This document shows positions 1 to 46,908 of a DNA stretch of 46,908 nt, piece after piece. The stretch's first letter is position 1. Each line of letters starts with the position of its first letter. Source of the DNA: Gallionella sp. (GTDB taxonomy: Bacteria; Pseudomonadota; Gammaproteobacteria; Burkholderiales; Gallionellaceae); the NCBI GenBank assembly GCA_030645775.1, contig JAUSLX010000166.1, positions 1 through 46,908 on the forward strand, given 5' to 3'. The position numbers were made by a program, and so were the translations under genes. Under the pieces are notes generated by a model. That model worked only from the letters and a program-made list of their open reading frames with translations, did no database searches and had not been told where the DNA came from.

Positions 1-1361
1 GGATGATGACAGGCATTCCAGCGCTTACCCTCTTCGTCGTACTCGAACATCGGGAAGTCCACCACCCACAAAGGCTCCCATGCGCTGCCGTTGACATGAC
101 CCTTTTCATGGCCGATCTTGCTGCGCAATGCGCCCAGCGCATCGTTGACGACCTTGGCCTTGTCCGCGCCGAAGAAAATGATGTCGCCGTTCGCAGCGCC
201 GGTGCGTTCGATAATGGTTTTCAGCGCCGCTTCGTGCAGATTCTTCACGATAGGCGACTGCAAGCCGGTTTCATTGAGCTGCGCAACGTCGTTGACCTTG
301 ATGTAAGCCAGACCCCGCGCGCCGTAGATGCCGACAAACTTGGTGTACTCGTCGATCTCGCCGCGCGTGAACGCAGCCCCGCCCGGCACGCGCATTGCGG
401 CGATACGACCATTAGCCGAATTCGCCACCCCGGAAAACACCTTGAACGCGACATCTTTCAAGGCATCGGTGACTTCGGTCAATTCCAGCGTCACGCGCAG
501 GTCAGGTTTGTCCGAACCGAAACGCGCCATCGCCTCTGCATAAGCCATGCGCGGGAAAGGATTGGGCAAGTCCACATCCATCGTTTCCTTGAATACCGTG
601 CGTATCAGGTCTTCGGTCAGCGCAGTAATCTGCGTTTCATTCAGAAACGAAGTTTCGATATCGACCTGGGTAAATTCCGGCTGACGATCGGCACGCAAAT
701 CTTCATCGCGGAAGCATTTAGTGACCTGATAATAACGATCGAAGCCTGCCACCATCAGCAACTGCTTGAACAACTGAGGCGATTGGGGCAAGGCGAAAAA
801 TTCGCCCGGATGCACTCGCGAGGGAACCAGATAATCGCGCGCGCCTTCCGGTGTGGATTTGGTCAGCATCGGGGTTTCGATGTCGATGAAGCCGCGGCTG
901 TCCAGAAAGCGGCGGAACGCCATCGCCACCTTGTAGCGCAACATCATGTTCTTCTGCATCTGCGGGCGACGCAGGTCGATCACGCGATGGGTCAGGCGCA
1001 CGGTCTCGGAAAGATTCTCATCATCCAGCTGAAAAGGCGGGGTGAGCGCGGCGTTCAGCACTTCAATCTCGTGACAGAGGATTTCGATTTCGCCGCTGGT
1101 AATGTTGGTATTGGTCGTACCTGCCGGACGGCGACGCACCTTGCCCGTGATGCGCAGCACGAACTCGTTGCGCACCGACTCGGCGATCCTGAACATCTCC
1201 GCGCGGTCGGGATCGCACACCACTTGCGCCAGGCCTTCGCGATCACGCAGATCGATGAATATCACCCCGCCGTGATCGCGGCGGCGATGCGCCCAGCCGC
1301 AAATGCTCACGGTCTGGTCGAGTTGATCGGTATTGAGTGTGCCGCAATAATGTGTACGCAT
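1..1361 (-). CDS. aspS: Aspartate--tRNA ligase (3' end outside window)
   Basis: Minus strand from ATG at 1361 reads MRTHYCG..., with [25 protein letters not shown] and [13 protein letters not shown] motifs. Absent from the ORF track because the stop is off-window. Confidence 0.96.
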
Positions 1362-1370
1362 GGGTAATCT

Positions 1371-1991
1371 CTAGGAAAAATTGGCTGTATCAGGGCGGTG
1401 CGCGGATTCGGTGTCGGATACCACGCCCATGGAAACAATGGTGCGCAAAGCCACATCCACCGTCATATCCAGCGCGATGGTGTCAGACTTGCGTACGAAA
1501 AAATAGAAACCGTTAACCGGGCTGGGCGTGGTGGGAATAAACACCGCCACATACTCTTCATCAAACTGGCCGGCTACTTCATTCGGCACATTGGTCTGGA
1601 AGGCAAGCGACCAGGAATCAGGATGGGGATAACGTACCAGCAACACTTTGCGGAACGAATTGCCACTGCCTGACAGCAAGGTATCGCTGACCTGCTTTAC
1701 ACCCTTGTAGATACTGCCGACAAAGGGAATATGTAACATCCCCTTCTCGGAAGCGGCCCACAAGCGCTGACCAAAAATATTGCGAATCAGCAAGCCGGTC
1801 AACAGCACGATGGCAAAAGTCAGGATGATACCCAGACCCGGGACGTGAAAGGGCAGCAGATTGTCCGGATGCCAGTGTTCCGGCAGCAACAGCAGCGTCT
1901 GATCCATCGTGGTGATGGTCAGGTTCAGCACCCAGATCGTAATACCGAGCGGAACCCATACCAGCAGACCGGTGACAAGAAATTTTTTCAT
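1371..1991 (-). CDS. DUF502 family membrane protein
   Basis: Two N-terminal TM segments, IPFVGSIY..VKQ and VFIPTTPSPVNG motifs; usual neighbour of aspS. Confidence 0.88.
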   Translation of the reverse strand: MKKFLVTGLLVWVPLGITIWVLNLTITTMDQTLLLLPEHWHPDNLLPFHVPGLGIILTFAIVLLTGLLIRNIFGQRLWAASEKGMLHIPFVGSIYKGVKQVSDTLLSGSGNSFRKVLLVRYPHPDSWSLAFQTNVPNEVAGQFDEEYVAVFIPTTPSPVNGFYFFVRKSDTIALDMTVDVALRTIVSMGVVSDTESAHRPDTANFS

Positions 1992-1994
1992 GGC

Positions 1995-2237
1995 TCAGGA
2001 ATTAGCCACCGGACAGGAGGCTGCACTGCCGCAAGGCGCACACTCTGCTTTGGTCGGGTTTTTGAAGTCGGTTGCGTAATAACCGTTACCCTTCAACTGA
2101 AAACCGGGTGCCGTCAATTGTTTGGCAAAGGTTTCCTTGCCGCATTCCGGGCAAACACTGAGCGGATCATCACTCATTTTCTGCATCACGTCTTTTTGCA
2201 AGCCGCAACTGGAACAACCGTAAGCGTAAATAGGCAT
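1995..2237 (-). CDS. FmdB-family zinc-ribbon protein
   Basis: MPIYAYGCSSCG...CPECG...FQLKGNGYYATDF; start taken at MPIY (2237). Confidence 0.9.
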   Translation of the reverse strand: MPIYAYGCSSCGLQKDVMQKMSDDPLSVCPECGKETFAKQLTAPGFQLKGNGYYATDFKNPTKAECAPCGSAASCPVANS

Positions 2238-2272
2238 AATCTCTTCCTGCAAATTAATTTTGAAAGTCGCGC

Positions 2273-2278
2273 ATTATA
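2273..2278 (-). promoter_or_regulatory. Putative sigma70 -10 box (TATAAT) for fmdB-DUF502-aspS
   Basis: Minus strand TATAAT followed by GC-rich GCGCG about 35 nt before the ATG. Confidence 0.45.
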
Positions 2279-2400
2279 CATTAGTGATACCGCTTGCCGC
2301 GCATCCCTAAAAGGCATTTCATCCGCTGCATGCAAAGCATATCGGCAAATCTCTGCGTTAAATATAGCCACTTCCGCCACTTCGACAGACTCAAGCCGTG

Positions 2401-2406
2401 TATAAT
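2401..2406 (+). promoter_or_regulatory. Putative sigma70 -10 box (TATAAT) for rhlE
   Basis: TATAATGCGCGCG 130 nt upstream of the TTG start; -35 box not convincing. Confidence 0.45.
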
Positions 2407-2535
2407 GCGCGCGCCCTGCGTAAAACCAATCAGCGTAGCGGCCCCTTAAAACCCCCGATCTCTTCGATCACACTATACGTCTGCCCCGATTGGTGCCGCT
2501 CTGCTTGAGCGTCAGGCCGTCGCAGGAGCCAAGCT

Positions 2536-4068
2536 TTGCCAAACACAACTACCTCATTACCTAATGAAATCACTTTTGCCAGCCTGAATCTGGCAGAGCC
2601 CTTGATGCGCGCCATCGCCGATGCAGGCTACACGCAACCCACACCCGTCCAGAAGCAGGCGATTCCACTGGTGCTGGCCGGTGGTGATTTACTGGCCGGC
2701 GCGCAGACCGGCACCGGCAAGACCGCCGGCTTTACCCTGCCGGTATTGCATTTATTGAACAGCAAGCCTGCCGCAAATCCAGGCGCGGGTCGTCCGCGCT
2801 GCCTGATTTTGACCCCGACGCGTGAACTCGCCGCTCAGGTGGAAGAGTCGGTACAGACCTACGGCAAATACCTGTCGCTGAAATCGATGGTCATGTTCGG
2901 CGGTGTGAACATCAATCCGCAAATCAAATCGCTGCGCGGCCAGGTGGACATTCTGGTGGCCACACCCGGACGCCTGCTCGATCATATCGAGCAAAAGACG
3001 CTGGACCTGTCTGCCGTGGAAATTCTGATACTGGATGAAGCCGACCGCATGCTGGACATGGGCTTCATCCGCGACATCAAGAAAATCCTCGCGCTGCTGC
3101 CCAAAAAACGCCAGAACCTGCTGTTCTCTGCGACGTTCTCCGAAGAGATCAAGACCCTGTCCGACGGGCTGTTGAACAATCCCGGTTTTGTCGAAGTCGC
3201 GCGCCGCAACACCACCTCGGAACTGGTCACACAGAGTGTGCATATGGTGGCGCAAAAACTCAAAAGCCATTTGCTCTCCCATCTGATCAAACACAATGAC
3301 TGGAAGCAGGTGCTGGTATTTACCCGCACCAAGCACGGCGCAAACCGTCTGGCTGAAAAACTGAATGCTGACGGCATTGCCGCTGCCGCGATACACGGCA
3401 ACAAGAGCCAGTCGGCGCGCACCAAGGCGCTGGCGCAATTCAAGGACGGCACGATGCCGGTACTGGTTGCGACCGACATCGCCGCCCGCGGTCTGGATAT
3501 TGACATGCTGCCGCATGTGGTCAATTTCGAACTGCCCAATGTGCCGGAAGATTATGTACACCGCATCGGTCGTACCGGGCGCGCGGGCAGTAATGGCGCT
3601 GCGATTTCACTGGTGGACAGCGAAGAATTGCAGCACCTGAAAGACATCGAACGCCTGATCAAGACGCAGATTCCAAGAGTCGCGATCGACAGTTTCGTGC
3701 CGCCGACACATATCCCCGCTGAAGCCCCTCGCCCGCCCCGCCCGCAGCACGGCCAGAGGCGCCATAGCAATACCACCGCCGGCAACCGTCCGCCGCGCGA
3801 GGGACAAGCGCCGAATCGCGCACCACGCGAAGGACAAGCACCGCGCAATCCTGATGCAGCCAAACCCCGCCAGCCGCGCGCACCGCAATCTCGCGAACCA
3901 CAAGCGGGACAACCGCGCTCAGGACAAAAACCTCGCGCACCACAATCAGCACCGAAGCCACAATCTGCACCGAAGCCACAACCCTTACTGTCTGAAGCGG
4001 CGCGCCATCAGGCCATGCCTCAGCCAGCCCTGTTTTCACCCAGGCCGGCGGTACGACGCGGCAAATAG
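2536..4068 (+). CDS. rhlE: DEAD-box RNA helicase RhlE-like, with disordered Pro/Arg/Gln-rich C-tail
   Basis: Q motif [34 protein letters not shown]; TTG start with AGGAG RBS. Confidence 0.92.
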
Positions 4069-4077
4069 CGAATGCTG

Positions 4078-4132
4078 GCTGAGTGCTGAGTGCTGAGTGC
4101 TGAGTGCTGAGTGCTGAGTGCTGAGTGCTGAG
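4078..4132 (+). repeat. Heptamer tandem repeat (GCTGAGT) x ~8
   Basis: Seven perfect copies plus one 6/7 copy, starting 10 nt after the rhlE stop. Confidence 0.97.
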
Positions 4133-4284
4133 CATAGTCAGCCTGACAGCTTGCCTGCTATTTTATTGCAACTTATTGATTTAACTAAATATTATATTAT
4201 CTCAGGCAACAGGCGCTTCCTTCCAAAAACACCTATTGAGGAGCGCCGTGCTTGGCTCATTCCGTTTGAATGCCACGATCCCGC

Positions 4285-5631
4285 CTATTTTTTCGCCCTA
4301 TTCTCTTCTTTTTTGCCAAACAGCCCCTCAGCCCAGGCACCGACTTTCGCACCCACCGAAGTGCCGACCCCCGGTCCCAGCAAGACCGTACCTATCGCCG
4401 CACCCGTCATGGTTCCGGCAGTTGGATAGAGCAAGGGTGCAGCAACCGTTCCCGCGACGTTGAGTGGCACACCGACGCTGGCTCCCATCACGCTTACCTG
4501 AGCGTTAATACGCCCGGACAGTTCTTTTTTCGGCGAAACATTTACCTGTCCGTCAACGGCCAAGGCACCCGAGGCAATTTTGAGTCGCGTGAAACGGTGA
4601 CTGCCGCCTTCACTGACGAGATACCCGGACAAGTTATCGAAGCGCGTTTCGCCACCCGTTGCGCCTTGTTTGCTGAGATGAGTGGCGGCTTTCTGAATAT
4701 CGACGCCGTGCAGCACACCGTTCTGAACGTTAAAAACCGTTTTCAGCCGCAACGCTTTCACAAGCTGATCTGCTGATGTCGCCGACGCAAAGAACAGCGG
4801 TTTGGCACTGAGCTTGCCACTGATACGAGTTTTGGATGACAGCATGGGAACAATTTTCTGCAGCTCCACCCGATTGATGTCGAAATTGCCATTGAGCCGC
4901 CACCCTTTTTTCCAGCTGAGGGTCGCCCGGCCATCGGCCATGCCGCCATAGAGTCTGGCGTGCACCGCACTCAAATTGACCTCACTGAGCGTCGCCACCC
5001 CCTTGACAAGCAACTCGTCGAACACGAGAGCTGGCCCGAGCGGCAAAGTCCATGATTTTGCGCTGACCTCAAACGGATAGCTGGCCCCGTCAGACTTGAT
5101 GAATACCTTGAGCCGGCCGTCCTGTGCGGTAATGGATGCGTCCTGCGGTTCACCCTTGCTGTTAATGTTTACGCGTGCATCAAGGGGGCCAAAACTCACC
5201 TTGCCTGAATTAACCCACACACTATTGAGGTGTATGCTCTCTACCCTGACTTGCGCCGCATGGTCCGCGTTGTCCGCATTGATCCATGCCGGAATTTTGC
5301 CGATCACCTGCTGCGTCAGAATCAGCGTATCAATCTCGATACGCTTGATGACCCGGGTAGTCTGAAATAATGAATAAATATCCGGCGTTACCCGCACCCG
5401 GTCGAGCTTGAGGTCATGGTTCTTGCCGACCGTAATGCCGCTAAGCATGACATGCGGCAATGGCCATACGGAAAGCCGGATGCTTTCTATCGTTACCGGC
5501 TCTTTGAGTCTGTCCGAGGCGACTTTCTCGATCTGCGGAAGGTAATCGTTGAGGGTAATTAAAAACGGCAGCGCCGCCGCAATTACCAGCAGCAACGCAA
5601 GCGCAATCAGTATGCGTTTAAGCCATTTCAT
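4285..5631 (-). CDS. AsmA-family protein
   Basis: N-terminal membrane anchor, beta-rich body, LYGG and NGVLHGVD..GGETRFD motifs, C-terminal glycine-zipper-like segment. Confidence 0.75.
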   Translation of the reverse strand: MKWLKRILIALALLLVIAAALPFLITLNDYLPQIEKVASDRLKEPVTIESIRLSVWPLPHVMLSGITVGKNHDLKLDRVRVTPDIYSLFQTTRVIKRIEIDTLILTQQVIGKIPAWINADNADHAAQVRVESIHLNSVWVNSGKVSFGPLDARVNINSKGEPQDASITAQDGRLKVFIKSDGASYPFEVSAKSWTLPLGPALVFDELLVKGVATLSEVNLSAVHARLYGGMADGRATLSWKKGWRLNGNFDINRVELQKIVPMLSSKTRISGKLSAKPLFFASATSADQLVKALRLKTVFNVQNGVLHGVDIQKAATHLSKQGATGGETRFDNLSGYLVSEGGSHRFTRLKIASGALAVDGQVNVSPKKELSGRINAQVSVMGASVGVPLNVAGTVAAPLLYPTAGTMTGAAIGTVLLGPGVGTSVGAKVGAWAEGLFGKKEENRAKK

Positions 5632-5739
5632 AGCATGCTCAGATAGCCAAAATCGTAACGTGTCCCTACGTTTTTCATCATCCCCTCCTTCAACGCTAAC
5701 CCAGCCGGGCCAAGCCGCCCCTGCGGGCGGCAGGTAAAA

Positions 5740-5879
5740 TTAACGTGAAACTCGCGTAGCGATTCGTTTGCCCTTTCCCTCGCTCGCGTGGGGGAGAGCG
5801 TAGCGAGGGGGTAATTGGAAAGGGGGAAACGGGCATGACGAGTTTCATTATTTAGGGTGGCAACTTGCCATGCCCGTTA
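5740..5879. mobile_element. MITE-like palindromic element, copy 1 (copy 2 at 26751-26873)
   Basis: Shares TTAACGTGAAACTCGCG..AGCGA and AACGGGCATG.CG.GTTTCATTAT...GGGTGGC...GCCATGCCCGTT with copy 2; ends on the rluE stop codon. Confidence 0.7.
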
Positions 5880-6413
5880 GACCAGGCGCCACCCCCCCTG
5901 CGCCATGTTATCCAGCGTCCATTCACCGATACGATAGCGTATCAGGCGCAGGGTGGGGAAGCCGATTGCAGCAGTCATGCGACGTACCTGGCGGTTCTTG
6001 CCTTCCCTGATAGTCAGTTCCAGCCAACTGGTCGGAATGGCACGGCGCTCGCGAACCGGCGGATTACGGCACCAGAGATTGAGCGGTTCATCCATCAGAT
6101 TCACCCCGGCAGGCTGGGTAGTAAAATCAGACAGTCTGATCCCGGTGCGCAACTTATCAAGCGCTGCCTGATCCGGAACACCTTCCACCTGCACCCAGTA
6201 GGTCTTGGGCAATTTGTGTCTGGGATCGGTAATGCGATGTTGCAACTGGCCGTCGTCAGTCAGGACCAGCAGACCTTCGCTGTCGGTATCCAGCCTTCCG
6301 GCGGGATAAAATTCGGGAAGGGGGATATAATCGGCCAGCGTCGGATGCAAGCCATCGCGGCTGAACTGGCAGATCACGCCATACGGTTTGTTGAACAGCA
6401 GGATGCGTCCCAT
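5877..6413 (-). CDS. rluE: rRNA large-subunit pseudouridine synthase E
   Basis: FNKPYGV, AGRLDTDSEGLL, EGKNRQVRRMTA motifs; divergent from icd. Confidence 0.9.
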   Translation of the reverse strand: MGRILLFNKPYGVICQFSRDGLHPTLADYIPLPEFYPAGRLDTDSEGLLVLTDDGQLQHRITDPRHKLPKTYWVQVEGVPDQAALDKLRTGIRLSDFTTQPAGVNLMDEPLNLWCRNPPVRERRAIPTSWLELTIREGKNRQVRRMTAAIGFPTLRLIRYRIGEWTLDNMAQGGWRLV

Positions 6414-6484
6414 TTGAGTTCCAAATTATTTTAAGCGGGCATTTTACCGCGTCTACTGGGTGGCTAAACCATGATAAACGGTGA

Positions 6485-8746
<2,262 letters not shown>

Positions 8747-8754
8747 GCAGCTAT

Positions 8755-8786
8755 AAAAAAGCCCGGCACGAAAGCGCCGGGCTTTT
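8755..8786. terminator. Bidirectional intrinsic terminator between convergent icd and csp
   Basis: AAAAAAGCCCGGC-acgaaagc-GCCGGGCTTTT. Confidence 0.88.
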
Positions 8787-8803
8787 AAACAAACAACTGC
8801 CGA

Positions 8804-9007
8804 TTAAGGCGCCTGAATGTTGGAAGCTTGCTTACCCTTGGGACCTTGTACCACGTCAAACGTGACTTTCTGGCCTTCTTTAAGGGACTTGAAACCGCTC
8901 ATATTGATTGCAGAAAAGTGTGCAAACAGGTCTTCGCTGCCATCATCAGGAGTGATAAAACCGAAGCCTTTTGCGTCGTTAAACCATTTAACTGTACCAG
9001 TTGCCAT
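8804..9007 (-). CDS. Cold-shock domain protein (CspD position, divergent from clpS)
   Basis: [29 protein letters not shown] motifs. Confidence 0.95.
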
Positions 9008-9242
9008 GTGATCGTTTCCTTACCAAGAAAATACGGGACCCCCCGCGAAACTGTTTGAATCTAAGACCGCACACGGCGAAACCAGTACTGCAGACACTTT
9101 GAATCAAACGCCAGTGTGCTTTTTACTCTTACTTAAGCGGATTTGTCAAATGGTTAATGTTATTTTTTAGAACAGACTTGAAAAAGCATCGCTAATCGTT
9201 GAGCTTAACAGCTCTATAAGTGTCAGAATGCTCACAGAAAAT

Positions 9243-9551
9243 ATGACCCAAAAACATGACAGCAGCACCGTACTCGCGCCGGAGCGCGCCCGCACCAAGC
9301 TTCCCGGCATGTACAAAGTAATTTTATATAACGACGATTACACGACGATGGAATTTGTCATTGAGGTGTTGCAGCGTTTTTTTGCTATCAATAACGAACG
9401 CGCGCAGCAACTCATGCTCCAGATACACAATGAGGGATCGGCGATTTGCGGGATTTATACACGCGACGTGGCCGAGACCAAGGTTGTCCAGGTAACAGAG
9501 TTTGCACAACAACACGGGCATCCGCTACGATGCGCCATGGAGGAAATTTGA
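9243..9551 (+). CDS. clpS: ATP-dependent Clp protease adaptor ClpS
   Basis: [21 protein letters not shown]; directly upstream of clpA. Confidence 0.95.
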
Positions 9552-9552
9552 A

Positions 9553-11805
9553 ATGATTGCGCAAGATTTGGAAGTGAGTTTACACCTGGCTTTCGTTGAG
9601 GCACGCCAGAAACGCCATGAGTACATTACCGTGGAACATTTGCTGCTAGCCATGCTGGATAATGCCTCCGCCGCCAATGTGCTGCGCATCTGCCACGCAA
9701 ATATCGAAGAATTGCGTCAGGCAGTCACGGAATTCATTGATAGCAACACCCCGGTTGTTCCAGGCGAGAGCGATATGGACACTCAACCGACATTGGGATT
9801 TCAACGCGTCATCCAGCGCGCCATCCTGCACGCGCAATCTGCCAATAAAAAGGAAATTTCCGGCGCCAACATTCTCGCCGCCATGTTTGGCGAAAAAGAC
9901 TCGCACGCAGTACATTTCCTCACTCAACGCAATATCAATCGAATCGACGTGGTGAATTACATCGTCCACGGCACAGGCAAGGAAACGCAAACCAGTACCG
10001 CACCGGCACAGGGAGAGTCCGTGGCGGAACAACCCGCTGGCGAGGAAAGTGCCCTGAAACATTACACTGTGGATCTCAATGCTCAGGCTTTGGCCGGCCT
10101 GATAGACCCGCTGATTGGCCGCGAACCGGAACTGGAACGCGTTATACAAACGCTGTGCCGTCGCCGCAAGAACAATCCCCTGCTGGTCGGTGAAGCGGGT
10201 GTGGGCAAGACGGCGATAGCCGAGGGCCTGGCGCGCCGCATCGTCGAAGACAATGTGCCGGATATTCTCAAGGATGCGCGTGTCTATGCGCTGGATATGG
10301 GCGCTTTGCTGGCCGGCACGAAATACCGTGGCGATTTCGAGCAACGTCTTAAAGCGGTGCTTAAAGAATTGAAAGACGCCCCCAATGCCGTATTGTTCAT
10401 AGACGAAATACATACCCTGATCGGCGCAGGTGCGGCCTCAGGCGGCACCATGGATGCCTCCAATTTGCTCAAACCCGCCCTCTCCAACGGCGCGCTAAAG
10501 TGTATCGGTGCAACCACTTATCAGGAATATCGCGGTATTTTTGAAAAGGATTCCGCGCTGTCGCGCCGCTTCCAGAAAGTAGACGTGCCGGAGCCATCGG
10601 TAGAGCAGACCATAGCGATCCTGAAGGGTCTGAAATCGCGCTTCGAGCAACACCACAGCATTAAATATAGCGCGGCGGCCATCAACAGCGCCGCAGAGTT
10701 ATCCGCGCGCTTCATCAATGATCGCCATCTGCCGGACAAGGCGATAGATGTACTCGACGAGGCGGGGGCTGCGCAGCGCATCCTACCCAAATCCAGGCAG
10801 AAAAAGGTCGTCGGCAAGCACGAGATCGAAGAGATCATCGCCAAGATTGCCCGCATCCCCACGCGCACCGTGTCGCACGATGACCGCAATACGCTGAAGA
10901 CCCTGGAACGCGACTTGAAAGCGGTGGTATTCGGCCAGAACAAGGCGATTGATACACTGGCGACTGCCATCAAAATGTCGCGCAGCGGCCTCGGCAATCC
11001 GCAAAAGCCCATCGGCAGCTTCCTGTTCTCCGGCCCTACCGGCGTCGGCAAGACTGAAGTGGCGCGCCAGTTGGCCTATGCGATGGGCATGCCGCTGCAC
11101 CGCTTCGACATGTCCGAATACATGGAACGCCATGCCGTCTCGCGCCTGATCGGCGCACCACCGGGCTATGTCGGCTTCGACCAGGGCGGACTACTGACCG
11201 AAGCGATCAGCAAACAACCCCACTCCGTATTGTTGCTGGACGAAATCGAGAAAGCCCATCCGGACATTTTCAACATCCTGCTGCAAGTGATGGATCACGG
11301 CACGCTCACCGACAACAACGGACGCAAGGCAGACTTCCGCAATGTGGTCATCATCATGACCACCAATGCGGGCGCGGAAGCCTTGAACAAGTCGCAAATC
11401 GGCTTCACCAAGACCGCCACAGCGGGCGACGAGATGGCAGACATCAAGCGCATGTTCACCCCGGAATTCCGCAACCGCCTGGATGCCATCGTTTCGTTCG
11501 CCGCACTCGACACGGACGTCATCCTGCGCGTGGTGGACAAATTCCTGATCCAGCTTGAAGAACAGCTGCACGACAAGAAAGTGGATGCCGTCTTTACCGA
11601 TGCGCTCAAGGCGCATCTGGCCGAACACGGCTTCGACCCGCTGATGGGCGCCCGCCCCATGGCGCGCCTGATTCAGGACACCATACGCTCCGCGCTGGCC
11701 GACGAACTGCTGTTCGGCCGTCTGGCGAGCGGCGGCAAGGTCACCGTGAATGTAAAGGACGGTCAGGTGGTGTTGGAGTTTGAAGAAGAGGCCGTAGCTG
11801 CATAA
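9553..11805 (+). CDS. clpA: ATP-dependent Clp protease ATP-binding subunit ClpA
   Basis: Two AAA+ modules ([16 protein letters not shown]), [24 protein letters not shown]-domain; start at MIAQ. Confidence 0.96.
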
Positions 11806-11851
11806 ACATGCAACTATCAAAATAAAAACAATTACATATGGAGCACGCCCC

Positions 11852-12072
11852 CAACGCCCCTGAGAGCCGCCGAAAATATTCCGAAAAAAGCGGTGATTTT
11901 AGGCGAGCACTGTTTGAGCTCCGAGTGTTAACGAGGGCGAGTTGCGCAGCCCCGCCTGTTTTCGGACTATTGAGGGTACGACGCAGGCGCGGCGAACCGG
12001 GGTCGCCTTCTTTTTGGTTACTTTTTCTTGGCGATGCAAGAAAAAGTAACCAGCCGCCGGGCTGCCCCCGGC
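11852..12072. repeat. ~220-bp structured palindromic repeat or possible ncRNA
   Basis: Nested stems: AATATTCCGAAAAAAGCGG/CCGCCTGTTTTCGGACTATT, GGTTACTTTTTCTTG/CAAGAAAAAGTAACC, GCCGGG/CCCGGC. Boundaries approximate. Confidence 0.6.
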
Positions 12073-12105
12073 AACAATCAAACTTGAGTATCACAAGAAA
12101 ATTCG

Positions 12106-12567
12106 ATGGAAAACTCTTTTCAGCGCATAGGTGAAAAAGCAAACGCAGATGTCGGGCGGAAGTTTGAACTTTGCGCGCAATCTTATTTCGCAGCGCAGGA
12201 CGTTAACCTTGAACTCAATCACAAGGTTAGGGTTGGCATCGAAGGTGGAATTAAGAAGTTCCATGCTTTCGACCTCGGCTGTAATGAGAAAAAGATTCTC
12301 GTTGAGTGCAAATCCCATCGCTGGACAACAGGTAACAACGTCCCCAGCGCAAAGTTAACGGTCTGGAATGAGGCCATGTATTACTTTCACCTAGCCCCTC
12401 GCAATTTCAGGAAAATCATGTTTGTTCTTCATCACTGTAACAACCAAGGAAAAAGCCTTGCTTCTTACTACTGGGATAAATACAAACACCTAGTGCCCAA
12501 CGATGTTGAACTCTGGGAATACGATGAGCAAAAGAAGATAGCGATTCAAATAAATCCACCGCATTAG
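12106..12567 (+). CDS. Hypothetical protein with PD-(D/E)XK (restriction-endonuclease-like) motif
   Basis: GRKFE ... HAFDL ... ILVECK pattern; AT-richer codon usage than the flanks. Confidence 0.6.
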   Translation: MENSFQRIGEKANADVGRKFELCAQSYFAAQDVNLELNHKVRVGIEGGIKKFHAFDLGCNEKKILVECKSHRWTTGNNVPSAKLTVWNEAMYYFHLAPRNFRKIMFVLHHCNNQGKSLASYYWDKYKHLVPNDVELWEYDEQKKIAIQINPPH

Positions 12568-12570
12568 GCA

Positions 12571-13467
12571 ATGAAGCGTTCTAGCTACAGGGGGCGCTTC
12601 GCCCCCTCTCCCACCGGCCCGCTGCATTTTGGCTCGCTGGTCGCCGCGATCGGCAGTTATCTGGATGCAAAACACCACAACGGTATCTGGCTGGTACGCA
12701 TGGAAGACCTCGATACGCCGCGCTGCGCGCCGGGTGCGGCGGACGATATCCTGCGCACCCTGGAGGCATTCGGACTGCACAGTGATGAAACCCTCATCTG
12801 CCAAAGCAGGCGCACGGCAGCTTATGATGAGGCGTTGCGCAAACTGCAAGCCATTCCTTCGGTGTATCCGTGTTGCTGCACGCGCCGCGAGATTGCCGAT
12901 TCGGCACTGAACGGCATAGAGGGACCGGTTTATCCGGGCACGTGCCGCAATGGCATTCCGGCGGGGCGAGCAGGGCGTGCCTGGCGGGCAAGGACGAACA
13001 ACGCAGCGATTGAATTCGATGATGTCCTGCAAGGCAGAATCAGCCAGCATTTGGAGCGTGACATAGGTGATTTCGTGGTAAAGCGCGCAGACGGCCTGTT
13101 TGCCTACCAGCTTGCGGTGGTGGTGGATGATGCGTTTCAGAGCATCACGCATATCGTGCGCGGCGCCGACCTGCTCTACTCCACGCCGCGCCAGATCTAT
13201 TTGCAACGCTTACTGGGCTTGACCACGCCGATCTACATGCATCTGCCCGTAGTTTTGAATGCCCAAGGCGAGAAACTCGGCAAGCAGACGCTGGCCCCCG
13301 CCATCAGCCGCGATGATGCGGTCACAACGCTGATGAGGGTACTGAAGTTTCTACAGCAGCAACCGCCCGAAGAATTGCGCGGCGCAACGGTCGAGCAGAT
13401 ATTGCTGTGGGGGACAGTAAACTGGAAGCCTGAAAAACTTACAAATTGCCGCCAGTATCCCGTCTGA
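12571..13467 (+). CDS. gluQ: Glutamyl-Q tRNA(Asp) synthetase
   Basis: YRGRFAPSPTGPLHFGS, YPCCCTR, YPGTCR, VRGADL; short, no anticodon domain. Confidence 0.92.
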   Translation: MKRSSYRGRFAPSPTGPLHFGSLVAAIGSYLDAKHHNGIWLVRMEDLDTPRCAPGAADDILRTLEAFGLHSDETLICQSRRTAAYDEALRKLQAIPSVYPCCCTRREIADSALNGIEGPVYPGTCRNGIPAGRAGRAWRARTNNAAIEFDDVLQGRISQHLERDIGDFVVKRADGLFAYQLAVVVDDAFQSITHIVRGADLLYSTPRQIYLQRLLGLTTPIYMHLPVVLNAQGEKLGKQTLAPAISRDDAVTTLMRVLKFLQQQPPEELRGATVEQILLWGTVNWKPEKLTNCRQYPV

Positions 13468-13473
13468 TCACTG

Positions 13474-13523
13474 GCAGCCTGTCGGACTTGTTTCACGAGT
13501 GCGAAACAAGTCCGACAGGCTGC
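13474..13523. repeat. Perfect 21-bp inverted repeat between convergent gluQ and glmM
   Basis: GCAGCCTGTCGGACTTGTTTC-N8-GAAACAAGTCCGACAGGCTGC, overlapping the glmM TAG. Confidence 0.9.
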
Positions 13524-14875
13524 TATGTAGCCAGATGCCGCACCACATCCGCAATCCGTTGTGCGGACTGCTCGACCAGCTGACGGTCTTCGCCTTCCAC
13601 CATGACACGCAGCAGCGGCTCCGTGCCGGACGGGCGCAACAACACGCGACCTCTGCCATCCAGAGCCGATTCCACTTCGGCAACGGCGGCCTTGACGTCG
13701 GCGTGCCCCAGGCAATCGACACCCTTGGCTACCCGCACGTTTACCAAAATCTGCGGATAGAGCTGCAATCCACCCGCTGCTTGGGCAAGCCCCTGTTTGC
13801 TGGTCCGCAAAGCGTGCAACACCTCCAGAGCGGAAACAATACCATCTCCGGTGCTGTGCTTGTCCAGGCAAATGATGTGCCCTGAATTCTCGCCACCCAG
13901 CTGCCAGTTTTGCTGTTGCAGCAATTCCATCACGTAGCGATCACCCACCCGGGCGCGCAAAAACGGAATATCCATGCGCTGCAGCGCGTGTTCAAAAGCC
14001 AGATTGGTCATCAGCGTGCCCACCACACCACCACGTAACTTGCCTTCTTCCTGACGATGTTTGGCAATCACGTAGAGCAACTGGTCGCCGTCGTAAAGCA
14101 GACCTTCCGCATCCACCATCACCAGTCTGTCGCCGTCACCATCCAGCGCGATACCCAGGTCCGCCCTGTGCTCAAGCACGGCCTTGCGTAAGTTCGCAGG
14201 TGCCGTTGCACCATAGCCATGATTGATATTGATGCCGTCCGGGTGCACGCCGATAGCAAAGACTTCCGCGCCCAACTCATGAAATACGTGCTGCGCAATG
14301 TGGTAGGTAGCCCCATGTGCGCAATCCACCACGATCTTCATGCCGCGCAAATCCATGGCGGAGGGAAAAGTCCCCTTGCAAAACTCGATGTAGCGGCCAA
14401 CCGCATCATCCAGACGCCTGGCCTTGCCCAGGTGCAGGGAAGAGTCGATTTTAATTTCCTGTTCCAGCCCGGCTTCGATGGCGTGTTCTATTTCATCCGG
14501 CAACTTGGAACCGCTGGCGGAAAAAAACTTGATGCCGTTGTCCTCGTAGGGATTGTGCGAAGCCGAAATCACGATACCTGCCTGCAAGCGCAGGGTGCGC
14601 GTCAAATAGGCCACGGCGGGTGTGGGTACCGGACCGGCCAGATAGACATCAACGCCCGCCGCAATCAAGCCGGCCTGCAGCGCAGACTCCAGCATATAGC
14701 CTGAAATGCGCGTATCCTTGCCGATCAATACAGCCGAGCGCTCACCCGCCGTATGTTCAACATTCGCCAACACCTTGCCGGCGGCATAGCCCAGATTCAT
14801 CACGAAATGCGGCGTAATCGGAAAGTCACCTACCCGCCCGCGGATGCCATCGGTACCAAAGTATTTTCTGCTCAT
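13523..14875 (-). CDS. glmM: Phosphoglucosamine mutase
   Basis: [27 protein letters not shown]. Confidence 0.96.
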
Positions 14876-15702
14876 TTAATCTCCCCGTTGATTGCATTCC
14901 AGATTTTCAACGCGTCCGCCGTTGCGCGCACATCATGCACGCGCACGATGCTTGCGCCGCGTTGTACTGCTATCAATGCCGCCGCCACGCTGGCCGGCAT
15001 ACGCTGCCCCGCTTCCCGCCCCGTCAGCGCACCCAACATGGACTTGCGCGACAAGCCCGCCAACAGGGGTACGCCGAGCGCAGTCAATTGTTGCAATTCA
15101 CGCAACAGCGCAAGATTATGTGCCAATGTTTTGCCAAAACCAAAACCCGGATCAATGACGATGCACTGGCGTGCGATACCGGCAGCTACGGTCGCCAGGA
15201 TGCGCGCACGCAGAAAATCACCGACTTCACCTACGACATTTTGATAATCGGGTCGCAACTGCATGTTTTGCGGATTGCCCTGTTTGTGCATCAGGCACAC
15301 CGCCACTTTTCCGGCGGCGACGATACTGAGCGCGGCCTCATCCTGCAGCGCGTTGATGTCGTTGACCATGTGCGCGCCGGCTGCTATCGCCGCTTTCATC
15401 ACTTCAGGTTTGAACGTGTCTACCGATATGGGAACGGAAATACCACGCAAGCCTTCGATGACCGGCAACACGCGGTCCAGCTCCTCCTGCACGCTGACCG
15501 GCTGCGCGCCGGGGCGAGTCGATTCGCCGCCGATATCGATGATGTCCGCGCCGTCCTCTAGCAGTTGCTGTGCATGGGCCACGGCGGCATCACGCCGCCC
15601 GTGCAGTCCGCCGTCCGAGAAGGAATCGGGGGTGACATTGACGATGCCCATCACCAGCGGACGGGTGAGATCGAATTGGAATGTGCCGCAGCAGAAATTC
15701 AT
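14872..15702 (-). CDS. folP: Dihydropteroate synthase
   Basis: [40 protein letters not shown]. Start taken at 15702; the longer ORF runs through heptamer repeats. Confidence 0.95.
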
Positions 15703-15704
15703 CT

Positions 15705-15782
15705 GGTGAAAGGTGAAAGGTGAAAGGTGAAAGGTGAAATGCAAATCCGAATTCAGCTCACATTTCACATTTCACGTTTCAC
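15705..15782. repeat. Heptamer inverted array: (GGTGAAA)x5 ... TTTCAC(A/G) units
   Basis: Direct reading of the ftsH-folP spacer; the two arms are mutually complementary. Confidence 0.92.
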
Positions 15783-15787
15783 AGCTA

Positions 15788-17716
15788 TCAGATTTCCCGT
15801 GCAGGCTCGGTTGGCGTACTGGTCACCGCAGGCTCGCTTGAGGACGCCGCCGGTGCGGTAGGTGCCTGATCCTTGGGCGGTTGTGGCGCTTGTTTGGCCT
15901 GGCTGGGCTTGGGTGGACGCGGTGGATTGCCGTCCATGATGTCGTTGATCTGATCCGCGTCTATCGTTTCCCATTCCAGCAACGCCTTGGTCATCGCCTC
16001 GATCTTGTCGCGATGCGTCTCGATCAGATTTCGCGCCAGCGCGTACTGCTGGTCTATGATGCGGCGAATCTCGTCATCCACCTTATGCATGGTTGCTTCG
16101 GAAATATTTTTGTGTGTCGTGACCGAACGACCCAGAAAAACCTCTCCCTCGTTTTCGCCGTAAACCATAGGGCCCAATGCATCCGACATGCCCCATTGCG
16201 TCACCATGCGCCGAGCCATCTCGGTGGCGCGTTCGAAGTCGTTCGATGCGCCCGTCGTCATCTGGTGCATGAATATCTCTTCGGCAATACGACCGCCGAA
16301 CAGCACGGCAATCGTGGACAGGATGCGCTCCTTGTCCATGCTGTAGCGATCTTCGGAGGGCAATTGCATCGTCAAACCCAGCGCACGTCCGCGTGGAATA
16401 ATCGTCACCTTATGCACCGGATCGGTTTTTGGTGACAACTTGGCCACCACCGCATGACCCGACTCGTGATAAGCGGTGTTGCGACGCTCTTCTTCAGGCA
16501 TCACCATCGAACGGCGTTCGGCGCCCATGAATATCTTGTCTTTGGCCGCCTCGAAATCGTCCATTTCGACAAAACGCTTGGCGCGGCGCGCGGCAAACAG
16601 CGCCGCCTCGTTCACCAGATTCGCCAAATCCGCACCTGACATACCCGGCGTACCGCGCGCAATCACGTTGGCATCCACGTCCGGCGCGCAGGGAACTTTG
16701 CGCATATGCACCAGCAAAATCTGTTCACGTCCGCGAATATCCGGCAGGGGCACAACCACCTGGCGATCAAAACGACCGGGGCGCAACAAGGCCGCATCCA
16801 GCACGTCAGGACGATTGGTCGCGGCAATCACGATCACACCGCTTGCCCCCTCGAAACCATCCATCTCAACCAGCAAGGCATTCAGCGTTTGTTCACGTTC
16901 ATCGTTACCGCCACCCAGTCCCGCGCCACGCTGACGACCCACGGCATCAATTTCGTCGATAAAGATAATGCAAGGCGAACTTTTCTTGGCCTGCTCGAAC
17001 ATGTCGCGCACACGCGCCGCACCCACACCGACAAACATTTCCACAAAATCGGAGCCGGAAATCGAAAAGAAAGGCACTTTGGCTTCTCCGGCAATCGCTT
17101 TCGCCAACAGGGTTTTGCCGGTACCCGGACTGCCTACCATCAGCACACCGCGCGGAATACGTCCGCCGAGATTCTGGAATTTTGCCGGATCGCTCAGAAA
17201 ATCCACCAGTTCTGATACTTCTTCCTTGGCCTCGTCACAACCTGCCACATCGGCAAAGGTCACCCGCTCCTTGTTTTCATCCAGCAGGCGTGCCTTGCTC
17301 TTGCCGAACGAAAATGCCCCGCCTTTGCCGCCACCCTGCATCTGGCGCATGAAAAATATCCACACGCCTATCAGCAATATCATCGGAAACCAGGAAACAA
17401 AGATGCTCATCAGGAAGGATTGCTCTTCTTCCGGCTTGGCTTCGATGCTCACGCCATTTTTCAGCAGATCAGAAACCATCCACAGATCGCTGGGTGCATA
17501 AGTGCTGACGCGCTTGCCGTCTACCGTCGTCGCGTGCAGCGTCCGCCCTTCGATTACGACCTTGGCAATCTGACCATTTTTGACTTCTTCAAGGAACTGC
17601 GAGTAGTCCAGATGCGCCTGCGCCGTCTGTTGCTGGCGCGTATTGAACTGATTGAACACGGTCATCAATACCAATGCCACAACCATCCAGATTGCAATGC
17701 TTTTAAAATTGTTCAA
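15788..17716 (-). CDS. ftsH: ATP-dependent zinc metalloprotease FtsH
   Basis: Two TMs, [30 protein letters not shown]. Confidence 0.97.
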
Positions 17717-17779
17717 GATAATTCCTTATTACGCACATCAACACTACAGAAGTATGTCATTAGACTATGTATCAGCTGA

Positions 17780-18400
17780 TTACTCAAGTTTTCCGGTCCC
17801 CAACAGATAGACTTCACTGCTGCGATCCCGCGAAGCTTTCGGTTTACGCGCCACCACTTTAACAAAGCGACTGCGCATTAATTTCATGTAAGTCTCGAAA
17901 CCGGCCCCCTGAAAAACTTTAACCAGAAAACTGCCCTCAGGACTCAGGTGTTCGAACGCGAATTCCATCGCCAGTTCCGCAAGATAGATAGATCTGTCCT
18001 GATCGACGGCACCGACCCCGCTGAAGTTGGGGGCCATATCTGAAATTACAAGCCCTACCGGCTTGCCTTGCAGGCTTGCCTCCAACTTCTTCAGGACATC
18101 CTCATCACGAAAATCGCCCTGAATGAATTCCACGCCACGCAAGGGATCAAGCGGCAACAGATCAAGAGCAATGATTTTACCTGTCGGCCCGATTTTATTC
18201 GCTGCCACCTGACACCAGCCACCCGGTGTCGCGCCCAGATCCACCACCACCAGACCCGGTTTGAACAAATGATCCCTGTCATCAATCTCCAGCAGTTTAT
18301 AGGCCGCACGAGAACGGTAGCCCTCCTTCTGCGCCATTTGCACAAAAGGATCGTTAATATGCTCACGCATCCACTGTTTACTGGTTTTGGAAGGCTTCAT
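17780..18400 (-). CDS. rlmE: 23S rRNA Um2552 methyltransferase RlmE (FtsJ)
   Basis: [33 protein letters not shown]; upstream of ftsH. Confidence 0.96.
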
Positions 18401-18438
18401 CGTTTAGAATCCACGCCTTGGAAAATATTGAGAAAATT

Positions 18439-18789
18439 ATGCTATCGCTTACCGTTACAGAACGCCTCACCCTGAAGGGTCGCGCACACCAGTTAAAACC
18501 TACCGTAATGATAGGCAATGCGGGTTTGACCGAATCCGTCCTGAAAGAAATTGCCCTGACTTTAAAGCTCCACGAACTCATCAAGATTCGCGTCATGGCA
18601 GAACGTCCGGAACGTGAAGCCATACTGAACGAGATATGCACACAACTGGAGGCAGCCGCTGTGCAACATATAGGGAAAATTCTGGTGATCTATCAGCCCA
18701 ACCCCGACGCCCACAAAATTGAAATCCGCCAAATGCCACGCCACAAGGGCAAAAAACCGCTGACCAAGAAACAACTGGGAAACAGATAA
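18439..18789 (+). CDS. yhbY: YhbY-family RNA-binding (CRM) protein
   Basis: LKGRAHQLKPTVMIG, HELIKIR, VQHIGK; divergent from rlmE. Confidence 0.9.
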   Translation: MLSLTVTERLTLKGRAHQLKPTVMIGNAGLTESVLKEIALTLKLHELIKIRVMAERPEREAILNEICTQLEAAAVQHIGKILVIYQPNPDAHKIEIRQMPRHKGKKPLTKKQLGNR

Positions 18790-18794
18790 AAATC

Positions 18795-18875
18795 GGTAAG
18801 TGGTAAGTGGTAAGTGGTAAGTGTAAAACCACTCTCAACTCACTACTTTCTACTCACTACTTTCTACTCACCAGC
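18795..18875. repeat. Heptamer array (GGTAAGT)x4 plus pyrimidine-rich CTACTCA/CTACTTT arm
   Basis: Direct reading between convergent yhbY and greA. Confidence 0.9.
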
Positions 18876-18876
18876 C

Positions 18877-19353
18877 TTAGATGTACTGAACCTCAATCAA
18901 TTCATATTCCCTGATGCCGCCCGGGGTCTTCACCTCGGCCACATCACCGCCACTCTTCCCTATTAGTGCACGCGCAATCGGCGAACTGATCGAAATCTTG
19001 CGTTGCTTGATGTCCGCCTCATCGTCGCCGACGATCTGGTAAGTCACCACATCACCGCTGCTTGTTTCTTCCATGATCACGGTAGCACCAAACACGCAAC
19101 GACCATTGGCATTTAATGTTTTAGGATCAATAATCTGCGCGCTACCCAGCTTGCTTTCCAGCTCGATAATGCGACCTTCGACAAAACCCTGCCTGTCTTT
19201 AGCAGCTTCATATTCGGCATTCTCGGAAAGATCACCCTGTGCGCGTGCTTCAGATATCGCGTTGATGACCCAGGGACGCTCTACCGTTTTCAGCTTGTGT
19301 AACTCTTGACGCATTTTTTCAGCACCAACCACCGTCAATGGAATCTTGATCAT
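18877..19353 (-). CDS. greA: Transcription elongation factor GreA
   Basis: GDLSENAEY, SPIARALIGK. Confidence 0.96.
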   Translation of the reverse strand: MIKIPLTVVGAEKMRQELHKLKTVERPWVINAISEARAQGDLSENAEYEAAKDRQGFVEGRIIELESKLGSAQIIDPKTLNANGRCVFGATVIMEETSSGDVVTYQIVGDDEADIKQRKISISSPIARALIGKSGGDVAEVKTPGGIREYELIEVQYI

Positions 19354-19376
19354 ACGGGAACTCTCTAAAATTGGAT

Positions 19377-19482
19377 GCCAGACGTTAGACGCCAGACGTT
19401 GGTTTATAAACAGTCGTTAGCCACTAGACGTTAGTTATTCGTTAGCCCCGCGTAGCGGACAACATAAACCAACTACTCGTAA

Positions 19483-19498
<16 letters not shown>
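19377..19498. repeat. Degenerate heptamer array (GCCAGAC/GTTAGAC ... ACTAG units)
   Basis: 7-nt periodicity in the carB-greA spacer, overlapping the last carB codons and stop. Confidence 0.65.
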
Positions 19499-22713
<3,215 letters not shown>

Positions 22714-22718
22714 TTTTA

Positions 22719-22796
22719 GTGACAGGTGAAACGTGAAATGTGAAATGTGAAATGTGCAATTCCGCCACGTTTCACTTTTCTCATTTCACGTTTCAC
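22719..22796. repeat. Heptamer inverted array (GTGAAAY-like x6 ... TTTCAC units)
   Basis: carA-carB spacer; the carA TGA lies within the array. Confidence 0.9.
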
Positions 22797-24043
22797 TGCT
22801 TCTTCTCCATCATTTCAACAAAGCGATCAAACAAGCCGTCCACGTCATGCGGGCCGGGGCTCGCTTCGGGGTGGCCCTGAAAGCAGAATGCAGGTTTGTC
22901 AGTCAATTCAAATCCTTGCAAGGTTCCATCGAACAGTGAGACATGGGTTGCGCGCGCATTGTCGGGCAGGGTCGCCGCATCCACCGCAAAGCCATGATTC
23001 TGACTGGTAATCATCACACGTTTGGTGTCAACATCCTGCACGGGATGGTTCGCACCGCGATGGCCGAACTTCATTTTCAGCGTTTTGGCACCCACGGCCA
23101 GGCCGAGAATCTGGTGACCCAGACAGATACCGAACAGCGGAACACCTGCAGCCAACATCTGCTGCGTAGCTGTAATTGCATAATCGCAAGGCTCCGGGTC
23201 ACCCGGGCCATTCGACAAGAACACACCATCCGGTTTCATTGCCAGCACGTCCGCCGCCGGTGTCTTCGCCGGCACAACGGTAATTTTGCAGCCGCGTTCA
23301 GCCAGCATGCGCAGAATATTGCGCTTCACACCGAAATCATAGGCGACGACATGATAGGAGCGAGACCGCAAGGGTCTTCCCCGCACAACTACGGGGCTTT
23401 GCCCCAAGTTGTCGCGTGAAGGACTGAGGACTGAGGACTGAGTCAAACCCGACGCAGTTGGGTTTTCTTGACCCTTGATTCCTGGCGCTTGAACCTCACC
23501 GTGAACGGCGCCGAGTTGCCACACGCCTTCTGTCCATTCGTAGGGCTGATCGCAAGTGACCACCTGCGCCAGATCCATGCCTGCCAGACCGGCGAATCCG
23601 CGCGCGGCCTCCAGCGCTGCCACTTCATCCGTACCCGTAGCGATACAACCGCTCTGCGCACCCTTTTCACGCAGTATCCGGGTAAGTTTGCGGGTATCGA
23701 TACCGGCGATCGCCACCACGTCATTGGCTTTCAGGTAATCCGGCAACGACTGCGTGCTGCGCCAGTTACTTACTGTCGGCGATAAATCACGAATAATCAA
23801 ACCGCTGGCAAATACCTGACGTGACTCGACGTCTTCGTCATTCACCCCTACGTTACCGATGTGCGGACAGGTCAGCGTAACAATTTGCCTGCAATAGGAA
23901 GGGTCCGTGAGTATCTCCTGATAGCCGGTCATCGAGGTATTGAATACCACCTCGCCCACACGGCTTCCGGAGGCGCCAATGGCAACACCGCGAAACACCG
24001 TCCCATCGGCAAGTACAAGAATGGCAGGATTCGTTTGCGTCAC
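22793..24043 (-). CDS. carA: Carbamoyl-phosphate synthase small subunit, with ~40-aa repeat-derived insert
   Basis: [35 protein letters not shown]; GTG start at 24043. Confidence 0.96.
23358..23502. repeat. In-frame repeat insert in carA (heptamer hairpin plus ACCGCAAGGG element)
   Basis: (GGACTGA)x3 at 23421-23441, 7-periodic CTTGA/CCTGG/CTCAC arm at 23467-23500, small hairpins at 23360-23415. Confidence 0.75.
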
Positions 24044-24173
24044 CAGATACTCCCAAGGAAAGACATAAAGAAGCGGGAAGAGCCGTGAGCTCATCCCGCA
24101 AAAGATTGGCGGGCATTATAGCGGATTAGAGGAAACGCATCAAATGTAAGCGCATCACTCAAGGATGAAGCGA

Positions 24174-26726
24174 TTATGCGTCCGGGCGCATGGCCGGTTT
24201 TATCGCCATGATCAGCAAATATACGCTGCCCGCCGCGAGCACAGCGGTGAACAGCATCAGCGCCAGGCTGCCCGAGAAATGGAACAGCTCGCGCAGCACC
24301 GGAACGCTGAGCACCAGCAGCAGTCCGCCGCCGGCACCCGGCAATATCCAGCGCAGCGTCGGGTTTTTTTCCAGTCCGGACGCGTTTTGTGTCCGGTTGC
24401 CAAATACCAGCGCGATATTGCCTGCCACCATAGACGTGAACACCAGAGCGCGCACGGTGTCTTCGTCATAACCTGCCGCGCGTGCCCACAGATAGATCGC
24501 GACGGTGACACAGACGGCGATGCCGCCCTGCAGCAGACTGAATGCCAGTTGCCTGCCGCCGAACAAAGCTTCGTTCGCCGCCCTGGGCGGGCGCTGCATG
24601 ATGTTTTTCTCCTCAGCCTCGGCTTCAAAGAAAATCGAGCAAACCGGGCCGATGACCAGCTCCAGAAACATGATATGAGCCGGCATCAACAACAGCGGCT
24701 CGCCCAGCAGAACGGGGAGCATCGCCATTGCGACTATCGGGAGATGCACCGCCAGTACATAGCTCATCGCACGGCGCAGGTTGTCGTAGATGCGCCGCCC
24801 CAGCCGCACGGTGGCAACCAGTGAGGCAAAGTCGTCGTTAAGCAACACCAGACCGGCCGCTTCGCGCGCGACATCGGTGCCGCGACTGCCCATCGCGACG
24901 CCGATGTGCGCCGCCTTCAGCGCGGGCGCGTCATTCACGCCGTCGCCGGTCATCGCAACGATCTCGCCATTGGCCTTGAAGGCTTCCACCAGGCGCAGCT
25001 TCTGTTGCGGCACAATGCGCGCAAACACCTGCACCTCGCGCAGCCGGGCGCGCAACACCCCATCGGAAAGCGTCTCCAGCTCAGCCCCGCTCAGCACCTG
25101 ATTCGCCGGCAGGCCGAGTTCGCGTGCAATGGCTTGTGCAGTACGGGCGTGGTCGCCGGTAATCATCACCACGCGGATGCCGGCGGCGTGGCACTGGCCG
25201 ATGGCCTCTTTTACATCGGCGCGCAGCGGATCCTGCAACCCCAGCAGGCCGACAAAGGAGAATTCGATATCGTGCTGCCGTTCCGGCCAGGATTCGCCCG
25301 GCAGCAGCATCGCGCGCGCCACGCCCAATACGCGCAAGCCCCCGTCTGCCATTTCGGCGGCGATCTGTCCGAGAGCCTGCACCTGTTCTTCGGACAGATG
25401 GCACAGATCGATGATCGCTTCCGGCGCGCCCTTGGCGGCCACACTGTGATGCGGCTGATCGTCGCCCTGCCAGACATGCGACATCGCCGGCATCTCGGGG
25501 GACAGGCTGTATTCGTGGACGATCTGCCATGCATCGTGCAGGTGTTCGCTGCCCGCGAGGGTACGGTTGCCCAGTTCGTGCAGCGCGCGTTCCATCGGGT
25601 CGAACGGTTCGCGTTCACTGGCCAGAATGCCGAATTCGACCAGTTCGTGCCAGGGTTCCGGCAGCGCGTTCAGGTCATGCACATCCAGCATCTGACCGTC
25701 GCCATACAATTTGCGGATCACCATGCGATTTTCGGTCAGCGTGCCGGTCTTGTCGGTACACAGCACGGTGGTGGCACCCAGCGTCTCGATCGCATCCAGC
25801 CGCCGCGTCAGCACATGGCGTCTTGAGATGCGCCAGGCGCCCAGCGACATAAATATCGACAGGATGACCGGAAATTCTTCCGGCAGAGTGGACATCGCCA
25901 GCGTGATTCCGGCCAGCAGCGCGTTCAACCAGTGGCCGTGTGTGTAGCCGTAGATCAGCACCAGAGACAAACACAGCACTACAGCGATGAATACCAGACG
26001 GCGCACCAGCACGCCTGTCTGGATGCGCAACGGTGAGGTGCCGCCTTGTGTGTCTTGCAACGACTTGCCGATTTGGCCGAGTGCGCTCGCATGCCCGGTG
26101 GCGGTGACCCGTCCGATACCACTGCCCTGCACCAGCACCGTGCCGGCATAGACGAAAGGCTGGTCATCACCGCCCGGCTCCCGTGCTGCCGTGTCCGCGC
26201 CACCGGGCTGTTTGCGCACCGGGACGGATTCGCCGGTCAGCATGGACTCATCGGCGAACAGATCGTTGCAACTGAGCAGCACGGCGTCCGCCGCGACTCT
26301 GTCGCCTTCGCCCAGCAGCAACAAATCGCCCGGCACCACCTCACGTCCGGCAATACGTTGCTGACGGCCATCGCGCACCACCCTGGCCCGCGGGCTGGAT
26401 AAGTCGCGCAAGGCTTCCAGCACGCGTTCGCTTTTTTGCGCCTGAAACACCGTCATGCCGATGATAATCGCGACAAAACCCAGCAGCATCAGCGCATCGG
26501 AGACTGCACCCAGCAACAGGTAAATGCCGCCCGCAGCAAGCAGCAACAGGAATATCGGTTCGCGCAGCATCTCGGCAGTTATCGTATGCAATCGCCGTGA
26601 CCGTGGCGGGGTCAGCTCGTTGTAGCCGGACTCGGCAAGGCGCAGCTGTGCCTGCGCTGTGCTCAGACCGATCGTATCGTTAGCGTTCACGCCTGAAAAT
26701 TCTACGCGGGCAGTCGGTGTGAGCAT
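24174..26726 (-). CDS. Cation-translocating P-type ATPase (P2, Ca2+-ATPase-like)
   Basis: TGES, PEEFP, DKTGTLT, KGAPE, DPLR, TGDGVNDAPALK. Confidence 0.92.
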   Translation of the reverse strand: MLTPTARVEFSGVNANDTIGLSTAQAQLRLAESGYNELTPPRSRRLHTITAEMLREPIFLLLLAAGGIYLLLGAVSDALMLLGFVAIIIGMTVFQAQKSERVLEALRDLSSPRARVVRDGRQQRIAGREVVPGDLLLLGEGDRVAADAVLLSCNDLFADESMLTGESVPVRKQPGGADTAAREPGGDDQPFVYAGTVLVQGSGIGRVTATGHASALGQIGKSLQDTQGGTSPLRIQTGVLVRRLVFIAVVLCLSLVLIYGYTHGHWLNALLAGITLAMSTLPEEFPVILSIFMSLGAWRISRRHVLTRRLDAIETLGATTVLCTDKTGTLTENRMVIRKLYGDGQMLDVHDLNALPEPWHELVEFGILASEREPFDPMERALHELGNRTLAGSEHLHDAWQIVHEYSLSPEMPAMSHVWQGDDQPHHSVAAKGAPEAIIDLCHLSEEQVQALGQIAAEMADGGLRVLGVARAMLLPGESWPERQHDIEFSFVGLLGLQDPLRADVKEAIGQCHAAGIRVVMITGDHARTAQAIARELGLPANQVLSGAELETLSDGVLRARLREVQVFARIVPQQKLRLVEAFKANGEIVAMTGDGVNDAPALKAAHIGVAMGSRGTDVAREAAGLVLLNDDFASLVATVRLGRRIYDNLRRAMSYVLAVHLPIVAMAMLPVLLGEPLLLMPAHIMFLELVIGPVCSIFFEAEAEEKNIMQRPPRAANEALFGGRQLAFSLLQGGIAVCVTVAIYLWARAAGYDEDTVRALVFTSMVAGNIALVFGNRTQNASGLEKNPTLRWILPGAGGGLLLVLSVPVLRELFHFSGSLALMLFTAVLAAGSVYLLIMAIKPAMRPDA

Positions 26727-26750
26727 GATTGCCCGTGAACCAGGGTTCGT

Positions 26751-26873
26751 TTAACGTGAAACTCGCGCAGCGACGAACCGTACCCCTCGCCCTTTGGGAG
26801 AGGGGGGACGGGGGTGAGGGAACGGGCATGGCGGGTTTCATTATCAGGGGGTGGCGCTCGCCATGCCCGTTTA
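26751..26873. mobile_element. MITE-like palindromic element, copy 2
   Basis: Same termini as 5740-5879, with internal CCCCTCGCCC..GGGAGAGGGG REP module; ends on the sppA stop. Confidence 0.72.
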
Positions 26874-27815
26874 ATAACGCAGCGCAAATCCGCTCTGCGT
26901 CGAGAAACTGATCGCACTCGCCACGCCCGCACCAAAGCGTTTCGCCAGCCTGTCCGCGAATCCTTCCTTGACGGTAAAGTCCACGATATTTTCGGCCTTG
27001 ATGACATCGCGCGCTACCGATTCCACGCTGCCGTAACCATCGGCCAGACCCATGGCCACACCCTCCTGGCCGTTCCACACCAGACCGCTGAAGGTATCCG
27101 GCGTTTCCCTGAGACGCTTGCCGCGCCCCTGCCTGACCACATCGATGAACTGCTGGTGTATCTGACCCAGCATCTGTTTGGCATATTCCTGCTGCTCGGG
27201 GCGTACCGTCGAGAAGGGGTCCATGAAGCCCTTGTTGGAACCGGCGGTAACCAGGCGGCGTTCCACGCCCAACTTTTCCATCGTTCCGGTAAAGCCAAAA
27301 CCATCCATCAACACACCGATGGAACCGATCAGACTGGCCTTGTCGACAAAAATCTTGTCCGCCGCTGCCGCCACGTAATAGCCGCCGGACGCGCAAATAT
27401 CCTCGACCACCACATACAGTGGAATCGCCGGGTACTTGGCGCGCAAGCGGCGAATTTCATCGTTGATTTGCCCGGCCTGCACCGGACTGCCGCCGGGACT
27501 GTTGATGCGCAGGATCACCCCTTGCGTGCCCTTGTCCTGAAACGCCTCCTGCAGACTGGGAATCAGATTGTCGGCGCTCGCCACGCTATCCGCCGCAATC
27601 ACGCCCTGCATATCCACCAGCGCGGTGTGTTTGCCGGTACTCAAGGCGGTTTCGCTCTTGTCGAACCAACCCATGAAGATGAACAGCATGATGAACAGGT
27701 AGCCGAAAGTCAGCACCTTGAAAAAAATACTCCAGTGCCGCGCGCGACGTTGCTCCTGTATCGCCGACATCGCCAGTTTCTCCAGCACGCCGCGTTCCCA
27801 ATTTTGATCAGACAT
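26871..27815 (-). CDS. sppA: S49 signal peptide peptidase SppA (36K type)
   Basis: LRINSPGGS, CASGGYYVA, GSIGV, FSGLVW. Confidence 0.92.
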   Translation of the reverse strand: MSDQNWERGVLEKLAMSAIQEQRRARHWSIFFKVLTFGYLFIMLFIFMGWFDKSETALSTGKHTALVDMQGVIAADSVASADNLIPSLQEAFQDKGTQGVILRINSPGGSPVQAGQINDEIRRLRAKYPAIPLYVVVEDICASGGYYVAAAADKIFVDKASLIGSIGVLMDGFGFTGTMEKLGVERRLVTAGSNKGFMDPFSTVRPEQQEYAKQMLGQIHQQFIDVVRQGRGKRLRETPDTFSGLVWNGQEGVAMGLADGYGSVESVARDVIKAENIVDFTVKEGFADRLAKRFGAGVASAISFSTQSGFALRY

Positions 27816-27832
27816 TACAACTCCCTATATTC

Positions 27833-27922
27833 GTGAAAGGTGAAACGTGAAGGTGAGGCTGTGAAACGTGAAGGTTACGTTTCACATTTCACCTAGCCGC
27901 AAGCGGCGCATCACGTTTCACA
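27833..27922. repeat. Heptamer inverted array (GTGAAAS ... TTTCAC) with GCCGCAAGCGGC mini-hairpin
   Basis: Spacer between the HAD gene and sppA. Confidence 0.85.
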
Positions 27923-27925
27923 TTA

Positions 27926-28582
27926 CTATGCATTAACTCTAAACCATGCGCGCAATTGCACGAAATCATCCAGCAGCGCGAGCGGTTGCAATGCCAGCAA
28001 CTGCGCTGCCGGATGTGCGCCGTACCCGACCGCCAGCACATCCACCCCGGCGTTCTGCGCCAGCAACACATCGTGCGTGGTGTCGCCCACCATCAGCGTG
28101 CGCTCTGCGCTGACCGCCAATTCCTCCATCAGTTCAAACAGCATCGCCGGATTCGGCTTGGAAAAAGTCTGATCCGCCGTGCGTGTGGCGTGAAAATAGC
28201 GCTTCATGCCGCTGGATTTCAGCGCCCTGTCCAGCCCCGCACGGCTCTTGCCGGTGGCCACACCCAGCGCATAACCCGCCTCATGCAGCTCCGCGATGGT
28301 CTCACGCGCGCCCTCGAACAAAGGTATCGCCTGATCCTGTGCCAGAAAATAATGGCGGTAACGTTCCACCAGCGGAGCATACATCGTCTCCGGCGCATCC
28401 GGCACAGCATAGCGCAGCGCCTGTTCCAGCCCCAGGCCAATCACATGACGCGCAGTTTCATCGTCGGGTATCGTCAAACCCAAATCACGGCAAGCGGATT
28501 GAATTGATCCCGCGATAATCGCCGTAGAATCCATCACCGTGCCATCCCAATCGAACACAATCAAATCGTAGCGCTTGCTCAT
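27926..28582 (-). CDS. HAD-IA hydrolase (phosphoglycolate-phosphatase-like)
   Basis: FDWDGT, VATGK, SKPNP, MVGDT..D; start at MSKRY. Confidence 0.9.
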   Translation of the reverse strand: MSKRYDLIVFDWDGTVMDSTAIIAGSIQSACRDLGLTIPDDETARHVIGLGLEQALRYAVPDAPETMYAPLVERYRHYFLAQDQAIPLFEGARETIAELHEAGYALGVATGKSRAGLDRALKSSGMKRYFHATRTADQTFSKPNPAMLFELMEELAVSAERTLMVGDTTHDVLLAQNAGVDVLAVGYGAHPAAQLLALQPLALLDDFVQLRAWFRVNA

Positions 28583-28662
28583 TACCCTTGAAACCACAAA
28601 AAAATAGTCGCCGATATTACCACCTTCGCGCTTCCCCCCCAACCTGTGCCACAATGCGCGCC

Positions 28663-30131
28663 ATGAGAACGATAAAAAAGACAAATCCAGGAAACGTTTC
28701 CGCGAAAGACGATGCAGCAAAGCCGCGTCGTGCCGGAGTCAAAACAACACAAAAGACAGACAGAGGCTCGGTAAAAACCGTTGCCGAAAAACCGCGGCGC
28801 GCCACGGACAAAACGACTGCGAAATCAGACTCGCGTGGCAGTTCAGCGAAGACGCCCGCCCCCGGACGAGGGGATGCGCTCAAACCGCGCCGTGCTGTAT
28901 CCAGGACTCCTGCCAAACAAAATTCACGTAGCGCGGCTGTGGAGACAAATGCGGTTAAACCGCGGCGCATCGGCACCAAGCTGACCCGGCTCCTGAGTTT
29001 AAATGTAGCGCCGGCCAAGCCCCCCGCCGGCACGCAAGTGAATATGGCAAAACCGCGTCATGCCGGAACTGAAACGCCCTCACTCACGCAATGGCTGCTG
29101 TATTGCCGCTCCGGCTTCGAGCAGGATTGCGCGCAGGAAACACTGCGTCAGGCACGCCTGCACAAGCCTGTCATCGCCGAACAGACCGACATCATTAACA
29201 ACAGCGGTTATGCCGTCGTCACACTCAACGACCAGCCTCTGACGTTCCGCGAACTGATTTTCGCGCGCCAGCTGATCCGTCTGCACCAGACCATAGATGC
29301 ATTGCCGGATCGTGACCGCCTGACACCGATACTCAACGCGATCACCGCGCTGCCCGGAAACTTTGGCGCGTTGTGGCTGGAAGTGCGGACACCAACGACG
29401 GCAAGACACTGTCCGCCTTCGTCCGGCGCTTCCAGCCCTTGCTGGAGGCGGCGCTGCGCGAACAGGGGCGCTTGCTGGATGACGTCAAGTCAGCGCGTTT
29501 GCACATTTTCTTCCCCGACAAAGCCTCCGTACTGATCGGCAGCAGCGATCCCTACAACAGCTCGGCAGCCCTGATGGGGATAGCGCGTCAGTCCATACCC
29601 GCCGAAGCACCGAGCCGCTCTACGCTGAAACTGGCCGAAGCCATCGAGACGTTCATGGATAAAAGCGAACAGACACGTTTGCTGCGCACCGGCATGACCG
29701 CAGTTGATCTGGGCGCCGCTCCCGGCGGCTGGACATGGCAGATGGTCAGTCGCGGCATCCGCGTCACGGCAGTGGACAACGGCCCGATGAAGGGTGTGCT
29801 GGCCAAACACCCGCTGGTCGAACATCTCAGGCAGGATGGCTTCAAATTCTCGCCGCGCAAAGCGGTGGACTGGCTGATCTGCGACATGGTCGAAAAACCC
29901 GCCAAAGTCGCCGAATTGATAGGCGCATGGTTCGTGGCAGGCTGGTGCAAGCACGCGATCTTCAACCTGAAGCTGCCGATGAAACAGCGCGTTATCGCGC
30001 TGGATGCCGCGCTGGGCGGCATCCGCACCCGTCTGGACGAGGAAGGCATCAGTTACAAATTACTGGCGAAACAGCTTTACCACGACCGCGAAGAAATCAC
30101 CGTATTTCTGACCAAAACCAAGAACCGCTAA
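28663..30131 (+). pseudogene. rlmM: 23S rRNA Cm2498 methyltransferase RlmM split by a 1-bp frameshift at ~29386, with long basic N-terminal extension
   Basis: LLYCRSGFEQDCAQE and LIFARQ in one frame; DTNDGK, APSRSTLKL, DLGAAPGGWT, CDMVEKP, FNLKLPMK, KQLYHDREE in the next. The break may be real or an assembly error. Confidence 0.82.
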
Positions 30132-30213
30132 ACTCGCATAGCTACCCAAAACCAGCTGGAAAGCGCCAACTGGCTGTACTTGCGCTACGCAGACTACGGC
30201 GGCGGGTAAGCGG

Positions 30214-30993
30214 TCAGATGTTCCGGTTCTTCTTGATCATATCGTAGGCAAGCTGAATCTCCTTGGCCTGCTCGGTCGCCATGGCGATCATGTCTTCCGG
30301 CATGCCCTGCCCGATCAGCTTGTCAGGGTGATATTGGCTGATCAGCTTGCGATAGGCGCGCTTAATCTCGACATCCGTGCTGTCTTTACTGACACCCAGC
30401 GCCTTATAAGCGTCGTCCAGTGCCTCCGCGACACTGGCCTGCCCGCCGGCGAAATGGGATTGATTCAGCACCATATCCATCAACTGGCGGAACGCGGCCT
30501 GATCGTAGCCGAGACGAGCGGCGATGTCGGTGAGCAAGGCTTCTTCCGCCGGATGAAAATGCCCGTCTGCCAACGCCATCACGAGCAGATAAACCAGCAA
30601 CATTTGCTTCAGATTTTTAGTGTGCCCGCAAACAGCCTGAAAGCGCTGGTATGTCGGTGCGATGTCAAAATCCGGCGCTGCGCCCTGTTTGAAGGAAGCA
30701 ATCGCCTGTGATCGATGCTGCTCAGTCATGCCCAGTTTTTGCATGAACTGCTCGACATGGGCGATCTCGTCCTGAGAAACATGCCCGTCTGCTTTGGCCA
30801 GTTTGCCCATCGAAATGAACACCGTCTCAAGAAAAACGGCCTGACGCAAGGCGTTTTGCAAGGGGTTGATCGCACCTGAACCATACGCCCTGATGCGATC
30901 GAAAAATGCCCCGGCGAACAGCCCGAGCAGCGCCCCGAAGAACCCTAAAAAATAATAACCCGCAATAAAACCTATGAGTTTGAACAAGACCAC
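30214..30993 (-). CDS. djlA: Co-chaperone DjlA
   Basis: N-terminal TM, TerB-like AKADG motif, C-terminal J domain with YHPDK. Confidence 0.92.
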   Translation of the reverse strand: MVLFKLIGFIAGYYFLGFFGALLGLFAGAFFDRIRAYGSGAINPLQNALRQAVFLETVFISMGKLAKADGHVSQDEIAHVEQFMQKLGMTEQHRSQAIASFKQGAAPDFDIAPTYQRFQAVCGHTKNLKQMLLVYLLVMALADGHFHPAEEALLTDIAARLGYDQAAFRQLMDMVLNQSHFAGGQASVAEALDDAYKALGVSKDSTDVEIKRAYRKLISQYHPDKLIGQGMPEDMIAMATEQAKEIQLAYDMIKKNRNI

Positions 30994-31224
30994 TCCAGAA
31001 TGAAAATTAAGCGAAAACCAGCACCCCCAGGGAAAACATTATAACTCTGCAACCCCGCATATTATCGAGTACTTCAAAGGAAGAAATCCACATACATAGG
31101 CCTGAATACATAGACATTCCGGCCTATTGTGCAAAACAAATCCATTACCCAGAATGCCGCTGAACCAGACTTCCGCCCCCCGCCCGCTGGTTAACTCAAT
31201 GTTTATGGTTGTTAAATCACCTTA

Positions 31225-34101
31225 ATGGAGGAAAACAAAATGGCAAATGTGGACATCAAAACGATACTGTTAATGCGGGGCAACGTCGGCGTTGATGTCG
31301 CCGGGCTAAAGGTAGCCTTGCGCAAAGCGCTGGGTGCAGGTGCAGCGGCTTATGCCGGCTTGTCCGCCGGCGATGATTTCAACGCCGACACTCAGACAGC
31401 GGTGCGTGCCTGGCAGTCCAGCGTTGGCCTGGTGGCGGACGGCATCGCCGGGCCGCGCACCTTGTCCGCCCTAGGCATTACACCAGCCAATGTACTGGCT
31501 GTCAGCGTGGATACCACGCGGGTGAACGCGTTATTTCCCTACACCAAGACGTCCAACATTGCCAGAAATCTGCCTTATGTGACTGCGGCACTGGCCGCCT
31601 TCGGACTGACCGATGCAAACATGATCAGCACTGCACTGGGCACAATACGCGCCGAGACCGAGGGTTTCGTACCCATCGCCGAACTGCCTTCCCATTTTAA
31701 TACGCTGCCCGGTCAGGCCGCTTTCAGCGCCTATGAATACAAGCTGGGCAACAAAAATTCAGGGGATGGCGCACGCTACCGCGGGCGTGGCTTTATACAA
31801 TTAACCGGGCGAGATAACTACGAGAAATTCGGCAAGCTGCTCGATATTTCACTGGCGGACAACCCGGATTGCGCTTGCGCGCCGGAAGTGGCCGCCTGCC
31901 TGCTGGCCGCCTATCTGGATGCGCACCGGGACAGACTGAGCAAAGCGCTGGCCAAAGGCGACCTGAAGGCCGCACGCAAAGTAGTTAATGGCGGCAGCCA
32001 CGGGCTTGAGCGTTTTTCCGAAACCTTCCGCATGGCGCAGAAAAGCTGGGCCGCGCAACCGCTCGTCGCTGCGCGCGTCAGGGCAGCCGCTCCAGTCACG
32101 GCGCGGCGCGCCAACCTCAATGTAAGGCGTGACCCGGCAGATCTGCGCGACCGGCAATACATGCCACCGCCGCATTCTCTGCCACAGGTATTTCCATCGG
32201 ATGACGACATTCGGCACTTCATGGACAGTTATACCCGGGCCGGGCTCATTCTGGATCAGGGCCAGGAAGGCGCATGTACCGGTTTCGGACTGGCCTGCGT
32301 CATTAACTATCTGCGCTGGCGCTCTGCCGGGATGCCCAAACAACTCGAATCGGTCAGCCCGCGCATGCTATACAAATTCGCCCGGCGTTTCGATGAATAC
32401 GAGGGCGAGAACTATGATGGCTCAAGCTGCCGGGGTGCGCTCAAGGGCTGGTATCACAACGGGGTCTGCCTGGAATCTATATGGCCTTACGCCGGAGGAG
32501 ACGACACGCTGCCGACATCCGGCTGGGACAGCGATGCGACCGAACGGACACTGGGGGTGTATTACCGCATAGACCCTCAGGCCATCACCGATGTGCAGAC
32601 AGCCATCCTGGAAGTCGGCGCGATATATGCTTCATCCTATACCCATCGGGGCTGGGACAGAGTCGAGGCCGGCGACAAAACGCCTGCTTCCCACACCGCC
32701 CTTCCGGTGATCGCCTATGATGGCTATCCCTCACGCAGCGGCGGGCACGCCTTCGCGCTGGTGGGTTACAACCGCATCGGCTTCGTGATACAGAACTCCT
32801 GGGGCGATCAGTGGGGAATCGGCGGATTTGCCGTGATCAGCTATGCCGACTGGATAATGCATGCCATGGATGTCTGGGTTGCCGCAATGGGTGTTCCGGG
32901 AGTCGTCTCCGGTCGCCTTGCCGGCGGAGAAGTGGCGGGCGCTGCCGCCGCTGCCACCCGTGACAACTGGTGGGACGAAGCAACAGCCTATCAGCACAGT
33001 ATCGTGCTGGGCAACAATGGCTGCGTCAGTCGCTACGACAAACTGGATGGTGTTACGCGCACCCTGCAAAATCAGGCATGCGTTCTGCCGGACGACTGGT
33101 TCCGACGGAACGGGCAAGAGAAAAAACGTCTGGTGATCTATGCGCACGGCGGCCTGAACAGTGAAAAAGCCGCCATACAACGGGCTCAGGCGATGGGTCG
33201 GTATTTCCTCGGCAACGGCTGTTATCCCCTGTTCCTGATATGGAAGAGCGGGCTGCTGGAATCGCTGGGCAATATTCTGGCGGATAAATCCGCTTCCGGT
33301 GCGGCAGGTAAAGCGGGGGGAGCCCGCGACTGGCTGAACGACAAGATTACCGATCCCGTCGTCGAAAAAACCATAGGACGTCCACTCGCCCGCCCGCTGT
33401 GGAGCGAAATGAAGGAAAACGCTGAACTCGCGGCGGAAAGCGGACGAGGTGGCGACCTGTTGACCGAAGCGCTGCGTTCGCTATCGGGCAGCTGGGGAGA
33501 CGCCTTCGAGATACACCTCATGGGCCATTCCGCCGGTTCCATCGCTCTGGGCAGATTGCTCGGCAATCTGGCGCAGAAGAATCTGATCGACAACGTCAAA
33601 TCCGTCCATCTGTACGCCCCGGCCTGCACCGTCGCCTTTGCCAACCGGCACTATGCGCCACAAGCCGAAATCATGAAGAAACTGCATCTGGACATTCTGG
33701 CAGATCAGCGCGAGCAGGATGACAACGTGGCGTACATCTACCAGAAATCCCTGCTCTACTTCGTTTCCAACGCGCTGGAGGCAGATTTACGCATGCCTGT
33801 CCTCGGCCTGGAAAACGTTTACAACCCGCATTATTCAGGCTGGAATGGTTCGTCCAGCACCGCTGAAGCCCTTACCAACTGGTGCAACGCAGTGGAAATC
33901 AGCAAACTGAAGAACCGCCTTACCGTCCACCACGAAGATAAAATCCTCACCCGGCGCGGCAACGGCAGCGATAAACCCGACAAGATCGCAAACGCATCGC
34001 ATGGCGGCTTCGACAACAATATCGACATCCTCAGCAAAACGCTGGAACGGATCACCGGCGCGCCGCTCGCACTGCCGGTCGACGATCTGGTCGGGTTCTG
34101 A
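31225..34101 (+). CDS. Multidomain protein: PG-binding + GH19 lysozyme/chitinase + papain-like C1 peptidase + alpha/beta-hydrolase
   Basis: TAVRAWQ..GLVADGIAGPRT; RAETEGF and YRGRGFIQLTGRDNY; DQGQEGACTGF, GGHAF, QNSWG; YAHGGLN, GHSAGS, HGGFDN. Start may be 31240. Confidence 0.82.
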   Translation: MEENKMANVDIKTILLMRGNVGVDVAGLKVALRKALGAGAAAYAGLSAGDDFNADTQTAVRAWQSSVGLVADGIAGPRTLSALGITPANVLAVSVDTTRVNALFPYTKTSNIARNLPYVTAALAAFGLTDANMISTALGTIRAETEGFVPIAELPSHFNTLPGQAAFSAYEYKLGNKNSGDGARYRGRGFIQLTGRDNYEKFGKLLDISLADNPDCACAPEVAACLLAAYLDAHRDRLSKALAKGDLKAARKVVNGGSHGLERFSETFRMAQKSWAAQPLVAARVRAAAPVTARRANLNVRRDPADLRDRQYMPPPHSLPQVFPSDDDIRHFMDSYTRAGLILDQGQEGACTGFGLACVINYLRWRSAGMPKQLESVSPRMLYKFARRFDEYEGENYDGSSCRGALKGWYHNGVCLESIWPYAGGDDTLPTSGWDSDATERTLGVYYRIDPQAITDVQTAILEVGAIYASSYTHRGWDRVEAGDKTPASHTALPVIAYDGYPSRSGGHAFALVGYNRIGFVIQNSWGDQWGIGGFAVISYADWIMHAMDVWVAAMGVPGVVSGRLAGGEVAGAAAAATRDNWWDEATAYQHSIVLGNNGCVSRYDKLDGVTRTLQNQACVLPDDWFRRNGQEKKRLVIYAHGGLNSEKAAIQRAQAMGRYFLGNGCYPLFLIWKSGLLESLGNILADKSASGAAGKAGGARDWLNDKITDPVVEKTIGRPLARPLWSEMKENAELAAESGRGGDLLTEALRSLSGSWGDAFEIHLMGHSAGSIALGRLLGNLAQKNLIDNVKSVHLYAPACTVAFANRHYAPQAEIMKKLHLDILADQREQDDNVAYIYQKSLLYFVSNALEADLRMPVLGLENVYNPHYSGWNGSSSTAEALTNWCNAVEISKLKNRLTVHHEDKILTRRGNGSDKPDKIANASHGGFDNNIDILSKTLERITGAPLALPVDDLVGF

Positions 34102-34171
34102 ATGCTCAGGCTTGCAAACGGGTCGGCATCATTTTGTTCCGGCAAAGTGATGCGGCTGACCAGGTTTGTAT

Positions 34172-34831
34172 TTACGCCTTGAGTGTCAGCAAAAAGATAC
34201 TTTCATGCAAACGGCTCAGGCCACGCGCCGCAAAGCGCGGGTTAGCCGCCAGCACATCGTACTGCGCCAGCAGACGAATTTCTGCGTATTCACCGTAGAG
34301 CGCCTCGACTTCTCCGCCTGACAATGCAAACGGCGGGCCGGCCATTTCTGCCTGTGGATAATCAAAGGTAACGAGCAATATCTGTGTTGCAGGCGGCAAA
34401 ACACTGAGCAGGTGGCGCACATAGCGCGCACGCATTTCCGGTGGCAAGGCGACCATGGATGCGCGGTCATATACCGAGTGTACTTTTTTCAAGTCCTCCT
34501 GGCTCAGGTCAAAAAAATCACCACACAGTATGCGCATGCGATCCGCTACACAGTAATCAAATTTTTCACAGGCGCCGTGATCCGGGTCATATCCGCTCTC
34601 CTTGAAGAACGCCTGCACCGCGACAGGACTGAGCTCCACGCCCAGCACAGCGCACCCTTGGGATCTGAGCCACAGCATATCGAGGCTTTTACCGCACAGC
34701 GGCACAAATATCTCGCCGCCCTGAACCTGAGGCAGTTCCTGCCAGAATTGGCGCAAATAGGGATTAATCTCTTGCTGGTGAAACCCGGTTTCTTCCCGTT
34801 CCCAGCGTTCCAGCCAAAAATCTTTTTCCAT
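34172..34831 (-). CDS. tpm: Thiopurine S-methyltransferase
   Basis: FWLERW, VPLCGKSLDM, GVELS, GDFF, YDRA, GPPF. Confidence 0.92.
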   Translation of the reverse strand: MEKDFWLERWEREETGFHQQEINPYLRQFWQELPQVQGGEIFVPLCGKSLDMLWLRSQGCAVLGVELSPVAVQAFFKESGYDPDHGACEKFDYCVADRMRILCGDFFDLSQEDLKKVHSVYDRASMVALPPEMRARYVRHLLSVLPPATQILLVTFDYPQAEMAGPPFALSGGEVEALYGEYAEIRLLAQYDVLAANPRFAARGLSRLHESIFLLTLKA

Positions 34832-34871
34832 CGTTATATCCCGCTCGGTATTGTTCAAAGGTCAGAAACGA

Positions 34872-37800
34872 CTACCCCACCCACTTCCTCGCGTTCTGGA
34901 ACATCTTCAGCCAGGCGCCGTTTTCCTGCCACTCACGCGGATGCCATGAGTTCTGCACGGCGCGGAATACGCGTTCGGGGTGCGGCATCATGATGGAGAA
35001 GCGCCCGTCCGGCGTGGTCAGGCCAGTGATGCCTTGCGGCGAGCCGTTCGGGTTGAGCGGGTAGGTTTCCGTGGGCGCACCGCGATTATCGACGTAACGC
35101 AACGTGACCAGTTCCTGCGCGGCTTTCAGACGCCTGGCCGTGCCAAAATCGGCATAGCCTTCGCCGTGTGCGACCACAATCGGCATGCGGCTGCCCGCCA
35201 TGCCGTTAAAAAATATTGAGGGTGAAGGCTGCACTTCCACCATCACGAAACGCGCTTCAAATTGCTCGGACTGGTTACGCGAGAAGTGCGCCCAGTTTTC
35301 GGCTCCGGGGATAATTTCGTGCAGATTGCTCATCATCTGACAGCCGTTGCACACGCCCAGCGCCAGTGTGTCGTCGCGTTTGAAGAACGCCTCGAATTCG
35401 TCGCGTGCGCGGCTGTTGAGCAGAATGGATTTTGCCCAGCCTTCGCCTGCACCCAGCACGTCGCCGTAGGAGAAACCGCCGCACGCCGCCACGCCCTTGA
35501 AGTCGCTCAAACTGACGCGGCCGCTGATGACATCGCTCATGTGCACGTCCACCGCCGTGAATCCGGCGCGGTCGAACGCCGCCGCCATTTCCACCTGGCC
35601 GTTCACGCCCTGCTCGCGCAGGATCGCCATCTTCGGACGGCTGCGCAATATTGCCGGCGCTTCGTTCAGATCGTAGCTCAGCTTCGCATGCAGGCCGGGG
35701 TCGGCCACATCCAGCAGACGGTCGAATTCGGATTGCGCGCAGTCCGGATTGTCACGCAGCTTCTGCATCTGGCAGGTAGTTTCAGACCAGATACGATGCA
35801 GGTTCATGCCGCTCTCGCTGAACAACGTGTCGCCGCCGCGCGAAATGACGATCAAGCCGCTCTGATTCGGTGTGGCGATCTTCTGCACACTCTTCAGCCC
35901 GACGTCATTCGCCCGTTGCAGCACATACGCCACATCGCGGTTCTTCACCTGAACAACCGCACCCAGCTCTTCGTTAAACAGTGCGCGCAAGGTATCGCCG
36001 TGCATCTCATCAAGCTTGATATCCAGACCGATGTGCGATGCGAAGGACATCTCGACGAGCGACACCAGCGCGCCGCCATCAGAACGGTCGTGATAGGCGA
36101 GCAGTATGTTGTCCGAATTAAGCGACTGGATCAGTTCAAAAAAGGATTTAAGCAGCGCAGCAGAATCCACATCCGGTGCGACATCGCCCACCTGTTTGTA
36201 CACTTGAGCCAGCGCCGAGCCACCCATGCGGTTCTTGCCCTGCCCCAGATCGATCAGCAACAGCGTCGTGTCGAGGTCGGCGGACAGTTGCGGCGTGAGC
36301 GTCTTGCGCGCATCCATGCCGGGCGCAAACGCAGTCACAATCAGCGACAACGGTGCAGTGACGGATTTATTCTCTTCGCCTTCCTGCCAGGCGGTTTTCA
36401 TCGACATGGAATCCTTGCCGACCGGAATGCCAATACCTAAGTCAGGACACAGCTCCATGCCCACCGCGCGAACGGTATCGAACAGTGCGGCATCTTCGCC
36501 GTGATGACCGGCTGCGGCCATCCAGTTCGCCGATAGTTTGATGTCACCTATCTTGGCGATGCGTGCCGCCGCGATGTTGGTGATCGCCTCGCCCACGGCC
36601 ATACGCCCGGACGCGGCAGCATTGACCAGTGCCAGCGGCGTGCGTTCGCCCAGTGCATAGGCTTCGGCGAGATGGGTATTGAAACCCATCAGTGTAACGG
36701 CCACATCCGCCACCGGCACTTGCCAGGGGCCGACCATCTGATCGCGTGCGGTCATGCCGCCCACGGTACGATCGCCGATGCTGATCAGAAAAGTCTTGTC
36801 GGCCACGGCGGGCAGACGCAATACGCGGGTGATAGACTCACGCAGGTCGAGCGCCCCGGAATCGAAGGCCGCCAGTTTAGGTATTTCGCGCACCACCGTG
36901 CGCGTCATTTTAGGCGGTTTACCAAGCAACACCGACAGCGGCATGTTGACCGGATCGTTATCGAACTCGGTGTCATGCACGATAATCTGATCTGCCTCAA
37001 TGGCGACGCCGACCACCGCAAACGGGCAGCGTTCGCGCTCGCAGAAGGCGCGGAATTCATCCAGACGCTCGGGCGCGATGGCCAGCACATAACGTTCCTG
37101 CGATTCGTTGCACCATATCTGTCTGGGTGACATACCCGTCTCGTCCAGCGGAATCTTGCGCAACTCAAAGTTCGCGCCACGTCCGCCGCCATGCACCAGT
37201 TCCGGCAGCGCATTGGACATACCGCCCGCACCGACATCGTGTATCGACAGAATGGGATTATCTGCGCCCAACTGCCAGCAACGGTCGATCACTTCCTGCG
37301 CGCGGCGCTGCATCTCGGGGTTGCCACGCTGCACCGAATCGAAGTCCAGATTTTCGGCATTGCTGCCGGTATCCATGCTCGATGCCGCACCGCCGCCCAG
37401 ACCGATCAGCATGCCCGGCCCGCCCAGATGCACCACTAACGCACCCACCGGCAGATCGTGCTTGTGGGTGTGGATCGCCGCGATGCTGCCCACCCCGCCC
37501 GCCAGCATGATGGGCTTGTGGTAGCCGCGCATCTCGCCGCCGACGTTTTCTTCAAAGGTGCGGAAATAGCCGGTCAGATTCGGACGGCCGAATTCATTGT
37601 TGAATGCCGCACCGCCCAGCGGGCCATCCAGCATGATCTGCAGCGCGGTAACGATGCGGGACGGTTTGCCGTAAATGGCACCCTCTCCCCCAACCCCTCT
37701 CCCGCCTACGGGCGAGGGGAGCTTTTCCCAGGGCTGTTCAAAACCCGGAATATTCAGATTGGATACCGAGAAACCGGTCAGACCGGCCTTGGGACGCGAG

Positions 37801-38783
37801 CCGATACCGGTCGCACCCTCATCGCGTATCTCGCCGCCCGAGCCTGTCGCTGCACCGGCAAACGGTGCGATTGCGGTCGGATGGTTATGCGTCTCCACCT
37901 TCATCAGCGTATGCGTCAGTTCCTCGCTGAATTTATAGCTGCCGTCGGCACGCGGATAGAAACGATCAATACGCGCCCCGGTAATCACCGACGAATTATC
38001 GGAATAAGCGACCACCGTACCCTCGGGGCTGACCTTGTGGGTGTTGCGTATCATGCCGAACAGCGACATATCCTGCACCACACCGTCTATCACCCAGTCG
38101 GCATTAAAAATCTTGTGGCGACAATGCTCGGAATTGGCCTGCGCGAACATCATCAGCTCAACATCGGTCGGATTGCGTTTCAGTTTCCGGAAGTTTTCCA
38201 CCAGATATTCGATTTCGTCCTGTGACAACGCCAGCCCCATTTCGCGGTTGGCAGCGGCGAGTGCCTCGCAGCCGCCCTGCAATATATCCACTGTTGCCAG
38301 CGGTTGCGGTTCACCGTGACGGAATATTTTTTCTGCCGCATCGTCAATCGCAGCCAGCACCGACTCCGTCATGCGGTCATGCAGCAACGGCAATACCGCA
38401 GCGCGTTCCGTAGCGCTCAACGCCGCACCGTTATTGCCTGAAAGGTAATAAATCACACCGCGCTCGATACGCTGCACACCGGTCAGACCGCAATGCTGCG
38501 CGATGTCGGTAGCCTTGGTGGACCAGGGTGAAATCGTGCCCAGACGCGGCACCACCAGTACGCGTTCACCCGCAGGTTCGTCCGCCATTTTTCCCAGACC
38601 CAGCACCTTGTCCAGAAGACCGGCTTGCGCTTTGCCCAGCTTCGCGCCTTTGCACAATGCGCTGAAATAGCAATGGCGCGCATCGATGAGCACGACCTCG
38701 GGCGCGACGGCGCTCAAGGCGGCGCGCAATTTTTCCAGACGAAAAGCGGATAGGGCTGAACTGCCGACAGAGACTTTGAACAT
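34872..38783 (-). CDS. purL: Phosphoribosylformylglycinamidine synthase (large PurL)
   Basis: [49 protein letters not shown]. Confidence 0.98.
37681..37721. repeat. CCCTCTCCC-type palindromic REP inserted in frame in purL
   Basis: CCCTCTCCCCCAACCCCTCTCCCGCCTACGGGCGAGGGGAG encodes [14 protein letters not shown]; matches the module at 26783-26820. Confidence 0.8.
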
Positions 38784-38867
38784 AACGGTGACGGTGAGAA
38801 TAAAATTCGGGACGCGATTATACTATGCCCCGCGCCCCATATAAGCCGACCATTTAACGAATCCATC

Positions 38868-39713
38868 ATGGAACTACGCCACATCACGCAACAACAGCTT
38901 GCAGGACTCTTGCCCCAACGTCCGAAAGACAGCCACAAAGCCCTGTTCGGCGCGGTCTGTGTTGTGGGCGGCGCGGCGGGCATGACGGGGGCCGCCCTGT
39001 TGGCAGGGCGCGCTGCGCTCAAGCTGGGCGCAGGTTGCATACATGTCGGCCTGCTGACGGACAACGCGCCGGCGGTGGATTTTGTGCAACTGGAACTGAT
39101 GCTGCATCAGGCAGCGGCTGCGCTAAAGTTGCCTAACATCACTGTTTTGGCAGCGGGTTGTGGCATGGGAACATCGCTGGCAGCACATGATCTGCTTCTC
39201 GATGCGCTAAATAGCGATATTCCGCTGGTGCTGGATGCGGATGCGCTAAATCTGATTACTATACACTCAGATTTGCGCGACTTAGCTGTTGCACGTAAAG
39301 CCGATACCGTACTCACCCCGCACCCCGGCGAAGCCGCGCGCCTGCTCAATTGCAGCACTGCAGAAATTCAGGCTGACCGCGTTGTGGCGGTGCAAAAAAT
39401 TAACCGGATATTTGCCTGCTCCGTGTTACTGAAGGGCGCCGACAGCCTGTGCGCCACCCGCGACGGACAACTGTTCGTTAATCACACCGGCAACCCCGGC
39501 ATGAGCGCCCCCGGCATGGGCGATGTACTGGCGGGCATGATTGCCGCCTTCATTGCGCAAGGGCTGAAAGCGGATGATGCACTGCTGCTGGCGGTACACC
39601 TGCACGGTGCGGCAGGCGACGAACTGGCGAAACAAACCGCTATCGGCATGACCGCCACGGAAGTCACCGATCAGGCGCGACAACTTTTAAATATATGGGC
39701 ATCCCAATCGTAG
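38868..39713 (+). CDS. nnrD: ADP-dependent NAD(P)H-hydrate dehydratase
   Basis: RPKDSHK, GAALLAG..A.K.GAG, LDADAL, LTPHPGEAARL, GMGDVLAG. Confidence 0.92.
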   Translation: MELRHITQQQLAGLLPQRPKDSHKALFGAVCVVGGAAGMTGAALLAGRAALKLGAGCIHVGLLTDNAPAVDFVQLELMLHQAAAALKLPNITVLAAGCGMGTSLAAHDLLLDALNSDIPLVLDADALNLITIHSDLRDLAVARKADTVLTPHPGEAARLLNCSTAEIQADRVVAVQKINRIFACSVLLKGADSLCATRDGQLFVNHTGNPGMSAPGMGDVLAGMIAAFIAQGLKADDALLLAVHLHGAAGDELAKQTAIGMTATEVTDQARQLLNIWASQS

Positions 39714-39737
39714 GTTGGGCAGTTTTGTCCAACCTAT
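39710..39737 (+). repeat. GTAG-type REP palindrome
   Basis: GTAGGTTGGGCA-gttt-TGTCCAACCTAT; its GTAG contains the nnrD stop. Confidence 0.75.
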
Positions 39738-39756
39738 CAGAATTTGGTTGGCGTCC

Positions 39757-40233
39757 TTATTGTTTCGTAATTTTCCAATACCTCGCACAGGCTTTAGGAA
39801 GTGGCTCGGGTGTATCAGTCTTTTTTAACTCAAACTCACTGCAGCCCCCAGTTTTCACTCGCCCACTCATTTCATTTTCTTCGTCAATTTGTCCGCTTAG
39901 ATTAACCGTTCCATATCCAGATGGCTGAACAATCCAGCTCCTACCAATAAATTCTACCCGTTGCGATTTTTTGTTGTAAATACCATCCATCTCAAAACAA
40001 CCTTCAGGAACATTTGGATTTTCGATAAGTGGATAGAAGTGAAACAATGCACGAACATGCTTTCTATCGGTTTGCTCGGTATGTAAAGTTAACCCGCTAT
40101 TCCCTTGTTGGCATGTGTAGCGTCCTTCCCATGCACCGGATATCGTACCCTCCGCATAAGCTGCACTGACTGCAAATGCCAAGCTGATAATGCCGTTAAC
40201 AACTAAAACCATGAAAGTTTTTCTTTTCATCAA
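39757..40233 (-). CDS. Hypothetical secreted protein
   Basis: Signal-peptide-like N-terminus (AYA cleavage motif), four Cys, WEGRYTC motif; AT-rich. Confidence 0.7.
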   Translation of the reverse strand: MMKRKTFMVLVVNGIISLAFAVSAAYAEGTISGAWEGRYTCQQGNSGLTLHTEQTDRKHVRALFHFYPLIENPNVPEGCFEMDGIYNKKSQRVEFIGRSWIVQPSGYGTVNLSGQIDEENEMSGRVKTGGCSEFELKKTDTPEPLPKACARYWKITKQ

Positions 40234-40336
40234 ACACTCCGAAGTGATAAAAAATTGTGCAGTTACAATTAGATAGAAAATTTTTAAAAACTTGCCAGTA
40301 TGTATTGTCGCTTCACTCTAAAAGTAATTGTCACCA

Positions 40337-40645
40337 TTACAGCAGCGATCGCCTATAGCGAGCCACCAACTTTGCCGCAACCTTCTTACTTTCATGTTTA
40401 TTTTTGGCAACTTTAGCTTGAGCCGCCACAGTGTCATTCTGGACGACCGTCACAAATTCCTGCGTGACCGATTCTGTTCTCTTGCTTGCAGAACCCTCGA
40501 TCTCGCCTTTCAGTACCGTCAAAACTTTCTCCACCTGCGAAGCCCCATAAATGAATGATTGGTTGTAGGCAACTGTAATATCTACCACCGCGCCACTATG
40601 CTTACCCGCAATCTTGATCGTCACCGCATAGTCATCATAAGTGCA
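40337..40645 (-). pseudogene. 5'-truncated gene remnant
   Basis: Protein-like frame with an in-frame TAG at 40646-40648, next to REP remnants; no credible start or RBS. Confidence 0.45.
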
Positions 40646-40662
40646 CTAGACAATCCCAGCGC

Positions 40663-40805
40663 GTATGGCGTAATGTGAGGTGTCAATAAGCGAAGCGCAC
40701 TGCACCGGATGTTTTTATTTGGCGCAATAATAATTGCGCCGTACGGGTTGTTTGCTAAATCAGTGTCCATCCCAATCTTAGGGTGGGCACGTTGTGCCCA
40801 CCCTA
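40663..40805. repeat. Cluster of degenerate GTAG-type REPs
   Basis: CAATAAGCGAAGCGCACTGCACC, GGCGCAAT-aata-ATTGCGCCGTAC and perfect TAGGGTGGGCAC-gtt-GTGCCCACCCTA (40779-40805). Confidence 0.7.
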
Positions 40806-40811
40806 TCGCTC

Positions 40812-41246
40812 TCAATGCGCACGCTTTTTATTCACAACCACAAACCCTTGCATGTCACCCGCAACCTTCACTGGCAAATCAAGCATCCGATCACCCAACT
40901 CAAAAGTTCGCGCAACTGTTGTTTCGGAATTCGATTGAATAATGACACGAGTAGCATCTTTATCCGTTTTCTCTGCCGTCATCTGCAGTGTAAGTTTATC
41001 GTCGCTAAATAATGCCGTTGCTGAATCCTCGTTTTGCGAACGAATGAATCCGCCATTTGTCCGCGCCACCTTGCGAAATAAATTAACAGCCTCTTTCACG
41101 GAACCCTTACCTTCCAGCGTCACAGTTGTCGAATTTCCTTTGGTAAATAAATCCGCCCCTGGAACTGAAGAACCAAATTCAGCACAACCGAAAAGTGAAA
41201 CAGAACTCAACAACGCAAGCATCAACAAACTTTTTTTCATGGCCAT
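40812..41246 (-). CDS. Putative lipoprotein (possibly DUF3568-like)
   Basis: MKKSLLMLALLSSVSLFGC lipobox-like N-terminus. Confidence 0.7.
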   Translation of the reverse strand: MAMKKSLLMLALLSSVSLFGCAEFGSSVPGADLFTKGNSTTVTLEGKGSVKEAVNLFRKVARTNGGFIRSQNEDSATALFSDDKLTLQMTAEKTDKDATRVIIQSNSETTVARTFELGDRMLDLPVKVAGDMQGFVVVNKKRAH

Positions 41247-41393
41247 TCCCTAACAATTTAATTCGCGATTAAAAATCCTACTTTTGCAGGCAACTTTGCC
41301 AGCAAAAAGAGTGCGTTATTTATGCTTGGTGATAGATGCCACCGCATTTGTGGCAGAGCTGCGCACAATCTTCAAGTCCGCTACAAAGCGGAA

Positions 41394-41765
41394 TTACCCA
41401 CGGCTGATAATTGCATTATTTAAAGCATCGACAACACGCGTTACAAAAACACCATCCTTCGATGTATATCCCTTTGACGCTCCTGATGCAGATGTAGTAA
41501 CAACAATGTGTTTGGCCTTCAAAAACATAAAAATCATGCCCGCGATTACCCAAAACACCAAAGCTGTCATTACTGAACTTGACAAAATCATCATCCCAAA
41601 AAAAATCAAAGGGACTATTAAGAACCATTTCACATCAATTTTTTGTGTAGTCACGGATGTAATACCGCTCAAGGCAACTGTTTGGGGTTGCTTCCGAACA
41701 GTAAATATATAACGAGCATTGGTAACAGTTACGCCTCTTTCATTCAAAAACGATTTTTCTTCCAT
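41394..41765 (-). CDS. Small membrane protein, DUF6232-like
   Basis: GVTVTNAR...TVALSGITSV followed by two TM helices; AAGGGGG RBS. Confidence 0.65.
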   Translation of the reverse strand: MEEKSFLNERGVTVTNARYIFTVRKQPQTVALSGITSVTTQKIDVKWFLIVPLIFFGMMILSSSVMTALVFWVIAGMIFMFLKAKHIVVTTSASGASKGYTSKDGVFVTRVVDALNNAIISRG

Positions 41766-41873
41766 CTTGCCCCCTTAAGTTTTAAGTTTATTTGAAGCCT
41801 GTAGTTATTTTCGAATACGACATAAACGATACGTCACACCAGGGCAGCGCCAGCGCAACCTGTCGCATTATGT

Positions 41874-41930
41874 CTATCGGCTATTATTTATGCAATAGCC
41901 TTTGCCGTATGACGGATATATAGCTGATAG
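41874..41930. promoter_or_regulatory. Putative operator repeats for the XRE regulator
   Basis: CTATCGGCTAT (41874-41884) and ATAGCTGATAG (41920-41930) are 10/11 inverted; internal GCTATT-N8-AATAGC. Confidence 0.45.
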
Positions 41931-41949
41931 CAATACAATCTTAAGCATT

Positions 41950-42291
41950 ATGGAAGAACGCATCAAAGAAGCGCGCAAAGCACTGGGATGGAGTCAAGCG
42001 GATTTGGCTCGGCGCATGTATGTCACGCAACCTTCGGTGGCAGACTGGGAGTCTGGGCGCAAGGCCCCTCATACGAAAAACCTAGCGCGACTGGCCATAA
42101 TGCTGGGGGTGAATTTTGAGTGGCTTTCCACCGGGCTCGGCAAAATGATTTCTTCCTCAACACTCAGCACGCAAGAATCCACCACCAATGACTGGATACT
42201 GCCGGAAGAGCTCAGCCTGTTAAGCACCTACTCTCGCCTCAAACCCAAGCAGCGGACAGCACTGTTGGGATTTCTGGAATCCTTGGAGTAG
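41950..42291 (+). CDS. XRE-family HTH regulator (phage-repressor-like N-domain)
   Basis: RIKEARKALGWSQADLA..VTQPSVADWESG..LGVNFEWL.TG. Confidence 0.88.
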   Translation: MEERIKEARKALGWSQADLARRMYVTQPSVADWESGRKAPHTKNLARLAIMLGVNFEWLSTGLGKMISSSTLSTQESTTNDWILPEELSLLSTYSRLKPKQRTALLGFLESLE

Positions 42292-42336
42292 CGGAGCAGG
42301 CGAGGCACAACTTAACTTGTCGGCACGGAGAGGTAC

Positions 42337-42609
42337 TTGGAACCAGAAGTTGCGTTTGGAATAGTGCTGCGGGAATTGCGAAAACAGCGTGCGCTGTCGC
42401 AAGAAGCCCTCGCACATGAATCCGACCCGGAGCGCAACTACATTTCACTGCTGGAACTTGGCCGCAACAGCGCAAGCATCAAAATCATCTTCAAGCTATC
42501 GCCCGTTCTGGGCGTGTCGATTTCCAAATTTATGGGCCAAGTCGAAATTATTTTGGTCAGCGCCAAAAAAACTTCACCCTGCAGCTCCGCATCATCAAGC
42601 GAATCCTGA
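42337..42609 (+). CDS. XRE-family HTH protein (controller-protein-like)
   Basis: FGIVLRELRK..LSQEALA..RNYISLLELG; TTG start with GGAGAGG RBS. Confidence 0.8.
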   Translation: MEPEVAFGIVLRELRKQRALSQEALAHESDPERNYISLLELGRNSASIKIIFKLSPVLGVSISKFMGQVEIILVSAKKTSPCSSASSSES

Positions 42610-42793
42610 CTCTCTAGCTCACAGGAGAAAACAGGCCAGGCCCAAGCTCTAAGTTTTGGATTGATTTTTTCGTGCCGCACAAAATTTCGCGGGTTGCTTT
42701 AACCAGCCAAATCGTGTCATTTTCTATTGCCACTTCGTTCATATTTGCTATTATGGTGCGAATTATTCCTACCATTAGCTCGAAGGAACCCCA

Positions 42794-43081
42794 ATGGCTA
42801 CCGCCGAAAAAATCAGCATTGCCTTGCCACCAGAAATGGTTCATATCGTCCGTGGCGCGGTTGCTACCGGCGAATATGCATCGAGCAGCGAAGTCATTCG
42901 TGATGCGTTACGCGACTGGACACACAAGCGCAACTTGCGCCTACAAGGCGTTACCGAATTGCGCCGAGTCTGGCAGGAAGCCCTGATCGACAAAACTCCC
43001 GGCATTTCGCCAAACGACGTACTCGATCGACTGGAACGCAAGTATCAAACTATCGCCGATGGTGCGAATATAGCAAAATGA
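42794..43081 (+). CDS. ParD-like ribbon-helix-helix antitoxin
   Basis: KISIALP..V.TGEYASSSEVIRDALR; overlaps the toxin start. Confidence 0.88.
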   Translation: MATAEKISIALPPEMVHIVRGAVATGEYASSSEVIRDALRDWTHKRNLRLQGVTELRRVWQEALIDKTPGISPNDVLDRLERKYQTIADGANIAK

Positions 43082-43374
43082 TGCAACTGGAACTTTCACG
43101 CAATATTGAAGGCGATCTGGATGACATCGCAGACTATATCGCACAAGATAACCCGCATCGTGCCGTTACATTTATCCAGGACATACGCGCAAAGTTTTCC
43201 GACATCCAGCGTAACCCACTGATCTATCAACTTCGTCCCGATATTGGTGAGGAAGCACGCATGGCAACCATCGGCAACCATGCAATTCTTTTCCGTCTCA
43301 CGGGAGAAGCCATCAGAATTGAACGCATTGTTTACGGTGGTCGTGATTTACCAGGGATTTTCGAACTTGAATGA
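43078..43374 (+). CDS. ParE/RelE-family toxin
   Basis: DLDDIADYIAQDNP..A, RIERIVYGGRD; ATGA coupling with the antitoxin. Confidence 0.88.
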   Translation: MMQLELSRNIEGDLDDIADYIAQDNPHRAVTFIQDIRAKFSDIQRNPLIYQLRPDIGEEARMATIGNHAILFRLTGEAIRIERIVYGGRDLPGIFELE

Positions 43375-43430
43375 ACCGTCCCATAGCGCGTGGTGGCGTC
43401 AGAAAGTGCAAACGTCCGCGGTAACATGAT

Positions 43431-43458
43431 GTCGGAACGCCTCCGGCTTCCGACCTAC
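43431..43458 (-). repeat. GTAG-type REP palindrome
   Basis: Minus strand GTAGGTCGGAAGCCGGAGGCGTTCCGAC; followed by heptamer-like units at 43463-43483. Confidence 0.7.
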
Positions 43459-43493
43459 CCAACTATTTACCACTCACCACTTACGAGCCTTTC

Positions 43494-44249
43494 ATGACTA
43501 CTCCAATAGACATCTCTGAACAAGCCGGCGTGCGCTATCTGCACTTCGGTTCAACCTGGGTACAAGGCGCGATGCGCATTGCCCGCCCGTGGAATCTGGA
43601 ACTGGAATACACCCGCGAAATGATGGCCTCGTTGCTGTTGCGCGACGAGGCCCGCTGGCCGCGCAAAATACTGCTGATTGGTCTGGGCGCAGCCTCGCTG
43701 ACCAAATTCCTTTATCGCTACCGCCCGCTGGCGCATCTGACCATCGTCGAGATCGAACCGGCGGTGGTCGCCGCTGCCAGGCACTTCTTCAAACTGCCCG
43801 ATGACGATAAACGCATCCATCTGGTGATCGGCTGTGGCGCGGAATTTGTACTCGGCACAGACAAAAAATTCGACCTGATACTGGTGGATGGTTTCAACGA
43901 ACACGCCCATCCCGGCGAATTGAACAGCCTGCCTTTTTATCAGGCCTGCCGCAGCAGGTTGAGCGACCAGGGCATCATGGCGGTCAATCTGCTCGGTCTT
44001 TGCAAAGGCGTGCTGGGCGGCTTTGCGCATATCCTCGATGCCTTCGACGAACGCGCACTGATGTTCCCTTCCTGCGAGAGCGGCAATACCATTGCCTTTG
44101 CCGCCGACGGCGAGACTGTCAGCATTAACCTGGACGATTTGAAAGAAAATGCCGAGGCATTCAGGGAAGAAACCGGCCTGAACCTGTTGCCGACGCTGAC
44201 ACGCCTGGCACAGGCCAAAACCTGCGCGAACAACACGCTGGTTATATAG
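43494..44249 (+). CDS. Spermidine-synthase-like SAM-dependent methyltransferase
   Basis: GVRYLHFG..WVQGAM, LELEYT, LIGLGAASL, VEIEP, LVDGF. Confidence 0.85.
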   Translation: MTTPIDISEQAGVRYLHFGSTWVQGAMRIARPWNLELEYTREMMASLLLRDEARWPRKILLIGLGAASLTKFLYRYRPLAHLTIVEIEPAVVAAARHFFKLPDDDKRIHLVIGCGAEFVLGTDKKFDLILVDGFNEHAHPGELNSLPFYQACRSRLSDQGIMAVNLLGLCKGVLGGFAHILDAFDERALMFPSCESGNTIAFAADGETVSINLDDLKENAEAFREETGLNLLPTLTRLAQAKTCANNTLVI

Positions 44250-44312
44250 CCGGGAAAAATACCCTACGCGCGTTTTTTGTTTTAGCATACGCACTCACCT
44301 CGGGAGGGAGCC

Positions 44313-44996
44313 ATGCTACGTATCGTCTTGCTGTGCAGTCTTTTGTCTTTCGGTATTTCGGCCCGTGCCGAGACTGAAACCTATAACCGCGTGGATTTCC
44401 AGGTCGAAGCCGCGCGTGAAGTCGCCAATGACCTGCTCGTCACCCGCCTGAGCGCGGACATTCAGGACAGCAAACCGGCCCGTGTCGCGCAGCAACTCAA
44501 CAACACGTTGAATGATGCACTCAAGCAGGCCGCCTCGTTCGCTACCGTCAAGACCCGCAGCGGCAATCAGCGCACCTATCCTGTGTATGGAAAAAACAAT
44601 CAGATCAGCGCCTGGCGCGGGCATGGCGAAATTCAGCTGGAGAGCCGTGATTTCAAGGCGGCGGGCGAGCTGATCATGCAGTTGCAAACCACGCTGCAAC
44701 TGGGCAGCGTGCAATTCACGATTGCGCCGGATACCCGCAGTCAGATTGAGAATGAACTGATCTCTGCAGCCATCAAAGCCTTTCAGCAGCGCGCCGTAGC
44801 GATACAGACCGCCGTCGGCGCAAAATCTTACCAGATCGTGCGTTTCGCCATCACCAGTGGCGGCATGCCGCCGACCTATCCTATACAGATGATGCGCAGC
44901 AGTGCCATGGCGGACGAGGCGATCCCGACACCCGAGTTTGCCGGTGGCGAGTCCCGCATGACGGCGCAGATCACCGGCACCATTGAGCTACAGTAA
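44313..44996 (+). CDS. SIMPL (DUF541) periplasmic protein
   Basis: Signal peptide, EVAND, AAIKAFQQRA, AGGESR..ITGTIEL. Confidence 0.82.
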   Translation: MLRIVLLCSLLSFGISARAETETYNRVDFQVEAAREVANDLLVTRLSADIQDSKPARVAQQLNNTLNDALKQAASFATVKTRSGNQRTYPVYGKNNQISAWRGHGEIQLESRDFKAAGELIMQLQTTLQLGSVQFTIAPDTRSQIENELISAAIKAFQQRAVAIQTAVGAKSYQIVRFAITSGGMPPTYPIQMMRSSAMADEAIPTPEFAGGESRMTAQITGTIELQ

Positions 44997-45093
44997 ACCG
45001 TTTTCGTGTCTTTGCGAGTTACTGTCCAGAGGCTGTATCCCTGCAAGCATCATTACGTGGACAGTTTTTAACTTCTTGGTTAAAGTACGTGCC

Positions 45094-45396
45094 ATGCGTC
45101 ATTCCTTGTTTGCCCGATTCCTGCTTATTTTCGCCCTGCTGTTCGCGCAGCTGGGCGGCTTGACGCATGGCATATCGCATACCCTGGCCGATCAGTCACA
45201 GGACCAATCCCTGCCGCATGACAAGCACTGCGACCTGTGCGCAGCATACGCGCAGCTGGGCAGCGCAATCGCTGGCAACGCCCTCCATTTTTCGCCGGGC
45301 GATAATCAGGAAACACGACTACAGCCGCTTTTCACTGCGAGCACTTCTGTCACCTTCAGCGCCTACTCGGCACGCGCCCCGCCCCGTTCCGCATAA
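45094..45396 (+). CDS. DUF2946-like leader protein with His/CxxC and C-terminal RAPP
   Basis: Hydrophobic N-terminus, HGISH, HDKHCDLC, ...ARAPPRSA*; upstream of an outer-membrane transporter gene. Confidence 0.78.
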   Translation: MRHSLFARFLLIFALLFAQLGGLTHGISHTLADQSQDQSLPHDKHCDLCAAYAQLGSAIAGNALHFSPGDNQETRLQPLFTASTSVTFSAYSARAPPRSA

Positions 45397-45418
45397 ATTA
45401 TCTCTTTCCAACATGCTT

Positions 45419-45520
45419 GTAGGTCGGGCTTCAGCCCGACATGTCGGGTTAATACCGCAAGGGCATTCCCACGCAACAACGCAGCCAAGGCTGCTGTTAC
45501 TGAATGAAAACCCGACCTAC
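45419..45520. repeat. REPIN (inverted GTAG REP doublet) with nested insert
   Basis: GTAGGTCGGGCTTCAGCCCGAC ... GTCGGGTT[~55-nt insert]GAAAACCCGACCTAC. Confidence 0.8.
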
Positions 45521-45550
45521 GAGCTGAGATTTTTCATTGCAGGGGAAAAA

Positions 45551-46908
45551 ATGTTCAAGAAAACGTATTTGAGCGCAGCGATTGCCGCGCTGTTGTGCCA
45601 TTCGTTCGCCGCATCCGCCGCGAACGACCCGGATCTGCAAGCCATCCGCGAGCAGATTCAGCAATTAAAACAAAGCTATGAGCAACGCATCACCCAGCTC
45701 GAACAGCGTTTGGCGCAGGCTGAGGCCGACAGCCGCGAAAGTGTGCCGGTTCAAGCACAAGCCACCGCACCAGCCGCAAGCAGCAGCGAAAGTGCGTTCA
45801 ACCCGGCCATCTTACTGATACTGGGCGGCACTTACGGGCAACTCTCACAAAACCCCGCCGCCCCGGCAACCGGCTTCGCCATGAGTGCCCATCCCGGCCA
45901 TCAACAGGGATTCAACCTTGGCGAATCCGAGCTGGGTATCTCTGCCAACATCGACCCTGATTTTCGCGGTGTCGCCACACTGGCGCTCGCGTCGGCAGGC
46001 GGCGTGACGGTTGAAAACGCCTTCGTGCAAACTTCCGCACTGAGCAACGGCCTCAATCTCAAGTTTGGCCGCTATTTCTCCGCTTTGGGCTACCTCAACG
46101 AGCAACATGCCCATGCCTGGGATTTTGTCGATCAACCGCTGGTTTATGCCGCACTGTGGAACAATCAACTAGGCGAAGACGGCGTACAACTCAAATGGTT
46201 GGCACCCACCGACACCTTCATCGAAATCGGCGCCGAGCTCGGACGCGGGCGCGGCTTTCCCGGCTCGGACCGCGTCAGGAACGGCGCGGGTTCCGGCGTG
46301 CTGTTCGCCCATATCGGTGATGACATCGGTATCGAACACAGCTGGCGCGTCGGCGCATCGTTGCACCGGACGCGAGCAGCGGATCGCGTCAGCGATGCGG
46401 TAGCCGATCTGCCCGGAACTGTCGGCGGCGTGAGCAATAGCTTCAGCGGCGACAGCCGGACAGCCGGCATGGATTTTGTCTGGAAATACTCGCCCGGCGG
46501 CAACAGCCGCCACCTTAAAGTTCAGGGCGAATATTTCCAGCGCCGTGAAAGCGGTCTGCTGACTTACGACACGGCATTTGCCAACATAACTGATCGCTAC
46601 ACCAGCACCCAATCCGGCTGGTATCTGCAAAGCGTTTACCAATTCATGCCGCATTGGCGCAGCGGTTTGCGCTATGACCGTCTGGCTCCGGGTACGGCCA
46701 GCGTGGGCGCGCTGAATGCGGGTAACATTATCAGCAACTACGGCTTTCAGCCCACCCGCACCAGCCTGATGCTGGACTACAGCCCCAGCGAGTTTTCGCG
46801 TCTGCGCCTGCAACTGGCAAGGGACAACTCACGACAAGGCCGGCCTGACAATCAGTTCTTCGTGCAATACATCATGAGCCTGGGCGCGCACGGTGCGCAT
46901 CAGTACTG
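45551..46908 (+). CDS. Outer-membrane beta-barrel, probable metal (Zn/Ni/Co/Cu) uptake porin or receptor; stop codon cut by window edge
   Basis: MFKKTYLSAAIAA signal peptide, coiled coil, FNPAI, GESE, YLNEQHAHAWDFVD, SEFSRLRLQ, ends QYIMSLGAHGAHQY then TG; AGGGG RBS. Confidence 0.82.
   Translation, partial: MFKKTYLSAAIAALLCHSFAASAANDPDLQAIREQIQQLKQSYEQRITQLEQRLAQAEADSRESVPVQAQATAPAASSSESAFNPAILLILGGTYGQLSQNPAAPATGFAMSAHPGHQQGFNLGESELGISANIDPDFRGVATLALASAGGVTVENAFVQTSALSNGLNLKFGRYFSALGYLNEQHAHAWDFVDQPLVYAALWNNQLGEDGVQLKWLAPTDTFIEIGAELGRGRGFPGSDRVRNGAGSGVLFAHIGDDIGIEHSWRVGASLHRTRAADRVSDAVADLPGTVGGVSNSFSGDSRTAGMDFVWKYSPGGNSRHLKVQGEYFQRRESGLLTYDTAFANITDRYTSTQSGWYLQSVYQFMPHWRSGLRYDRLAPGTASVGALNAGNIISNYGFQPTRTSLMLDYSPSEFSRLRLQLARDNSRQGRPDNQFFVQYIMSLGAHGAHQY

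What the first reader, a model, noticed from the sequence alone, without database searches (positions are those of the whole stretch)
31225..34101. Orphan four-module protein: PG-binding / GH19 / papain-like Cys protease / alpha-beta hydrolase
Seen: one uninterrupted 958-aa ORF with apparently intact catalytic motifs for three unrelated hydrolases. These are GH19 (Glu144 in RAETEGF, YRGRGFIQLTG), C1 protease (Gln345, Cys351, His508, Asn524) and alpha/beta-hydrolase (GHS769AG, C-terminal HGGFDN), behind a PG-binding domain. Ala-rich linkers (AARVRAAAPVTARRA, GGEVAGAAAAAT) join the modules. There is no signal peptide, and the gene stands alone between djlA and tpm. Known: PG-binding+GH19 is a phage endolysin or secreted-effector architecture, and protease-activated effectors occur in anti-phage cell-death systems. 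Inference: a self-processing polyprotein whose protease releases a wall-lytic and a lipolytic module, acting as a one-gene lysis/defence or antagonism system. I do not recognise this architecture as characterised. Best candidate for a new system here.
Basis: partly seen in the sequence, partly recalled or inferred. Interest (0 to 1): 0.78.

Follow-up and report, generated by a model that had tools for sequence, protein, structure and literature searches.

The report
Lysozyme–protease–lipase one-gene lysis zymogen
This bacterial gene joins a wall-binding domain, a lysozyme-type enzyme, a papain-type protease and a lipase-type enzyme in one protein; it belongs to a widespread, apparently undescribed protease–lipase family that has repeatedly picked up unrelated wall-cutting enzymes, and it likely works as a self-cutting switch that bursts its own cell.

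Summary
The four modules are real: PG-binding, GH19 endolysin-type, xylellain-like C1A protease and alpha/beta-hydrolase. All catalytic residues are conserved and under purifying selection (dN/dS about 0.11). It is not a chimera: 71 of the 80 best GTDB loci carry the intact gene, across Beta- and Gammaproteobacteria and Desulfobulbales. The start is probably 31240.

The conserved unit is the C1A + hydrolase core, a large family (590 clusters at 50% identity) that mostly stands alone. Its variable slot has been filled independently by unrelated peptidoglycan hydrolases: GH19, GH24, Amidase_2, muramidase and Tlde1. The same hydrolase is also fused to caspase, clostripain, a STAND NTPase, and as Amidase–hydrolase–caspase. 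So wall hydrolase, hydrolase and cysteine protease recur together with non-homologous parts.

No signal peptide, T6SS, holin or immunity neighbour, or phage copy was found. Defence-island enrichment was not shown (p=0.25).

Best reading (about 45%): a cytoplasmic self-processing zymogen whose lipase breaches the inner membrane, letting the lysozyme lyse the producer. It resembles the caspase-activated hydrolase death effectors but is not a member. Processing, trigger and anti-phage role are untested.

The parts
31227..31231 (+). Shine-Dalgarno GGAGG, 8 nt before the probable start ATG at 31240
   Evidence: sequence; first ATG absent in L026
31240..34101 (+). CDS of the four-module protein (953 aa from the probable start; ORF opens at 31225, 958 aa)
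31258..31479 (+). Peptidoglycan-binding domain (res ~12-85)
   Evidence: Pfam PF01471 E 1e-7; pLDDT 80-90
31507..32049 (+). GH19 endolysin-type domain (res ~95-275), E144 (31654) and E153 (31681)
   Evidence: the E-x8-E pattern in 116 of 120 near homologues; dN/dS 0.12
32050..32118 (+). Linker 1, Ala/Arg-rich, variable length, ending in a conserved basic RR-x-x-L-N-V junction; predicted cleavage region. Core-only relatives begin about here.
   Evidence: (105 of 118 with the basic junction); cleavage is inference
32119..32904 (+). Xylellain-like C1A cysteine protease with its N-terminal D-x-x-D-x-R-D segment; Q345 (32257), C351 (32275), H508 (32746), N524 (32794)
   Evidence: C 134/136, H 136/136, N 136/136 rows
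32905..32970 (+). Linker 2, flexible (pLDDT <50), variable across the family; predicted cleavage region
   Evidence: cleavage is inference
32971..34098 (+). Alpha/beta-hydrolase (lipase/esterase-like, DUF900-adjacent); S769 (33529), candidate acid D833 (33721), H926 (34000)
   Evidence: fold Z 10-12; S 132/136, D 131/136, H 129/136 rows; DUF900 lead on 15-19% of cluster members
33286..33330 (+). Variable low-confidence loop (res ~688-702) between two helices inserted before the nucleophile strand; candidate activating cut site in the lid
   Evidence: pLDDT <50 at res 695-698; variable in 89 relatives; role is inference
30214..30993 (-). djlA, left flank of the insertion slot (not part of the system)
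   Evidence: Pfam TerB+DnaJ; only 67 bp between the matches to djlA and tpm in G018/L134
34172..34831 (-). tpm (thiopurine methyltransferase), right flank (not part of the system)
   Evidence: Pfam TPMT

Best explanation
The protein is a four-enzyme-module fusion without a signal peptide that likely acts as a latent, self-processing lysis device of its own cell: once triggered, the papain-type protease would cut the linkers and the hydrolase lid, the freed hydrolase would attack inner-membrane lipids, and the breach would let the wall-binding lysozyme reach and cut the peptidoglycan. Shown: the domains and intact catalytic residues; purifying selection on all three enzymes; the obligate-looking coupling of this hydrolase family to a cysteine protease; and the repeated, independent recruitment of peptidoglycan hydrolases. 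Inferred: zymogen state (the segment before the protease aligns with the N-terminal segment of xylellain, which I recall blocks its active site), autoprocessing, a lipid substrate, and the order membrane-then-wall (the lipase standing in for a holin). In core-only relatives the hydrolase alone would be the death effector; the wall hydrolase is an add-on that turns death into lysis. The trigger is unknown. There is no sensor domain, so it would be direct: a phage protein or protease, a nucleotide ligand, or envelope stress. Phage infection is the most likely context but is not shown.
For: (1) Protease coupling with non-homologous partners. The same hydrolase (HMM iE 1e-71 to 1e-78) is fused to C1A here, to caspase (P0274), to clostripain (P0273), behind a STAND-type NTPase plus C1A (P0272), and as Amidase_2-hydrolase-caspase (L275). 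(2) Variable slot. Of 123 complete core representatives, 25 carry a >90-aa extension and 14 of those are peptidoglycan hydrolases: GH19 x7 (one C-terminal), Amidase_2 x4, muramidase, Tlde1, and GH24 (below cut-off). They need >=9 changes on a FastTree tree, and a GH19 and an amidase form are sisters. Unfused versions occur as adjacent genes: Amidase_2 (L110), CHAP/TIGR02594-C1-caspase (S. meliloti pSymA), M15 peptidases (L051, L108). Two other fusions are phospholipase-C-type phosphoesterases. (3) No export route found: 120 of 121 genes lack a signal-like N-terminus; TssC in 8 of 49 carriers and not in this genome; no recurring partner gene. A cytoplasmic wall hydrolase needs a membrane breach, which the fused lipase-fold enzyme could supply (inference). 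(4) Precedent: a caspase-cut alpha/beta-hydrolase zymogen kills E. coli (Evans 2025, section read). (5) Accessory and mobile: 13 of 81 genus genomes, 73-77% identity across phyla, in a slot that in relatives holds TA, RM-type, DarT or patatin/lipase genes, or nothing. (6) A minority of loci sit beside CHAT-STAND-TPR (L069), NB-ARC-TPR (L077), caspases (L042, L043, L089, L105), trypsin (L045) or MPE+CHAT (L022).
Against: No PADLOC model matches the protein. Most loci lie among housekeeping genes: RM genes were 6 of 233 neighbours within two genes against 1 of 150 control genes, p=0.25. There is no sensor domain. The sequence is conserved (dN/dS 0.11-0.12) rather than diversifying as many immune genes do. 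The R-G cut motif of the characterised hydrolase is not enriched in the lid loop (15 of 89, background 0.14). No conserved cleavage motif was found in linker 2 or the loop. pTM 0.77 of the core model suggests the protease and hydrolase pack together, which fits a stable two-domain enzyme as well as a zymogen. About 80% of complete representatives (98 of 123) have no extra domain. The loci were found with C1-containing queries, so 'hydrolase always with a protease' is partly circular.
Confidence: 0.45

Rival explanations
1. An outward weapon: the protein is released by lysis of a subpopulation or in membrane vesicles, self-processes outside, and attacks neighbouring bacteria with lipase, lysozyme and protease.
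For: Constant processing core with exchangeable toxin-like domains, including Tlde1 and phospholipase C, as in polymorphic toxins with papain- or caspase-like releasing peptidases (Zhang 2012, passages). Little defence-island signal. One core gene lies beside eCIS sheath and tube genes (L111).
Against: No recurring immunity gene. No T6SS or sheath found in this genome. No signal peptide. A GH19 enzyme outside the cell must still cross the target's outer membrane.
Confidence: 0.22
2. The wall hydrolase is a release device, as in holin/peptidoglycan-hydrolase (type 10) secretion: a holin supplied in trans lets it open the wall so that the protease-hydrolase core leaves the cell and acts on an external target such as a protist or biofilm.
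For: The recruited hydrolases (GH19, GH24, muramidase, Amidase_2, M15, CHAP) are the phage-lysin repertoire (family knowledge). Leaderless cargo is typical of such systems (abstract starts only). Xylellain-like proteases are proposed to be secreted in plant pathogens (passages).
Against: No holin-like gene recurs beside the gene. Most family members have no wall hydrolase at all. Holins elsewhere in the genome were not searched.
Confidence: 0.12
3. A non-lethal envelope-recycling or remodelling enzyme: protease, acyl-hydrolase and lysozyme work together as one unprocessed protein on lipoprotein-peptidoglycan fragments or dead-cell debris.
For: Stand-alone gene in ordinary neighbourhoods. Uniform purifying selection. 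Packed two-domain core.
Against: Patchy distribution and cross-phylum transfer. Fusions to STAND, caspase and clostripain. Cytoplasmic location away from polymeric peptidoglycan.
Confidence: 0.15

Closest known systems
Caspase-associated alpha/beta-hydrolase death effector (Kaur 2020 PMC7159879; LcHydrolase-LcCaspase, Evans 2025 bioRxiv 10.1101/2025.11.14.688446)
   Same: An alpha/beta-hydrolase of unknown substrate tied to a cysteine protease. By eye, the same strand order with a helical insert before the G-H-S motif. Relatives are linked to STAND sensors and caspases.
   Different: There the hydrolase is a separate 296-aa gene cut twice at R-G by a caspase. Here it is a 376-aa domain fused behind a papain-fold C1A protease, without an enriched R-G site, without a sensor, and with a peptidoglycan hydrolase attached. 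No caspase was found in this genome.
Xylellain (PDB 3OIS), short bacterial C1A protease
   Same: Closest structure (Z 23.8), with the same catalytic Q/C/H/N and the N-terminal D-x-x-D-x-R-D segment.
   Different: Xylellain is single-domain, 26% identical, with unknown substrate. Multidomain bacterial C1A proteins were explicitly left unanalysed in the 2023 survey PMC10380794.
Modular GH19 endolysins (SPN1S 4OK7, PWe1/PWe2) and the T6SS effector TseP (8XCL)
   Same: GH19 fold with two Glu nine residues apart, plus a PG-binding domain.
   Different: Here the GH19 is the N-terminal third of a chromosomal protein, with no holin, spanin or T6SS context. The core was not found in phage collections.
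Polymorphic toxins with autoprocessing peptidases (Zhang 2012, PMC3482391)
   Same: Constant peptidase-containing part with exchangeable enzymatic domains.
   Different: The variable domain is mostly N-terminal; there is no trafficking domain, repeat stalk, immunity gene or cassette array; and the constant part holds a second active enzyme.
Holin/peptidoglycan-hydrolase (type 10) secretion and phage lysis cassettes
   Same: A leaderless wall hydrolase of phage type that must cross the inner membrane.
   Different: No holin gene recurs nearby; the hydrolase is fused to its putative activator and to a lipase-fold enzyme.

Membership tests
GH19 endolysin-type domain | GH19 fold and two catalytic glutamates | tested here: met
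   Foldseek 4ok7 E 1e-7, 9ms7 TMt 0.83; E144/E153 align with Glu residues of 4ok7 and are invariant; Pfam GH19 score is below its cut-off
GH19 endolysin-type domain | Muramidase activity on peptidoglycan | not testable with these tools
   needs an assay
C1A papain family, xylellain type | Papain fold with Gln/Cys/His/Asn | tested here: met
C1A papain family, xylellain type | N-terminal segment that blocks the active site (recalled for xylellain) | tested here: inconclusive
Alpha/beta-hydrolase superfamily | Fold, G-x-S-x-G elbow, Ser-Asp-His triad | tested here: met
   Z 10-12 to many members; S769, D833, H926 conserved; the identity of the acid is inferred from conservation
DUF900 (PF05990) | Score above the Pfam cut-off | tested here: inconclusive
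   no hit for the query; 1 of 36 scanned relatives above the cut-off (P0127) and 2 just below; Atlas clusters carry DUF900 on 15-19% of members
Caspase-associated alpha/beta-hydrolase module (Kaur 2020, Evans 2025) | Separate hydrolase gene next to a caspase | tested here: not met
   fused to C1A; no Peptidase_C14 found in the 92%-complete genome
Caspase-associated alpha/beta-hydrolase module (Kaur 2020, Evans 2025) | Conserved R-G cleavage sites | tested here: not met
   R-G in the lid loop of 15 of 89 rows, background 0.14; present in the caspase- and clostripain-fused P0274 and P0273
Caspase-associated alpha/beta-hydrolase module (Kaur 2020, Evans 2025) | Sequence-level kinship with LcHydrolase | not tested
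   only a by-eye motif comparison with the supplementary table row
Caspase-associated alpha/beta-hydrolase module (Kaur 2020, Evans 2025) | Toxicity that depends on cleavage | not testable with these tools
   needs an experiment
Known anti-phage defence system | Match to a defence-protein model | tested here: not met
   0 PADLOC families at E<=1 (library dated 2023)
Known anti-phage defence system | Enrichment in defence islands | tested here: inconclusive
   6 of 233 vs 1 of 150 RM genes, p=0.25; only two genes each side were scanned, families were deduplicated, and the control is small
T6SS effector | T6SS in the genome; VgrG/PAAR/immunity neighbours | tested here: not met
   TssC not found in G000 or in 12 genus carriers; 8 of 49 carriers; no such neighbours recur
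Phage lysis cassette / type 10 secretion | Adjacent holin; phage or prophage context | tested here: not met
Phage lysis cassette / type 10 secretion | Holin elsewhere in the genome | not tested
   no genome-wide holin search was run
Polymorphic toxin | Constant peptidase part with exchangeable enzyme domains | tested here: met
Polymorphic toxin | Trafficking domain and adjacent immunity gene | tested here: not met
   (only 26 of 71 intact loci have any co-directional neighbour within 130 nt)

The most novel reading that the evidence does not exclude
A one-gene, holin-free and sensor-free lysis system. A papain-type protease is both trigger detector and releasing enzyme, a protease-licensed lipase replaces the holin, and a freely exchangeable peptidoglycan hydrolase bursts the cell. 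It would be a bacterial programmed-lysis (immune or explosive) pathway in which a wall hydrolase is the host-encoded effector, and the first role assigned to a family of at least 590 protein clusters.
Probability: 0.3. Interest if true: 0.85.

Novelty: new variant of a known kind. Interest (0 to 1): 0.64.

Why it matters
Protease-gated effectors are a main theme in bacterial immunity, but the described partners are caspase, trypsin, subtilisin and CHAT proteases acting on separate genes. This family adds a papain-type protease fused to its presumed effector. It occurs in about 8% of sampled genomes of this order (34 of 401) and 5% of one alphaproteobacterial order (16 of 301). The repeated recruitment of five unrelated wall hydrolases points to the cell envelope as the target, which also makes the unknown substrate of such hydrolases testable. 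A single gene with three point-mutable active sites, present in cultured strains (Dechloromonas denitrificans, Pseudomonas nitroreducens, Dyella japonica), is an easy experiment. If it lyses without a holin, it is a new way for bacteria to burst themselves.

Tried and rejected
Assembly chimera: rejected. Phage endolysin or prophage gene: rejected; only short C1A proteins matched in phage and viral collections. T6SS or eCIS cargo as the rule: not supported; one eCIS-adjacent core locus only. A conserved partner gene: none; no neighbour family recurs in more than 9 of the 87 loci and those are housekeeping. Shared R-G cut site with LcHydrolase: not enriched. Full-length AlphaFold run on a shallow alignment: poor for residues 277-958 (pLDDT 51), so only its N-terminal part was used; the core was remodelled on 136 rows. 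IQ-TREE did not finish; the tree is FastTree only, so its stars deserve limited trust, and no AU test was run. The group table compares fusion types only with each other and shows no clustering; the counts of 9 and 15 changes come, with P0123 left out as a probable fragment. The domain-pair complex prediction was never run, so there is no verdict. NCBIfam gave no hit above cut-off. Promoter and terminator scan: nothing above chance. Expression: one RNA run (X1, share 0.05) has contigs of related strains, mostly 85-95% alike, across the gene; contigs cannot show transcription, so this is not used. The hydrolase-only protein search returned mostly partial proteins on short contigs whose context could not be read; stand-alone hydrolase genes are not excluded. 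P0242's N-terminal domain resembles unnamed phage proteins and was not counted as a wall hydrolase. Earlier scan findings: none returned. Literature searches found no paper describing this architecture. Most subscription papers are not in the library, and the Kaur 2020 source data and the Evans supplementary PDF and zip were not seen and may list such neighbourhoods.
Full report
Observation. The ORF at 31225-34101(+) is intact and 958 aa long. The likely start is 31240: a GGAGG lies 8 nt upstream, and the 94%-identical gene in L026 lacks the first ATG. Pfam finds PG_binding_1 and Peptidase_C1, with GH19 below its cut-off. PDB sequence hits are phage GH19 endolysins and xylellain. A model of the N-terminal part matches GH19 endolysins. 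A model of residues 295-958 built on 136 sequences (pLDDT 89, pTM 0.77) matches xylellain (Z 23.8) and alpha/beta-hydrolases (Z 10-12). E144, E153, Q345, C351, H508, N524, S769, D833 and H926 are invariant in 33 full-length homologues. Against 12 close homologues, dN/dS is 0.12, 0.11 and 0.12 in the three enzyme domains and 0.29 in the linkers. All three enzymes are therefore probably active.

It is a real, mobile gene. Of 120 listed homologues, 117 cover at least 99% of the query. In GTDB, 509 of 548 pattern hits encode a relative. Of the 80 best loci, 71 hold an intact gene of 930 aa or more, and the six motif tests pass in 67-71 of 71; they come from Nitrosomonadales (21), Rhodocyclales (12), Desulfobulbales (12), Burkholderiales (9) and several gammaproteobacterial orders. 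The nearest named relatives are Gallionella MAGs. Identity of 73-77% to Desulfobulbales and Buttiauxella genes implies transfer across phyla (inference). The core occurs in 13 of 81 genomes of the genus, 34 of 401 of the order, 11 of 401 of the phylum and 16 of 301 of an alphaproteobacterial order. The slot upstream of djlA is variable: in G018 djlA and tpm are adjacent. Among the 20 relatives examined there, plus G015 and G024, the slot holds TA pairs, an RM-like gene, DarT with a helicase, patatin/lipase genes, other genes, or nothing (several named by eye).

The conserved unit is the protease-hydrolase core. A search of 1.84 billion representatives with residues 295-958 gave 590 clusters at E<=1e-30; the best 150 were listed. 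Of these, 123 have a complete C1 domain and at least 200 aa of hydrolase; 98 are core-only and 25 have an extension over 90 aa. Fourteen extensions are peptidoglycan hydrolases: GH19 in seven (five in the query's clade, one other N-terminal, one C-terminal), Amidase_2 in four, one muramidase, one Tlde1 and one GH24 below cut-off. The others are two phosphoesterases of the phospholipase C type, DUF7362/7379, a Vps62-like domain, two unassigned N-terminal domains and five short or unassigned extensions. On a FastTree tree of the core, the wall-hydrolase state needs 9 changes, and a GH19 form and an amidase form are sisters at 99. Different folds in one slot cannot share an origin, so the recruitment is recurrent whatever the exact topology. 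The list is ranked by similarity to the query, which favours its own GH19 clade. Genomic loci add a GH19-fused (L232) and a muramidase-fused (L233) core, and unfused pairs: Amidase_2-SH3 directly upstream (L110), a PG-binding protein directly upstream (L023, L109), an M15 peptidase directly downstream (L051), and CHAP/TIGR02594-C1-caspase on S. meliloti pSymA.

The hydrolase is tied to cysteine proteases. Among longer proteins (3 hits of 7983 candidates), the same hydrolase domain precedes a clostripain (P0273) or a caspase (P0274), or follows an AAA_16/STAND-type region and C1A (P0272). A relative of P0274, L275, encodes Amidase_2-hydrolase-caspase in one 928-aa protein. That is the same three functions built from a different wall hydrolase and a different protease, and it is the strongest sign that the parts work together. 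In the loci scanned, 129 genes had both domains, and hydrolase-only hits looked like fragments. That set was found with C1-containing queries, so it does not exclude free hydrolase genes.

What is missing. No signal-like N-terminus was seen in 120 of 121 genes (simple hydropathy rule). TssC, a phage-type sheath and a caspase were not found in this 92%-complete genome, and TssC was found in 8 of 49 carriers. No neighbour family recurs beyond housekeeping genes. The core was not found in phage or viral collections; 9 of 27 matching plasmid records cover at least 80% of it, mostly in rhizobia. PADLOC has no model for the protein. Within two genes of the family, 6 of 233 deduplicated neighbours were RM genes against 1 of 150 control genes from 20 arbitrary regions (150 of 156 called), p=0.25. 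A minority of four-module loci lie next to conflict-type genes: caspases (L042, L043, L089, L105), CHAT-STAND-TPR (L069), NB-ARC-TPR (L077) and trypsin (L045). Core-only loci add MPE+CHAT (L022), eCIS genes (L111) and caspase/trypsin clusters in rhizobia. Most of the core-only loci examined sit among ordinary genes.

Mechanism. A leaderless wall hydrolase cannot reach its substrate unless the inner membrane is breached. The fused partner is a lipase-fold enzyme that appears bound to a protease. The closest experimental precedent is a caspase-cut alpha/beta-hydrolase zymogen that kills E. coli, with substrate unknown (Evans 2025; abstract, introduction, section 7 and one supplementary row seen), first noted as a caspase neighbour in Kaur 2020 (passages). 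I therefore infer this order: protease activation; cuts at the basic junction before the protease (105 of 118 near homologues keep it; core-only relatives start about there), in linker 2 or in the lid loop; membrane damage; wall lysis. The segment before the protease aligns with xylellain's N-terminal segment. That this segment blocks the active site, and that a ribonucleotide regulates xylellain, is recalled from Leite 2013, which is not held (only its title was seen). Against this reading: no sensor, no defence-island enrichment, conservative evolution, and no shared cut motif (R-G in 15 of 89 loops, background 0.14). I give it 0.45, the outward weapon 0.22, envelope recycling 0.15 and type-10-like release 0.12.

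Comparison and novelty. It works like the protease-activated hydrolase effectors but fails their defining features (separate gene, caspase, R-G sites). It is not a T6SS effector, a phage lysin cassette or a classical polymorphic toxin by the tests listed. Searches found no description of the architecture. Passages of Kaur 2021, Zhang 2012, the Lipocone paper and an Arsenophonus paper do not describe it, and the 2023 papain survey says it left multidomain bacterial C1A proteins aside (passages). Type-10 secretion papers were seen only as a listing with abstract starts. Unseen supplements (Kaur 2020 source data; Evans PDF and zip) may hold such neighbourhoods. Verdict: a new variant of a known kind, interest 0.64, with about a 30% chance that it is a distinct holin-free lysis system.

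Noticed in passing
window 28588-30131 (+): rlmM is split over two frames; one base is missing relative to L019 and L027, which have a single ORF. It may be an assembly error or a pseudogene.
   Followed up: partly
window 39706-43466: Low-GC insert absent from the close relative L019, with small unassigned ORFs, XRE-type regulators and a ParD/ParE pair at 42794-43374.
   Followed up: partly
L126-L145, L020, L024, L029 (upstream of djlA): The djlA upstream site is an insertion slot in the genus: TA pairs, an RM-like gene, an ABC-ATPase-like cluster (L145, named by eye; no Pfam hit), DarT with a helicase, patatin with a lipase. Two distant members of this family (G015 core-only and the four-module gene) landed near it.
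   Followed up: partly
L275:9185-11971: Amidase_2 / same hydrolase / caspase fusion, preceded by a 727-aa gene without a Pfam hit that resembles the N-terminal half of P0274, and by a haem peroxidase gene.
   Followed up: partly
proteins P0273, P0274 (L272:7001-11326), residues 1-750: A large unassigned N-terminal domain shared by the clostripain- and caspase-fused forms; a possible sensor or pore-forming part.
   Followed up: no
protein P0242, residues 30-240: N-terminal domain resembling unnamed phage proteins (score 0.94) with a weak SLT lead; perhaps an unannotated lysozyme family.
   Followed up: partly
L023:10191-11144, L109:7910-8866: PG-binding domain plus an unassigned catalytic-looking domain, 12-20 nt upstream of a core gene; no Pfam or PDB hit for its C-terminal part.
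   Followed up: partly
L046, L057, L071, L104, L238, L275: Haem-enzyme genes (DyP-like, animal haem peroxidase, and an unassigned ~400-aa family) lie beside the family in several loci; a link to fatty-acid oxidation downstream of a lipase is possible.
   Followed up: no
L043:5812-14745: Cluster of caspase, four-module gene, three unassigned genes and a second C1 peptidase in a Desulfobulbaceae MAG.
   Followed up: partly
L069:4379-8931 and L077:4872-7611: Small helical gene plus CHAT-STAND-TPR or NB-ARC-TPR directly upstream of the four-module gene (82 and 21 nt gaps): possible sensors supplied in cis.
   Followed up: partly
L020:11400-12197, L111:12952-15539: Lipoprotein-like genes with a helical partner gene downstream of family members; unassigned.
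   Followed up: no
L086:13751-14173 (same as L241:13538-13960): A second, partial copy of the hydrolase 3' end lies 2 kb downstream of the intact gene, beyond a PD-(D/E)XK transposase-family gene.
   Followed up: no
L230:11083-13614: Paracoccus plasmid protein with trypsin fused to the same C1A type but no hydrolase domain.
   Followed up: no
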